Below, in pieces: positions 1-64,000 of a stretch of DNA of 64,000 nucleotides; the first letter of the stretch is position 1; each line of letters begins with the position of its first letter. The notes beneath the pieces are model-generated. The model was not told the origin of the DNA and made no database searches. It was given only the letters and a program-made list of their open reading frames with translations. The position numbers and the translations under genes were made by a program. This DNA comes from Candidatus Poribacteria bacterium (GTDB taxonomy: Bacteria > Poribacteria > WGA-4E > WGA-3G), in contig OZ242029.1 in the NCBI GenBank assembly GCA_965205015.1, positions 352,001 to 416,000 on the forward strand, given 5' to 3'.

Positions 1-921
1 ATGAGACTGGTGCTTGAGTTTCCGCAGGAACTCACCAAACGCAAGATCCGAGACCTGTTTCCCCCACAAGCGTTTCATACCCGAAAGGTTCAGGTCTTCA
101 AAGAACAGTATATCAAACTTACGACACAGTTCTATCGCCAGTTTCCAATGGTGATCTGTCCGTTGGTTCGCCGTTTTCTTGTGGATACGCGCAACGGTCT
201 TGCGTTCGCGTTCTTGGTTGTTAGACCCTTTCACCTTACGGGAATACGCCTTTTGTGCTTCTGCTAACTTTTCAGCGTTCTGTTTGTAAAACATCGGAGA
301 CGTATACCTATGACCATCACTGCCAATCAGAAAGTCCGTAATACCCATATCAAACCCTTCAGCTTTACCCGTCTTGGGTTCGATCTTGATTTCGGTATAG
401 TCTTCTGTCAGCGTAATATACATATCTCCGAGCGCATCCCTCGTTACATGAACTTCGATGATGTGTCCCTCGATTTTACGATGCAGGGCGAAGCGATACC
501 AACGTCCATTCAGTCGGATTTTATAGGTCGGGTGATTTCTTTGGTTTTTCTGCTTATCCAGGACTTTTTCAATCTTGACCTGTTCACCCCGAAACGTCAT
601 CCCTTTGTGTTTCTTGCAAGACTTGAACTTTGGGTGACCTCTGCCAAGGGTTTTCATTTCTCTAAAGGATTGTGCCAAACGCTTTAGCACATTTTGCAAC
701 GCCCAAGAGTAAGGGATATTCCAATGCTGATACTTCTCAAGTTTCTTCAGTTTCGTCAAATGTTTCGACAGTTTCGCATACGAAAGCCCTTTCCCATAGC
801 GGCGGTAATATCGCATACAGAGTGCCAAAAAATGATTTTTCACAACACCACAGATATTGCAATCGTCGTGCAAGTGACGCAACGTCTTATCCTTGAAAAG
901 TTTATGTTTTGTGTTTCGCAT
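1..921 (-). CDS. tnpB: TnpB RNA-guided endonuclease (3' end outside window)
   Basis: Manual translation from ATG 921: MRNTKHKLF...GRGHPKFKS...GKAEGFDMGITDF (RuvC-I)...ILFFEDLNLSGMKRLWGKQVSDLAFGEF (RuvC-II). The frame is open to base 1, so it is absent from the ORF track. Confidence 0.9.
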   Translation of the reverse strand, partial: MRNTKHKLFKDKTLRHLHDDCNICGVVKNHFLALCMRYYRRYGKGLSYAKLSKHLTKLKKLEKYQHWNIPYSWALQNVLKRLAQSFREMKTLGRGHPKFKSCKKHKGMTFRGEQVKIEKVLDKQKNQRNHPTYKIRLNGRWYRFALHRKIEGHIIEVHVTRDALGDMYITLTEDYTEIKIEPKTGKAEGFDMGITDFLIGSDGHRYTSPMFYKQNAEKLAEAQKAYSRKVKGSNNQERERKTVARIHKKTANQRTDHHWKLAIELCRKFDILFFEDLNLSGMKRLWGKQVSDLAFGEFLRKLKHQSH

Positions 922-944
922 GGTTTATCAAGTCTCAAGTCTTT

Positions 945-1008
945 AACCCCTATACAGTGGGTGGGACCGACACGTAACCTTGCGGTTATGCTGTATATGT
1001 CGGTCCAA
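945..1008 (-). ncRNA. Putative structured 5' leader RNA (pseudoknot) of tnpB
   Basis: Stems GGACCGACAT/GTGTCGGTCC, TAACC-GCAA-GGTTA and ACCC/GGGT, plus pseudoknot TATACAG/CTGTATA. All pairings covary with the copy at 13620-13677. Confidence 0.6.
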
Positions 1009-1020
1009 CTTGATATTCTC

Positions 1021-1050
1021 ATTATACCACACTTTCGGACCAAACGTCAA
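1021..1050 (-). promoter_or_regulatory. sigma70-type promoter of tnpB element
   Basis: TTGACG-18nt-TATAAT with extended -10 TG; conserved in the second tnpB element. Confidence 0.7.
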
Positions 1051-1132
1051 GCAAAAAATGAACGCTTTGGTCCTTTCCAAGAGGGCGAGACTGTATCCCA
1101 AAGCTAAAGCATTGGGTTTTCGTCTCGGAAGT

Positions 1133-1300
1133 TTAGATAAAGTGATTCTGCTCACACCATTTCAGGATTTCAGGGTCGGGTGTACCTCTTACGGGTGCCC
1201 CAGTATCGCCGATCATCCAAACTGTTAACGATGACTCATGGTGGAGTAACTGTGCGCGGTAGGTTGGTGGAACGTGCTCGTCTAACAAATACGCGGTCAT
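1133..1300 (-). pseudogene. DUF5615/PIN-like toxin, truncated by tnpB element insertion
   Basis: MTAYLLDEHVP...GTPDPEILKWCEQNHFI stops exactly at the IS left end; lies downstream of a DUF433 gene. Confidence 0.75.
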
Positions 1301-1316
1301 CTTTGCCCTTGTTGTT

Positions 1317-1664
1317 CTATGAAGGCGAGGGTGTTGTACTTGGAGCACTACCCCGCGCTTCTGTTCTGAGTTCCCGCAGTCGAGCAACAACAGGCGGCAG
1401 ATTTTTCTCGTATTCCTCCCGTGCTGTTTGGCAGTACTGGAGATAGTCTGCTAAATATACCCCAACTTCTTCTCGATTTTGCAGGTAATACAGAATCGTC
1501 GCGTAGACCTGTTCCAATGTTAATGTCCGAAAACGTTCTGCAATTTGTTCAGGTGTTTGGGCACGGTGAATATATTCGTATAGCACACTCTCAATACCAA
1601 TGCGTGTACCTTTTATTCTTATATCATCCTCTGCCAAAAAGTTGAAGTATTCTTCAATTTGCAT
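1317..1664 (-). CDS. DUF433 antitoxin-like protein
   Basis: IRIKGTRIGIESVL...TPEQIAERFRTLTLEQVYATILYY motif; GGAG SD before ATG 1664. Confidence 0.85.
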   Translation of the reverse strand: MQIEEYFNFLAEDDIRIKGTRIGIESVLYEYIHRAQTPEQIAERFRTLTLEQVYATILYYLQNREEVGVYLADYLQYCQTAREEYEKNLPPVVARLRELRTEARGSAPSTTPSPS

Positions 1665-1793
1665 TTCCATCACTCCGTTTAGGGATAGTTTCTGTTTGCC
1701 GCGCTGCATACTCTCATGAATTGGACAGCATCAGTGAGCACCGATAATTATCATAGCATACATTAAGCAAGAACGTCAAGTGAATTAGGGGGA

Positions 1794-1906
1794 TAGGGGC
1801 ATTTGTCACGATCATTTAGTTTTCCGCTAGAACACACTCAAAGTCCCCTGATAAGGGGGATTTAGGGGGTTTTTTCATGCAGAAAAGCTAAAACTAAATA
1901 GCCCTG
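1794..1906. mobile_element. MITE-like element with ISAs1-like ends
   Basis: Right end AAAACTAAATAGCCCTG resembles the ISAs1 IR AAAACTAAATACCCCTG. The left end AGGGGCATTT..AGTTTT carries a 13-nt insertion. Internal CCCCTGATAAGGGG hairpin. Confidence 0.5.
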
Positions 1907-2013
1907 GGATTACCGGAACAGACCTTGCCACCCGTTCACGTATGTGATATAATATCCTATTCAATAGTGTCATCATCCGTGAGAAAAGGAACACCTTACA
2001 AGGAGCAAAATCT

Positions 2014-2187
2014 ATGAACACAAATCCTGCTGAAACGCCAGTTATCAGCGTCCCCGACGGTTCTATCCGTGATTATGTTGATGGAAAACCTCGCAAGGAC
2101 ACACCAGAAGAATATGTCCGCCAGACGATTGAGAAAAGATTAATCAATGAGCACAAATACAAACAGGAACGGATCAAAATAGAATAA
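2014..2187 (+). pseudogene. N-terminal fragment of HsdR_N-type restriction/N6-methylase fusion protein
   Basis: AGGAG SD; MNTNPAETP...IRDYVDGKPRKDTPEEYVRQTIEKRLINEHKY then stop after 57 aa. Confidence 0.6.
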
Positions 2188-2296
2188 GGTAATGGAATTG
2201 TATTTTTTAGCAGGAAGCATTGAGGGTGATTGATGAGAAGGTTATATATGCGCGGTAAAAATAGTAATTAAGAGGCACTGGGTAGGAGAGTATTCT

Positions 2297-3514
2297 ATGA
2301 AACTATTTTCTAAAATATGGTATTGGCTTGTAATAATAGCGGTCCTAACACTTGCAGCAGGTATAACAACTCTGTTTCCACAAATAGATGATGTTGCTGT
2401 ATCTGAGGAAACAAATTCGCCTGATAACACGAACGAGATTGATCTTACTACTAAAGCTGATCCTCAACAAGAGAATCCCGCCTCGCCCAGCACAATGGAA
2501 AATGTCCATCCTGCAACCAATGTTGAATTACAGCGTCTTTTCAATGATTTACGAAAGGAATATCTGGACACCCGAGAGGGGACAATCAATTGGTGGCTGC
2601 AGTTCATTACCATAGTTCTCGCCTTCTTCGGTATTGTTGTTGTAGTTTTAGGTTACTTTGGACTCCAAGAGTTTAAGAAACTTAAAGCTGAAGCGGAGAA
2701 AGATGCTGATGAAATAAAGAATCAGCTCTCTGAGGTACTGAAAAGCAGAGCGGAACTTGAGAGAGTCCGAGAGGAAGCGGAAACTAATGAAGCGAAGACA
2801 GAATCCGATGAAGCCATCCAGAGGACAAGGGAAACGTTCAGTGCTGAGGAATTCGCTACCCTCTCTGGTGACGAAGAATTCGAGAAAGTTCTGCAAGATT
2901 TTGAACAAATTCCCAATCTGTCTTTTATAGACAAGGCGACAGTTGAAGCGTACAAGTTGCAGAAAGATGGTAAAATTACAGAGGCAATCCAGAAGTGGCA
3001 TTCTATTGCTAATATCGTTGATGAAACTGATAAACACCTCGCTGCCCGCGCGTGGAGTTCTGTGGGATATCTCCTTTCAAAACAGGAACAAGCAGAAGAC
3101 GCAATTTCTGCTTATGACAAGGCAATAGAGATGAGAGCGGACTATGCCGAGGCTTACTACAGGCGAGGTACGCAAAGAATTAGTCTGAAACAATATTTAC
3201 CCGCTATGAACGACTTTGATCAGGCAATTAAGTTGAATTTTAATGCAGCCACTGCATACGTAGGTCGAGGGCTTGCGAGATTAGAACTCAATAAACGTGA
3301 TGATGCTTTTATTGACTTCGATAATGCCATTTCCATAGATCCAAATTATGCCAGTGCTTATGCTGTTCGGGGTGAGGCAAAAGTTTCCGAAAATGATATT
3401 GCAGGTGCAAAGTCGGATTTCCAGTCCGCATTGAACCTAGCAGAGAAACAGGGCAAAAACGAACTCAAAATTACCATAGAGGAAAGACTTCAAGAACTTA
3501 ATGAAATGGAATAG
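2297..3514 (+). CDS. Membrane-anchored TPR protein
   Basis: Two hydrophobic segments, a coiled coil and C-terminal TPRs (AEAYYRRG, ATAYVGRG, ASAYAVRG). Confidence 0.85.
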   Translation: MKLFSKIWYWLVIIAVLTLAAGITTLFPQIDDVAVSEETNSPDNTNEIDLTTKADPQQENPASPSTMENVHPATNVELQRLFNDLRKEYLDTREGTINWWLQFITIVLAFFGIVVVVLGYFGLQEFKKLKAEAEKDADEIKNQLSEVLKSRAELERVREEAETNEAKTESDEAIQRTRETFSAEEFATLSGDEEFEKVLQDFEQIPNLSFIDKATVEAYKLQKDGKITEAIQKWHSIANIVDETDKHLAARAWSSVGYLLSKQEQAEDAISAYDKAIEMRADYAEAYYRRGTQRISLKQYLPAMNDFDQAIKLNFNAATAYVGRGLARLELNKRDDAFIDFDNAISIDPNYASAYAVRGEAKVSENDIAGAKSDFQSALNLAEKQGKNELKITIEERLQELNEME

Positions 3515-3632
3515 AAATTTGCAGAGAATATGCGATATGATTCCGTAAACTTGAAAATATAATTTAAGTTGCAATTTTTTGCGAACAGATGTATAATTTA
3601 AATTATCTTTAATATATAAGGAGGGTAAACTG

Positions 3633-3839
3633 ATGTCTCGTCTGAAAACTGACTACATATTCTCCAGCGGAGCAAGCGGAACTGATAGTGAAAAAGCTCG
3701 TAAGGCAATTGAAGCGGTTCGGGAAGCAGTTCGGGTCTCAAGTAGAAGTCATACATCTGAAGTAGAGAAAGCAAAGGCAGCATACCTCAAAGCCCTCCAT
3801 GAGGCTGTGAAAAGATTCAGCCGTTCAAAACAACGCTAA
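3633..3839 (+). CDS. Small hypothetical protein
   Basis: Strong SD AAGGAGGG, 68 aa. Confidence 0.5.
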   Translation: MSRLKTDYIFSSGASGTDSEKARKAIEAVREAVRVSSRSHTSEVEKAKAAYLKALHEAVKRFSRSKQR

Positions 3840-3969
3840 TCATTAGCAGGACGAGTAGTTCTGTCTATCTTTTTTATTTTAAGATGTAGCGTGATATTTT
3901 AACACAATACGCCAAGCGTATCCCGGCAATCTTAAAATCTTGTAAATCCTGATTCTGACAATCCTCCCT

Positions 3970-4365
3970 TCAAAGCGGTTTCCCGAAACACAACACATAC
4001 CCGTCATGATCCTTGAGTTCAAACGCCCGGAGACCGTCATCCGTGTCCGCGAGGGGTTCGTGGAACACCAGTCCGCGGGACTCAAACTCAGCAAACAACA
4101 CATCAGGATCGGAAACCCAGATAAAAGCGTCCCATCTTGCCCACTCGTGCCGGGTATGATTGGGGACGGGATGAATATCTTTAGCGATATGTTTGAGCAG
4201 AATTCGCACGTCATCACGACTCACGATTCCAAAAAACGGATCTTCCTCCGGGATGAGGAGATCTGTCTCAAAACCGAGTTTCTGATTGTAAAAATCGATG
4301 GATGCCGCAAGGTCGTCTACAATAAAAAACGGATAAATTCTTTCAAGTTTCGTATCTTTTGCCAT
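3970..4365 (-). CDS. VOC/glyoxalase (bleomycin-resistance-like) protein
   Basis: VDDLAASIDFYNQKLGF...RAFELKDHDGYVLCFG. Confidence 0.9.
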   Translation of the reverse strand: MAKDTKLERIYPFFIVDDLAASIDFYNQKLGFETDLLIPEEDPFFGIVSRDDVRILLKHIAKDIHPVPNHTRHEWARWDAFIWVSDPDVLFAEFESRGLVFHEPLADTDDGLRAFELKDHDGYVLCFGKPL

Positions 4366-4577
4366 CGTCTATCTCTCCTTTTTTCCGTAATATCCTAACA
4401 GATTCCCACCCAGTATTCAACGCAGAAGATTCTCATGGAAAAGTCTTCCCAGTTTGGAGTCGTGCGATTCATCGCACGTTTTGAAAGTACAAGGGGCAAT
4501 CAATGGTTTCCCTACTACGAACCAATTAATCTGAAGTATGGAAAACTGAAGAGCCCTAAGGTCCCATAAAAGCACAG

Positions 4578-4606
4578 TTGACAAATCTACGCCCTCAGAG
4601 TATACT
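4578..4606 (+). promoter_or_regulatory. sigma70-type promoter
   Basis: TTGACA-17nt-TATACT upstream of the oxidoreductase. Confidence 0.6.
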
Positions 4607-4649
4607 AACAACAACGACCACACTCTGAATTGAGGAAGGAACAGATTTC

Positions 4650-5609
4650 ATGGCAACCCTCAGATGGGGAATACTCGGTTGTGGAGATGTCGCTGAATAT
4701 AAGGGCGGCCCGCCCCTTTACAGCGTCGATGATTCGGAACTCATCGCCGTAATGCGACGGGACGGCGCCAAAGCGGAATCCTTTGCCGAGAGACACGGTG
4801 CAAAGCGATTCTATACCGATATAGACGACCTTCTATCCGATGACGAACTCAATGCAATCTACATTGCGACGCATCCATATCTCCACTGCGAACAGACCCT
4901 CCGTGTCGCAGCGGCAGGTAAGCATGTCCTCTGCGAGAAACCGATGGCGATGACGGTTGAAGAGTGCCAACGGATGGTGGATGCCTGCCACGCCGCAGGT
5001 GTCACCCTGATGCTCGCCTATTATCGCAATTTCTATCCGAATATCGTAAAAATGAAGGCACTGATGGATGAGGGTGCCATCGGGGACGTAGTGCTGGCAC
5101 GAATCAATCACACCGGTTTTTATGATCCGACTCGGCACGACCTGCATAGCTGGCGAGTGGATCCCAAAATCAGCGGCGGCGGTGTGCTGATGGACCTCGG
5201 GAGCCACCGTATCTCGCTCCTTCAGTATCTGATGGGGAAAGTTGAATCCGTGCAAGGTTACGCCGAGACAGTGCATCTGGACATTGAGGTCGATGATGCC
5301 ACGGCGTTTACGCTCCGTTTCAAGAGTGGGGCGCATGCCGTTGCGAACGTCAACTGGAACGTCGGTGTCTCGATTGACGATGTTGAGGTCTACGGCACGG
5401 AAGGGGCTTTAAGGTGTTCGCCGTTGAACAGTGGGAACCTGACGTTGGAAAAATCGGGTGAGCAGATTGAGATGGACCAGACACCGTTCCCTTACACACA
5501 CACGGGTCTTGTAGAGGACTTCGTCAACCACCTCAAGACGGGTGAACCGATCCGGTGTACGGGTGAATCGGGATTGCAGACGAATGCAATCATCGCGCAG
5601 ATAATGTAG
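4650..5609 (+). CDS. Gfo/Idh/MocA oxidoreductase
   Basis: WGILGCG Rossmann start, HVLCEKPMA, GGGVLMDLGSH. Confidence 0.93.
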   Translation: MATLRWGILGCGDVAEYKGGPPLYSVDDSELIAVMRRDGAKAESFAERHGAKRFYTDIDDLLSDDELNAIYIATHPYLHCEQTLRVAAAGKHVLCEKPMAMTVEECQRMVDACHAAGVTLMLAYYRNFYPNIVKMKALMDEGAIGDVVLARINHTGFYDPTRHDLHSWRVDPKISGGGVLMDLGSHRISLLQYLMGKVESVQGYAETVHLDIEVDDATAFTLRFKSGAHAVANVNWNVGVSIDDVEVYGTEGALRCSPLNSGNLTLEKSGEQIEMDQTPFPYTHTGLVEDFVNHLKTGEPIRCTGESGLQTNAIIAQIM

Positions 5610-5687
5610 AAGTGTTCTCAGGTTTGGGTGCGGTGCGGTGTTTTTGCTGGGGTGTTTCCCCAAGGAAACCGCACCTACCGTTAGCGG

Positions 5688-6839
5688 TTAATTAATCCGT
5701 TCAGATTCCAACGTTAACCAGTCCCAATACGCCCTCGGCATCTCCGCAGGCGAATCCAACCCGGCTTCCTCACGCCACCGTAACAACGGATGCCGCCGAT
5801 CGGGTTGTGGAAGGTCAACGCTCGTGCCATACGCCGCTGATTCAAAGATACCCATCATCATCTCAATGATGTGTCGTCCCTCAGTGCCGCTGCACGTATG
5901 TGCTTTCCCTTCGTCCAAAGCATTGACATAATCCTCCACGAACCAATAATCCGCTTCCGACGCGCTACTTTCAGGATCGTAGTGCTCAGGATAGATAAGT
6001 TCCAACGCTTCCCACTGGTCGTGCGTACCGTCGGGAACATAGTGCGGTGTCGGTAGCCACCACGCCCCACCGAGTCCCCAGAAGAGCCGTCCTTCAGTGC
6101 CGTAAAGCTCCATCGTATATCCATTGGTATCCATTTTGTCAAAGCGGTGTTGAAGCAGGGTACCCGTGACATTGCCCTCATACTGCAACGTTGCCGTGAT
6201 ATATTCGCCTGCGATTGTCCCCATGCCACTCGGCGACGGCACAACATCTGTAGGCATGATCGGTTTTCCGCCCGTCGTCAGGTGTGCCGCAATACTCTGG
6301 CACCGTTTTCCGAAGTGGAGCATGTTGTTGAGCATGTGGGTACCGATGTTCATCAAGCCGTAACCGCCGTAGTAGCCTTTCCCACTGCCGTACATGTAGC
6401 GCAACTCCCCGATCTTCCCAGCATCAAAAGCCTGTGAGAGCGCCTGCATAGGCGCCCCGACTCTACCTTGGTGGTGGACGGCGACCTGTACGCCTTTTTC
6501 CTTCGCTTTAGCGATAACGGCATCCGCCTGCACGAGATCCACACACATCGGCTTTTCGACCTCAATATGGACGCCGTGTTCCAGCACACGCATGCACAGA
6601 TCGTAGTGGAATTCCGTGCCGGTGGGAATCGCCACAATGTCGGGTTGGGTCTGCCGAATCATCTCATCTAAATCGGTGAACCGTGCGGTGACGTTGACCT
6701 CTTCACCGAGCGTGTCGAGACGTTCTTCGACCAGATCACAGAGTCCGACAATCTCTGTGCGTGGATGCGCATGATATGCCCGTGCTGCCGCCGTCCCGCG
6801 TCCTCTACATCCCAAAATTCCGATCCGATATATTTTCAT
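5688..6839 (-). CDS. Gfo/Idh/MocA oxidoreductase
   Basis: IGILGCRGRG, VEKPMC, LMNIGTH; AAGGAGGG SD. Confidence 0.9.
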   Translation of the reverse strand: MKIYRIGILGCRGRGTAAARAYHAHPRTEIVGLCDLVEERLDTLGEEVNVTARFTDLDEMIRQTQPDIVAIPTGTEFHYDLCMRVLEHGVHIEVEKPMCVDLVQADAVIAKAKEKGVQVAVHHQGRVGAPMQALSQAFDAGKIGELRYMYGSGKGYYGGYGLMNIGTHMLNNMLHFGKRCQSIAAHLTTGGKPIMPTDVVPSPSGMGTIAGEYITATLQYEGNVTGTLLQHRFDKMDTNGYTMELYGTEGRLFWGLGGAWWLPTPHYVPDGTHDQWEALELIYPEHYDPESSASEADYWFVEDYVNALDEGKAHTCSGTEGRHIIEMMMGIFESAAYGTSVDLPQPDRRHPLLRWREEAGLDSPAEMPRAYWDWLTLESERIN

Positions 6840-7105
6840 AGCTCCCTCCTTTTCACATTTGATCGTCCTTGTATTCACCTGCCTACACTGTTGATGTTTC
6901 GCATTATATCATAATCCGTTTAACGGGTCAATGCCTTTGATTTCCCTTGACGCTGCTTCTTAAATCTGTTATCCTTTCAACAAAGCAACGGTTATTTTCA
7001 GATATATCCTTGCGTACTAATTCAAGGACTATTCTCGAACTCAGTCTTTCTCCACAAAGACCTTCCAAGTGCTTCGCGGCTTTGAACTATCACAGGTGGT
7101 TTGCA

Positions 7106-10100
7106 GTGAGTAACTTGACAAAATTCGTATCCATCTTAATTCTCTGTCTCATTATCACTCCCATCGAACCTTCTGTTGCCTCCGAGCACATAGAAACCTA
7201 TACGGTTGCCGACGGTCTTGTGGGTCCGATAGTCCCAGTTATCTTTCAGGACAGTCGAGGAACGCTTTGGTTCGGTTCTGATAGGGGCGGTGTCAGCCGT
7301 TTTGATGGTAACACTTTTGTGCCTTACAAGGCTGTCCCAATCGCTTCGGTGGAGACGACAGTAGCGGGGGTCCAATCCGGGGCACTGCTCGGATGGACGC
7401 GACACATTGCTGAAGATAAATGGGGACACATCTGGTTCCTTACCCGAGATGATTCAGAAACAATCGGTCAGGTCAGCCGTTTTGATGGCACTTCGATCCA
7501 ACGGATCGGAACCGGAAGGTGCTTCATTGTTGACAAGGCGGGCGACGTGTGGGTGAGTGAAAATCAGCGACTCACAAAATACGTTACCTCAGGGGTCCAA
7601 AAACCGCCAGAGGCGTATCAGCACGAGATTGGAAGCGAAGATCCACGCCAATCAACAGAAACATTGACAATAAACGTTATCTTTGAAAGCGAAGACGGAA
7701 CCCTCTGGCTTGCCGGTAGTGAAGGCACACAGGAAACAAGGACCGTAATTCTGAGTTTTCGTGAGACGCATCGACCAGACGAAAAACCCGGCGGTCGCGA
7801 CGTCCCAAATGATAAAACACGGCACCCGCAACCCAATATTGGATTCACGCGTTACAGTCCGCCTCCTATAGCGATTCCCATTGAGGCGGTAACGGAGGAC
7901 ACCGCCGGGAATCTTTGGTTCGGCGGCTATAATCTGCTCCTGAAGTTCGATGGACACACCTTTCAGCAGATCCTGCCTTTACGTTCAGCACAAAGTGGGG
8001 CTTGGCGGTATAGACCGCCGAGGCACGCCGCATTCCAAAAGGACACAAAAGGACGCCTCTGGTTTAGCGATGGTCGCATCACAAGATGGTGGGACGGTTC
8101 ACAACTGCAGATGCCCAGAAACATGCCAAGGATCCTTGAAATTGAGGACGCCTGGGGACATTTATGGTTTACGAACGAGAACGGCGAAGTCGAAAAATAC
8201 GACGCGACGCTTCAGCCAATTCCGTATAGTATCGACCATGGGCTTGATATTGACCGAATTCGGACGATTTTTGAGGCAATGAACGGTGAGTTGTGGTTCG
8301 GACATGACAACGGTGTAACAGTCTTTAACCCGAACCCCGCCATCCAAAATCACGGCACTGGCATCAGTCGTAACCTTAGACGGAAGTCACCTTCCACATT
8401 TTGGACAGATATCGTCAAAATATTTGAAGTTGGCAAATACATCTGGTTCATCAATAAACCGATATATGGTGAAAACGCGACGCGATATACCTTCTTCCGC
8501 TACGGAAACGACGCCTTCGATCAAGTTTCTATCTTTATCAAACCCCAAACGGGACGCCCCAGGAGACCTTCCGATAGGAATCCGAATCTATTTGTCACCG
8601 AAGGGGCACACCGATGGTTGGCTTTTGGCGGACACCTCTTCAAGGCGGACGCAGCAGGATTGTTATGGTTTACAAACCGATTCCAGAGAATCCCTTTTCA
8701 AACCTCCTTGGAAATTGATCATGCCGACTCCCCTATAAATGCCTTGCACACTGATGCCGACAAGTTATGGGTACTTTATGAGAATGGAAGAGTGCAGTCC
8801 TATCCAAAAAAGATTGGACCCGCAACGTCTCTAAATATTGAGCCAGAGACCCTTCCTTATCTGATTAAAGTAACAAAGATGTTCGAGATGCCCTCGGGCG
8901 CCAAATGGTTTTTTAACGCTGTGACAGGAAAGTTAATCCGGTGGAATGTCTCTGACCCGACGACACCGATTGTGCTGAAGGGGCAGTCCCGTGCCACCCC
9001 GATCGCCGCGTGGCAGGACCCAACAGCAAATCAAGCGGAAATTACGTTCCTCTTTCCGGACGCTCTCAAGAAATATCGGGACCAAGCGTTAATCACAACT
9101 GAAGACATTGAACTTGCTCCAGAAAACGTGTCCTTAATGACACAAGAAGGCGTCCTCTGGCTCGCGACCTCTCATGGCGCCGTTCGTTACGATGGAAACG
9201 AACTCACAGCGTATACAACCAAAAATACATCTCAGAATTCCAGAAAAGAGAGATTTCTCGTCGACAATGTGCGTGATGTCATTGAGGACAGTACCGGAAA
9301 TATATGGTTCGCAACAAAGGGCGGCGGCATCGTCCGATACGATGGCAAAACCTTTGACTCGCTCACCACAAAAGACGGTCTGGCGCATAACAATATCTCG
9401 AAAATTTATGAATCCGCTGACAAAGATATTTGGTTTGCCACCCAAGGCGGCGTTACACAATACACCCCAACGCGCGGCGGACTCCCTTTCTATCGACTCA
9501 CCGCCCTACAGGCTGATAAAACCTATACTGTCCTCTCATCGCGTATTAACTTACCCGTACGTGGCAACAAGCATATCCGCTTCTACGTGCGAGGCACCAG
9601 TCCGCTCCGACAACAGCTCTCCTATGAATTTAAAATTATCGGGGTGGATGGTCCCGGTTGGACTAAACTGTCAGCGGCGGAGTTCTCACTTTTGCCCACA
9701 GGTTCCGGGGACTCCTCTGACGAATGGTTTCCTGCATCGGAATTGGAAACGCAACAAGCCACGCATCATCACGGTGTCCAACACGGATTTCAAAACCGCG
9801 ATGGGATTCTCTGTATACGATATACGGGTCTTAAAGCCGGCACCTATAGCTTCATCGTCAAGGCGTTCCGTAAAGACTGGCCCTACACGCATCCACCCGC
9901 CGTGGTCGACTTTAGCATCCCATCCCCCTTCTGGGTGCAGTGGCGAACCTATCTCCCTACACTCATCTTCACGATCATTGTCCTTGCGCTCATTGCCCGC
10001 TTGGTTATCAGCCGAAGGCACACCGCGCAGCTGCGCAACGAAATGTTGCAAAGGGAGGCGGCGGAGATACAACGCATCCGCGCGGAACTCGACGAGGCAC

Positions 10101-10810
10101 AAAACATTCAGATCGGGCTACTCCCCACGGAATCCCCCGATATAAAAGGGTTTGATATTGCCGGGATGTCAGTCCCAGCAACGCAGGTGGGCGGCGATTT
10201 TTACGATTACCTGACGGTTGAAAATGGGCATACCGCTATTGCAGTCGCAGATGCCGCAGGCAAAGGATTACGCGGGGCTATGAATGCCGTGCTCACGAAC
10301 GGAATGCTACACGAAGTTGCCAGATTCAGATCCGACGCAGACGCGATCCTCACCGACCTCAATATAGGATTAGCACCCCGGATGTACGGTCCCAGTTTCA
10401 TCGCGCTGAACTTGGCAATTCTCAATGCATCCAATAAACGTATTGACTACGCCAACGGCGGTCAACCCTACCCGATTCTCAAAAGAAGCACAGAAATTAT
10501 TGAAATTGAGAATAGTGATCTGCCCCTCGGTGGTATGAAAAGCGTTCAATATGAATCTACCGCTTTCGATTTAACGGAAGGTGATATGCTGATCTTCCAT
10601 TCCGACGGTCTCATTGAAGCCCTCAACCCCAACGAAGAAATGTACGGTGCTGAACGTTTAATAGCAGTGGTGTCCCAAATACCAAACGAATACACCGCTG
10701 AGGAAGCGATCCAACACATCGTGGAAGACGTGAATAAATTTGTTGAGGCGGCAGAACAGTATGATGATTTAACGCTTGTTGTCATCAAACGTATCGCTGC
10801 CTCCTCGTAG
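7106..10810 (+). CDS. Beta-propeller (Reg_prop)/Y_Y_Y sensor fused to SpoIIE/PP2C phosphatase
   Basis: Signal peptide; repeats such as QDSRGTLWFG and EDSTGNIWFAT; YTGLKAGTYSFIVKA; TM helix; VGGDFYD, ADAAGKG, SDGLIEA, DDLTLVV. GTG start at 7106 is inferred (ORF is open from 6947). Confidence 0.9.
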   Translation: MSNLTKFVSILILCLIITPIEPSVASEHIETYTVADGLVGPIVPVIFQDSRGTLWFGSDRGGVSRFDGNTFVPYKAVPIASVETTVAGVQSGALLGWTRHIAEDKWGHIWFLTRDDSETIGQVSRFDGTSIQRIGTGRCFIVDKAGDVWVSENQRLTKYVTSGVQKPPEAYQHEIGSEDPRQSTETLTINVIFESEDGTLWLAGSEGTQETRTVILSFRETHRPDEKPGGRDVPNDKTRHPQPNIGFTRYSPPPIAIPIEAVTEDTAGNLWFGGYNLLLKFDGHTFQQILPLRSAQSGAWRYRPPRHAAFQKDTKGRLWFSDGRITRWWDGSQLQMPRNMPRILEIEDAWGHLWFTNENGEVEKYDATLQPIPYSIDHGLDIDRIRTIFEAMNGELWFGHDNGVTVFNPNPAIQNHGTGISRNLRRKSPSTFWTDIVKIFEVGKYIWFINKPIYGENATRYTFFRYGNDAFDQVSIFIKPQTGRPRRPSDRNPNLFVTEGAHRWLAFGGHLFKADAAGLLWFTNRFQRIPFQTSLEIDHADSPINALHTDADKLWVLYENGRVQSYPKKIGPATSLNIEPETLPYLIKVTKMFEMPSGAKWFFNAVTGKLIRWNVSDPTTPIVLKGQSRATPIAAWQDPTANQAEITFLFPDALKKYRDQALITTEDIELAPENVSLMTQEGVLWLATSHGAVRYDGNELTAYTTKNTSQNSRKERFLVDNVRDVIEDSTGNIWFATKGGGIVRYDGKTFDSLTTKDGLAHNNISKIYESADKDIWFATQGGVTQYTPTRGGLPFYRLTALQADKTYTVLSSRINLPVRGNKHIRFYVRGTSPLRQQLSYEFKIIGVDGPGWTKLSAAEFSLLPTGSGDSSDEWFPASELETQQATHHHGVQHGFQNRDGILCIRYTGLKAGTYSFIVKAFRKDWPYTHPPAVVDFSIPSPFWVQWRTYLPTLIFTIIVLALIARLVISRRHTAQLRNEMLQREAAEIQRIRAELDEAQNIQIGLLPTESPDIKGFDIAGMSVPATQVGGDFYDYLTVENGHTAIAVADAAGKGLRGAMNAVLTNGMLHEVARFRSDADAILTDLNIGLAPRMYGPSFIALNLAILNASNKRIDYANGGQPYPILKRSTEIIEIENSDLPLGGMKSVQYESTAFDLTEGDMLIFHSDGLIEALNPNEEMYGAERLIAVVSQIPNEYTAEEAIQHIVEDVNKFVEAAEQYDDLTLVVIKRIAASS

Positions 10811-10835
10811 CCAAGCCGTAAAAATTTAAGGGCTT

Positions 10836-12092
10836 TTACGGTGTTCGTTTAAGACTTGCCCAAGTGCCGACTCGCTTGCGTTTGACCGCACTCGGGGCCG
10901 CCGGAGCCGGTTGCTCGTAGAACCCGGGAGACCCCATGTCTTCCCGATGTCCATAGTAATAAACCTCCGGGGGCGACTCGCTTGGGACCACCTGATAAGA
11001 GACACGCGCCTTGTTCTGATGGAGCGGTGCCACCGGATCCCCGAACGCACTAAAAGCCTCCCTACCGAGACGGTGAATCTCTGCGCCATCGGCATCCGTC
11101 AATACCCACCCGCGTTTGAGGACGTTGTCTATGTTCAAGTTGTAGACCTGTGTTGCTTCTATCCCGGAAAATCGCCAAGCTGGGAGGTGTCGGGTGGATA
11201 GAATCGCGACACCGTCCCCTGGGATGCTGAACCCGTCCTGTGTTCCAGCGAGCGTCAGCGTATGGACTTTATGGGGGGCGGTGGCAGACCGTCGGGTGGC
11301 GTATTGGAACGTGTAGCCTTTGAGGTTGACGGTTTCCTCGGTGTTGGGGTTATACACCTCAATCCACTGTGGTAATCCACTACTCCCAGCAGACCAATCT
11401 CTGACCATATACTCTGTTATGCGTATGGGTAATAAAGGTTGACGCTCGGGTTGTGTTTCTGGTGTACCCTCAAGAACTGTTCCGTATTTTTGTTGGGCTC
11501 TGAGGAAATCTTGTTCTGTGCTTGTGTCAACAGGGGTGCCGCTATCACCTGCTTCGGATGTCCCTTCAGGGGTGCCACTCTCCTCTACTGCCGGGGGTGC
11601 CCCGCCTCCGCCCCCTACTGTTGGAATCGGCGTTTCCGTTGGATTTTGCATTGGAGTCGTTCGCGTGCCGACGTTAGAGTGGTCGTCATCCACGGTGTGC
11701 GGATCACTGTGCGTGTCCAATGGACTCGTGTGAGAGTGTGTCCCTGTATGCGTGTGCGACACGTAGTTGCCATGTTTGTGGGCAGGAAAGGTATGCTGAT
11801 GCTCAGTTTCGGTTAAAATGCCACCGTCGAATGTCTCCCGCATACGCAGGACCCCACTTGTTCTCAGTTCATCTGCAGTATACTCCACTTTGTACACATG
11901 AACGTGGACACCATCTTCATTCTCATTTTTTTCTATGGTAACCCCAGGATCGCTCAACCTTTTGGGGGTCTCTTTCCCACTCTCTGGATGACGCAGTGTA
12001 ACTATGAGCATGTCGGCGGGGGGATCGTGTGCAAACACGGATGCAACACTGACGAACACACAGAGAATTGATAAAATGCTGAATCTAAACAT
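10836..12092 (-). CDS. Secreted lamin-tail-domain protein with His-rich segment
   Basis: Signal peptide; His-rich HQHTFPAHKH...HTHTGTHSH; IRITEYM..PQWIEVYNP..VNLKGY (LTD-like); tail RVGTWASLKR. Confidence 0.7.
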   Translation of the reverse strand: MFRFSILSILCVFVSVASVFAHDPPADMLIVTLRHPESGKETPKRLSDPGVTIEKNENEDGVHVHVYKVEYTADELRTSGVLRMRETFDGGILTETEHQHTFPAHKHGNYVSHTHTGTHSHTSPLDTHSDPHTVDDDHSNVGTRTTPMQNPTETPIPTVGGGGGAPPAVEESGTPEGTSEAGDSGTPVDTSTEQDFLRAQQKYGTVLEGTPETQPERQPLLPIRITEYMVRDWSAGSSGLPQWIEVYNPNTEETVNLKGYTFQYATRRSATAPHKVHTLTLAGTQDGFSIPGDGVAILSTRHLPAWRFSGIEATQVYNLNIDNVLKRGWVLTDADGAEIHRLGREAFSAFGDPVAPLHQNKARVSYQVVPSESPPEVYYYGHREDMGSPGFYEQPAPAAPSAVKRKRVGTWASLKRTP

Positions 12093-12308
12093 TGTAAGTT
12101 TCTGCTCCTTTAGGTTTGGTGAACCTATGGATAGATGTACCTGAATTTGCGGATGCTGCTAAGTTCTACATCTATTAGGACTTACACACGATGTTCTTTT
12201 GTAGCATAACCTGTTAGGTTGTGCATCTCAAGGCACAAACAGAATCTCTACAGAAAAGGTCACATTTTTCTTAGAGGCGACCCGGCACTTACGCGACAAG
12301 ACCGAGGT

Positions 12309-13199
12309 CTATTTTCGGCGGGACAGGTACTCAGACAGCGCATAGTCGAACGGCGTGGCGGTATCCATCTGAACGTAATCGATCTGGCTCGCGCCACATC
12401 CGCGACGGTAACTCTGAATGAACTGATTCAATTTTTCAAGATAATCCGCTTTCAGCGTATCCGCCTGCGTTGAAAGCGTCTGCCCGGTTTCCATATCCCG
12501 AAAGACGACAGAACCGGTATACGGGAAGGTAAGTTCGGCAGGATCGAGTAGATGGAAAACGATGACCTCATGCTTCTGATGACGAAGGTGTTTCAGGGCA
12601 GAGATGACCTGCGAGGGTTCGTCAAGTAGATCGGAAATGACGATCACCAAACCCCGTCTCACAATCCGTTTGGCGAGTTCGTGGAACAGACCGCTCAACT
12701 CGGTCTCTTGACCGGGCGTAGCACTTTCCAAAGCGGACATAATCGCTCGTAGATGCGTGGCGGCACCCCTCGGCGGAATGTATTGCGTAATCTCCGTGTC
12801 AAAGAGCGCTAAACCGACAGAGTCGCGCTGTTTCAGCATCAGATAGGTAAGCGTCGCGGCGAGATAACAGCCGTATTCAAACTTCGTCAATCCCTCCGCT
12901 GCGTGTTTATAGTTCATCGACGCACTCGTATCAAGCAGGATATAGGCGCGGAGGTTCGTCTCCTCTTCAAACTTTTTGACGTAATACCGATCCGATTTCC
13001 CGTAGACTTTCCAGTCGATATAACGGATCTCATCGCCGGGCATATACTGCCGGTGTTCGGCGAACTCTACGCTGAACCCTTGATAGGGACTTTTGTGCAA
13101 CCCGGTGACGAACCCCTCAACGACAAGCCTCGCCACGAGTTCCATACCGCCAATTCGAGAGAGTGCAACTGGGTCTAAGTATTTATGAGATGTCTGCAT
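12309..13199 (-). CDS. DUF58 (vWA-like) protein
   Basis: EFAEHRQYMPGDEIRYIDWK, LLDTSASM, ISDL. Confidence 0.93.
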   Translation of the reverse strand: MQTSHKYLDPVALSRIGGMELVARLVVEGFVTGLHKSPYQGFSVEFAEHRQYMPGDEIRYIDWKVYGKSDRYYVKKFEEETNLRAYILLDTSASMNYKHAAEGLTKFEYGCYLAATLTYLMLKQRDSVGLALFDTEITQYIPPRGAATHLRAIMSALESATPGQETELSGLFHELAKRIVRRGLVIVISDLLDEPSQVISALKHLRHQKHEVIVFHLLDPAELTFPYTGSVVFRDMETGQTLSTQADTLKADYLEKLNQFIQSYRRGCGASQIDYVQMDTATPFDYALSEYLSRRK

Positions 13200-13214
13200 A
13201 TTTCTTTTACTGGA

Positions 13215-13478
13215 TCACTTAAAAACGGCGATCGAACGGTCCTCATGGACAATATCGTCTATAAAATACAAGCGTTCTTCATCATCCATAGCGTCCCAAT
13301 CTAACCCACGCTCGGTGCATAATTGCCGGACCTTTGATTCGGCATACTTCATTCGCTTCTCGCGTTCTGCTGGTGTTTCCTTTGTAAGTGCGCGAACAAC
13401 CAAGAATTTTTCTTCGGGTGGCATTTGCTGAACTAAATCAATGATCTGTTCAGTAGTTAATTCAATAGTCAAATTCAT
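13215..13478 (-). CDS. Small hypothetical protein; SD split by IS insertion
   Basis: 87 aa from ATG 13478; the native SD and promoter now lie beyond the IS, at 14987-15035. Confidence 0.7.
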   Translation of the reverse strand: MNLTIELTTEQIIDLVQQMPPEEKFLVVRALTKETPAEREKRMKYAESKVRQLCTERGLDWDAMDDEERLYFIDDIVHEDRSIAVFK

Positions 13479-13575
13479 GAGATTCACCTAAGTTTACGGA
13501 TTGGAGGTTTCCCAAACTTTTAAGTTTGGGAGGAAAATCCGCCCTCTTGGAAAGGACCAAAATGTTTATTTTCCC

Positions 13576-13605
13576 TTGACACTTGGTTCGAAATTGTGGT
13601 ATAAT
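13576..13605 (+). promoter_or_regulatory. sigma70-type promoter of tnpB element
   Basis: TTGACA-18nt-TATAAT with extended -10. Confidence 0.7.
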
Positions 13606-13619
13606 ATTAGTATCGTGTT

Positions 13620-13677
13620 GGCAGACATGTTTAGCATTACCGCTTGGTAATGTGTCTGCCTCCCACTAAGCAGGGGA
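13620..13677 (+). ncRNA. Putative structured 5' leader RNA (pseudoknot) of tnpB
   Basis: GGCAGACAT/GTGTCTGCC, ATTACC-GCTT-GGTAAT, TCCC/GGGA, and pseudoknot TGTTTAG/CTAAGCA. Confidence 0.6.
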
Positions 13678-13701
13678 TAAATACACGATACACGATATAC
13701 C

Positions 13702-14970
13702 ATGAAATTAACCTTTGAATATCCTGTGTATCCAACACAGACCCAGGAAGAAACTTTATTAGGATGGACCTGACCATCTCTGTGAACTTCAGAACTCTGC
13801 GCGCAACAATCGCAAACATGCGCATGAGACAGAAGGTCGTTTTGTTTCGCGATATGACCAGGAACAACTCTTGAAGGGTGCCCGTGAGAAATATGACGAT
13901 TTTCGCCAAGTCCCTCAAGATTTCCAAGTGTCTATCCTCAAACGTGTTGACAGGGCCTTTGATGCCTTCCGTAAGCGGTGTAAAGAAGGAGCAGAGAAAA
14001 AAGGGTATCCTCGCTACAAAATGCGTGTGCGTTCTCTGACGTGGTGCTTGCGAAAGCATAAACGCAAAACAGGTGAACGTGTCCGCCAAAATCCGATACG
14101 AGAAACCACATGGAAACACGACCGTTTGAAAGTGCCGAAACTCGATGAAATCAAGATATACATGCACCGTCCGCTTCAAGGCGATCCGAAAGAAGTGACA
14201 CTCGTGAAAAAAGCAAGTGGCTGGTATGCACATATCACTTGTGAACTACCTGACACTCCAAAGGTTGAACCAACAGATGCGATTGCGGTTGATGTTGGCA
14301 CGACACACTATCTGACGACTTCCGAAGGTGAAAAGGAAGAGAATCCGCGTTGGTATCGCCAAGCAGAAGGTTTGCTCCGAAAACACGCGAAAGACCTATC
14401 GCGTAAAAAGTTAGGTAGCAACCGAAGAAAGAAACAACAACACAAACTCGCTTTACACCATGAACGAACCGCGAACAAACGCAAAGACTTTATCGGTAAA
14501 CTCGTCTACAAACTCTATCATCATCTAAAAAACAACGTCCTTATCGCTGAAGACCTCAGCGTATCTAACATGGTTCAGAATAAACACCTCAGCAAGAGCA
14601 TCAGCGATGCATCTTGGGCAAAGTTCTTTCAGTGGGCTGGAAACATAGTTCCGAAAGAGACGGTTTCCACTTCCACCAAGTCGATCCTAAGAACACTTCG
14701 CAAATCTGCTCTGCCTGCGGTAAGAAGTCGCCCAAGAAACTCTCTTTAGCGATACGCACCTTTGATTGTAGTTTTTGTGGCACGGTTTTAGACCGAGACC
14801 ACAACGCTGCGATAAACATACTTTTACGGGCGGCTTGCGCCCTTCGTGGAGAGCGTTGGGTTACCGACCTCTATGAAGCGAGAAACACCAACGAAGCACG
14901 AGACACGGGCTTTGAGACTGCTGAACAACTGCTGTTGTTTAACGACCTCTTAACAAGCCCAAGTCTTTAG
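13702..14970 (+). pseudogene. tnpB: TnpB with two frameshifts (~13768 and ~14647)
   Basis: MKLTFEYPVYPT start; AIAVDVG, IAEDL, CSACG..CSFCG zinc finger and DRDHNAAINIL, spread over three segments. Confidence 0.88.
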
Positions 14971-15006
14971 GCTTGGGTACATTGACCTCCTAAATCCTGA
15001 AATTCA

Positions 15007-15035
15007 ATTATAACAAAAATTGGCCTGAATATCAA
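15007..15035 (-). promoter_or_regulatory. Displaced promoter of the 13478 gene/DUF58 unit
   Basis: TTGATA-17nt-TATAAT followed by TTAGGAG at the IS junction. Confidence 0.6.
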
Positions 15036-15054
15036 CTGAGATTCGTAAATTCAT

Positions 15055-16401
15055 CAGGGGTATTCAGTTTTCGGTTTTTTCGTAATATTTTTCACATCTG
15101 TTAATATTATAAAATAAACAGATACAGCGTGACTTTTCCCGCTGTATCTGCTATACTTCACCGTAAAAAACCATCACATTTTTTGAGGTGAATCATGACA
15201 AGAAGTTCCTCTTGCCACTTACTTGACATATTAGCAGAAGTTCCGGATCCACGCCATAAAAAAGGGAAACGCTACAACTTGGGGTCTATCCTTGCGCTGC
15301 TCGTCATCGGTGTAATGTCGAATCATAAAGGGTATACGTCTATAGCGACTTGGGCACGGCATCAAGGGGCCCTGGCAAAAGCGTTAGGTTTCAAATCAGA
15401 GAAGACCCCGTGTGCTGGAACGCTTCATAATCTTTTGAAGCGTCTTGACGTCGTGAGTCTCGAAGCCTTACTCACGAAATGGGTGTTTTCAAAACTTGAA
15501 AGTCTTCAAGTTTTGAAAACACAGGATTTACAAGGGGTGGCGATAGATGGCAAAGAGTTATGTGGCTCCAAAGACCCAGAAACCCGATACCGCACACATT
15601 TACTCTCCGCTGTCTCTCATGAGTTAGGGATTACCCTTACACAGCGGGCTGTCAGTGGAAAAACAAATGAGATCCCCATCTCAACGCAACTTCTGAAAAC
15701 CTTTGATGTCACCGGGAAAGTCATAACAACAGATGCACTTTTGACCCAAAGAACCTTTTGTAAAGAGGTTCTCAAATATCACGCAAACTATGCAATGCCC
15801 GTCAAAGAGAATCACAAACAGATGTATCACGACATTCGCGAACTCTTTGAACCGCTTTCGGAGACAGACACACCACACGTCCAAGCACGACGGTTTCAGA
15901 ACCTACACACCGAGGCAGACGCACACCTTGATACCCACACAGACGTTGAAACATCACACGGGTTTATCACCACACGCACGCTAACAGCAAGCACACTCTT
16001 GACGGATTATATCAACTGGCCAGGACTCGCACAAGTGTATCAATACCAATCCAAGCGGGAGAATACCAAAACAGGCAAGACTACCTACCAGACGCAGTAT
16101 GGCATCACGAGTCTTACACCACAAGACGCATCCGCAGAAACTTTGCTCAAACTCCGACGCCAACACTGGACGATAGAAAACAAAGTCCATTGGGTGCGAG
16201 ATGTCGTCCTCGGGGAGGACGCTTCACAAGCAAGAACAGGGAGACTCCCACAAGTCATGGCTGCCCTACGCAACACTGCCCTGGCTCTCTTACGCTTTGA
16301 CGGACACACAAAAATTGCGGAAACACTGCGATTTTTCGCTGCAAAACCTAAACTCGCAGTTAAACTCATACAGTGACAAAACTTAAAACTAAATACCCCT
16401 G
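15055..16401 (+). mobile_element. ISAs1-family insertion sequence
   Basis: 17-bp IRs CAGGGGTATT(C/T)AGTTTT; 10-bp TSD GTAAATTCAT at 15045-15054 and 16402-16411. Confidence 0.93.
15195..16376 (+). CDS. ISAs1 transposase
   Basis: VPDPR, AIDGK, KTNEIP, ITTDALLTQ, HWTIENKVHWVRDVVLGED. Confidence 0.95.
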   Translation: MTRSSSCHLLDILAEVPDPRHKKGKRYNLGSILALLVIGVMSNHKGYTSIATWARHQGALAKALGFKSEKTPCAGTLHNLLKRLDVVSLEALLTKWVFSKLESLQVLKTQDLQGVAIDGKELCGSKDPETRYRTHLLSAVSHELGITLTQRAVSGKTNEIPISTQLLKTFDVTGKVITTDALLTQRTFCKEVLKYHANYAMPVKENHKQMYHDIRELFEPLSETDTPHVQARRFQNLHTEADAHLDTHTDVETSHGFITTRTLTASTLLTDYINWPGLAQVYQYQSKRENTKTGKTTYQTQYGITSLTPQDASAETLLKLRRQHWTIENKVHWVRDVVLGEDASQARTGRLPQVMAALRNTALALLRFDGHTKIAETLRFFAAKPKLAVKLIQ

Positions 16402-16493
16402 GTAAATTCATAAAGGTGCTACTTGACAGGTGAAACATCTAAATGGTATAATTGTATACACAATAATTATACGGATGAAGGAGATAGCAAAAG

Positions 16494-17291
16494 ATGGAAA
16501 CCAGAGTTACAAGGTTAAAATTAGTATGTGTCAGCTCAATGGCGATTAGCCTAATGTTTGTAGGTATCAGTTTCGCTGACGTTGACTTTGCAGATTGCGT
16601 CGGCATGTGGCTCTTCGATGAAGGGACTGGTAAGAAAGCCGAAGATTCCTCTGGAACGGGCAATGACGGCTCGATCGAGGGGGGTGCGAAATGGGTTGAT
16701 GGCAAATTTGGCAAGGGTTTAAGCCTTAATGGCTCGGATGCTTACGTGGAAATTGAGCACGATGACTCTTTAAATGTGGGGGGCGCGCACACGATTGCGC
16801 TTTGGGTTAAATTAGATAAGCCTCCCGGTGCTGGCATGGGTGTGGTGACCAAAGACGATTGGGCTCCTGGATTCTGGTGGGATGCCGGTAGAATCCGACA
16901 TCATACACATGACCCAGGCGGCACGCTTCACTTTATAGATGCACCCTGGAAGCCAGATACAGACTGGCATCACGTTGCCGTTACCTGGGATGGGGACGGG
17001 TTCGGCGTATATATAGACGCCGATCAGATTGGTGATGGTGTAACGACACCAAACTTAGGAAGGAACCCTTTGACGGATAAGCCCCTTTTAATAGGTATCT
17101 ACCTTGCTACTGGACAACACGGTCAGTGGGGTCAGTTTCTCGGTGCAATCATTGACGATGTTGCCGTCTTCAATGTGGCATTGGACGGTGATGACCTTGA
17201 AACCCTTATGAATGAGGGATTAGCAACAGCGGCTGATATTGAACCTGCGGGGAAGCTCACAACGACTTGGGCTGACATCAAAGCCGATTAA
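16494..17291 (+). CDS. Secreted LamG-like jelly-roll protein
   Basis: WLFDEGTG..DSSG, WHHVAVTWDG, IDDVAVFN; tail EPAGKLTTTWADIK; promoter TTGACA-18-TATAAT at 16423-16452. Confidence 0.9.
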   Translation: METRVTRLKLVCVSSMAISLMFVGISFADVDFADCVGMWLFDEGTGKKAEDSSGTGNDGSIEGGAKWVDGKFGKGLSLNGSDAYVEIEHDDSLNVGGAHTIALWVKLDKPPGAGMGVVTKDDWAPGFWWDAGRIRHHTHDPGGTLHFIDAPWKPDTDWHHVAVTWDGDGFGVYIDADQIGDGVTTPNLGRNPLTDKPLLIGIYLATGQHGQWGQFLGAIIDDVAVFNVALDGDDLETLMNEGLATAADIEPAGKLTTTWADIKAD

Positions 17292-17438
17292 CCGACTTCC
17301 ACACCGAAAGAGTGCGTTGGTTGACAATTTGCCGATGCTTGTGGCAAAAGCAGATGTGCTGTAATCCGAGCCACAACTGCATCGGCTTGTTGCAAAGAAG
17401 ATTGTAATTATGGTAGAGACTACTAAGGAATAGATTTA

Positions 17439-17801
17439 ATGGGACATCCAGTCGTCCATTTTGAAATATCGGGCAGGGACGGTGAATCCCTAAGCGAGTT
17501 TTACAGTTCCCTGTTTGGTTGGAATATTAACTATAACACACACGGCGTTTACAGCGTCGATCCAGCGTCAGAGAATGGGGTAGATGGACACATATTCTCA
17601 ACGACCGACGATATGTGCTCTGATAACGGTGTCACCATTTATATTCAGGTAGACGATCTTCAGGCATCGCTTGAGAAGGTGGAAAGTAGTGGGGGGCAGA
17701 TACTTGTGCCGCCGCGTCCGATTCCAAGCGGCATGGGTTCCTTCGCGCTGTTCCTCGATCCAAGCGGAAACTGCATTGGTCTGTATCAACCTAAGGTGTG
17801 A
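17439..17801 (+). CDS. VOC/glyoxalase family protein
   Basis: PVVHFEI..FYSSLFGW..YIQVDDL..GG..FALFLDPSGN. Confidence 0.9.
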   Translation: MGHPVVHFEISGRDGESLSEFYSSLFGWNINYNTHGVYSVDPASENGVDGHIFSTTDDMCSDNGVTIYIQVDDLQASLEKVESSGGQILVPPRPIPSGMGSFALFLDPSGNCIGLYQPKV

Positions 17802-17832
17802 TTGTCTGTCATTTGGGTATAAAATCGCAGTG

Positions 17833-17959
17833 TTATAGTAGAGTCAATAATTACTTGGGCACCCCGATTGTAGCGCAAACTGTTAGTTTGCGTGCCTCCC
17901 CTGCACAAACTGGACAGTTTGTGCTACGAATGTTCACTTATTTTTCGGTTTTACTATAA
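17833..17959. mobile_element. MITE-like element with GTAG-type REP core
   Basis: Imperfect terminal IR TTATAGTA../..TACTATAA; internal GTAGCGCAAACT..AGTTTGCG and GCACAAACT..AGTTTGTGCTAC; a similar core occurs at ~27351-27412. Confidence 0.55.
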
Positions 17960-17978
17960 TGCATGGACTCGCAAAAAA

Positions 17979-18015
17979 ATGGGGTGGTGAACTGAGTTTC
18001 ACCCCCCTGTTTCTT
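17979..18015. terminator. Probable bidirectional terminator
   Basis: A-tract, GGGGTGGTGAA-loop-TTCACCCCCC, T-rich tail, between convergent genes. Confidence 0.6.
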
Positions 18016-18033
18016 TAAACCATACAGGCAATT

Positions 18034-21000
18034 TTATGTAAGTACAGGCTTCAGCCAACGCTTTGTCGTTTCGATGTCCATACCGGTGCGTTCTGCATAA
18101 TCCGAAACCTGATCCTCTCCAATCCTACTGATGCTGAAATACCGAGACTCAGGATGCGAATAATACCAGCCACTCACAGACGCTGCCGGAAACATCGCCA
18201 GACTTTCGGTGAGAGAAATACCCGTATTTTCTGGGACATTCAGCAGGTCAAACAGCACCCGCTTCTGATTGTGATCTGGACATGCAGGGTATCCAGGTGC
18301 CGGACGAATCCCGCGATATCTCTCAGCAATTAAATCCGTATTATCCAACGCCTCATCTGGTGCGTACCCCCAAAGCGTCAGACGCACGTACTGGTGCATC
18401 TGCTCTGCGAACGCCTCCGCCAAGCGGTCTGCGAGCGCCTTCGCCATGATGCTGTTATAATCGTCGTGTTCCCGCTCAAATTCAGCACAGAATTCGGAGA
18501 CACCGATACCCGTTGTCACCGCAAATGCCCCTATATAATCCTGAACGCCAGTCCCTTTCGGTGCGATGAAATCACCAAGACTGAGGTTCGGTCTCATAAA
18601 CGGCTGTTCCGTCTGTTGACGGAGATGATGCAACGTCCCGAGCGTTTCTGTGCGTGCCGTATCTGCGTAAATCTCGGTATCCTCACCGACCCCGTTTGCA
18701 GGAAACAAGCCGACGACGGCACGTGCCTTAAACCGTTTTTCTCTCAGGATGATATGCAGCAGGTTTTCAGCATCTTTAAGAAGTTTACGCGCCTCCTCAC
18801 CGACTTCCGGGTTGTCTAATATATTGGGATATTTACCGCGGAGCCCCCACGTCGTAAAGAACGGACTCCAGTCGATAGAGTCAGCCAGTTTCGCTAACGG
18901 ATAGTCGTCAAAGACTTGCGTACCTATCAGGCGCGGCGTAGGCGGTCGATAATTTTGCCAGTCCAGCGCGGATCTGCGTTCCTGCGCTACATTGAACGGA
19001 AGTAAGTTCGCCTGTTTCCGGTTTTTCGCCCGCCGTTCTCGAATATCTGCGTATTCCTCACGCGTCTGATCGGTAAATGTCCGCTGTTTCTCAGGGCTCA
19101 TCAAGTCGCTGACGACCCCAACGCTTCGGGAAGCGTCTTTGACATGAACTGTTAAGCCGGTATAGACAGGTTCAATCTGAACAGCGGTATGTATCTTTGA
19201 GGTCGTTGCCCCCCCAATGAGGAGTGGAATGCGGAAGCCTTCACGTTCCATCTCTTCAGCGACGTTTACCATTTCATCTAATGACGGCGTGATGAGTCCA
19301 CTCAATCCGATAATATCAGCGTTTTCTCGGCGTGCCGTCTCCAGAATATCTTCCGCGGGGACCATCACCCCGAGGTCAACAATGTCATAGTTATTACATC
19401 CGAGCACAACGCCGACGATATTTTTCCCGATATCGTGAACGTCGCCTTTCACAGTCGCCATTACAATTTTGCCTCTCGATTGGATGCCCCCTTCCGCCTG
19501 TTCCTGCTCAATATACGGGATGAGGTGTGCCACTGCCTTTTTCATCACACGCGCGCTTTTTACCACTTGCGGTAGGAACATTTTGCCGTCCCCAAAGAGT
19601 TCACCGACGCGGTTCATACCGTCCATCAAGGGACCCTCAATCACCTGTATCGGACGCTCATAGTTCTGCCGTGCTTCCTCTGTGTCGGTTTCCACGTATG
19701 CAAGGATGCCTTCGACGAGGGCGTGTCGGAGACGCGCTTCAACCGGCGATTTTCGCCACTGTCGACTGACCCGCTTCTTTTTCCCTTTCCCGTGGAGCGT
19801 GTTCGCCAGATTCACAAGTCTATCCGTCGCGTCCTCTCGGCGGTTGAACAGGACATCCTCTACGGCTTCTAAGAGCGGCTTGGGGAGATCGTCATAGACG
19901 GCGAGCTGCCCAGCGTTGACGATTCCCATATCCATGCCAGCGTTGATTGCATAATAGAGGAACGCCGCATGCATCGCCTCTCTGACGGGATCGTTACCCC
20001 GGAACGCAAATGAAATATTACTGACCCCCCCACTGACGAGGGCGTGTGGACACGTAGCTTTGATTTCTCTGCAGGCTTCAATAAACGCCCGCGCATATTC
20101 GTTGTGTTCTTCAATACCCGTCGCAACAGCGAAAATATTCGGGTCGAAGATGATGTCCTCCGGGGGAAAACCGACCTCTTCGGTCAGGAGTCGATAGGCT
20201 CTCCGACAGATTGCGACCTTCCGTTCGTATGTATCCGCTTGACCTTCTTCGTCAAACGCCATCACAATCACCGCCGCACCGTATTGACGCACCGTGCGCG
20301 CTTTTTCTAAGAAATCTTCCTCGCCCTCTTTCAAACTGATCGAATTGACGATCCCTTTCCCCTGAATACATGCCAACCCTGCTTCTATCACCTCCCACCG
20401 ACTGGAATCCAGCATAATCGGCACACGACTGATATCCGGTTCTGCCGCAATGAGGTTCAGGAACTTCACCATTGCCGCTTCGGCATCTAACATACCTGCG
20501 TCCATGTTGATGTCAATAAGTTGCGCCCCGTTTTCTACTTGATCGCGCGCAACTTCCAAGGCAGCCTCATAGTCCTCTTTTTTTATCAGCGTTTCAAATC
20601 GTCGGGAGCCCGTTACGTTTGTCCGCTCACCTACGTTAACAAAGAGAGAGTCCGCGGTGATATTGAAAGCCTCCAAGCCGCTGAGTCGGCAGGCGCGTTC
20701 TTGTGGCATCGGGTCTCGCGGCGGGTATTCAGCAGCGATCTTCGTAATCGTTTCAATATGTTCAGGGTGAGACCCACAGCAACCACCGACGATATTGACA
20801 AACCCGTTTTCTGCGAATTCGCGAACCCATTTCCCCATCTCTTCTGGGGACTGTGTGTAGCATCCGAGTTCATCGGGGAGCCCTGCGTTCGGATAACAGA
20901 TAGTCGGGATGTCGGCTATTTTTGCTATCTCTGCGAGGTACGGACGAATTTGTTGAGAACCGAAGCCGCAGTTCAACCCGACAGCGAGCAGATTCGCATG

Positions 21001-21708
21001 CCGGACGGAGTTCCAGAAGGCTTCGACGGTTTGCCCGGAGAGGTTTCTGCCGCCACCGCCGCTCCTGTCAGAGGAGACAATGAGAGGGATCTCAACGCCT
21101 CGCGTTTCAGCAAGGGAGTGTATGGCAAAAAGCGCGGCTTTGCAGTTAAGCGTATCCATGACGGTCTCAAGGAGGAGGAAGTCTGCACCGCCATCAATCA
21201 AGCCTTCCGCTTGCGTCGTGTAAGCAGAGATGAGTTGTGAGAAAGTGATATTCCGATAGCCGGGATCGTTCACATTCGGCGAAATCGAGCAACTGCGGTT
21301 GGTAGGTCCCATACTCCCGGCGACAAAGCGCGGTTTGTCGGGTGACGTCCACTTATCTGCTACTTCGCGTGCGATGCATGCAGCCGCATAGTTTACCTGA
21401 TAGGCGACATCCTGGAGTTGGTAGTCTGCCATCGACACGGACGTGCTGGTAAAGGTATTCGTTTCAATGATATCGGCGCCGGCACTGCAGTAGTTTGCGT
21501 GTATTTCTTTTACAATATGGGGTTGTGTTATGGAGAGCAGATCGTTGTAGCCTTTGAGTTCACACGGATGATCGGCGAACTGTTCACCTCGGAAATCCGC
21601 CTCTGTGAGCCGATAGGTCTGCAACAGGGATCCTATCGCACCATCGAGGACCAGAATCCGTTTCTCCAGTTCATTTTTAAGATTTGCTATTTTTTCGGTG
21701 TTTGCCAT
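18034..21708 (-). CDS. metH: Cobalamin-dependent methionine synthase
   Basis: 1224 aa; [40 protein letters not shown]. Confidence 0.98.
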
Positions 21709-21828
21709 AGATATATTATGCCCTCTTTATGAGAAACTTTCACGTCTGGATTGCGTATCAATACGTCGTGTGTTATAATATACCATACAGGGAACCACCT
21801 TGTCCATTTAAAGTCTATGAAACCACCT

Positions 21829-22209
21829 ATGCAAACGCAAAACAGAGAACGTGAACGTTCCGCACACGCCCATAAATACGCCATCCATTTTGACATCCTT
21901 CCAGAGATTTCCTATCTCAATGAAGACCTACCCGTCTTAATAGCGGACCTCCTGCCGATTTTTCACGATTTCCCAGAAGAGGTCTGGATCTCTGAAAAAT
22001 GGGTAGATGAAGGACTCGACTTCTGTCGGGTTGTTTTCTGGGTGTGTTCTGAATCCCCCGACGCCATTAAAGCTTTCGGCAACTGGTTTCAGGCGATATT
22101 CCGAGAACCCCCCATCGCCGAAGTTTTAGAGCGTCTCGTCACGCATGCCTTAGACGATCCCAATGATATAGAGGTTATCCTGACGGATTGGACGCGTTTG
22201 GCGAATTGA
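21829..22209 (+). CDS. Hypothetical protein
   Basis: ORF with ordinary protein composition; start uncertain. Confidence 0.55.
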   Translation: MQTQNRERERSAHAHKYAIHFDILPEISYLNEDLPVLIADLLPIFHDFPEEVWISEKWVDEGLDFCRVVFWVCSESPDAIKAFGNWFQAIFREPPIAEVLERLVTHALDDPNDIEVILTDWTRLAN

Positions 22210-22940
22210 TCGGAATTGCCTGATTCCAAACTGTGCGAATCGCAGATAAGGTGAAGGATTACGCACCTTCCACGGAAAATTAAAATTTTTGTTGACAGAA
22301 TTTGTTTTTTCGCTGAAAATACCGTATACTTTCAATAGTCAGGTTTGGGCTTTTATAATTTTTAGTTTGAATTAAATGGAAATTGACGTATTGTAACTAT
22401 AATTTAAGTTGCCATCTGCGTAGCAGCATCTTTTAGAGTGTGCATATTAGGACGCAGATAAACAGTCTTCACCACCCTAAAATCTTGTCCGTAGCAACTT
22501 GAGTTATAATACGACCCCTTGCGTAGCAAAACACGGAAAAATGCCGTATGCGCAAGTTTCCGAACCCTTAAATCGGCTGCAGGTGATACGCATGCAGAAC
22601 AGACGGATCAATTTTAACACCACCAAACCGATTTTCCCCGCGCCTCAAATGGACGACGTGCGTGGTAACACCGTCCCCTTCTGTGCCCCGCGTTCATCGA
22701 TAATTTGCCGTGTTAACGTAGAGTTAATAACGGTTACAAGCCCCCCCCCACTTCACATCCGTTAGGCAATATTTTTCACAATATGGTATCGGCAATGATT
22801 GCCGTGCTGGATTCTTCGCGCCCGTGCGTCCTTTGTCTTGCACAGAGTGTCTCGTCGCGGGCTTTTTTTGTTGCCTTTCCCTTGCTAACTTGTAGAGACT
22901 GTTTCCACGTGCTCCGCGCAGCTTCATAAAGGAGATAAAA

Positions 22941-23381
22941 ATGTCATTGATACAAACAAAATACGGCGAGATCAGAGACCGTATGAAACCCGGAGATGTC
23001 GTTGCTTTTTCAGGGAAAAAAGCCCATTCAGAGATAATAAAGTGGGCTACGAGAAGTAATGTGTCACATGTTGGTATTGTTCTTCAATCCAGGTTAATAG
23101 TAGATGGGGAACCTAAAGGTCGCGTTTTCAATCAGGTCATGGAGGCAACCGATTCAGGAGTAAAACTTGTAAACCTGAGCGGTAAACAACAGGTTTATGA
23201 GGGAGAGATAAGGAGAAATCCAAAGAACAAAACACGCAGTTTCATCTTAACACTGCTACGGACGTGGGGGGATGCTTGTCGGTATTCTGGCAAGTGCGAT
23301 AGCCGCTTTAAGCAGAGTCGCAAGCCAATAGCAATTTTTGAAGTGCCACCGTTAATCGAGACCAAAAATCAACAAAGTTAA
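22941..23381 (+). pseudogene. N-terminal part of a YiiX/YebB-like permuted papain amidase
   Basis: MKPGDVVAFSG..IKWATRSNVSHVGIV..VMEAT; similarity appears to end at ~23210, with the continuation at 31062. Confidence 0.6.
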
Positions 23382-23419
23382 GACGCGTGTTTTGCATAAG
23401 TCCTATAGGAGGATTTTCT

Positions 23420-24547
23420 ATGAAAACCCATATCAATCTTTTCACGCTTGTATCCATCTGCCTCCTGACACTTCTCCTCAGCGGTATGGGTGGGTGTAAC
23501 ACAGAAGAGGAAGCACCGATTGTGTTCGTCCAAGCGATCCCTGCCGATGGCAGCGCGATCCAGCCAAATGGGACGATTGTCGTGACGTTCGATGGTCCCC
23601 CGACAGGACTCAACGTGACGGGTGGTAAGTTTTCGCTATCGGGGACGACTGCGACGGTAGTCGGTCCGTTTACACCCGGCACGCTAACCCTCGTGCTAAC
23701 GTGGACAGGGGGTGCGATGGCATTGACGTATACCGTCTCTGATGCGCCAGCAACTGTTGATAGTTCTGACCTTCCACCTGCCCCCGAAGGGATGGTGCTG
23801 GTCCCCGCAGGCGAATTCCAGATGGGCAGCGAGGATGCCGAAGCGGATAATGATGAACAACCCGTCCACACGGTTCACGTAGATGCGTTCTATATGGACG
23901 CGTATGAAGTGACAAATCTGGATTACAAAAAGTTTGTGCTTGCGAACCCACAGTGGCAGAAGGATCGTATTCCCAAGGCACTCCACAATGGTCATTACCT
24001 GAAGCATTGGAACGGTAACAACTATCCTGTGGGGAAGGCGAACCATCCCGTGACGTATGTGAGTTGGTATGCGGCGATGGCTTACGCCGAGTGGGCAGGG
24101 AAGCGTCTCCCGACGAATGCGGAATGGGAAAAAGCAGCGCGTGGCGGGAAGTCAGGGTTGAAGTATCCGTGGGGGAATACGATTTCAAGTGGTCGTGCGA
24201 ACTATGGTAACAATGTAGGGGATACGCGGGAAGTCGGGAGTTATTCAAAGAACGGTTATGGTCTGTATGACATGTCTGGGAATGTGTCGGAATGGTGTCT
24301 GGATGCGTATGATGCGAATTTCTATTTTTCATCTCCGCGTCGTAACCCCCTTTCAGATGTGAATACGATAGCGAACATAGACTTAATTATAAATGACTAT
24401 TCAAAAATTAAGTCGTCCCGCGTCTTGCGTGGCGGCAACTGGGCCCACACGGCTCCAAGCGCGCGGGTCGCCTCTCGCGGCAGCTATGCGCCAAGAGGCA
24501 CGTGGTTCACCCATGGTTTTCGTTGTGTGAGGTCTGTATTCCCTTAA
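23420..24547 (+). CDS. Lipoprotein with Ig-like domain and FGE/SUMF1 (C-type lectin fold) domain
   Basis: LSGMGGC lipobox; GEFQMGS, YEVTN, KRLPTNAEWEKAARGG, GLYDMSGNVSEWC, RGG..GFRC. Confidence 0.92.
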   Translation: MKTHINLFTLVSICLLTLLLSGMGGCNTEEEAPIVFVQAIPADGSAIQPNGTIVVTFDGPPTGLNVTGGKFSLSGTTATVVGPFTPGTLTLVLTWTGGAMALTYTVSDAPATVDSSDLPPAPEGMVLVPAGEFQMGSEDAEADNDEQPVHTVHVDAFYMDAYEVTNLDYKKFVLANPQWQKDRIPKALHNGHYLKHWNGNNYPVGKANHPVTYVSWYAAMAYAEWAGKRLPTNAEWEKAARGGKSGLKYPWGNTISSGRANYGNNVGDTREVGSYSKNGYGLYDMSGNVSEWCLDAYDANFYFSSPRRNPLSDVNTIANIDLIINDYSKIKSSRVLRGGNWAHTAPSARVASRGSYAPRGTWFTHGFRCVRSVFP

Positions 24548-24966
24548 ATCTTAACGCCTTATATCCTACCTGCGTAGCGGGTGGACAGCACCAAAAATCG
24601 GGTCTATAGACATATCACGCCTCTGACGTGAGGAGACACATTGAGGCTGGCATCGGCAAACATATTGGAAACCATATCCCGAAAATAGGTAGGATGTGGA
24701 CTTGCTCCAGCAGAGCAATATGTCTGTAGAACACCATTTATCAGACCGCCGCACTCCAGCGGAGTGCTATGTCTATCATCAAATGGCGATATCAACCGTC
24801 CAAGCCGTTCCAAAACTCTATGATGTCATTCTGTGGCTCATGGGACGTGTATAGCAAGCCAATAGCAATCTTATGAATACGTTAGGACTGACGCAGTTTT
24901 GAAGGTAGTTAGAGAACAGCTCGTAAAAGGGAACAAACGTTGGTATTTGATAAAAGAGTATCTCAA

Positions 24967-27303
24967 ATGAAAGTTATATTTTCGGTATTCAGTGTTATCC
25001 TGTTACTGCTCGCCGGGCTTTGCCTTGAGGTATCCGCGAATCTCACGCTTGAACAGATGCAAAACAAGCTGAATGGCGCAACCCTGATTTCAGGAGTGAA
25101 TATTCAGAAAGGGGATATGTCCCTCGCACCCTCGACAAAAAATGCATTCCGAACCCGGAGTAAAAGCGAGTTCATCCTCATACGACAGTTCGACGCAACA
25201 TGCGGCACGACATCGGCTGAAATGGTGCTCCATTACTATGGACAAGATGTCGGACAACAAGAAATCTGGGACTCCGGCGGCGTTTATGTGATTGAGGTGG
25301 GGTCGTTTCCAAGCGAAATCAGGCAGGCATTGAATCGGTTAGGTGTTCCGGCACACTGGTATCATAAGGCGAGCCTTGAACATTTAAGACACTGGGTTAG
25401 ACAAGACCGCCCTCCGATTGTCCTCTTGAGATTCGGTGAAGTTCTCCATTACGTGGTGGTTGTGGGTTACAATCGCCAAGGCGATTTCCTACTGGCTGAC
25501 CCGAACTACGTGTTTCGTTGGATGTCCACCGCTGATATGCGTCTCGGTTGGTCGCTCAATTCCCCTGGACTCCCTAATGAAAATTATAAGGTCGAAAATG
25601 GGTTTGAATCGTTCGCTTTGAATATATTGACACGCGGCGTAGATGTACTCACGGGGGGTGAGAACGTTATCGTCCCGCTTGCCCCTCCGAACAAACGGTT
25701 TCCGCCAAACTATAACGCTGTGCCAATTTTAAATGGACAGTTCATTGATGGGGGTAGAGCCGTGCGTGGTGGTAATCGCTTTAATCCTACATGGAAGACC
25801 AATTCCTGGGAGGAAACGTTTACGTTTACCGAGGACATTGTGGACTACCGCGTCTCAGATGTCGTCCCGGCGGAATTTGAGAATCTTGGAGGACTGGAGC
25901 CCGCGTATATTCAGGGACATCAACAGGTAGACGATAGAACGGTAAAAGTCTGGGGCAGGATTACCCCCGGCACCGTCACAAAGGGACGGATTTTTGTGTT
26001 TGTGCGGGGCTACAAGGCACCCTTACACGGTGGCATCAAAACCGTGTCAAGCACCCAAAGTCAGCGGTATTATAGTGAATGGGACATCGGCAATCTTGAT
26101 GAGAGGTTTTCTTGGCACGCTTTCACATTCCCGGGAGATGTCGTCGGTTATACAATTTCAGCGGGGATCAATTTTGAAGACAGATTCCGGGCTGAACTTG
26201 TGGAGCATCATAAGACGGGCAATCAGGTGAAATTTAAGATTATGCTGAAGGAACACCTAATTGAGAAAAACGGCATTACCGTGAATGTAACGGCGCATTA
26301 CGAACCCCCGGTTCCCGGGCGTTTTGAACTTTCTTACGCCGGTTCTCTATTGGATATACCCTCAGGCCAGCGTAAGACGCTGAACGTTACCGTCTATTCG
26401 ACGAACGGACACCGCATGCCGGGCATGAGCGTCCAATTTCTTGATACCGATGACGCCAAAATAGCGTTTTCTCCGACTTCTGTGAAGACCAACAATTCAG
26501 GGGTCGCCACAAGCACAATGAAAACGGGGAGTTCAGGGAACGCTGACTTTACAATACGGGTTGACGGATTGTCTGATGAGCAATATAACGTTTCGGTAGC
26601 CAAAGTGCTAAAAGAACACGTAGAAAAAAAGTGGTTCTCGAGTGATCCTATATACTGTAAAAAGAAGTTTGGGGGAGTATGCATCTCATGGGAGACCGAT
26701 CCGTATACCTCAAGTCATCATATTGATGTTCCCTCATGGGTTTCTATACACACTTATTCTATAACGACGCATGTCCCTGTTGAAGACCGTCTCACCCCAC
26801 CGTCCGTCAAAAGTCATTCGCGAAGCGGCAATAGGGTAAATCTAAGGATTAGATTCGAGCGACATGCGTTAGAATCAAACGATATTTTAGTAAGCGTCCA
26901 CGCCAAGTACTGGGGGAGTGAGCCGTCGCCGGGTGCCCCATTGAATCCGGACGCGCGTCCTGACCCCGATATGGTAACCGCTGCTTGGCAGGACCTATCC
27001 TATATCCCATCACATACCACACTCTTACCGAACTATCCGAACCCATTCAATCCCGAGACGTGGATACCCTATCATCTCGCGGAATCTGCGGAGGTGACGC
27101 TGACGATCTATTCCACCGATGGCAGATTGGTTCGGACATTGGCGTTAGGACATCAACCCGCGGGTATCTATGAAAACAAGAGTCGTGCCGCCTATTGGGA
27201 TGGCAGAAATACTGTAGGGGAGCGCGTCGCGAGTGGTCTATATTTCTATAGGTTCACAGCAGGCGATTTCACCGCTACCGGCAAGATGCTCATCCTGAAA
27301 TAG
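24967..27303 (+). CDS. Secreted C39-like cysteine peptidase with Ig-like repeats and FlgD/T9SS-like C-terminal domain
   Basis: QFDATCGTTSAEMVLHYYG, HYVVVVGY, LLADP; Big_1-like KTNNSGVATSTM; NYPNPFNPETWIPY...GKMLILK. Confidence 0.85.
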   Translation: MKVIFSVFSVILLLLAGLCLEVSANLTLEQMQNKLNGATLISGVNIQKGDMSLAPSTKNAFRTRSKSEFILIRQFDATCGTTSAEMVLHYYGQDVGQQEIWDSGGVYVIEVGSFPSEIRQALNRLGVPAHWYHKASLEHLRHWVRQDRPPIVLLRFGEVLHYVVVVGYNRQGDFLLADPNYVFRWMSTADMRLGWSLNSPGLPNENYKVENGFESFALNILTRGVDVLTGGENVIVPLAPPNKRFPPNYNAVPILNGQFIDGGRAVRGGNRFNPTWKTNSWEETFTFTEDIVDYRVSDVVPAEFENLGGLEPAYIQGHQQVDDRTVKVWGRITPGTVTKGRIFVFVRGYKAPLHGGIKTVSSTQSQRYYSEWDIGNLDERFSWHAFTFPGDVVGYTISAGINFEDRFRAELVEHHKTGNQVKFKIMLKEHLIEKNGITVNVTAHYEPPVPGRFELSYAGSLLDIPSGQRKTLNVTVYSTNGHRMPGMSVQFLDTDDAKIAFSPTSVKTNNSGVATSTMKTGSSGNADFTIRVDGLSDEQYNVSVAKVLKEHVEKKWFSSDPIYCKKKFGGVCISWETDPYTSSHHIDVPSWVSIHTYSITTHVPVEDRLTPPSVKSHSRSGNRVNLRIRFERHALESNDILVSVHAKYWGSEPSPGAPLNPDARPDPDMVTAAWQDLSYIPSHTTLLPNYPNPFNPETWIPYHLAESAEVTLTIYSTDGRLVRTLALGHQPAGIYENKSRAAYWDGRNTVGERVASGLYFYRFTAGDFTATGKMLILK

Positions 27304-27432
27304 GATTAGTCTCACAATCGTTTCTACCGAATGTAGCACGTTGCTAACTTGTAGCACAAACTTTCCAGTTTGGGTTCTCCTGTGAATGCGCAAACTAAAA
27401 TTTTACGCTACAAAACTCTAAGGAGATCTTTG

Positions 27433-28539
27433 ATGAAACCGTATATCAATCTTTTCACAGGTATCTGCCTCAGCATCGCTATCGTTTTCCTCAGTGGCAT
27501 GGGTGGATGTAATACAGAAGACGAGGTAGAACCAGTCGCTTTCGTCTCAGCGACTCCCCCGGATGGCAGCACGATCCAGGAAGATGCGACGATAACCGTC
27601 ACTTTTGACGGCACCCCCACAGGGTTGAGCGTGTCAGGTGGACAATCTTCAGTCCCTGGAACCAATGTGAGGATAACGGGTCCATTTACACCGGGTCCCC
27701 TGGCGCTCCATCTGTCTTGGGCAGACGGTGTGGTATCACTCACGTACACCGTGGAAGCCGACATCCCACCCGCTCCCGAAGGCATGGTGCTGATTCCCGC
27801 AGGCGAATTTGAGATGGGCAGCGAGGATGCCGAGGCACTCCCACGTGAACAGCCGGTTCATACCGTCTATGTAGATGCGTTCTATATGGACGCGTATGAG
27901 GTGACGAATCTGGATTACAAGAAGTTTGTGCTTGCCAACCCACAGTGGCAAAAAGATCGAATTCCGAGGGCACTCCACGATGGTGAGTACCTGAAACATT
28001 GGAACGGTAACGACTATCCTGCGGGGAAGGCGAATCATCCTGTGACGTATGTGAGTTGGTATGCGGCAATGGCTTACACCGAGTGGGCAGGGAAGCGTCT
28101 GCCGACGGAGGCGGAATGGGAGAAAGCAGCGCGTGGCGGCAAGGCAGGCTTGAAGTATCCGTGGGGAAACACGATATCCAGCGGTCGTGCGAACTACGTT
28201 AAAAATGTAGGGGACACGACGCGTGTCGGGCGGTATTCAGCGAACGGTTATGGTCTGTATGATATGAGTGGCAACGTCTGGGAATGGTGTCTGGATGCGT
28301 ATGACGAGAACTTCTATTTTTCGTCTCCGCGTCAGAACCCCTTGAGTGACGTGAATACGCTGGGGAATGCGAACTTAATTATAGACGACTATACAAATGT
28401 GAAGTCACGCCGCGTGCTGCGTGGCGGCGGCTGGAGCAATATAGCTTCGGACGTGCGGGTCGCCTCTCGCATCAACACTAGGCCAGCGAGTGCGGGCTCC
28501 GACGTCGGGTTTCGTTGTGCGAGGTCTGTATCCCCTTAA
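27433..28539 (+). CDS. Paralogous FGE/SUMF1-domain lipoprotein
   Basis: Same architecture and motifs as 23420-24547. Confidence 0.92.
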   Translation: MKPYINLFTGICLSIAIVFLSGMGGCNTEDEVEPVAFVSATPPDGSTIQEDATITVTFDGTPTGLSVSGGQSSVPGTNVRITGPFTPGPLALHLSWADGVVSLTYTVEADIPPAPEGMVLIPAGEFEMGSEDAEALPREQPVHTVYVDAFYMDAYEVTNLDYKKFVLANPQWQKDRIPRALHDGEYLKHWNGNDYPAGKANHPVTYVSWYAAMAYTEWAGKRLPTEAEWEKAARGGKAGLKYPWGNTISSGRANYVKNVGDTTRVGRYSANGYGLYDMSGNVWEWCLDAYDENFYFSSPRQNPLSDVNTLGNANLIIDDYTNVKSRRVLRGGGWSNIASDVRVASRINTRPASAGSDVGFRCARSVSP

Positions 28540-28563
28540 CTCTTAACAATTTAACGCCTTCTA

Positions 28564-29809
28564 GTAGTCGTTCAATGTTGAGTTTGTAATAAAGTTGTTG
28601 ACTTTTTTGGATGTTCTCTGATATATTCTTGCTATGATTTGAATCTTATCTCAAAGAAGTCTATGATGAGAAAACAAAAACATAAAGTTGAACTGACGTC
28701 TGAAGAACGTCAGACGCTCGAAATGTTAGTTCGCAAAGGTAAACACAGTGCGCTGAAACTCACGCGTGCCCATATCTTACTCAAGGCAGATAGCAACGGT
28801 CCGGGGTGGACGGATACGCAAATCGCCGAAGCGTTTGGCTGCCACGAGCAAACCGCCTTCAATGTTCGCAAACGCTTTGCGACGGGCGGGAGACTTTCAG
28901 CCTTGGAACGCAAACCCCAAAGTCGACCGTCTCACCTGCGGAAACTTGACGGTTGCGGTGAAGCGCGTCTGATCGCCTTGGCGTGTAGCGATCCCCCGAA
29001 AGGGTTCTCTCAGTGGACGCTGCGCCTACTCGCCGATGAACTTGTTGAACTTCAGATTGTTGAAAGTATCTCTATCGAAACTGTTCGACAGACGCTAAAA
29101 AAAACGCCTTGCGTCCGCATCGGCAGCAGTACTGGGTGATCCCGCCGGATGAAGATGCTGACTTCGTTGCGGCGATGGAGCAGGTCTTAGAGGTTTACGA
29201 GCGTCCTGAAAACACAGCATTTCCGGTGGTTGCTATGGATGAACGTCCCGTGCAGTTGGTCAAAGACATGCGGTCGCCTATCCCTGCGAAACCCGGACGC
29301 ATCGCCCGCCGAGATTATGAGTATAAGCGCATTGACGTGGTTTCTGCTTTCTTATTTACCACCCCCCTTCAAGCGTGGCGGCGCGTCTCAGTGCGAGAGC
29401 GTCGCACTGCCATAGATTGGGCGGAGGAAGTCAAATATCTTTTAGACGCAGTTTATCCCAATGCTCAGCGAGTGACATTGGTGTGTGATAATCTCAATAC
29501 ACACAGACTCACCTCTTTGTATAAAGCGTTTCCTGCTGAAGAGGCACTTCACTTGGATTCACGCTTAGAGTTAGTTCACACACCGAAGCATGGGAGTTGG
29601 TTGAACATTGCCGAGATTGAACTCAGTGTGTTTTCGAGACAGTGTCTGAACCGACGGATCCCTGACTTAGAAACACTTCGGTCAGAAGCAGAAGCTTGGC
29701 AGCAGCATCGCAATGAGAACGCAGGGCGCGTCGACTGGCACTTTAGGACACAGGACGCACGCATCAAACTCAAAAGACTATACCCGCAAACTCAACATTG
29801 AACGCCCCC
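28564..29809 (+). mobile_element. IS630-family element, copy 1 (orfA 28663-29139, orfB to 29801)
   Basis: IR GTAGTCGTTCAATGTTGAGTTTG, TA target within CTAG; A8 slippery site at 29097-29104; DE..DNL..EIE catalytic motifs; right IR tip mutated (GCCCCC). Confidence 0.93.
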
Positions 29810-29811
29810 TA

Positions 29812-31056
29812 GTAGTCGTTCAATGTTGAGTTTGTAATAAAGTTGTTGACTTTTTTGGATGTTTGCTGATATATTCTTCCTACGATTTGAATCTTATCTT
29901 AAGAAGTCTGTGATGAGAAAACAAAAACATAAAGTTGAACTGACGTCTGAAGAACGTCAGACGCTCGAAACGTTAGTTCGCAAAGGTAAACACAGTGCGC
30001 TGAAACTCACGCGTGCCCATATCTTACTCAAGGCAGATAGCAACGGTCCGGGGTGGACGGATACGCAAATCGCCGAAGCGTTTGGCTGCCACGAGCAAAC
30101 CGCCTTCAATGTTCGCAAACGCTTTGCGACGGGTGGGAGACTCTCAGCCTTGGAACGCAAACCCCAAAGTCGACCGTCTCACCTGCGGAAACTTGACGGT
30201 TGCGGTGAAGCGCGTCTGATTGCCTTGGCGTGTAGCGATCCCCCGAAAGGGTTCTCTCAGTGGACGCTGCGCCTGCTCGCCGATGAACTTGTTGAACTTC
30301 AGATTGTTGAAAGTATCTCTATCGAAACTGTTCAACAGACGCTAAAAAAAACGCCTTACGTCCGCATCGGCAGCAGTACTGGGTGATCCCGCCGGATGAA
30401 GATGCTGACTTCGTTGCGGCGATGGAGCAGGTCTTAGAGGTTTACGAGCGTCCCAAAGACAAAGCATTTCCGGTGGTTGCTATGGATGAACGTCCCGTGC
30501 AGTTGGTCAAAGACATGCGGTCTCCTATCGCTGCGAAACCCGGACGCATCGCCCGCCGAGATTATGAGTATAAGCGCATTGACGTGGTTTCTGCTTTCTT
30601 ATTTACCACCGCCCTTCAAGCGTGGCGGCGGGTCTCCGTGCGAGAGCGTCGCACTGCCATAGATTGGGCGGAGGAAGTCAAATATCTTTTAGACGAAGTG
30701 TATCCCGAGGCACAGCGAGTGATGTTAGTTTGTGATAATCTCAATATACATACGATCAAGTCTTTCTATAAAGCGTTCTGTGCCGAGGAGGCACTTCGGT
30801 TGTCTTCACGGTTAGAGTTGGTGCACACGCCGAAACACGGGAGTTGGTTGAACATCGCAGAGATAGAACTCAGTGTCTTCTCTCGGCAGTGTCTGAACCG
30901 GCGGATCCCTGACTTAGAAACACTTCGGTCAGAAGCAGAAGCCTGGCAGGCACATCGAAATCAGACGGCAAACCGAGTGGACTGGCAATTTACAGCTGAC
31001 GACGCACGCATCAAACTCAAAAGACTATACCCGCAAACTCAACATTGAACGACTAC
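29812..31056 (+). mobile_element. IS630-family element, copy 2 (orfA ~29910-30386, orfB to 31048)
   Basis: Intact IRs, flanked by TA; A8 at 30344-30351. Confidence 0.93.
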
Positions 31057-31061
31057 TAGTA

Positions 31062-31210
31062 GTAAACAACAAGCTTATGAGGGTGAGATGTGGTGGTTGC
31101 CTTTGAGTGATAAATCGCGAGGTAGACTGAATTTCAACGCTTTCTCTGGTTTCTTGATCGACAGCGAAGGTGCCCCCTACGATTCCTTACCCACGCTGTT
31201 GTTCCATTAG
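31062..31210 (+). pseudogene. Internal fragment of YiiX-like gene
   Basis: KQQAYEGEMWWLPLSDKSRGRLNFNAFSGFLIDSEGAPYD overlaps the end of the 22941 fragment (KQQVYEGEI). Confidence 0.55.
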
Positions 31211-31281
31211 GAAAAACCTATCTATAGCAAGCGCGCGACACAAGGATTCTACTCGGTTAGCGCATTAGAGGGCTCGAAAAA

Positions 31282-31860
31282 ATGCGATTTAATATGACGT
31301 TTGCATCTGCATTGGTTTTTTTCGTTCCGGGGGCTCTCGTTCTTGCTGGAATATGTCTCATGTTTCCGGAAATTAGAACTTCTATTGGGTCAATCGTCAA
31401 GAACCGTGAAACTGCCGGAACTTTGCTGATAACCGCAATCTGTTTTGTAAGCGGCGTGTTGATTGAATCCTTAAGGTTGATAACGATTGACTTCTTAGTT
31501 CGCTGCATAGTGGGAAAGTGGAGAGAAAGGAAGTGTCGTGCTATACGACCGAGTGATTATGTTTCCAAACTCACAGCGGATAATTTAGCAGTATTTACAT
31601 TGTTAATTGATCGCACCTATGAATACTATCGCTTGAATGCTAACGTTACGATTGTTTTTTGTGTCTTTTTGCCGTGCTACATCATCGCTATACACAAGTT
31701 TGGTGTGGCTTTTCGCCTCTTTTTCGTAGTAGGCATAGTTTTCGCTGCGATAATAGTCTTGATAATAGCCTGTGTAGCATATTACCATACACAAGAGGTG
31801 ACTTCTGAATTTGCTGAGGATGCAGACGCGAAGGCACCTAAAAATAAAGGAGATAAATAA
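31282..31860 (+). CDS. Hypothetical membrane protein (about 4 TM)
   Basis: Hydrophobic segments, AT-rich. Confidence 0.7.
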   Translation: MRFNMTFASALVFFVPGALVLAGICLMFPEIRTSIGSIVKNRETAGTLLITAICFVSGVLIESLRLITIDFLVRCIVGKWRERKCRAIRPSDYVSKLTADNLAVFTLLIDRTYEYYRLNANVTIVFCVFLPCYIIAIHKFGVAFRLFFVVGIVFAAIIVLIIACVAYYHTQEVTSEFAEDADAKAPKNKGDK

Positions 31861-32099
31861 TGTGTTTAGGGATTCCATGCAGGGGCCAACAGATCCGGCT
31901 TTTGCGAAACTTTGAATTACCCAACGGGACAGAGATTATGAGTGGGACAGTAGGAACAGTTGAACAAGAATACCTTGAAGAACGAGAGATCATGGTCGAA
32001 TTCCAGTTGCCTGAGGGGGAACTTTCGGTAAGACTCCCTGGAGATGATGATGACATAGAACTCGTTACAGATGAAGAACTAGCTACAGATGGACCATAG
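31860..32099 (+). CDS. Small acidic hypothetical protein
   Basis: AAGGAG SD, TAATG translational coupling to the upstream gene. Confidence 0.5.
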   Translation: MCLGIPCRGQQIRLLRNFELPNGTEIMSGTVGTVEQEYLEEREIMVEFQLPEGELSVRLPGDDDDIELVTDEELATDGP

Positions 32100-32565
32100 C
32101 GACAGAAGGACGTTCCTGCATCACGGGGATGACATAACTCCGAATCTTCACGTCGTCTATTGTTTCTGTCTCTACCCGAGACGCTGGATGCTGGCGGTGA
32201 TCGAAAACAACATAATACCCTTCTTGCGCACCTTCTAATTTCAGATATGCTGCAAGTTGTGCTTTGCCCGATTGATAATATCGGTCGCCTTCCCATATCT
32301 TCGTCTCAACGATGTATTTTCGCTGGTTATGGAGAATCAGGAGGTCTATTCTGCCGCGTCCCGTTTGGACTTCAAGAAACATATCCGCCCCTACAATACG
32401 GACAAAATGGTCAAGATACGCGTAAAGCAGGTATTGCCCGACATATTCTTGCGGGGTATCCGGCACTTGTAAGAGGCGGCACCCGGCGCGAGCGATGAAC
32501 GCTTGGAAGTTATCAAGAAGTCGTTCTATTTCATGGAGTATAACATTTTCCATGAGGGATGTCAA
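32083..32565 (-). pseudogene. C-terminal PD-(D/E)XK-like fragment of an AAA-ATPase protein
   Basis: EVQTGRGRIDLLILHNQRKYIVETKIW..QLAAYL..GYYVVFDHR; no N-terminal part attached. Confidence 0.7.
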
Positions 32566-32645
32566 ACCGATTCAGAGAAGCCCACTTGTAAACACAATTG
32601 ACCGTGCCAACGTTTAAGAGTCCAATCCCAAAAAGGAGTAGAAAC

Positions 32646-34151
32646 ATGACGCGAAAAACGCTCGTTAGAACCCTAATCCTCACACTCTGCGCGATCGTTT
32701 TGATGAGTTCCGAAGTCGCTGAGACACGAGAATCTCCAACAGTACACAACGGAGAAGCACACACCCACGCCTCCGATTACGTCCAGCACGGAAGGCAGCA
32801 TTTCGCGGTAGGTGACTATGCGGGTGCGATTGCCGATTTTGACAAAGCCCTCCAGATAAACCCCGAGTCCCCCGCAGCCTATTACCATCGCGCAACAGCG
32901 AAGTTTGAATGGGGCAAATCTGAACAGGGGACCGGAAATACCGAGCACGCCAAACGCCTCTATCACGCCGCGATTGAAGACTATACCCAAGTGACGACCT
33001 TAGACCCAGAGAACCCCGGTGCGTATATCTTCGGAGGAACGGTGCACCTTCGGCTTGCTGACTTGGAACGCACTGTAGGCAACGCGCAGCAGGCGCGACA
33101 TCACTTTCAGGCAGCCCATGAAATGGGGCGTCAACTCACGGAGTTAGACCCAGGGAATGCCTCAGGCTGGCAGACCCGCGGTGTCGCGAATCACCGACTG
33201 GGGATATTGGCGGCGGACAGCGGCGATCGGGAACAGGCACAACGCCACTATGAAGCTGGCATTGAGGCTTATAATCAAGCCGTTGCTTTCCGTCCAGAGA
33301 ATCCCGCGGTTTATGCTGCGCGCGGGGCGGTGCATATCTCTTTGGGTCTCTTGGAAATGGTGCGGAACACGATCGAACAGGCACAGTTCCACTATCAAGC
33401 GGCGATTGCGGATCATAAGCAAGCCGTGCACCTATCCCCTCCCGAGTATGCCACGTTCTTTTCGGGGGGACTCAGTTGGGCGCGGGTCCGGTTGGGTGAA
33501 TCTGAAGTGGCGCTTGGAAATATTCCAGCAGCACAGCACCAGTATCGGTCAGCGATTGGGGGTTTTAATGAAGCGATAGGTATAGGCCCAGGGGAGAGTC
33601 TCGTTGGCATCGCCCCAAGGGATGTTTTCACTGCCCTCGCCTATAATGATCGTGCCGAGGCGAAACTCAGGCTCGGTGAATCTGAAGGCCTCCTGGGAAA
33701 TGTTCAGCAAGCCGAGCAATACTATCGTGAAACGATTGCCGATTGCGATCAAGGACTCGCTTCAGGGATGGGGACGGTGCGAGTGCTCTACACGCGGGGT
33801 CGCGCGAAGGCGGCACTCTCAGACCACACGGGCGCGATTGCCGACTTTAACTCGGTGCTTCGTATCCGATCCAACTATGCCCTGGCGTATTATGCACGAG
33901 GACTCGCGAAACAGGCACGAGGAGAATCCGACACCGAAGATGACATAGCCCTGAATTTAGGGGATTTAGCGGACCTGCTTGAACAAAACGTGGGTGAGAT
34001 CCTGGAGCAAGATGTCACAGTAGAAATTGAACAGGACGGGCATCGGGTGTCGGCGCAAGACACCTCAGCAGCAGCCGACTTTCAGAAGGCGAAGGCACTC
34101 AACCCGGATGTCGAGCAGTTATACCCGTTCAGCGTCGGCGGCGAAGAATGA
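32646..34151 (+). CDS. Secreted TPR-repeat protein
   Basis: AGGAG SD, signal peptide, AIADFDKALQINP-type repeats. Confidence 0.88.
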   Translation: MTRKTLVRTLILTLCAIVLMSSEVAETRESPTVHNGEAHTHASDYVQHGRQHFAVGDYAGAIADFDKALQINPESPAAYYHRATAKFEWGKSEQGTGNTEHAKRLYHAAIEDYTQVTTLDPENPGAYIFGGTVHLRLADLERTVGNAQQARHHFQAAHEMGRQLTELDPGNASGWQTRGVANHRLGILAADSGDREQAQRHYEAGIEAYNQAVAFRPENPAVYAARGAVHISLGLLEMVRNTIEQAQFHYQAAIADHKQAVHLSPPEYATFFSGGLSWARVRLGESEVALGNIPAAQHQYRSAIGGFNEAIGIGPGESLVGIAPRDVFTALAYNDRAEAKLRLGESEGLLGNVQQAEQYYRETIADCDQGLASGMGTVRVLYTRGRAKAALSDHTGAIADFNSVLRIRSNYALAYYARGLAKQARGESDTEDDIALNLGDLADLLEQNVGEILEQDVTVEIEQDGHRVSAQDTSAAADFQKAKALNPDVEQLYPFSVGGEE

Positions 34152-34321
34152 CGTTAAAAACAATCCGAAAATTCTTAGTCTTCTCTAACCGCCCACCGAT
34201 GCATCCCAGAATTCCGTAGAAGATATGTAAACCGCATCGACCTCTCCAACGTTTGTATGATAGATTTTACAAGGGTTCGATGGCTCAATTTCTCTTCAAC
34301 GACGCAATGGAGGTAGAGAGT

Positions 34322-35299
34322 GTGCCCTTAAAGAAACTCCAGATTTATATGGCTTTGATGATGGTCACGGTATTCCCTGCATGTGCGGGTCCCGCCCTTT
34401 TTGAAGGAGACCTTTTGACCGTGGATGAAGCCATAGGATTGAAGCTGCCTGTTGTTTCGGAGCCGTCCCCCTGGATCCCTATAATCTGGCGGCTCCCGAG
34501 TATCGTGGATCCTTATATGAATGACGGTCAGCGCGGCTCGTCGCCTGTCATAGCGTGGCTTCCGAACCCCTTTATGGAGGATCTATCCTTCTCCTGGGAA
34601 AGTCCCCTGAACCTGAAGAATCGCTCCGCGTTCGCAAAATGGCAGGAAAAGAAGGGCGTGGCGGCTGCGGGGTACACTGCCAGTGGAAGGGATAAATTAT
34701 TCAGACTGAATGCATACCCAGCGGCAATAGCGGATTTTGATAAAGCGTTATCCCTAACCCCGGATGCCCCGCGTGTCTATGGCGCGCGCGCAACTGCGAA
34801 ACTTCAGTTCGGAAATGCTGAAGCCGCCGGGGGCAACACTGCGCAAGCCCAACGTCTCTATCATGCAGCGATTCAAGACTATACCCAGGTCATCACCCGG
34901 TCCCCAGAGAGGACCGATGCTTATCTCTTCCGCGGTTATGCGGCATTCAAACTCGGGACATTGGAATCTGCTGGAGGCAATGCCGAGCACGCGCGACACC
35001 ACTATCACGCCGCGATTGCGGATGTTAACCAGGCGATGGCACTCTCCCGAAAGAATGCGTCTGTCCTAAAGGAAGCACTTGCGCTCCACACCGATCTCGG
35101 CGTTGCCTCTAAGGAGGCTATGGAAATCAGAGGCAGTTATGCGTTTGCCCACTATGTGCGGGGTCTTGCGAAGAAGGCACTCGGGCACCACACCGCAGCC
35201 GCCGACTTTCGGAAGGCGAAGGCACTCCGGCTGGTGCCAGAAGGGCGTCCATGGACTTTCCTGGTGGAATCGAAATTTGGGCGTGTAAATCTCAGATGA
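34322..35299 (+). CDS. TPR-repeat protein (paralog of 32646), possible lipoprotein
   Basis: GGAGG SD before GTG 34322; AIADFDKAL, RLYHAAIQDYTQV, AAADFRKAKAL. Confidence 0.8.
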   Translation: MPLKKLQIYMALMMVTVFPACAGPALFEGDLLTVDEAIGLKLPVVSEPSPWIPIIWRLPSIVDPYMNDGQRGSSPVIAWLPNPFMEDLSFSWESPLNLKNRSAFAKWQEKKGVAAAGYTASGRDKLFRLNAYPAAIADFDKALSLTPDAPRVYGARATAKLQFGNAEAAGGNTAQAQRLYHAAIQDYTQVITRSPERTDAYLFRGYAAFKLGTLESAGGNAEHARHHYHAAIADVNQAMALSRKNASVLKEALALHTDLGVASKEAMEIRGSYAFAHYVRGLAKKALGHHTAAADFRKAKALRLVPEGRPWTFLVESKFGRVNLR

Positions 35300-35602
35300 C
35301 GATCCCTAACAAACTGACGCCGGATACCCTCACCGTCGGAACAGCGCGACGGCTGCCAGAGGCTTCCGTGTGGGGCTATGATGTCCTGGATCTCGCCAAT
35401 GCCCTTGGCTGCCAAACGGCACGGGGGTCACCTGTGGCAAACCTTCCGTGAGGAACTGCCCGATATGGTTCGCGAGGGCCAAATTTTGGTGATTATCAGT
35501 CGTCTCCAAGCTTTGAATACAGAGATCTAACACAGGTTGCTCGCTTGTAGCATAATCTCTTAGATTGTGCCTGCGAGGGGTAATATTCATTTTTTCCAAG
35601 CC

Positions 35603-35714
35603 CGGTAGGCGCGGAATGTAATACAAGGAATGGAAATGTAATACAAGGAACGGATTTAGTCTATTCCCAGACTAAATCCAGTCTATTCCCAGACTAAATC
35701 CCCTAACCGCACCG
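35603..35714. repeat. Two short tandem duplications inside a REP-like shell
   Basis: AATGTAATACAAGGAA x2 and AGTCTATTCCCAGACTAAATCC x2 between CGGTAGGCGCGG and AACCGCACCG. Confidence 0.75.
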
Positions 35715-35778
35715 CTTGTGGAGTAATGGCGTAATTCCGTAATTTTGCGTGAGTCCTGCAGAAGAAAGGGTACCTCTT

Positions 35779-37347
35779 ATGAAAACCACAGTGATGTTGA
35801 GTCTAATGCTCTTGATCGTTACAGAATTTTTGCTTATACCGGACACCGCCGCCGACTATACAGCCGAGACGCAATGGCGTTTACCCGAAGGTGCGAAAGC
35901 CCGTCTCGGTAAAGGGAGTATACAAGAAATAAAGCTTTCTCCTGATAGGACTCGGCTTGCGGTCGCGAGTAGTATCGGTATTTGGCTCTATGATGCGCTG
36001 ACCGGCGAAGTACTTGACCTGCTCACAGGGCATACAGGGAAGGTTTGGAGCGTCAGCTTTAGTCCCGACGGGCAGACGCTTGCGAGTGGAAGTTCTGACC
36101 GCACGGTTCGTCTATGGGATGTAAACACAGGCGAACATCTTCGCACCCTCACGGGGCATGAGACGTGGGTCAGGATGGTCATTTTTACTCGGGAGGGTGA
36201 GATGCTTGCGAGCGGGAATTCGGAGGGCACGGTTCGTCTATGGGATGTGAACACAGGTGAACACCTCCAAACCTTCACGGGGAATATAGGGGATATCGAG
36301 GTCATGTCTTTTAATTGGGAGGGTGAGATACTTGCGAGTGGGAGTTCGGAGGGCACGGTTCGTCTACGGGATGCGACTACAGACGAACACCTCTGCACGC
36401 TAACGGGGCATACGCTTTTTGTCAATAGCGTATCCTTCAGTCCGGATGGGCAGCTGCTCGCAAGCGGGAGTACGGGCGACGGGATTCGCCTATGGGATGT
36501 GACCACAGGTGAACACTTTCGCACCCTCCAGGGACATATCGGGCCGGTCTATAGCGTCAGTTTTAGTCCGGATGGACAGAAACTTGCCAGTGGCGGCGGA
36601 GACGGCGCGGTTCGTCTCTGGGATGTGAAGACGGGTAAACATCTTCGTGCGCTCATAGCGCGTCCGGGGGGTGTTGGCACTCCCGTAGAGTGGCCGCGGT
36701 ATGTTCAGAGTGTCAGTTTTAGTCCGGAGGGTCAAACGCTTGCCAGTGGGGCGGAGGAAAACATTTATCTATGGGATGCGACCACAGGTGACCCGCTCCG
36801 TATTCTCATAGGGCATACGGGAGCTGTTGAGAGTGTCAGTTTTAGTCCGGATGGGCAGCTGCTCGCAAGCGCGGGTGGGTATGACGACGGGTCGGTTCGT
36901 CTCTGGGATGTGAACACAGGCAAACACCTTCACACCCTCACAGCGAATTTCGGGAACAACTACAGTGTCAGTTTTAGTCCGGAGGGTCAGACGCTTGCCA
37001 GCGGTAATCTGGGGGATGCCGATGTGGTTCGTCTCTGGGATGTGAACACAGGCAAACACATCCGCACACTCAAAGCGCGTATGCAGAGTGTTGATACGCT
37101 CTTCATGGGACCCCAGGTTATCTATAGTGTCAGTTTTAGTCCGGATGACCGGACGCTCGTCGGTGGGCATTCAGAAGGAACCATTTGGTTCTGGAATGTG
37201 AAGACGGGCAAACACCTTCACACCCTCACAGGGCATACGGGGGATGTTCAGAGTGTCAGTTTTAGTCCGGATGGAGGGACGCTCGCGAGTGGAAGTGAAG
37301 ATGGCACAATACTTCTGTGGAAACTGGCACCTTTAACACCGCAATAA
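35779..37347 (+). CDS. Secreted WD40-repeat protein
   Basis: About 10 repeats of LTGHT..VSFSPDG.TLASGS.D.TVRLWD; LPEGAKARLGKG N-cap. Confidence 0.95.
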   Translation: MKTTVMLSLMLLIVTEFLLIPDTAADYTAETQWRLPEGAKARLGKGSIQEIKLSPDRTRLAVASSIGIWLYDALTGEVLDLLTGHTGKVWSVSFSPDGQTLASGSSDRTVRLWDVNTGEHLRTLTGHETWVRMVIFTREGEMLASGNSEGTVRLWDVNTGEHLQTFTGNIGDIEVMSFNWEGEILASGSSEGTVRLRDATTDEHLCTLTGHTLFVNSVSFSPDGQLLASGSTGDGIRLWDVTTGEHFRTLQGHIGPVYSVSFSPDGQKLASGGGDGAVRLWDVKTGKHLRALIARPGGVGTPVEWPRYVQSVSFSPEGQTLASGAEENIYLWDATTGDPLRILIGHTGAVESVSFSPDGQLLASAGGYDDGSVRLWDVNTGKHLHTLTANFGNNYSVSFSPEGQTLASGNLGDADVVRLWDVNTGKHIRTLKARMQSVDTLFMGPQVIYSVSFSPDDRTLVGGHSEGTIWFWNVKTGKHLHTLTGHTGDVQSVSFSPDGGTLASGSEDGTILLWKLAPLTPQ

Positions 37348-37443
37348 GCATCATGACCGAATCCTTGAATTAAGGGATATGTTGTCCGTAGGGGATATTT
37401 TTAGCAGGGCTCCACTTTTAGTGAACACAGCAGGAGCGTTTGT

Positions 37444-38229
37444 ATGAAAAGATGTTTCGCGATCTTCTTAATAGGGCTAATGAACGTGCCCATCTTTTCT
37501 CTCAGCGGCTGCCACAAGTTCGGGACACGCCAAGAAGCGACAGGAGACGATTTACGGACATCTCCTAAAGGCATGGTGCTCATCCCCGCAGGTGAGTTTC
37601 AAATGGGAAGCAACGATGATGATGACGATGAAAAACCTATGCATTCCGTTTATGTGGATGCCTTTTATATGGACAAACATGAGGTGACGAATGCCCAATA
37701 TAAACGTTTTATTGATGCTAACCCGACATGGCGAAAAGACCGCATCGACCCGAAATTTCACGATGGAAATTACCTGAACTTGTGGAGCGGCAATAACTAT
37801 CCACAGGGTGGAGGCGACGACTCTGTTGTCTATGTGAGTTGGTATGCGGCGATGGCATACTCGGTGTGGGCGGGTAAACGTTTACCGACGGAGGCGGAAT
37901 GGGAGAAAGCAACGGAAGCAGGTATGTATTATATAGGGCGTGACCTGTGGGAGTGGTGTCTGGATGCGTATGATAGGGATTTCTACGTTCATTCACCAAA
38001 CAGGAATCCATTAGCAGGGGGCAGGAGTATCAAGTGGTTATTAGACAACGCTACAGAGATTCATTCTGACCGTGCGCTGCGCGGTGGTGGTTGGTTTCGT
38101 AATACGGAATACATTCGGGCCTCTCGCCGCGACAGTGCTGCATCTACGCGCGCGTCCGTCGACATCGGTTTTCGGTGTGTGTGGTCTGTAACCGACGGCG
38201 TTTCCGCAGGACAGTGCTCGAATCGGTAA
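37444..38229 (+). CDS. FGE/SUMF1-domain lipoprotein, internally shortened
   Basis: LSGC lipobox; FGE motifs; lacks the YPWG..GLYDM segment present in the paralogs. Confidence 0.85.
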   Translation: MKRCFAIFLIGLMNVPIFSLSGCHKFGTRQEATGDDLRTSPKGMVLIPAGEFQMGSNDDDDDEKPMHSVYVDAFYMDKHEVTNAQYKRFIDANPTWRKDRIDPKFHDGNYLNLWSGNNYPQGGGDDSVVYVSWYAAMAYSVWAGKRLPTEAEWEKATEAGMYYIGRDLWEWCLDAYDRDFYVHSPNRNPLAGGRSIKWLLDNATEIHSDRALRGGGWFRNTEYIRASRRDSAASTRASVDIGFRCVWSVTDGVSAGQCSNR

Positions 38230-38362
38230 AAAGGCAGGAAGCCAGAAGTACGCCGCGCCGTAAAATTCAGTCGCGCGAAAATCGCTTGACCTCCGATACA
38301 AAGGTGTGCTACGCTATAAGTTGCCAATAGAAGGTGATGCCCTCTTTCCTAAGGAGAAAAAG

Positions 38363-38830
38363 ATGAGATCCTTTGAAACGCGTGGACCCGTCTATCCCGA
38401 AGATAACTACGTCGTTGCCCGCACGGATGAACTGTCCGATTTTGTCAATCGACTGGAAAGGGGACGATACGTTGTCCTCTTTGCCCCCCGGCAGACGGGG
38501 AAAACCACGTTCTTTCGCCGCGCCTTAGACACACTCGCAACCGATGCGTATCTCCCGATCCAACTCGATTTTCAGGCATCTAACAGCCTGGAGCCTGCTG
38601 AGTTTTATGAAGGCGTTTACGAAGATATTCGCGAGGCAATAGAAGCGGTCTTCCAAAACCACAGTTCCCCATCTGCTGAGGCTTTAGCGCGATTTCTCGA
38701 TAACACACAGATCACCAATCAACGCACGTTGCGAAGGTTCTTTCGGCAATTTTCAAACTTTGCTGAAAAATCTCACGTCCTTTTTTTTGAATCCCCCCAG
38801 AGTTCCTCCGTTTTATCAAAAAAGCGTTGA
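38363..38830 (+). pseudogene. N-terminal fragment of AAA-like ATPase
   Basis: MRSFETRGPVYPEDNYVV..APRQTGKTT Walker A; ends before any Walker B. Confidence 0.75.
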
Positions 38831-38856
38831 CACCCCGAAATAAATTGTGCTATAAT
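38827..38856 (+). promoter_or_regulatory. sigma70-type promoter of lolA-pgsA-thpR-recA
   Basis: TTGACA-18nt-TATAAT with extended -10. Confidence 0.65.
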
Positions 38857-38911
38857 ATTTGGAGTAAAAATCAGTTTTCCGAAAGTAATTTGGCAAAGCA
38901 GGAGATGGATA

Positions 38912-39649
38912 ATGATCCGACGAACCCTTTGGATCACTACACTGGGAAAGTTCGCACGCCTCCAAAATTCACTCTTAATAGTAATGTTCTTCTCAGTGTT
39001 GTTTGTTAGCACAGCACACCCACAAACCGTTGATGAAATTTTTCAGAATTTCAAAACGGCGTACGAAAAATCTAATAATTTCAGCGCGAACTTCGAGGAG
39101 ACGACGCTCTTCGCGAATAAGAAAAGTGTCGCTCGTGGACGGTTTATATTCGGGAAACCGAATTTGCTCCGTAAGGAGTATGTCGACCGGAACAACGCCT
39201 CAAAAGTCGTCCAACTCACTGTTTTGGACGGCGAATACGGCTGGACATATACCCCCATACTCAATCAAGTCAATAAGATGAAGTGGAATAATCCAGAACG
39301 TCGGGAACTGTTGCCGGGTATCGGTGCCTCACTTGAAGATGTCCAGAAAAACTACACTATGGCTCTGATTCCCGACGAATTTGCGAATCCAAAAGGTGTA
39401 CACCAAATTGAGTTGGCTCCTAAAATTCACATGGTGAACACGAATGCAAAGGAAACACTTCAAATCTGGGTGAAATCCGGTGAGTGGCTCCCTGTGCAAT
39501 TTGGCTATAAAACCGAATTCGAAGACGGTACGCGTCAAAGTGTGATTGTTACACTCACACGGATTGAACGAGATAAAGAACTCGCACCGGATCTTTTCAA
39601 GTTTGTGGTGCCTAAAGATGCCGAGGTAATAGATCTCTCCGAAAATTAG
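38912..39649 (+). CDS. lolA: Outer-membrane lipoprotein carrier LolA-like protein
   Basis: FSANFEE, GRFIFGKPNLLR, VLDGEYGWTYTP, LFKFVVPKDAEVID. Confidence 0.8.
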   Translation: MIRRTLWITTLGKFARLQNSLLIVMFFSVLFVSTAHPQTVDEIFQNFKTAYEKSNNFSANFEETTLFANKKSVARGRFIFGKPNLLRKEYVDRNNASKVVQLTVLDGEYGWTYTPILNQVNKMKWNNPERRELLPGIGASLEDVQKNYTMALIPDEFANPKGVHQIELAPKIHMVNTNAKETLQIWVKSGEWLPVQFGYKTEFEDGTRQSVIVTLTRIERDKELAPDLFKFVVPKDAEVIDLSEN

Positions 39650-39699
39650 TAATCGATCTCTTATAACGAGATAATTCCTATTCTTTCCGAGAATACATT

Positions 39700-40320
39700 A
39701 TGAATTTCGGTACCCTTTTGCGGTTGGCAAATCTCCTAACCCTTTTACGACTTTTCCTAATCCCCCCGTTCATATACTGTTTTCAGGCTGATAGGATGGG
39801 GGCTGCGCTCACTATTTTTGCCGTCGCAGCACTGACCGACCATTTTGATGGCAAAATCGCACGAAAACAAGGCGTGACGGGCTTCGGAAAATTCATGGAC
39901 CCGCTCGCTGACAAATTGTTAATCGGTGCTGCTTTAATCTGTTTAGCCCTCTTCAAACACGTTGACAGTGGACTCATCCCAGCATGGATGGTTTTTGTTA
40001 TCATCGGTCGTGAAGTTCTCGTTACATCCCTGCGCATTGTTTTCATCGCAAAGTACGGGCAAGTTGTTTCGGCAAACCAGTGGGGAAAATACAAGATGAC
40101 CTCACAACTGATTGCAATCATTATCGGGCTAACTTTACTCGCCTTTCAAGACCATCTAAACGCTGCACTCATTGTGCAAAGCCGGGGTCCCATCTATTTT
40201 ATGATGTATATCCCCTTAGTACTCACAGTCGGATCCGGTCTGGAATTTCTGGTTAACAATCGCAAACCTTTATTCGCGCTGGTTCATGCAACCCGTTACG
40301 ATCCAAAAGCAGGTGCGTGA
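39700..40320 (+). CDS. pgsA: CDP-diacylglycerol--glycerol-3-phosphate phosphatidyltransferase
   Basis: NLLTLLR, TDHFDGKIARK..FGKFMDPLADK. Confidence 0.92.
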   Translation: MNFGTLLRLANLLTLLRLFLIPPFIYCFQADRMGAALTIFAVAALTDHFDGKIARKQGVTGFGKFMDPLADKLLIGAALICLALFKHVDSGLIPAWMVFVIIGREVLVTSLRIVFIAKYGQVVSANQWGKYKMTSQLIAIIIGLTLLAFQDHLNAALIVQSRGPIYFMMYIPLVLTVGSGLEFLVNNRKPLFALVHATRYDPKAGA

Positions 40321-40901
40321 TGGACACAGTTAAAAGCGGCGTTATTCGCTGTTTCGTAGCAATTGAGATCCCAGAACCGATACAAGCCTTGCTGAAGATA
40401 GTGCGAACACACCTTCAGCCGCAGATTCACAGGGCTTCGTGGACAAAACCCGGAAATTTTCACCTCACCTTGAAATTCCTCGGCGATGTCCACCCTGAAG
40501 CAATCAGTGATATCAGCGAAGCCGTCCAGCGCGTGACAGATACACATCCGCCATTCTCCATTGACTTCGGAGGCATCGGGGCGTTCCCGAATCTCGCGCG
40601 TCCGCGTGTCATTTGGATGGGCATAAATCAGGGCGCGTCAAGGGTGACACGTCTTGCAAAAGCCGTGAACCTTGAATTGACACACCTCGGTTTCTCAGCA
40701 GACAATCGGTTTCATCCACACCTAACGCTCGCGCGACTGAGAAGCGCGACAAATCTTGAACCGTTAAAGAATATTCTACGTAAATATGATACAATTGTTG
40801 GTGGGTCCATGCGTGTAAACGAAATCACACTCATGCAGAGCCAACTTCACCCAAACGGGGCGATCTATACGCCTTTAAGCGTATGTCATTTTTCCGCGTA
40901 A
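40320..40901 (+). CDS. thpR: RNA 2',3'-cyclic phosphodiesterase (2H family)
   Basis: RCFVAI, HLTLKFLG, FHPHLTLAR. Confidence 0.93.
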   Translation: MDTVKSGVIRCFVAIEIPEPIQALLKIVRTHLQPQIHRASWTKPGNFHLTLKFLGDVHPEAISDISEAVQRVTDTHPPFSIDFGGIGAFPNLARPRVIWMGINQGASRVTRLAKAVNLELTHLGFSADNRFHPHLTLARLRSATNLEPLKNILRKYDTIVGGSMRVNEITLMQSQLHPNGAIYTPLSVCHFSA

Positions 40902-40960
40902 CGCGATGCCCGCAGCACCTATCCCTGATCGCAGGTGCACTATAAGGAGAACCTGAAAAA

Positions 40961-42016
40961 ATGCAAGATGAACAGAAACAGAAAGCCATTGACGATGCGA
41001 TTTCACAGGTCGAGCGTGAATTCGGTAAAGGCGCTATTATGCGCTTCACAGATAACGAAGTTGTGCCTGTTGAAGCCATTCCGACTGGGTCTCTCGCCCT
41101 TGACCTCGCGCTCGGTGTAGGCGGCGTCCCGCGCGGCAGAATCATCGAAATCTTTGGACACGAAGGCACTGGAAAAACTACCTTGGCACTCCATATTGTC
41201 GCCGAAGCACAAAAGTTAGGCGGAACGGCTGTTTTCATTGATGTTGAACACGCCTTGGATACCTCCTACGCTCGAAGTATCGGAGTCAACATGGAAAACC
41301 TACTGATCGCGCAACCCGATGCCGGCGAACAAGCCTTAGAAATCGTCGAAACGCTCATCCGTAGCGGCGCGATTGACCTGGTCGTCGTTGACTCGGTAGC
41401 CGCGTTAACCCCGCAAGCCGAAATCGAGGGTGAAATGGGCGACGCACACGTCGGCTTGTTACCCCGTCTCATGTCAAAAGCATTACGGAAATTGTCGGGC
41501 GTTACGAACAAATCCCAAACCTGTGTTATCTTCACAAATCAGATTCGGCAGAAAATCGGGATTATGTTCGGGAACCCAGATACAACACCCGGTGGACTCG
41601 CGCTCAAGTTCCACGCGTCCGTCCGCTTAGAACTCCGACGCGGTACCCAGATCAAAGATGGCACCGAAATTCTTGGGAGTAGTGTCCGGGCAAAAGTGGT
41701 GAAAAATAAAGTGGCACCGCCTTTTAAAGAGGCAGAATACGACGTTACTTTCGGGAAAGGCATCTCTAAAGAAGGAAATCTCTTGGATATCGCCGTTGAT
41801 AATGAATTCATTCAAAAGAGTGGGTCCTGGTTCGCCTACAACGGCGAACGAATCGGTCAGGGGAGAACGAATGCCAAAAAATATCTCGAAGAGAACCCAG
41901 ACGTGACAGCCGAAATCGAGGCGAAGATACGGGAAGCCCTGAGTGTGTCTCCAGATGCCGGGGCTGGTGCGATTCCTGAAGACGAAATCGACGATTCCGT
42001 TGAAATTGTGGAGTAA
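40961..42016 (+). CDS. recA: Recombinase A
   Basis: [50 protein letters not shown]. Confidence 0.98.
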
Positions 42017-42058
42017 GAGGCAAGGTTCCACCCTTTAGCACGCCTGAGGGACGCATCG

Positions 42059-42094
42059 TTTCTATAGCGAGGTACGCACGCCTCGCTATAGAAA
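42059..42094. terminator. 14-bp perfect hairpin after recA
   Basis: TTTCTATAGCGAGG-8nt-CCTCGCTATAGAAA. Confidence 0.55.
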
Positions 42095-42136
42095 ACCTGT
42101 GAAAAGTCCCTCAAAAAACAAAAATATCAATTTTTC

Positions 42137-42165
42137 TTGACACAATTTTTTCGGTACGCTATACT
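42137..42165 (+). promoter_or_regulatory. sigma70-type promoter of the Pup-proteasome operon
   Basis: TTGACA-17nt-TATACT. Confidence 0.7.
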
Positions 42166-42286
42166 CTAAATATAAAGGGATGGGTCTATAAAGCAACAAC
42201 CCATCCGAACACAGTTATCCGCGTACTTGACTTTCACCGCTACGAGTGGAGTCGAAAAATCGTTTTGGAAAGTGAGAACTTCACGT

Positions 42287-44071
42287 ATGGCTATCAAAAG
42301 AGGAAATTCCACGGATTCCTTTGAGGAGCAAAAAAACGGCGATGCTGTTTGGTATCAACAGCAAATTCGCACACTCCAAGGGACCATTGACATGCTCGAA
42401 GACGAACTTGCCAGCATGCGACAACAACAGCGTGCTGTATATGTCAAGGACCTTGAAACTCGACTCTATGAAATGCAGCGTGAGTTAATGACCGCACACC
42501 GGCGGAATAAGAAACTCACGAGCACGCTACAAGAGGCGAAAGAGAAACTGGAAATCCTCAAAGAAAAGGTCGCACAACTGAGCGCACCGCCCAATAACTA
42601 CGGAGTCTTCCTCGCTTCAAACGAAGACGGCACCGTCGATATCGACATCAGCGGTAGAAAATGGCGTGTCAATCTCGATCCGTCACTCAGGGATAAAGAC
42701 CTTGCAGTTGGACAAGAAGTTATTGTCAACAGCGGGATGAACGTTGTTAATATCAAAACTGCTGAAAAGCATGGCGATGTCGTCAAAATCAAAGAACGGA
42801 TCGCGACTGAACGTGCCATCGTGAGCCTCCGCACCGATGAAGAACGGGTCGTCAGAATAGCCGAATCTCTCAAAGAGGAACCCCTGAAAGCCGGAGATCA
42901 CGTCCTTCTCAACCATACGACCAGTATGCTGATGGAAAAACTTCCGAAACGAGAAGTCGAAGATCTGCTACTCGAAGAGGTACCAGACATTGGTTACGCC
43001 GATATCGGTGGACTTGATACGCAGATAGAAGCGATTCGCGATGCCATTGAATTACCATACCTGTATCCGAAGGAATACAAAGAATTTAATCTCTCGCCGC
43101 CGAAAGGGGTACTCCTTTACGGACCACCGGGGTGTGGTAAGACTTTGATAGCCCGCGCCGTTGCCAGCAGTATCGCTGAACGTGTCCGAAAAGAAACAGG
43201 CAGAGATGAGGTTCGCGGCTATTTCATTAACATCAAGGGACCCGAACTTTTAAATAAGTATGTCGGTGAAACGGAACGTAAAATCCGAGAAGTCTTCCAA
43301 AAAGCACGCGATAAATCGCGAGAAGGATTTCCGGTTATCATCTTCTTTGATGAAATGGACTCTCTGTTCCGATCGAGAGGCATGGGAATCTCATCGGATA
43401 TGGAATCAACGCTTGTGCCGCAGTTCCTCTCCGAAATTGATGGTGTTGAGAACCTTCGGGATGTCATTGTCATTGGCGCCAGCAATCGACAGGATCTCCT
43501 CGATCCGGCTGTTCTAAGACCCGGCAGGCTTGACGTGAAAATAAAAATTGATCGCCCCAATCTTGACGGCGCTAAAGACATCTTCTCCATATATCTGACG
43601 CCACATATTCCGTTCTCTGAAGAAACTTGTCAGCAGTTCGATGGAGATACCGAGGCGGCCGCGAAACACCTCATCAATGAAGCGGCAAATGACATGTACG
43701 CAACGACTGATGAAAATCGGTTCATCGAGGTAACTTACGCGCGTGGTGAACGGGAAACCCTCTTCTTTAAAGACTTTGTCAGTGGCGCAATGATCGAAAA
43801 CATCGTTTCACGTGCCAAGAAAACAGCAATTAAACGTTTTATCGGTTCTGACGGGATTGACAAAGGGATACGGCTTGAAGATCTCAGAGCAGCCATCCGA
43901 GAAGAATACCACGAAAATGAAGACCTTCCGAATACTACGAATCCTGATGATTGGGCAAAAATCTCGGGTAGGAAAGGTGAAAAGATCGTTAATATCCGTG
44001 CTTTGATTAATGAACCCATACAGGAGAAAAAACAGAATGTCCGGGTGACCCGAGGCGGTACATTCCTTTAA
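42287..44071 (+). CDS. arc: Proteasome-associated AAA ATPase ARC/Mpa
   Basis: Coiled coil, PP..YG, GPPGCGKT, KGPELLNKYVGETE, FFDEMD, NEDLPNTTNPDDWAKISG. Confidence 0.96.
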   Translation: MAIKRGNSTDSFEEQKNGDAVWYQQQIRTLQGTIDMLEDELASMRQQQRAVYVKDLETRLYEMQRELMTAHRRNKKLTSTLQEAKEKLEILKEKVAQLSAPPNNYGVFLASNEDGTVDIDISGRKWRVNLDPSLRDKDLAVGQEVIVNSGMNVVNIKTAEKHGDVVKIKERIATERAIVSLRTDEERVVRIAESLKEEPLKAGDHVLLNHTTSMLMEKLPKREVEDLLLEEVPDIGYADIGGLDTQIEAIRDAIELPYLYPKEYKEFNLSPPKGVLLYGPPGCGKTLIARAVASSIAERVRKETGRDEVRGYFINIKGPELLNKYVGETERKIREVFQKARDKSREGFPVIIFFDEMDSLFRSRGMGISSDMESTLVPQFLSEIDGVENLRDVIVIGASNRQDLLDPAVLRPGRLDVKIKIDRPNLDGAKDIFSIYLTPHIPFSEETCQQFDGDTEAAAKHLINEAANDMYATTDENRFIEVTYARGERETLFFKDFVSGAMIENIVSRAKKTAIKRFIGSDGIDKGIRLEDLRAAIREEYHENEDLPNTTNPDDWAKISGRKGEKIVNIRALINEPIQEKKQNVRVTRGGTFL

Positions 44072-44153
44072 TAGTTCTCGGTTCTCGGTCATCGGTTAAG
44101 CGGTTTCCGTTTAACAAATCGCTCTTTAACTGACAACTGATAACTGATAACCC
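44072..44153. repeat. Heptamer-armed palindromic repeat element
   Basis: (GTTCTCG)n..GTTAAG..CTCTTTAA..(CTGATAA)n; related arms at 46814-46850, ~49340 and 59397-59492. Confidence 0.7.
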
Positions 44154-44161
44154 ATAAAAAC

Positions 44162-45673
44162 ATGGAAATACCAATCATAATGGGAACAGAGACTGAGTAC
44201 GGTATCTCAGTCAAAAACGCCCGCGAGCAGGATCCGGTTGCTGCTTCCACCTTGGTAGTGAACGCCTATAAAACTTCAAGGGGTGATATTCCGAGCGCGA
44301 GTGCCGCTGTCACGTGGGATTATGAACAAGAAAGTCCGTTGATGGACGCTCGGGGGTTTCTTGCTGAGGCAGAAACACCTATCAGCGAGGCAGACACAAA
44401 TAGCGCCGTCAATGATATATTGATAAACGGGGGGCGTTATTATGTCGACCATGCCCATCCGGAGTATTGCACGCCAGAATGTGCCAACGCCCGCGACCTA
44501 CTTCTCTACGAAAAGGCGGGCGAATTAATATTGGAAGTCAGCAGGGTAACAGCTGAACGGCTTTTGCTTGACAACCAAGAAATTATCATCTATAAAAATA
44601 ATACAGATTACAAAGGGCACAGTTACGGTTCCCATGAAAACTATCTCATGTCCCGTAAAGTGCCGTTTGATGCCATTGTTGATGGGTTAACCCCGTTCCT
44701 CGTTACCCGTATTATTATCACAGGCAGCGGCAAAGTCGGTGCAGAAAACGGAAGTAACGAAACAGATTATCAGATTTCTCAACGCGCCGATTTTTTTGAG
44801 AAAGAGGTAGGCCTCAGCACGATGGTGAATCGGCCTCTGATTAACACGCGCGATGAACCCCATGCTGACGATAAAACCTATCGACGTTTGCACGTCATCG
44901 TCGGCGATTCCAACATGTCCGAACTCAGCATCTATCTCAAAGTTGGCATGACTTCCATCGTGCTTCAGTTGATTGAGAAAGGGGTTGTCGGCAAAAAATT
45001 CAACTTAAAGGATCCCGTCGCGGCGATAAAAAGTATTTCACGAGACCTTTCGTGCAAAAATCAGATAGAACTTGCCGATGGAGAGCAGTGGACGCCAATA
45101 CAGGTCCAGCGTGCGTACCTCAAACTCGCGCAACACCATCTCACAGCCGAGGAGCGGACCCCCGTCGTTGAAGATGTCCTCGAAAAATGGCAATATGTGC
45201 TTGACAACTTAGAAATCAATCCGATGCGGCTCAGCCAACACCTCGACTGGGTCATTAAAAAGAAATTAATAGAGGCGTATCGCAAACGACACGGATACCA
45301 ATGGACGGACGCGCATGTCCAGATGCTTGACTTACAGTATCACGATATCCGCCCAGACAAAGGACTCTATATTAGACTGCTGAAAAATGGACATGTGAAA
45401 CGGTTGCTCAGTCATGAAGAAATTGTGCACGCAATGCGCTATCCGCCTGTGGATACCCGCGCATATTTTCGTGGCACCTGTTTACGGAAGTTTCCAAAGC
45501 ACATTTATAGTGCCAGTTGGAACTCAATGATTTTTATCGGTAAATCCGGGGGACTCGATAAAATTATGATGGATCGTCCCCATTTCGGCACACAAAAGAT
45601 CGTTGGCGAATTGCTGAATAACTGCACAGCAGAAGAACTCGTTAAAGAACTCCAAGGCAATTCTTCAAAATAG
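44162..45673 (+). CDS. dop: Pup deamidase/depupylase
   Basis: GTETEYG, Dop-loop WDYEQESPLMDARGF, YVDHAHPEY, SYGSHENY, INTRDEPHAD, RLHVIVGDSN. Confidence 0.95.
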   Translation: MEIPIIMGTETEYGISVKNAREQDPVAASTLVVNAYKTSRGDIPSASAAVTWDYEQESPLMDARGFLAEAETPISEADTNSAVNDILINGGRYYVDHAHPEYCTPECANARDLLLYEKAGELILEVSRVTAERLLLDNQEIIIYKNNTDYKGHSYGSHENYLMSRKVPFDAIVDGLTPFLVTRIIITGSGKVGAENGSNETDYQISQRADFFEKEVGLSTMVNRPLINTRDEPHADDKTYRRLHVIVGDSNMSELSIYLKVGMTSIVLQLIEKGVVGKKFNLKDPVAAIKSISRDLSCKNQIELADGEQWTPIQVQRAYLKLAQHHLTAEERTPVVEDVLEKWQYVLDNLEINPMRLSQHLDWVIKKKLIEAYRKRHGYQWTDAHVQMLDLQYHDIRPDKGLYIRLLKNGHVKRLLSHEEIVHAMRYPPVDTRAYFRGTCLRKFPKHIYSASWNSMIFIGKSGGLDKIMMDRPHFGTQKIVGELLNNCTAEELVKELQGNSSK

Positions 45674-45821
45674 CCATCGGTTTCCGTCAGGATGCTACGC
45701 TTTTAGGGGTCAGCAGAATAGCGGAACCGTTAGCAAGAGACTGGCGTGGAAGAACGGAAGGATGGAAACGTGGGTTCTCACCCTTCCATCTGAAAGTCGA
45801 TAACTATAAAAGGAGAAAATC

Positions 45822-46019
45822 ATGTCTACTGAAAAACGACAAGACCAGGTCAATCACCCTGTCGATGAAACCGAAGAGATTGAACTGAATGTCGAATCGA
45901 GCGAAATGGACGAGGAGTTCGTCGAAGACTTAGACTCACTTCTTGACGAAATCGATGAAATTCTGGAAGAAGATTCACAGGAATTCGTCGAAAACTATAT
46001 CCAACGAGGAGGGCAGTAG
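45822..46019 (+). CDS. pup: Prokaryotic ubiquitin-like protein
   Basis: 65 aa, acidic; LDSLLDEIDEILEEDSQEFVENYIQRGGQ. Confidence 0.95.
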   Translation: MSTEKRQDQVNHPVDETEEIELNVESSEMDEEFVEDLDSLLDEIDEILEEDSQEFVENYIQRGGQ

Positions 46020-46021
46020 GA

Positions 46022-46816
46022 GTGCTTGACCTCGATGATTATGGCACTTCTGACTTTCTCCAAATCCTTCAGCGTCGCCACCCTGAATTATTGGCGATGT
46101 CCAATTCGTCTGAGGCCGTCTCAAGTGCCCACATACCCGAGTCGTCATTGCGTTCTTACGAAGGCACAACCGTTTTAGCGCTTGTTTACAATGCGGGCGT
46201 CATTATGGCTGGCGACCGGCAGGCAACAGAAGGGTATCAGGTCGGAGAGCGGCGAATTCAGAAAGTCTATCCAGTGGATCGGCACTCGGCGATCGCCGTC
46301 GCGGGTGCCGCGGGTCCCTGTATTGAGATGGCGAAGCTCTTCCAAGTTGAGGTCGAATTTTACGAAAAGACGGAAGGGACGAGCCTCAGTCTTGAAGGTC
46401 AAGCAAATTTCCTCTCGCACTTGGTTCGCTCTAACTTAGGACTTGCCATGCAGGGCTTAATTGTCTTGCCACTCTTCGCCGGTTACGACTTGAAACGGCA
46501 ACGCGGTAGAATTTTCAAATACGATGCTGTCGGCGGTCGTTATGAGGAAGACGACTATTACGCAATCGGTTCCGGTGGTAAGGATGCCCGGACAACCCTA
46601 AAAAAACGGTACACCCCAGAGATCACGCGGCAAGCGGCATTAGAGAGTGTCGCGGAAGCACTCTGGGACGCTGCCGATGAAGATATCGCAACAGGCGGTC
46701 CTGATCTCATCCGGAAAATTTTCCCAACGCTTTACACTATTACCGAAGAAGGAGTCGCCGAGATTCCTGAGGCCACCGTAGAAGAACTATACCGGGACCT
46801 CATATCGCGCTTGTAG
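46022..46816 (+). CDS. prcB: 20S proteasome beta subunit
   Basis: Propeptide then G|TTVLAL..MAGDRQAT, GSGG, DAADEDIATGGPD. Confidence 0.95.
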   Translation: MLDLDDYGTSDFLQILQRRHPELLAMSNSSEAVSSAHIPESSLRSYEGTTVLALVYNAGVIMAGDRQATEGYQVGERRIQKVYPVDRHSAIAVAGAAGPCIEMAKLFQVEVEFYEKTEGTSLSLEGQANFLSHLVRSNLGLAMQGLIVLPLFAGYDLKRQRGRIFKYDAVGGRYEEDDYYAIGSGGKDARTTLKKRYTPEITRQAALESVAEALWDAADEDIATGGPDLIRKIFPTLYTITEEGVAEIPEATVEELYRDLISRL

Positions 46817-46910
46817 TTATCAGTTATCGGTCTCTGGTTATCGGTCACAAGAGGGTCTTGTTAAACGTAGGACTTACGCAATTTGCTGATGCGTACCTGT
46901 AACTCACACG

Positions 46911-46938
46911 CTGCTGGCGAGGTTTCCTAACCTCGCCA
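46911..46938. repeat. 28-bp palindromic repeat, exact second copy at 61652-61679
   Basis: CTGCTGGCGAGGTTTCCTAACCTCGCCA. Confidence 0.8.
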
Positions 46939-47011
46939 CATGACAGCGTGTAAACTTAATTATGGATTTACGATAAAAAAACAGTCCAGGAGTTTAATAG
47001 TTTAAAAAAAC

Positions 47012-47731
47012 ATGTCCACACCTTATTATGTTTCACCGGAACAGATCCGTCAGGATAAAGAGGATTTCGTGCATCGCGGCATCGCACAGGCGAAAGAGGT
47101 CGTCGTCTTAGAATTCCGGGATGGACTCCTGATGGTTGCCGAGAATCCACGCAAAACGACCTTTAAAATTTCCGAAATTTATGACAGGATTGCCCTGGCT
47201 GCGGCAGGTAGAATCGCTGAATATGAGGCATTACGCGTCGCTGGCATTCGCGAATCTGAAATTAAAGGGTTCCGCTACTACCGTGAAGATGTCACCGCGA
47301 AATGGCTGACGAACCTCTATTCACAGCACATGGGAGCCGTCGCACAAGCATGGGACGCGAAACCCTTGGAGATCGAACTCCTCGTATGTGAGGTAGGAAG
47401 CACCGATGCCGCAATAAACTCCCAGACGCAGAGAAATCAGATTTACCATATCGCCTTTGATGGCATCTATTCGGAAGAGGAAAAATACGCCGTTATTGGG
47501 GGGCGCGCCACGACGATCACCGAAATTTTGGAGCAGAGATATACAGAGGGTTTGGAGATATCAGCAGCACTGCAATTGGTAACAGAAACCTTTCAAACCG
47601 TTGAAGCAGACACCGAAGATGACTATGAAATCACACCGGAAACGATAGAAGTTGCATGTCTTGAACGAACCGCCGAACGCCGAAAATTTCGACGACTCTC
47701 TACTGAGGCAGTGACAAGGTTGTTATCCTGA
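47012..47731 (+). CDS. prcA: 20S proteasome alpha subunit
   Basis: PYYVSPEQ, AENP..KISEIYDRI, KPLEIELLVCEV, RRKFRRL. Confidence 0.95.
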   Translation: MSTPYYVSPEQIRQDKEDFVHRGIAQAKEVVVLEFRDGLLMVAENPRKTTFKISEIYDRIALAAAGRIAEYEALRVAGIRESEIKGFRYYREDVTAKWLTNLYSQHMGAVAQAWDAKPLEIELLVCEVGSTDAAINSQTQRNQIYHIAFDGIYSEEEKYAVIGGRATTITEILEQRYTEGLEISAALQLVTETFQTVEADTEDDYEITPETIEVACLERTAERRKFRRLSTEAVTRLLS

Positions 47732-47855
47732 TTTTTGCTGTAGGGCTACGCGTAGGGTCCAAAGATCATAAGCCCAAGCAACGCACCGGGCGGATATACG
47801 GAGAGAATATTTCTCGAAAAAAACGGCTGACCGAACCGCAAGGTAAATTAAAAAA

Positions 47856-49214
47856 ATGAAACGTAGAATTTACGGATTAGAAACTGAATTCGGAATCATC
47901 TGGACCCCTGATGCCCCGCGTAGAAAGACACTCACCGTTCAGAACGTCGTGATGTACCTCTTCCGTGAAATCGTTGCTGGGAGAATGTATCCCGATGTCT
48001 TCCTTGAAAACGGTGCAAGGTTCTACCAAGACATCGGATGCCACCCGGAATACGCGACCCCTGAATGCGATGATGTCACCGAACTCGTCGCTCACGATAA
48101 AGCCGGCGAACGCATCATCACACGGCTCGCCAGCACGGCGGAACGGCGCATGCGCAACGACGGGTTCTATGGAAAAATCTCTATCTTTAAAAACAACTTG
48201 GATACCCCCGGAAATACTTATGGATGCCACGAAAATTATTTGATGGAGCGACATGTCGATTTCCGTCAGCTGGCATCTCAGTTGATCCCGTTCTTTGTAA
48301 CCCGACAGGTTTTCGCAGGTGCCGGAAAAATCAAACCGAGTCATCGGGGTTACTACGCAATTTCGCAACGTGCCGAACACATCCGAGAGGAAATTTCTAT
48401 CGGTACCACAACGGCACGCGGGATTATCAACACACGCGACGAACCCCACGCCGACCGAGAGAAATACAGACGCCTACACGTGATCGTCGGAGATTCCAAT
48501 ATGTCCGAATTTTCGACTTTTTTGAAGGTGGGTACAACCGGTATTATCCTCCGCATGATTGAAGACAACTTTATTGAGCAGCGATTCGCGCTCCGCAATC
48601 CCGTCAAAGCGATCCGTGATATTTCCGACGATACGACATGTACACATCCCATCGAACTCCAAAACGGGAAGCGACTCACGGCTGTCGAACTCCAATGGCA
48701 ATATTTAGAATGCGCAAAACGATATCTCGAACACGCGGAATCCGACTCAACGACGAACCAAGTGATGGCACGCTGGGAGTACGTCCTGACATGTTTGGAA
48801 AGCGATCCGATGCAGTTGGACAGAGAATTGGATTGGGTGATTAAGTGGAAGTGGCTGCAGACCTACCTCACAAAGCGTGAACTTGAATGGGATGCCCCGC
48901 AAGTAAAACACTTAGATTTAAAATACCACAACGTGCGTCGGGGGGAAAGTCTCTACTACGCCCTTGAAAATCGGTCAGAAACCGAGCGAATTGTTAGAGA
49001 TGAGCAGATTCGCCATGCTGAGCAATTTCCACCTGAACGGACCCGAGCGAAATTCCGAGGCAAGTTTATCAAGAAAGTTAACGAGGGCAAAGTCCTGTGC
49101 GGTGTCAATTGGAGCTACATTCAACTTTATGAACCGTATCAGATCCTTTACCTCTCAACAGATCCTTTTAAACCCGAGTTTGACGAAGCAAGTCGAACAA
49201 TTTATTCAATCTAA
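47856..49214 (+). CDS. pafA: Pup-protein ligase
   Basis: RRIYGLETEFG, FLENGARFY..HPEYATPEC, YGCHENYL, INTRDEPHADREKYRRLHVIVGDSN; no Dop loop. Confidence 0.95.
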   Translation: MKRRIYGLETEFGIIWTPDAPRRKTLTVQNVVMYLFREIVAGRMYPDVFLENGARFYQDIGCHPEYATPECDDVTELVAHDKAGERIITRLASTAERRMRNDGFYGKISIFKNNLDTPGNTYGCHENYLMERHVDFRQLASQLIPFFVTRQVFAGAGKIKPSHRGYYAISQRAEHIREEISIGTTTARGIINTRDEPHADREKYRRLHVIVGDSNMSEFSTFLKVGTTGIILRMIEDNFIEQRFALRNPVKAIRDISDDTTCTHPIELQNGKRLTAVELQWQYLECAKRYLEHAESDSTTNQVMARWEYVLTCLESDPMQLDRELDWVIKWKWLQTYLTKRELEWDAPQVKHLDLKYHNVRRGESLYYALENRSETERIVRDEQIRHAEQFPPERTRAKFRGKFIKKVNEGKVLCGVNWSYIQLYEPYQILYLSTDPFKPEFDEASRTIYSI

Positions 49215-49374
49215 AGGGTTGTCGGTCTTCAATAAGTCTGTAAAGTGTTCTAAAATGCCTAAAGTCTGTAAAGTTTCAAGAGATGTTTGACCATCCAAGT
49301 GCCTTTTACAACTTTAGGCACTTGCAAACTTTCTGATTCACTGAAAACTGATAACCAATAATAGGAGGCTTTTG

Positions 49375-52008
49375 ATGTCACAACCAAAGTATGTCTACTT
49401 CTTTGGAGGCGGTGAAAGCGAAGGTAACGCCACAATGCGCACATTGCTTGGCGGAAAAGGGGCGAACCTCGCAGAGATGAGCAATCTCGGCGTACCTGTC
49501 CCACCGGGTTTCACCATCTCCACTGAGGTTTGCAAATTATACTACGAAAACGATAAACAGTACCCCGCTGGACTCGACGCACAGATCGATGAGAATCTTG
49601 TAAAATTAGAAGCCGCACTCGATGCGAAGTTCGGTGATACCGAAAATCCACTCTTGCTCTCTGTCCGTTCTGGAGCCGCCGTCTCAATGCCCGGTATGAT
49701 GGACACGATTCTCAACCTCGGCTTAAATGATGATGCCGTTCAAGGACTTATCGCTAGATCTGAAAACGAACGTTTTGCTTATGATTCATACCGGCGCTTC
49801 GTCCAGATGTTCGGAAACGTTGTCCTTGATGTCGATCACGATGCATTTGAACATCTACTTGAAGAAAAGAAAAAGGCGAAAGGTGTTACATTAGATACCG
49901 AATTAGAAGCCGACGACTTAGCGGCACTCGTCGATGAATTCAAGAACGCCGTCAAACAGCGGACAGGTAGCGATTTTCCTGATGAACCCCGGAAGCAATT
50001 AGACATGGCACGAGACGCCGTTTTTGAATCCTCTGGAAACCCGCGCGCCATTACCTACCGCCGTCTCAACGATATTTCTGAAGAACTTGGCCGCACGGCT
50101 GTCAACGTCCAAGCCATGGTGTTCGGAAATATGGGCGGAACCTCCGGTTCAGGAGTCGCTTTTACGCGTAACCCCTCGACGGGCGCGAACCAATTTTACG
50201 GCGAATTCCTCATTAATGCCCAGGGTGAAGACGTAGTGGCGGGTATCCGTACCCCGCTGCCAGTCGCCGAATTGAGAAACATCTTGCCGGATGCGTATAA
50301 TGAATTGGTCGATATCGGGTTGCGGCTTGAGAAGCATTACACCGACATGCAGGATGTGGAATTTACGATTCAAGACAGCAAACTCTATATGCTCCAAACC
50401 CGTAACGGAAAACGCACAGGTCAAGCCGCTGTCCGTATCGCTGTTGAGATGGTTGAGGAAGGTTTGATTGACAAACAGACTGCCTTGACACGCGTCCCGG
50501 CGAACGACTTGGATCAGTTGTTGCATCCAAGTGTTGACCCAGCGGCAGAAGTTGAGGTTATCGCCCAAGGCTTACCGGCTTCCCCAGGGGCAGCTGTAGG
50601 GAAGGTCGTCTTCACTGCGCTACACGCCGAAGAACTTGCCGCCGCTGGAGAGAAGGTCATTCTCGTCCGCACTGAAACATCACCGGAAGACATTGGTGGC
50701 ATGGATGCCGCTGAGGGCATACTCACCGCACGCGGGGGTATGACAAGTCACGCCGCCGTCGTCGCACGCGGTATGGGAAAATCGTGTGTTGCAGGTTGCT
50801 CTGCTCTGTTTATCAATGAAGGGGCATTGGAATTTTATGCCGAAGGGAAACGCTACGCTGAAGGCGATTACATCACACTTAACGGATCCACTGGCGATGT
50901 CCTGAGTGGACAAGTGGCACTCATCCAACCGGAATTGAGTGGACAATTCGGAACGCTCATGGAGTGGGCAGACGAAGTCCGATCGTTAGGGGTCCGCACG
51001 AATGCGGATACTCCCGAAGATGCCACAAATGCCAGACAATTCGGGGCAGAAGGCATCGGACTCTGCCGAACCGAGCACATGTTCTTCGGCGCAGGGATTG
51101 ATGCCATCCGTGAAATGATTCTCGCTGATGAGACAGCAGAACGCGAAGCAGCGTTGGCGAAACTGCTCCCGCATCAACGCTCAGACTTCATCGGTATCTT
51201 TGAGGCAATGGCAGGCTATCCGGTCACGATCCGGACGCTCGATCCGCCGCTTCACGAGTTCTTACCAAAAAACGAAGCCGAAATCCTTGAACTCGCAGCG
51301 CGAATTAACATTGAACCCCAAAAACTCCGTGAGCGGGTTGAAGAATTACACGAATTCAATCCGATGCTTGGACACCGTGGATGTAGACTCGGGATTGTCT
51401 ATCCAGAAATCACCGAAATGCAAGCCCGCGCGATCTTTGAAGCCGCTGTTGATGTCTCAAAACGGGGTATCACTGTGTTGCCAGAGATTATGATCCCGCT
51501 CGTTGGGCACATCAACGAATTATCCCTACAGCGCGAAGTCGTCGTGGATACTGCTGAAGCCGTCTTCAAGGAATCAGGCACCCGCGTCGAGTATCTTATC
51601 GGCACGATGATCGAATTGCCCCGCGCAGCACTCACGGCTGATAAAATCGCCGCCGAAGCCGAGTTTTTCTCCTACGGCACCAACGACCTCACTCAGACGA
51701 CCTTCGGGATGAGCCGTGACGACGCAGCAAAATTCCTCGATGACTACGTCAGAAACGGCGTGCTTGAATACGACCCGTTCCAGGTTCTGGACCAAGATGG
51801 TGTCGGTAGTCTCCTGCAAATCGGTTCCGAAAAAGGGCGCGCCACACGTCCCGACCTGAAAGTCGGTATCTGCGGTGAACACGGCGGCGAACCGCATTCT
51901 GTGAAGTTCTGTCACGGATTAGAATTCGATTACGTATCGTGTTCCCCGTTCCGTGTGCCGATTGCCCGTCTCGCTGCAGCACAGGCTGTGATTGAGACTG
52001 ACGCTTAA
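49375..52008 (+). CDS. ppdK: Pyruvate phosphate dikinase
   Basis: [47 protein letters not shown]. Confidence 0.98.
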
Positions 52009-52019
52009 AGTATCGCGAG

Positions 52020-52045
52020 GGAGGCGCGCTTTAAAGCGCGCCTCC
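52020..52045. repeat. 26-bp perfect palindrome (terminator or REP-like)
   Basis: GGAGGCGCGCTTTAAAGCGCGCCTCC. Confidence 0.6.
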
Positions 52046-52077
52046 TTACACAAACTCACAGCGGAAGGAGAAAAAAA

Positions 52078-52392
52078 ATGTCAGATCAGGATTTCCAAGA
52101 GCGAGTTTTTGAATATTTCGCTCGGCTTGAAGAGCAACGCAGGGAAGACAACCAACGGCTTGAAGAGCAACGCAGAGAAGACAACCAGCGAATCGAAAAA
52201 CGACTGGACGCGATAGAGGTACAAGTTTCTGAGAATGCGAAGAGTATCGGTGCCCTGGCGGTTGATGTTGGATGGATCAAAGGGAAACTGGAGGCGAAGC
52301 GCGAAGGCGGGACAGCCCTATTGAGCAAAATTGCAGTCGGAACAGCAATTTGCTCCGCAATTATTGCACTGATCGCTCTTTTCCTCAACTAA
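52078..52392 (+). CDS. Small coiled-coil protein with C-terminal TM
   Basis: RLEEQRREDNQ tandem repeat (33 nt), hydrophobic tail, AAGGAG SD. Confidence 0.75.
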   Translation: MSDQDFQERVFEYFARLEEQRREDNQRLEEQRREDNQRIEKRLDAIEVQVSENAKSIGALAVDVGWIKGKLEAKREGGTALLSKIAVGTAICSAIIALIALFLN

Positions 52393-52413
52393 TGGCACCT
52401 TAAAAATAAAAAA

Positions 52414-52983
52414 ATGAATACACAAACAACGCACCAATTCTCGCACGAAGAACTCCCTCCTGAAATCGCTAAGATGACGTTGGAGGAATTCCTGGAAAGC
52501 GATTTAGAGGGATACGAATACATTAAAGGAGAATTAATACCGGTGCCACCTACATCAATGGAACATGGTGATATTAGTGCAGATCTGTTTTGGTTTTTAA
52601 GCCTGCATGTTCGTGAAAATCAATTAGGACGCGTTTATATGCCAGACACAGGTTTCCGAGTTGGTGAACGTGTGCTGATGCCCGATATCGCGTTTCTTTC
52701 AAACGAACATTTACCTGATGATCGGAGCAAAGCATCTCCGGTTCCACCAGACCTCGCCGTTGAAGTGGTTTCTCGAACAGATATAGAATATCAGATTGAG
52801 GAAAAAGCATTTGCTTATCTTGAAGCAGGCACACAGTTGGTATGGGTGCTGAAGCCTGTGTCTAAAACAGTAACAGTTTACCGTTCAGAGGTGGACATCA
52901 CGTTACTTACGCGGAATGATACCCTCACCGGTGAGAACGTTATTGAGGGATTCTCCTGTCAAGTTGCAGAACTTTTTGAGTAG
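52414..52983 (+). CDS. Uma2 (DUF820) family endonuclease
   Basis: YEYIKGEL, PDIAF, PPDLAVEVVS, YLEAGTQLVWV. Confidence 0.92.
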   Translation: MNTQTTHQFSHEELPPEIAKMTLEEFLESDLEGYEYIKGELIPVPPTSMEHGDISADLFWFLSLHVRENQLGRVYMPDTGFRVGERVLMPDIAFLSNEHLPDDRSKASPVPPDLAVEVVSRTDIEYQIEEKAFAYLEAGTQLVWVLKPVSKTVTVYRSEVDITLLTRNDTLTGENVIEGFSCQVAELFE

Positions 52984-53038
52984 GACAAAGTAGCAGGCAC
53001 AGTCTCTGTGCCGTCAGCATTGAAAAGGACAACACATA

Positions 53039-53482
53039 ATGCTAATCGCAGACCTAAATGAAATTGAAGGACGCACCTATCCCGCTCGTAGACGCACCAA
53101 AAATCTCGTCGGCGGTGCATCCCCGATCCAGATAGATGAATTCTGTATGGGGTTCGTCGTCTTAGAGCCAAACGGTGGACAAGTGCCGTGGCATAACCAC
53201 GAACAGGAAGAGATCTACTTCATCGTTGAAGGTGAAGGCGAAATGTGCCTCGGAGAGGAACGCCATACCCTCTCCACGGGTCAGACTGTCTTTATTCCGT
53301 CGTGGGTTTTCCACCAATTGACGAACACCAGCGATACACCGATGAAGATGGTCTATTGTTACGGACCCGCAGGCGATGTGGCGCATTGGAAACAGGAGCT
53401 CGCCGGTACACTCCCGAAAGCCGGCGTTGACGCACCCCCACTCCCTGAAGGCGCAGCCCCCCAATGCACTGATAAACCTTAG
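53039..53482 (+). CDS. Cupin domain protein
   Basis: PWHNHEQEEIYFIVEGEG..GQTVFIP..HQLTN. Confidence 0.9.
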   Translation: MLIADLNEIEGRTYPARRRTKNLVGGASPIQIDEFCMGFVVLEPNGGQVPWHNHEQEEIYFIVEGEGEMCLGEERHTLSTGQTVFIPSWVFHQLTNTSDTPMKMVYCYGPAGDVAHWKQELAGTLPKAGVDAPPLPEGAAPQCTDKP

Positions 53483-53522
53483 ACATATCTATCCCTTTTC
53501 ACGTGGACAAGGAGATGCACCC

Positions 53523-53924
53523 ATGAGAAAAATGAGAACGTATCGCGAGTACCTCATTGACATATTCACCGATCGCGATGAAGCGATTGCGCACCTCCAA
53601 GTCGCACTTGAAGATTACCAAACTCACGGGAATACAGACATATTTCTATTCTTGCTCGAAACCGTCGTAGAAGCCCAAGGCGGAATCTCTGAGCTTGCTA
53701 AGCAAACCGATACTAAGCCACACGTTCTTTCAGACGCGCTCACCGGGGACGATCTACCTCTAATTGACAGACTCGGAACGGTTCTTAAAACCCTTGGATA
53801 CCAGCTTTCAATCGAACCGTTAGAAGTGGGAAGCCACAACCTTGAAACTGCTACCACGGCGGGACAAGCTGCAGCAACACCTCTGTCAGAAAATCAAGAC
53901 ACACCACAGCCAGCAGCTAAATAG
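53523..53924 (+). CDS. Addiction-module antidote-like HTH protein (orphan)
   Basis: AIAHLQVALE..VVEAQGGISELAKQT..VLKTLGYQLSI. Confidence 0.75.
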   Translation: MRKMRTYREYLIDIFTDRDEAIAHLQVALEDYQTHGNTDIFLFLLETVVEAQGGISELAKQTDTKPHVLSDALTGDDLPLIDRLGTVLKTLGYQLSIEPLEVGSHNLETATTAGQAAATPLSENQDTPQPAAK

Positions 53925-53934
53925 TAGGAGACCC

Positions 53935-55104
53935 ATGACCAATCATACTCAAAAAACACACCGCGTCGGCATCATCATGAACGGCGTTACCGGCAGGATG
54001 GGAACGAACCAACACCTCATCCGCTCCATCTTAGCAATCGCAGAAGAGGGGGGCATCCCGATTGGGGACGGCGAAGTGATTATGCCCGACCCATTCCTCG
54101 TCGGCAGAAATCCAGCAAAATTAGAGAAACTCTCCGAAACGACTGGTGTTGAGAAGTGGAGCACGGATCTTGACGCCGCTCTCGCCGATGACGCGTATAG
54201 CGTCTATTTCGACGCACAGGTTACATCCCGCCGCGTCGATGCGGTCGAAGCCGCAATATCCGCCGGAAAACACATCTATTGCGAAAAACCGACGGCTACG
54301 ACCACTGCTGATGCGTATCGCCTCTATGAACAGGCGGCAAAAGCAGGACTCAAAAACGGAGTCGTTCAGGACAAACTCTGGCTACCCGGTATCCAGAAAC
54401 TGAAACGCTTGATAGACGCTGACTTCTTCGGACGAATTATCGCCGTCCGTGGCGAGTTCGGCTACTGGGTCTTCCAAGGCGATGCGATCCCCACGCAACG
54501 TCCCTCGTGGAACTATCGGGTCGAAGACGGCGGCGGCATTATCCTCGATATGTTCAGTCACTGGCGATACGTCATCGACAATCTTTTCGGTGCCGTTAAA
54601 GGCGTCTCCTGTATCGCCGCTACGCATCTCCCGCAGCGGTGGGATGAAGAAGGTAAACCTTATGCCTGTACCGCTGAAGATGCCGCCTACGCGACGTTTG
54701 AATTGGAGAACGGAATCATCGCACATTTCAACTCATCTTGGGCAGTCAGGGTCCGCCGCGACGATCTGCTGACGATACACGTGGACGGTTTGAACGGGTC
54801 TGCGATTGTGGGTTTAAGAGATTGCTGGATCCAGCCGCTCTCTGGCACCCCGCGCCCCGTCTGGAATCCCGACATCGAACAACCGATCAAATTCTTCGAT
54901 GGATGGCTCAAGGTTCCCGAGCAGGAGGATTATGAGAACGCCTTTAGAGCGCAGTGGGAACTCTTCCTCCGACACGTCGTCGCCGATGAACCCTTCCCAT
55001 GGACGCTGCTCGCAGGCGCGAAGGGTGTGCAATTAGCAGAAAAAGGCATGGAATCGTGGCAGACCCGCAAATGGGTGGAATTGCCGGAACTCTCGACGCT
55101 CTAA
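53935..55104 (+). CDS. Gfo/Idh/MocA oxidoreductase
   Basis: IIMNGVTGRMG, HIYCEKP, GGGIILDMFSHW. Confidence 0.92.
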   Translation: MTNHTQKTHRVGIIMNGVTGRMGTNQHLIRSILAIAEEGGIPIGDGEVIMPDPFLVGRNPAKLEKLSETTGVEKWSTDLDAALADDAYSVYFDAQVTSRRVDAVEAAISAGKHIYCEKPTATTTADAYRLYEQAAKAGLKNGVVQDKLWLPGIQKLKRLIDADFFGRIIAVRGEFGYWVFQGDAIPTQRPSWNYRVEDGGGIILDMFSHWRYVIDNLFGAVKGVSCIAATHLPQRWDEEGKPYACTAEDAAYATFELENGIIAHFNSSWAVRVRRDDLLTIHVDGLNGSAIVGLRDCWIQPLSGTPRPVWNPDIEQPIKFFDGWLKVPEQEDYENAFRAQWELFLRHVVADEPFPWTLLAGAKGVQLAEKGMESWQTRKWVELPELSTL

Positions 55105-55257
55105 AGCCTGTTGATGTTTAGTACAAAAAATGGGGAAATCCGCTGAAAAAACCATACACACCCCATACCTTTGACAATTGGCTTTTTGCATGATATAATT
55201 TCCAATGAATTACTGATTTTAACGCGTCTCTCACAATTCGGCGCAAAGATAGGGCAA

Positions 55258-55522
55258 ATGCAGAAACGCATCTACATTGAAACAACAATTCCAAGTTTCT
55301 ACTATACTTTTTGGAGACGCGTTTCACTTGGCAGTTGCTTCATTTCATAAGGTTGACGCGCTACTCACGTGGAATTTAGCACATCTTGCTAATCCTAATA
55401 AACTGGATCTCATTACGCAAATTAATCAAAAATTCGGATTATCTACACCAGAATTAGTTACACCTCTGGATGATTTAGGAGGCACTGACGCAAATGGCAC
55501 GGACATCTCCGGAAGTAAGTGA
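55258..55522 (+). pseudogene. PIN/VapC toxin with internal deletion and frameshift
   Basis: MQKRIYIETTIPSFYYT is joined out of frame directly to GDAFHLAVASFHKVDALLTWNLAHLAN. Confidence 0.75.
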
Positions 55523-55712
55523 AATTATTAAGGAAGTGCGCAGGATTCGGCATGAGATTTCAGCGGAATTTGGACACGATCCCCATAAGTTTGGTGAATA
55601 TTGCCGTGAGCTAGAAAAGGAACTACGCAAATCTGGGAAATATAAGTTCGCTAAGTCTCCCGATCAGAAACCTGAGACGCCAGAATCATCTGGCAATGCA
55701 GCAGCAGATTAA
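55494..55712 (+). CDS. Small protein, probable partner of the PIN toxin
   Basis: AGGAGG SD; IIKEVRRIRHEISAEFGHD. Confidence 0.65.
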   Translation: MARTSPEVSEIIKEVRRIRHEISAEFGHDPHKFGEYCRELEKELRKSGKYKFAKSPDQKPETPESSGNAAAD

Positions 55713-55745
55713 CGGATCACCTAAACATGCCGTTGAGGATGGTCC

Positions 55746-56825
55746 ATGAATCTTTCTAAGTTCACCCGGATAGGTGCACTCACTTTAGCAGTTTTGCACA
55801 TTGTCGTCTTCATAAGTGGCTGTGAAGTGGTTACCGAATTCACCAATGACCCCCCTACAATCACCTATTTCACGGTCCCAGCAGAGGTCGAGTACGGTGA
55901 AACCGTCGAATTCAAAGTCGGGGCGTATGATGCGGAAGACGAGCCTTTGACCTATTCATGGGAAGTATCTGCTGGAAGGTTGACGAACCCTGCCGAACCC
56001 GAGGTCGAATGGACGGCTCCTGAACTTCCGCCCGGGGAAGTAGTTCTGTCGGAAGTGGTACGCGTTGATGTCTCTGTACAGGATAGTGGTGAGGAAGAGA
56101 CCTCTCAAACGGGATCAATTACCGTCCTTTCAAAAACATATAGGCTCATTGAAACACTCATTGGCACTTATACCCTCATTTCCAAGCGGGTTCAGGGGGC
56201 TCGGGTCGAAGAAACGGGTGTCTTGCGACTCACGCCCACCACGTTTACACGGGAATTCCGATCTCCCGTAGGCGGTGGCGATCAGGTCATCGCCGGTTCC
56301 TATAAACTTGTTGAACCGTTTGGCATGAAACACGGGAGGATGCATTGGCTTACGCAGGAAGATCCTGCACCTTCTGTCGCGACATATAGTTGGGAGCATC
56401 AACGCTTAGTGATCTTTTTTCCAGCCACCTCTACAGAATACGTTTACATTCGCGCGGGGACGGATCCTGGGGCAGTCGATTCAGAACCGATAAACACCGA
56501 TAAAGCCTCTCTTGAAATCACCGATGAAACATTCGTAAACAAGGTATTGAGTGCGAAATTGCCGGTTGTGGTTGAATTTAGAGCCGATTGGTCTCCTTTC
56601 TGCAAACAGATGAACCCGATCGTTGAGGCAGTCGCAGTGGGCTCCCACGACACTTTCATCGTAGGACGGTTGGATATCGATAAAAACCCTGTGACCGTCC
56701 AAGCCTATAAAGTTGATGATATTCCGACATACCTTGTGTTCCGAGACGGCAAAGAGGTCACCAAGTTCGAAGGCGTGATGCCGAAACCGGTCTTTTTGCA
56801 GAAAATTCTTGATGCGCTCAAATAG
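55746..56825 (+). CDS. Lipoprotein with Ig/PKD-like domain and atypical thioredoxin domain
   Basis: ISGC lipobox; DAEDEPLTYSW; PVVVEFRADWSPFCKQM..IPT. Confidence 0.8.
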   Translation: MNLSKFTRIGALTLAVLHIVVFISGCEVVTEFTNDPPTITYFTVPAEVEYGETVEFKVGAYDAEDEPLTYSWEVSAGRLTNPAEPEVEWTAPELPPGEVVLSEVVRVDVSVQDSGEEETSQTGSITVLSKTYRLIETLIGTYTLISKRVQGARVEETGVLRLTPTTFTREFRSPVGGGDQVIAGSYKLVEPFGMKHGRMHWLTQEDPAPSVATYSWEHQRLVIFFPATSTEYVYIRAGTDPGAVDSEPINTDKASLEITDETFVNKVLSAKLPVVVEFRADWSPFCKQMNPIVEAVAVGSHDTFIVGRLDIDKNPVTVQAYKVDDIPTYLVFRDGKEVTKFEGVMPKPVFLQKILDALK

Positions 56826-56908
56826 ATTGCCATTTGTCGTTGGTGTATTCTGACGACTCAGGACAAAATCGTTTTTCATGTGGGCATATACGAGACAGGA
56901 GTTTTCAG

Positions 56909-58963
56909 ATGAAGTCACTCTCGATCGTGATCCTCGTATTTATTACACTAACGTTTGTGCCAAACACTTTCGCACAGGCAGTCCTTCAAACAACTATCCA
57001 ACGATATGAGCGAGAGGTGGTGCGGTTGATTTACTTTCGACCCAGCGATCGCCCAGACCGTGAAGACATCGACACAGAGTTAGACACAGTCATAAAATGG
57101 GCACAGTACTTCTACGCAGAACAGATGCAAACCCATGGAGACCGAAAAACCTTTGCCTTTGAAACCGAAGATACCGGTTACGCCCGGGTTCATCACGTTA
57201 CCGGAAAGTTCACGGATACATATTACCACCAAGACACCTACGACAAGGTGGTCAAGGAAGTTAGCGAGCAGTTTGATACATCAAGCAACGTCTATCTTAT
57301 CGCTGTAGATGTGAGTAGCGAATTCATTAACCATGAAGGCACCTGTGGGATGGGGGGTGGCGGTTGGATCTCATCCGATAACGAACTGTGGCGGCGAAAT
57401 TTTGGGGGCGTGGCAGTCATTCCTGCCTCTGGGATCTGCGTAAATCCGAGTGTTACCGCCCATGAACTCGGGCATGCCTTCGGATTAGAACACGATTTTC
57501 GGGACGATGCTTACCTGATGGCTTACGGGACACAAGAACGTTTGTCGCCGTGTGCCGCGGAATGGCTGGATGCGCATCGTTTCTTCAACCCTGATCCAAC
57601 CTTTTTCAATGCAGCGGCAACGGTTGAGATGCACACCCCGCGCGCTGCAGGACCAGGACCCCTCCATCTCCAATTTGAACTGACCGATGCCGATGGTCTC
57701 CATCAGGCGCAGCTGCTTGTTCCGGCTGCACCTACCGATCCCGCCCCCGGCTTGAAGCTGCATAGCTGCGCGTCGCTAAACGGCAAGGACCAAAGCGTTG
57801 AATTCGCCATGACCGACCTGACAGTTGCATCCGATAGCGAAGTAACACTTCAAGTTATTGATGTGCGTGGAAATATTATCAAACAGACGTTCCCAGTTGA
57901 GACGGATAGCGTAGCGAAGGTGCCAGATGTGTCTTCTGTTGAAGAGGATGTTGCAACAGTCAGTCTCTCGCTTTCGATACCGCCAGCAGCTATAGGGGAT
58001 CGTTTGACGCTGCCAGTCACAATTGCAGGGGGTGTAGATGTTGAGGGATATCAGATAAAAATCGAGTTCGATGTTTCCGCGCTACGGTATATCTCAAGCG
58101 CGAACGCCGATTATCTGCCTGTGGGGGCTTTTGTTGTTCCGGCATCCGTGAATGGCAATCACGTGACACTTGCGGCGACATCTCTGAGCGGTAGTAGTGA
58201 AGGGGATGGGACGCTTGCGACTGTCACATTTGAAGTGATCGCCGCCAACCCTTCACTACCGCGGTTATCAGCTGCGAAGTTGACTGACAGCAATGCCGAC
58301 TTTTTAGAGGTTCGGATTGAAAACCCGGAAGAGGTAGAACCCGCCCGGCTTGCGGGTGATGTCAACGAAGATGGTATTGTAAATCTTGAGGATATGGATG
58401 CAGCCGCGGATCGTCTGGGTCAGACGGGCGAGAATACAGCGGATATGAATGGCAATGGCGTGGTAGATGTGGCGGATTTACTTTTAATTGCAGCAGCGAT
58501 CGAACAGGCGAATGCTGCACCCTCACTGCATTCAGAAACCCTCGCGAATCTGTTCACTGCGACAGAAGTGCGCCAGTGGCTCCAACTTGCACGGCAACAA
58601 GGGCTTACAGGTGCTATGTATGGACGTGGTTTTATGTTGCTGGTGCAGCTCCTTGCGGTCTTAACCCCGACAGAGACGGCAGTATTGCCGAATTATCCGA
58701 ATCCCTTCAATCCAGAGACATGGATCCCATATCAACTGTCGTCTCCAGCAGATGTAACGGTGCATATCTATGCGATAAACGGCAGTCTCGCTCGGACGTT
58801 GGCGTTGGGACATCAGGCTGCCGGAATATATCAGTCTCGGGGGCGCGCGGCGTATTGGGACGGTAAAAACGAACTCGGTGAAACCGTCGCAAGTGGCGTG
58901 TATTTCTACACACTCACAGCAGGCGATTTTACTGCCACCCGAAAAATGTTGATACGGAAGTAA
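56909..58963 (+). CDS. Secreted zinc metallopeptidase with cohesin-, dockerin- and FlgD/T9SS-like domains
   Basis: AHELGHAFGLEH..LM (metzincin); GDGTLATVTFEV; GDVNEDGIVN..ADMNGNGVVDVADL; NYPNPFNPETWIPY. Confidence 0.85.
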   Translation: MKSLSIVILVFITLTFVPNTFAQAVLQTTIQRYEREVVRLIYFRPSDRPDREDIDTELDTVIKWAQYFYAEQMQTHGDRKTFAFETEDTGYARVHHVTGKFTDTYYHQDTYDKVVKEVSEQFDTSSNVYLIAVDVSSEFINHEGTCGMGGGGWISSDNELWRRNFGGVAVIPASGICVNPSVTAHELGHAFGLEHDFRDDAYLMAYGTQERLSPCAAEWLDAHRFFNPDPTFFNAAATVEMHTPRAAGPGPLHLQFELTDADGLHQAQLLVPAAPTDPAPGLKLHSCASLNGKDQSVEFAMTDLTVASDSEVTLQVIDVRGNIIKQTFPVETDSVAKVPDVSSVEEDVATVSLSLSIPPAAIGDRLTLPVTIAGGVDVEGYQIKIEFDVSALRYISSANADYLPVGAFVVPASVNGNHVTLAATSLSGSSEGDGTLATVTFEVIAANPSLPRLSAAKLTDSNADFLEVRIENPEEVEPARLAGDVNEDGIVNLEDMDAAADRLGQTGENTADMNGNGVVDVADLLLIAAAIEQANAAPSLHSETLANLFTATEVRQWLQLARQQGLTGAMYGRGFMLLVQLLAVLTPTETAVLPNYPNPFNPETWIPYQLSSPADVTVHIYAINGSLARTLALGHQAAGIYQSRGRAAYWDGKNELGETVASGVYFYTLTAGDFTATRKMLIRK

Positions 58964-58980
58964 GGATCGAGAGATAGGGT

Positions 58981-61545
58981 ATGAAACTGATAAGAAACCT
59001 CTATACCTTTTCTATTCTTACATGGATAGCCGTTGGCTACCTAACACCGGTAACAGCACAGAACACCGCCGAGAACGCAAGCAAGACAGCCGCTCCGACA
59101 GATTATTTTCAACGGGTTACGCTCTTCTCGGACGGTAGAATCACGCGCTTTACACAAATGCCGATTCGCGTGCATATCTCACCAACCCTCAAGGCACTTC
59201 CCTACCTAACAGCAATACGCTACGCTATGAACGCCTGGGAATCCGCGACCGATGGGAAAATCAGGTTTCAAGAGACCGAAACCCCGGAGCAGGCAGACAT
59301 CAGCGTCACTGAAACCTATAGCGGTCGCCTGAGTTTCCTTGATACGCGACTCGGGAGTGCGGAGTTAACGCGGCTTAAAAAGAGGCATCGGCAAGATAGT
59401 TATCGGTCTTCGGTGAACGGTTATCAGTTAAAGACGGATGTGCTACACGAAAACCTCTTACCGACACCTGACGGTTTCCAACAACTGACACCCCTTCCCT
59501 CTGAAAGCCAATTCACTGTAGCGGTTATCCTGGTATTGGAAGGCGACGGCACTATCGGGGAACTGACACCAGAAGAGATGCGGACGGTGTGCCTACATGA
59601 ATTTGGACACGCTATCGGGCTATGGGGGCATAGTCCGGATACCCTTGATGTCTGTCACGCGATGGCGACCGCCCAATACCCAACCCAGCGTGATATCAAC
59701 ACCTTGCTGAAACTCTACAACACACCGCTCCATACATCACAACACGAGATCGCTATTGACCTACTCAAAAAGGAGATCCAAACGAATCCGAGACTTGCGC
59801 GTCCGCACTATCTGCTCGGTACAGTCCATTTCGATAAAGGTGATATGACACCCGCGATCGCCAATTTTCAGAATTGTCTTGGGATCGATCCTAACTTTGA
59901 ACCGGCAAGGGGCAAACTGATTCAAGCGTATGAAAAAACAGGGCAGTCGAACCAAGCGATCCGCCTCGTTGAACAGCGCGTAAAAAGCCAGCAAGGACAC
60001 CGTTCTTTCCGTGAAAGTGCTGATAACTACAACTATCTCGGCACCCTCTATTACCGACAGGGGGACGTAGACAAGGCGATAGAGGCGTTTGAAAATGTCC
60101 TGAAACGCTCGCCGCACCACAAAGTCGCAAAACGAAACCTACATCAACTCTTCCGTCAAAAAGCGTTCAACGCCTTGAAGCGCAACGCTTTCGACGAGGC
60201 AACCACATATTTTCAGAGAGCCATCCCTCTCGACCCGCAAAATGCTACCACCTATCGACTCATGGGTGACGGATATGCCCATGTCTCTCAGTTCTCCAAA
60301 GCGATTCCATACTACCAAAAGGCATTAGAAATCGCACCCGACGATGCGACAGCGCAGAAGAACCTCGTGCAGAGTTATAATAACTACGGCGTGACGCTCA
60401 GAAATAAGGGTGAATGGGACGAGGCGATTCGCGCCTATCGTAACGCATTAGAATTACAACCTGCCTATCAACTCACCAAAACAAATTTGATCGATGCGCT
60501 TTGGCAAAAAGCGAACGCCCACCGGCAATCGGGACGGACCTCCACGGCAATTACGACGTACCTCGAATTGCAGAAACTACATCCAAGCGATACGACTATC
60601 GCGAGCCTGCTTGGGGAACTGTATCTCAAAGTTCGGGACTATCCCGCAGCGATTTCGGCGTTCCACAAGGTCTACACGGAGACCCTGCCCACTGACAAAC
60701 ACGCGCAGCAGAACCTCATCGCTGCGTATCAACAATACGCACGCGCCTTGAGAAACCGGAGAGATTACAGGGCTGCCCTTGGACAACTCCAGAAGGCGGT
60801 AGACCTCTTTCCGACTGACATCAATCTCCGTTTGAACCTATCGCAGGCGTATCAACATGTCGGCAAATATGAACAGGCAGAAAGCGAATTAGAACAGATA
60901 TTGGCGCGAGACCCGGAGAATAAAAACGCAAAAACAGAACTCGTGAACCTCCAGATCCGACGTGGAAATGCCTTGATGAACCGGAAGAAATACGCAGCAG
61001 CAGCGGCTGTCTTTGAGGCGATCCCGGCATCCGAAAAAACGATAGATATGCACAACATGATCGGCTATCTCTATCTTGTGCAGGATCAGCATCTGAAGGC
61101 GTTGTCGACCTTTGAGACCGTCCTCACGAAACAGCCGAGGAATGCCGTCGCATATCAAAATCTGCTCTCCCTTGAATCGCAACTATTGGTGACTGTTGAC
61201 CAAGCGAGAACAGCGGCGCAGTCCAACACCGATACCGGTGAAGCGGCTCCAAACCCCAACACAACGCCGATCCCTCCCGACCCGACTGCGGAGAAGTTGT
61301 CGCGTGTGCAATGCGCTCTTGCAAACTGTCTACTGAATCGCAAACAGCCGAAAAATGCGATGGAGAAATACCGACAAGCGTTAAAAGCCGAACCCTACAC
61401 GCCAGAACTGCAAGCACGCCTTATTGACACCGGCAGGTGGCTCGCCAACTACTTTCAGAAGCAAAACGACACCGAGAGTTATGAGACGATTGTTCGGTGG
61501 GCAACAGCGTTGGATAGCGATTTTAGAGAATCGTTGGAGCCTTAG
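58981..61545 (+). CDS. Matrixin-like metallopeptidase with long TPR array
   Basis: Signal peptide; LHEFGHAIGLWGHS; numerous TPRs. Confidence 0.88.
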   Translation: MKLIRNLYTFSILTWIAVGYLTPVTAQNTAENASKTAAPTDYFQRVTLFSDGRITRFTQMPIRVHISPTLKALPYLTAIRYAMNAWESATDGKIRFQETETPEQADISVTETYSGRLSFLDTRLGSAELTRLKKRHRQDSYRSSVNGYQLKTDVLHENLLPTPDGFQQLTPLPSESQFTVAVILVLEGDGTIGELTPEEMRTVCLHEFGHAIGLWGHSPDTLDVCHAMATAQYPTQRDINTLLKLYNTPLHTSQHEIAIDLLKKEIQTNPRLARPHYLLGTVHFDKGDMTPAIANFQNCLGIDPNFEPARGKLIQAYEKTGQSNQAIRLVEQRVKSQQGHRSFRESADNYNYLGTLYYRQGDVDKAIEAFENVLKRSPHHKVAKRNLHQLFRQKAFNALKRNAFDEATTYFQRAIPLDPQNATTYRLMGDGYAHVSQFSKAIPYYQKALEIAPDDATAQKNLVQSYNNYGVTLRNKGEWDEAIRAYRNALELQPAYQLTKTNLIDALWQKANAHRQSGRTSTAITTYLELQKLHPSDTTIASLLGELYLKVRDYPAAISAFHKVYTETLPTDKHAQQNLIAAYQQYARALRNRRDYRAALGQLQKAVDLFPTDINLRLNLSQAYQHVGKYEQAESELEQILARDPENKNAKTELVNLQIRRGNALMNRKKYAAAAAVFEAIPASEKTIDMHNMIGYLYLVQDQHLKALSTFETVLTKQPRNAVAYQNLLSLESQLLVTVDQARTAAQSNTDTGEAAPNPNTTPIPPDPTAEKLSRVQCALANCLLNRKQPKNAMEKYRQALKAEPYTPELQARLIDTGRWLANYFQKQNDTESYETIVRWATALDSDFRESLEP

Positions 61546-61884
61546 TGTTTTATCCATGCAGAACGTCCAGAAACGTCTTCGCTGGCGCGGTTTCATGAAG
61601 ATTAATTTATTCATTCGGTAATTTTCCTGTTCGCACGAGGTGGCTGTACCCCTGCTGGCGAGGTTTCCTAACCTCGCCATATTACCGACCTTCCCGTCTC
61701 CTTCCGTGCCGTTCACAGAAATTAGCACCATCCCTGTCATCCGCGATTCAGACAAAAATGTTGCGTTCCCCAGAAAAAGGCTGTATAATAGAACATAACC
61801 TAAACATTCCATTATCAGCAGGATGTGCATCGAGATTGTAACACCTTCTACACCGGCCAACTTGTTACAAGGGGATTCTCTCAG

Positions 61885-62490
61885 ATGGCGTATAGCAATT
61901 TTACTTTAGACACAGTGCTGGAAGCGTTCGATTTAGAAGAGGTTGATGTCGCCGGTATCTTTTCAGATATAGAACCGATAGCCCCGAGCACACTTCTCAC
62001 CACAGTGTTGGATCGAAACGTCCCATTAGCGTTTGCTATCGGTACTGAGAAGGCAAAATCAGAACTCATTGTTGCCTTCGTTCTGGTTGAGCTCCGGGAA
62101 CACTTTGAGCGACGCATCAGTTTTTTTTCTGGGATTGACTTTAACGTGAATGCCGAAGACGGGCTCACCGGGGTTTGCGATTTTCTGGTAAGTTTATCGC
62201 CGAAGCAATTCTATTTGGAAGCCCCGGCACTCATCCTTGTTGAGGCAAAAAGGGACGATCTGACAGCAGGGCTCGGGCAGTGCGTTGCGGAAATGGTGGC
62301 TGCACAACGTTTTAACGCCGAACAAGGGAATGATATCCCTTGCATCTACGGGACTATCACATCGGGCATAGATTGGCTCTTCCTCAAGTTGGAGGGAAAG
62401 AAACTCTACATTGACATGAGTGCCTATCAAATCGCGCAATGCGATATAATCCTCGGTATCCTCACAAATATGGTTGAACAAAAGGCATAG
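61885..62490 (+). CDS. Conserved hypothetical protein (restriction-endonuclease-like fold)
   Basis: MAYSNFTL, TEKAKSELIV, GVCDFL, VEAKR..GLGQCVAEMVAAQRFN. Confidence 0.8.
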   Translation: MAYSNFTLDTVLEAFDLEEVDVAGIFSDIEPIAPSTLLTTVLDRNVPLAFAIGTEKAKSELIVAFVLVELREHFERRISFFSGIDFNVNAEDGLTGVCDFLVSLSPKQFYLEAPALILVEAKRDDLTAGLGQCVAEMVAAQRFNAEQGNDIPCIYGTITSGIDWLFLKLEGKKLYIDMSAYQIAQCDIILGILTNMVEQKA

Positions 62491-62532
62491 GGAGAATTCA
62501 TTACCTAATCGAATTTTTAACCTCACAAAACA

Positions 62533-63990
62533 ATGGCACAACAAAACGTAACACTCCAAAAACTTGATGAATATCGCTGGCGGATTCCGAAGAGTTACAT
62601 GAAAGGGATGCGTGTAGATGGCATCATTTATGCCAACGAGAAACTCCTCGAACACGCCAAAAGTGATGAGGCATTGCAACAGGTCGCGAACGTCGCGCAT
62701 CTTCCGGGTATCGTCGGACACTCCCTCGCTATGCCCGATTTGCACTGGGGATACGGCTTCGTCATTGGGGGTGTCGCGGCGACCGATCCACAGGCGGATG
62801 GCGTTGTCTCTCCCGGCGGCATCGGATACGACATCAACTGCGGCGTCCGGCTCATTCGGACCAACCTCAATGTCTCGCAACTTGAAGGGAAGCGGAAAGC
62901 ACTTGTCGCCAAGTTGTTTCAAAACGTTCCGTGTGGCGTAGGCTCAAGTGGCAAAATTCGGCTCACTGTCCAAGAAGAGCGGCAGATGTTAGAGAAAGGC
63001 GCGCGGTGGGCAATCGAACGGGAATATGGTCACGCAGAAGACCTCGACTTCACAGAAGCGACCGGTTTCCTCCAACACGCAAACGCCGACGCGGCGAGCC
63101 AGCGCGCCTTAGAACGCGGGAAAAATCAACTCGGCACCCTCGGTTCCGGCAACCATTTCCTTGAAGTGCAAACCGTTGACCGTATTTTTTACCGAGAAGC
63201 CGCTGACGCCATGGGATTGCGGGAGGGCAATATCTGCGTCATGATCCACACCGGTTCGCGCGGTTTCGGCTACCAGATCTGTGATGAACACGTCAAAAGT
63301 TGGGTCAAAGTCGCTCAGAGATACGGCATAAAGCTCCCCGACCGACAACTCGCCTCCGCCCCGATCAACTCACCAGAGGGACAGGATTACATCACGGCGA
63401 TGGCGTGTAGTGCAAATTACGCGTGGAACAATCGACAGTGTATCATGCACCTCGTCCGCCAGACCTTCATGCAGTTCTTTGAAACGACGGAAGACGAACT
63501 CGGCTTAGAACTCGTCTACGATGTGGCACATAACATCGGAAAGTTTGAGAAACACATCGTCAATGGCAAAGAACGCGAGTTGTTTATCCATCGCAAAGGC
63601 GCGACGCGTGCATTCCCAGCGGGGCATCCTGAGATCCCCGATAAATACCAGAAAGTCGGGCAACCCGTCCTTATCCCCGGCGACATGGGAACCGCCTCCT
63701 ACGTGCTTGTCGGGAATCCGGGCGCGATGGCAGAGACGTGGGGCACAACCTGCCACGGTGCCGGTAGAGTGCTCTCACGGCGAAAGGCGATCGCCTTGAC
63801 GAAAGGACGTTCCATCCAGAAGGATTTGGAGGCACAAGGTATCTACGTCCGAGCAGAAGGCAGACGCACGCTCCAAGAAGAGGTTCCCGAAGCCTACAAA
63901 GACGTTGATGAAGTCGTCCGTGTCGTTGACAAAGCCGGGCTTTCCCGGCGGGTCGCACGCCTCCGTCCCATCGGTGTTGTAAAAGGTTAA
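62533..63990 (+). CDS. rtcB: RNA-splicing/repair ligase RtcB
   Basis: MPDLHWGYGF, GYDINCGVR, LGTLGSGNHFLEVQ, HRKGATRAF, HGAGR. Confidence 0.97.
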   Translation: MAQQNVTLQKLDEYRWRIPKSYMKGMRVDGIIYANEKLLEHAKSDEALQQVANVAHLPGIVGHSLAMPDLHWGYGFVIGGVAATDPQADGVVSPGGIGYDINCGVRLIRTNLNVSQLEGKRKALVAKLFQNVPCGVGSSGKIRLTVQEERQMLEKGARWAIEREYGHAEDLDFTEATGFLQHANADAASQRALERGKNQLGTLGSGNHFLEVQTVDRIFYREAADAMGLREGNICVMIHTGSRGFGYQICDEHVKSWVKVAQRYGIKLPDRQLASAPINSPEGQDYITAMACSANYAWNNRQCIMHLVRQTFMQFFETTEDELGLELVYDVAHNIGKFEKHIVNGKERELFIHRKGATRAFPAGHPEIPDKYQKVGQPVLIPGDMGTASYVLVGNPGAMAETWGTTCHGAGRVLSRRKAIALTKGRSIQKDLEAQGIYVRAEGRRTLQEEVPEAYKDVDEVVRVVDKAGLSRRVARLRPIGVVKG

Positions 63991-64000
63991 ACTTTTAACG

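Follow-up and report, generated by a model that had tools for sequence, protein, structure and literature searches.

The window (the whole stretch of 64,000 nucleotides of Candidatus Poribacteria DNA that was analysed) contains two insertion elements, termed here copy A, on the minus strand, and copy B, on the plus strand. In copy A, tnpB begins with the ATG at 921-919 and fills positions 1..921, which hold its first 307 codons, the gene continuing past the window edge; its product matches Pfam OrfB_IS605 with E = 4e-18. By Pfam (OrfB_IS605 and the Cas12f1-like TNB) the protein downstream of the leader described below is TnpB. The earlier note had spoken of two tnpB genes, which holds for the ORF of copy A, but that of copy B is a frameshifted pseudogene. 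Its decayed tnpB and right end occupy 13702..14986, with tnpB pieces in at least three frames, and the part from 13871 to 14749 aligns at 81% identity with an intact 436-aa relative, over its residues 57-331. The right end of copy B consists of a right-end hairpin followed by TACATTGAC and ends at 14986.

The left ends are built alike. Outside each of them lies a pentamer that we regard as a putative target-adjacent motif, TTATC in copy A (1136..1140) and TTCAC in copy B (13483..13487), the boundaries being drawn by comparison of related copies; TTATC also adjoins the left end in several related elements. Inside it is an imperfect hairpin at 1086..1127 in copy A (outer stem 1127-1122 with 1091-1086, inner hairpin 1116-1097) and at 13497..13541 in copy B (outer stem 13497-13502 with 13536-13541, inner hairpin 13510-13531), the outer and inner stems of which vary in concert among copies as judged by eye. 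A 22-mer with the same letters in both copies follows (1066..1087 and 13540..13561). Its core, used as a 20-mer anchor, occurs 2 times in the window against 0.01 expected; the exact core was found in 52 stretches among the genome contigs, every one from Poribacteria, and lies upstream of 34 of 61 distinct leaders. Next comes a sigma70-type promoter at 1021..1050 in copy A (-35 at 1050-1045, extended -10 at 1026-1021) and at 13576..13605 in copy B (-35 at 13576-13581, extended -10 at 13600-13605). The 5' leader RNA had been assigned to 922-1136 and 13488-13701; these spans do cover the whole left end, but the RNA proper is confined to 922..1014 on the minus strand (cmsearch 103.4 bits) and 13612..13701 on the plus strand (117.3 bits), as defined in both copies by sequence, fold and covariation.

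The leader is a structured RNA of ~90 nt with a three-way junction of helices P0, P1 and P3, a hairpin P2 on top of P1, a 7-bp pseudoknot in which the P1-P2 bulge pairs with the P3 loop, and an A-rich strand (UAAA) 3' of P3. In copy A (minus strand) the order is P0 5' strand 1014-1008, P1 5' strand 1006-998, pseudoknot 5' strand 997-991, P2 hairpin 990-973, P1 3' strand 972-964, P3 962-946 with the pseudoknot 3' strand 957-951 inside its loop, and two P0 3' strands, copy 1 at 940-934 and copy 2 at 933-927. The corresponding parts of copy B (plus strand) are P0 5' 13612-13618, P1 5' 13620-13627, pseudoknot 5' 13628-13634, P2 13635-13652, P1 3' 13653-13660, P3 13661-13677, pseudoknot 3' 13666-13672, and P0 3' copy 1 13683-13689 and copy 2 13690-13696. 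The left-end hairpin, the shared 22-mer, the promoter, P1, P2, P3 and the pseudoknot were all found where the earlier note had them and with the sequences that it quoted. It had missed the outer helix P0 with its tandem 3' strand, had counted T997 (T13628 in copy B) in both P1 and the pseudoknot although it belongs to the pseudoknot only, and had left P3 one pair short: a fourth pair covaries cleanly (A-T in 35, T-A in 25 and unpaired in 1 of 61 copies).

The claim of conserved pairing, made from two copies, turned out to be far stronger than two copies allow. In alignments of 32, 61 and 87 distinct homologous leaders, standard pairs fill 96.4%, 98.4% and 98.7% of the pair cells (2791 cells in the 87-copy set), and this level was reached in 0 of 500 shuffles. 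Controls in which the partner strand was slid gave 28-45% paired cells for the 87 copies (28-48% over the three sets). Over the three alignments, 22-26 of the 35 pairs show double-sided changes. The pseudoknot was left out of the covariance model used for alignment, yet 98.4-99.3% of its cells are paired and 6-7 of its 7 pairs have changed on both sides; in the 87 copies it occurs in 44 different sequences, with 99.3% pairing and compensatory changes in 6 of the 7 pairs. RNAalifold independently finds P0, P1, P2 and P3, and the two window leaders have folding z scores of -3.2 and -4.1. The helices are variable and covary around a set of invariant positions, namely the GG/CC base of P1, CCC/GGG of P3, the AG/CU end of the pseudoknot and unpaired A, G and UAAA. 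There are 56 G.U against 5 A.C combinations in the helices, therefore it is the sense strand that folds; it may be noted that an equal asymmetry would arise if the top strand folded as single-stranded DNA. In sum, the sense strand carries a conserved structured element that covariation supports.

The position of the promoter fits this element closely. It reads TTGACG-18-TATAAT in copy A (11 of 12 consensus positions) and TTGACA-18-TATAAT in copy B (12 of 12), with TG present in both. Over 61 distinct copies, the -10 box agrees with TATAAT at 6/6 positions in 41 and at 5/6 in 18, the -35 box has the full consensus in 37, and TG stands ahead of the -10 in 45. The spacing from the -10 to the first P0 base is exactly 6 nt in 51 of the 61, so that in most copies the geometry of this near-consensus sigma70 promoter predicts a +1 at the first base of the P0 5' strand; a transcript starting downstream of the structure, which would have spoken against a leader RNA, is not suggested. 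At its other edge the structure ends 5 nt ahead of the tnpB AUG. An SD-like 4-mer is present in only 1 of 61 leaders, against 17 of 37 large ORFs of the window with naive start calls.

Just 5' of this AUG the P0 3' strand is duplicated in tandem, and both copies covary with the 5' strand. P0 is 92-96% paired when closed with copy 2 and 93-97% when closed with copy 1, and the same variable positions change in all three strands. Judged from this covariation, the two alternative P0 partners are both under selection. In a pseudoknot-free thermodynamic ensemble, the mean occupancy is 0.57 for copy 1 and 0.16 for copy 2, copy 1 being favoured in 48 of 58 cases. In one locus (L048) the second partner overlaps the AUG, as seen by eye. 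Beyond the main class of leaders, the tandem-partner signature is strictly present in 3 of 19 distinct leaders against 0.16 expected. Other cases outside the main class were noticed by eye, with shifted registers.

Among the collections searched, the leader family is confined to Candidatus Poribacteria, where it was found in 83 of the 150 sampled genomes with more than 1000 matches, at 21-60 or more matches per genome. Blastn gave no match to the leader in 72,556 plasmid and 50,697 phage records. Of 80 metagenome loci with TnpB relatives, a leader at E<=1 is present in 1, the one at 80% identity, and in none of the other 79 (31-40% identity). The exact X ... X'X' signature is seen in 1 of 72 usable upstream regions. 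The elements that carry the leader are tnpB-only IS200/IS605 elements (IS1341-type) that have multiplied in Poribacteria, which shows that these sponge symbionts carry a large, active and modular IS605-type population. Between subfamilies, the TnpB proteins encoded after the leader share only 25-40% identity, and subfamilies with this leader type have visibly different 3' scaffold regions. One leader common to such different proteins argues against a TnpB-specific operator, and the partner of the leader is probably something common to all elements (host machinery) and not each TnpB, as far as the comparison of the sequences indicates.

Matches of the pseudoknot strands to guide, flank or scaffold were looked for and rejected, as the own 7-mers occur outside the leader 7 times against 12.8 +/- 3.8 in permutations over 60 elements. 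Recurrence of the P0 strand elsewhere is not convincing (77 occurrences against 64.6 +/- 6.9). Copies with the same pseudoknot have unrelated right flanks by eye. We also compared the divergence of the ten variable pseudoknot positions with that of 4-fold degenerate sites in the same element pairs (85 elements, 627 non-independent pairs, bins with n>=20), which gave 0.35/0.15, 0.46/0.25, 0.55/0.37 and 0.59/0.46, while the rest of the leader differs by 0.07-0.15. Yet the pseudoknot divergence is bimodal, with identical pseudoknots in 9 of 20 pairs of the 0.10-0.20 bin. Also, the elements L054 and L220 have near-identical ORFs and a whole leader that differs, a pattern that points to leader swapping by recombination. 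Because of the bimodal distribution and this swap, faster-than-neutral change of the pseudoknot is not established, and diversifying selection on it was dropped as an explanation.

Some elements have no ORF at all. A group of mini-elements (L018, L019 and L032) retains the promoter and the region ahead of the right end, together with a leader built in the same way, and in one of them P0 shows a compensatory change between lineages. Another ORF-less element, L037, has neither promoter nor leader. This evidence comes from few lineages, and the ORF-less elements could be recent deletions that have not yet decayed. Since the leader is kept in some of them, control of tnpB translation is not the whole story. 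The cis-regulatory or operator reading of the earlier note stands in so far as there is a structured 5' element on the sense strand, but not as an account by tnpB translation alone. For a separate trans-acting ncRNA, which it had also considered, we found no evidence.

Our preferred reading, to which we give a probability of about 45%, is that the leader works in cis as a 5' module, stabilising the tnpB mRNA and omegaRNA precursor and throttling the translation of TnpB; we infer the steps from fold to function. The leader would act in cis and as RNA, on a transcript that comprises the tnpB mRNA and the 3' omegaRNA precursor. Its compact fold would lock the 5' end in a helix and so shield the long precursor against decay pathways requiring an unpaired 5' terminus. 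The P0 5' strand would pair with either of the tandem identical heptamers near the AUG, and this, together with the missing Shine-Dalgarno sequence, may keep TnpB translation low and tunable while the RNA remains abundant. The reason for the duplication of the P0 3' strand is a guess on our part. Also, protection of a 5' end needs only a simple terminal hairpin, and stabilisation alone does not explain the junction, the pseudoknot and the invariant bases of P3 and the junction, which hint at a specific partner.

Such a partner is central to the possible but unlikely alternative of a sensor switch, riboswitch-like or protein-sensing, in which the core binds a small molecule or host protein, selects the P0 3' strand and thereby gates translation or stability. 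The anatomy of covarying variable helices around invariant positions is riboswitch-like, the two mutually exclusive P0 pairings are both conserved, and one core serves very different TnpB proteins. But a ligand pocket would have few conserved unpaired bases to draw on, the leader is limited to one mobile-element lineage in one phylum, and the gene context has no pointer to a metabolite. Nor does it match any riboswitch of Rfam. Over the whole 64-kb window no Rfam match reaches the gathering score, the check including the IS605-orfB and HEARO families that the earlier note had asked about, and around both copies only chance matches of snoRNA type appear at E<=10, none to a ribozyme, riboswitch or antitermination RNA. 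A bolder form of the idea, and a still less probable one, is a new class of RNA switch: a pseudoknotted sensor for a host factor or small molecule common to the elements would select which tandem strand pairs with the 5' end and so set how long the omegaRNA precursor lives and how much TnpB is made over dozens of co-resident copies, and a nearly copy-specific pseudoknot would prevent mispairing between paralogues.

That TnpB itself binds the leader, which would mimic part of the omegaRNA scaffold, and in this way represses its translation or is loaded onto the transcript that encodes it, is doubtful. In its favour, TnpB binds RNA and has a pseudoknot in its guide RNA, other RNA- and DNA-binding proteins are known to exert feedback through mRNA pseudoknots, and the leader adjoins the AUG. 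Such an autogenous operator fits poorly with the one leader type found in front of TnpB subfamilies of such low identity and different scaffolds, and with pseudoknot strands that have no sequence match elsewhere in the element. Pairing between the leader and the omegaRNA region was considered too and rejected, the cognate duplex having -53.2 against -54.4 kcal/mol for non-cognate ones (47 elements).

We think it improbable that the leader is a processing element, that is a new self-cleaving ribozyme or an RNase site that defines the transcript end and possibly frees a leaderless tnpB mRNA or a small RNA. In favour are the compact, pseudoknotted fold and its invariant junction bases, carried by a mobile element, and an AUG without Shine-Dalgarno sequence 5 nt past the structure would suit a leaderless message. 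Still, self-cleaving ribozyme classes (hammerhead, HDV-like, twister, pistol, hatchet and others) gave no Rfam model match even at E<=10, and with a promoter of its own at the right distance there is no obvious need to trim upstream RNA.

Very improbable in our view is a role as DNA, with the single-stranded top strand folding during excision or integration and assisting the Y1 transposase TnpA. IS200/IS605 elements do move as single-stranded DNA of the top strand, and the fold is on that strand within ~230 nt of the left end. But the leader is found at E<=1 in 0 of 6 tnpA loci from these genomes, so transposition itself does not require it; the one tnpA-tnpB element studied closely lacks the leader and combines a hairpin at its left end and a similar promoter with an ordinary Shine-Dalgarno sequence, AAGG. 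Also, the 5' edge of the fold is the predicted +1 and its 3' edge coincides with the AUG, G.U-type pairs are common in P2 (37 of 427 cells), and the true left-end hairpin is separate and ~70 nt upstream. Hardly credible, finally, is a transcription-level device such as an RNA for processive antitermination, with which polymerase would pass the right-end hairpin and enter the flanking guide: the leader is the first RNA made from the promoter and is retained by ORF-less elements that yield nothing but an RNA running to the right end, but the idea is pure analogy, there is no likeness to known antitermination RNAs in Rfam, and no terminator was identified that would require bypass.

Cas12 descends from TnpB, itself a compact nuclease used in genome editing, and to our knowledge almost nothing is known of how native elements control the production of TnpB and its omegaRNA. 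Published TnpB work, in the portion of the source consulted, used artificial 5' UTRs (PMC10278001). The leader is a second structured RNA, at the end of the element opposite the guide, with textbook covariation that includes a pseudoknot; it is common to very different TnpBs and retained in some elements that make only RNA. It is therefore a clean new candidate entry for RNA-family databases, and its small fold suits structure determination. It gives a testable handle on the self-restraint of transposons and is possibly a portable module for expression control. In the literature on TnpB, IS200/IS605 and Poribacteria transposases, the titles and beginnings of abstracts have no tnpB 5' leader, and no paper that joins TnpB with Poribacteria was found.

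The known RNAs that come nearest differ from the leader in definite ways. The omegaRNA (reRNA) of TnpB covers the tnpB 3' end together with the right end of the element and carries a guide derived from the flank. Its other names are IS605-orfB-I (RF03065), which appears in the Rfam 15 paper (PMC11701678), and, in archaea, sotRNA (PMC4615843); it is likewise a structured non-coding RNA of IS200/IS605 tnpB elements. The leader, however, has an internal promoter, contains no flank sequence, matches no Rfam model, and lies at the 5' end, after the left-end hairpin and ahead of the tnpB start. In full-length copies the right end follows ~1.33-1.41 kb downstream; the two RNAs are separate, as the earlier note had held. 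In IS200, a stem-loop in the tnpA 5' UTR hides the ribosome-binding site and is thought to keep translation low. It is likewise a 5' UTR structure near the left end in the same IS family, but a simple hairpin over the tnpA Shine-Dalgarno sequence, whereas the leader places a three-way junction and pseudoknot before tnpB, has no SD-like 4-mer in 60 of 61 cases and has a duplicated closing strand. HEARO, the IscB omegaRNA (RF02033), is a large pseudoknotted RNA encoded likewise upstream of an OMEGA nuclease gene; it begins with a guide from outside the element and serves IscB, while the leader precedes TnpB, starts ~120 nt inside the element and has no Rfam match. The bridge RNA of the IS110 family also comes from the non-coding 5' end of an IS and has hypervariable segments, but its loops pair with target and donor DNA, whereas the two hypervariable strands of the leader pair with each other and are not found again in the element or its flanks. 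Autoregulatory mRNA pseudoknots (phage T4 gene 32, E. coli rpsO/S15 and the alpha operon/S4) lie likewise in a 5' leader near the start codon, and the leader may by analogy work like them, except that it is also kept where the ORF is absent. The conserved sense-strand pairing expected of a structured cis-acting mRNA leader is there (96.4-98.7% of cells). The two P0 partners, which both covary with the 5' strand and are both populated in the computed ensemble, may be exclusive pairings of the kind that a riboswitch expression platform uses.

The window has two tnpB elements, copy A (minus strand) and copy B (plus strand), whose parts follow one order. Outermost, beyond the element itself, is a short motif (TTATC in copy A, TTCAC in copy B); next come an imperfect left-end hairpin, a 22-mer of the same sequence in both, a promoter of sigma70 type whose -10 is extended (TTGACG-18-TATAAT in copy A, TTGACA-18-TATAAT in copy B), a structure of about 90 nt and finally the ATG. 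This ATG opens a 307-codon frame with an OrfB_IS605 domain (Pfam) in copy A, continuing past the window edge. The tnpB of copy B is disrupted, with pieces in at least three frames, the central one 81% identical to an intact 436-aa relative over residues 57-331; its right end lies at 14986 (plus). A 393-aa DDE transposase gene at 15195-16376 (+; Pfam DDE_Tnp_1_assoc and DDE_Tnp_1) begins about 200 nt past this end, so that two mobile elements adjoin. An inverted repeat, GGACCAAA ... TTTGGTCC, flanks the -35 box at 1037-1073 (minus) and 13552-13589 (plus), with its right half inside the promoter spacer and one wobble in copy B; it is also present at the equivalent position of related loci and may serve as an operator or, in read-through RNA, form a hairpin.

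The structure before the ATG, the leader, lies at 1014-922 (minus) and 13612-13701 (plus). All pairings quoted for it in the earlier note are present in both copies, and the folds of copies A and B are more stable than shuffles (z = -3.2 and -4.1). When 32, 61 and 87 distinct leaders are aligned, with MAFFT and by model, standard pairs make up 96.4%, 98.4% and 98.7% of pair cells, with both-sided changes at 22 to 26 of the 35 pairs. None of 500 shuffles attained the observed pairing, and sliding the partners by 1-3 columns lowered it to 28-48%. RNAalifold recovers the helices P0, P1, P2 and P3 without guidance. The pseudoknot between the P1-P2 bulge and the P3 loop, whose columns were not fitted by the alignment since our covariance model (made from 32 leaders) leaves it out, pairs at 98.4-99.3%; all four Watson-Crick types occur at its four or five central pairs, and the number of different 7-mers is 41 for the 61 sequences and 44 for the 87. 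The fourth P3 pair switches cleanly (A-T in 35, T-A in 25, one exception), and the excess of G.U over A.C in the helices (56 vs 5) identifies the folded strand as the sense strand. The conserved pseudoknotted leader proposed earlier is thus borne out by covariation in all three sets of distinct leaders, with controls far lower, and as a structure it is real beyond reasonable doubt.

The entire domain is enclosed by an outer helix, P0, which the earlier note overlooked. Its 5′ strand starts six bases past the -10 in 51 of the 61 copies, which is the predicted +1 (first base at 1014, minus, and 13612, plus, in the window). The 3′ strand exists as two tandem copies, ending five bases upstream of the ATG, and both covary with the 5′ strand (pairing of 93-97% for copy 1 and 92-96% for copy 2), a variable triplet (AAG, AGG, GTG, ACG, TCG and others) changing in all three strands. 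Both pairings are populated in the computed ensemble, which ignores the pseudoknot (mean 0.57 for copy 1, 0.16 for copy 2). A Shine-Dalgarno-like 4-mer precedes the tnpB ATG in just 1 of 61 leaders; among large ORFs of the window, with starts assigned naively, 17 of 37 have one.

The 20-base core of the 22-mer was found in 52 stretches of a species-level genome collection, all titled Candidatus or uncultured Poribacteria, and a simple pattern places the same leader type at 33 of 54 core occurrences (window included). In five Poribacteria genomes the covariance model gave at least 40, 60, 41, 21 and 24 matches, with 150 candidates scored per genome, and it matched in at least 83 of 150 sampled ones (up to 25 candidates scored per genome). 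The plasmid and phage collections searched yielded no relatives of the leader; among 80 metagenome loci with TnpB relatives it is present only at a single locus of 80% identity, the other 79 (31-40% identity) being without it. At least four TnpB subfamilies of 25-40% mutual identity stand behind the same leader, with OrfB_IS605 and a Cas12f1-like TNB domain in 4 of 4 subfamily representatives scanned; the left-end module is therefore conserved far more than its cargo. The pentamers outside the left end vary by sub-lineage (TTATC, TTCAC/TCATC, TTCAA, TTTAC), as do the right ends (ATCAC or TTGAC), the promoter-leader module being common to all.

Y1 transposase genes occur in the leader-bearing genomes (2-7 matches each); six tnpA loci searched for the leader at E<=1 were all without it. 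The one examined in detail, L088, is an autonomous tnpA-tnpB element (1300-1450 and 1447-2975) in which tnpA (Y1_Tnp, E = 4e-41) and a 370-aa tnpB share 4 nt. Upstream lie a left-end hairpin, a promoter with the boxes TTGACA and TATAAT and an ordinary Shine-Dalgarno, AAGG; the element is without the pseudoknotted leader, the 22-mer and the GGACCAAA ... TTTGGTCC repeat.

Short elements without an ORF are numerous and measure about 265-640 nt between the left-end motif and the right end (L004, L006, L009/L034, L013, L017/L050, L018, L019, L029/L042/L047, L032/L039/L051/L038, L036, L037). They retain the left end and the last 150-200 nt before the right end, which is the scaffold region of the omegaRNA, the TnpB guide RNA; as a rule a promoter and a structured leader are retained too. 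They have the look of tnpB elements reduced to an RNA-only (guide-only) form. In L037 both promoter and leader are absent, so deletions of every kind occur. The leaders of L018, L019 and the L032 group are quite different in sequence and have the same architecture, pseudoknot included, and where two L032-type lineages differ in the 5′ strand of P0, the second 3′ copy shows the corresponding change. A second leader class directly follows the promoter in L009, L034, L029, L042 and L047, starting GTGTAAGGTTGC and ending GTGTAAAGC, with internal hairpins that differ from the main class. Further classes are seen in L017/L050, L004/L013 and L006, and several of the non-main classes end, like the main one, with a UAAAG-like strand.

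Copies with identical leaders have unrelated flanks, which argues that the elements are active. Recombination between co-resident copies is suggested by chimeric leaders in which the two halves of P1 or P0 stem from different variants and have lost their pairing (L005:701-819, L040:3967-4085, L010:2972-3088, L052:4502-4617, L028:2191-2305), and by L054 and L220, which have near-identical ORFs and leaders that differ as a whole. Compared over the same element pairs, the ten variable pseudoknot positions diverge more than 4-fold degenerate sites in every well-filled bin, and the leader outside the pseudoknot less. The pseudoknot differences are bimodal (either none, or changes at about three pairs in five), which together with the L054/L220 mismatch indicates that leader swapping by recombination accounts for the variability at least in part; we therefore do not claim diversifying selection on the pseudoknot.

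According to PMC10278001, TnpB produces omegaRNA from its own mRNA. Since the omegaRNA overlaps the tnpB 3′ end, the transcript of this promoter would be both mRNA and guide precursor, and the sequence features point to the leader as an RNA working in cis on it. Our favoured reading, to which we give a probability of about 0.45, is that the leader prolongs the life of the precursor and holds TnpB translation low: the base-paired 5′ end would protect the precursor, and the AUG without Shine-Dalgarno, with two alternative P0 partners, would keep translation weak. Such a role would account for the leader starting at the predicted +1 and ending at the AUG, for its absence from elements that need tnpA translation, for its retention in RNA-only elements and for its indifference to the TnpB type downstream. 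It leaves the elaborate core unexplained and does not establish the reason for the doubled closing strand; these two features make a sensor switch the main rival, which we consider unlikely. That the leader is the omegaRNA itself is rejected by its position at the opposite element end, the absent guide and the absent Rfam match, which agrees with the separation of the two in the earlier note. A HEARO/IscB RNA or bridge RNA is likewise rejected.

The leader belongs to none of the ribozyme and riboswitch families of Rfam 15, and searches of the literature, supplements excluded, turned up no account of a leader RNA at the 5′ end of tnpB. We regard it as a new RNA family whose closing device is unusual. 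Its nearest functional analogues we take to be the structured leaders found on transposase genes, together with mRNA pseudoknots of the autoregulatory kind.
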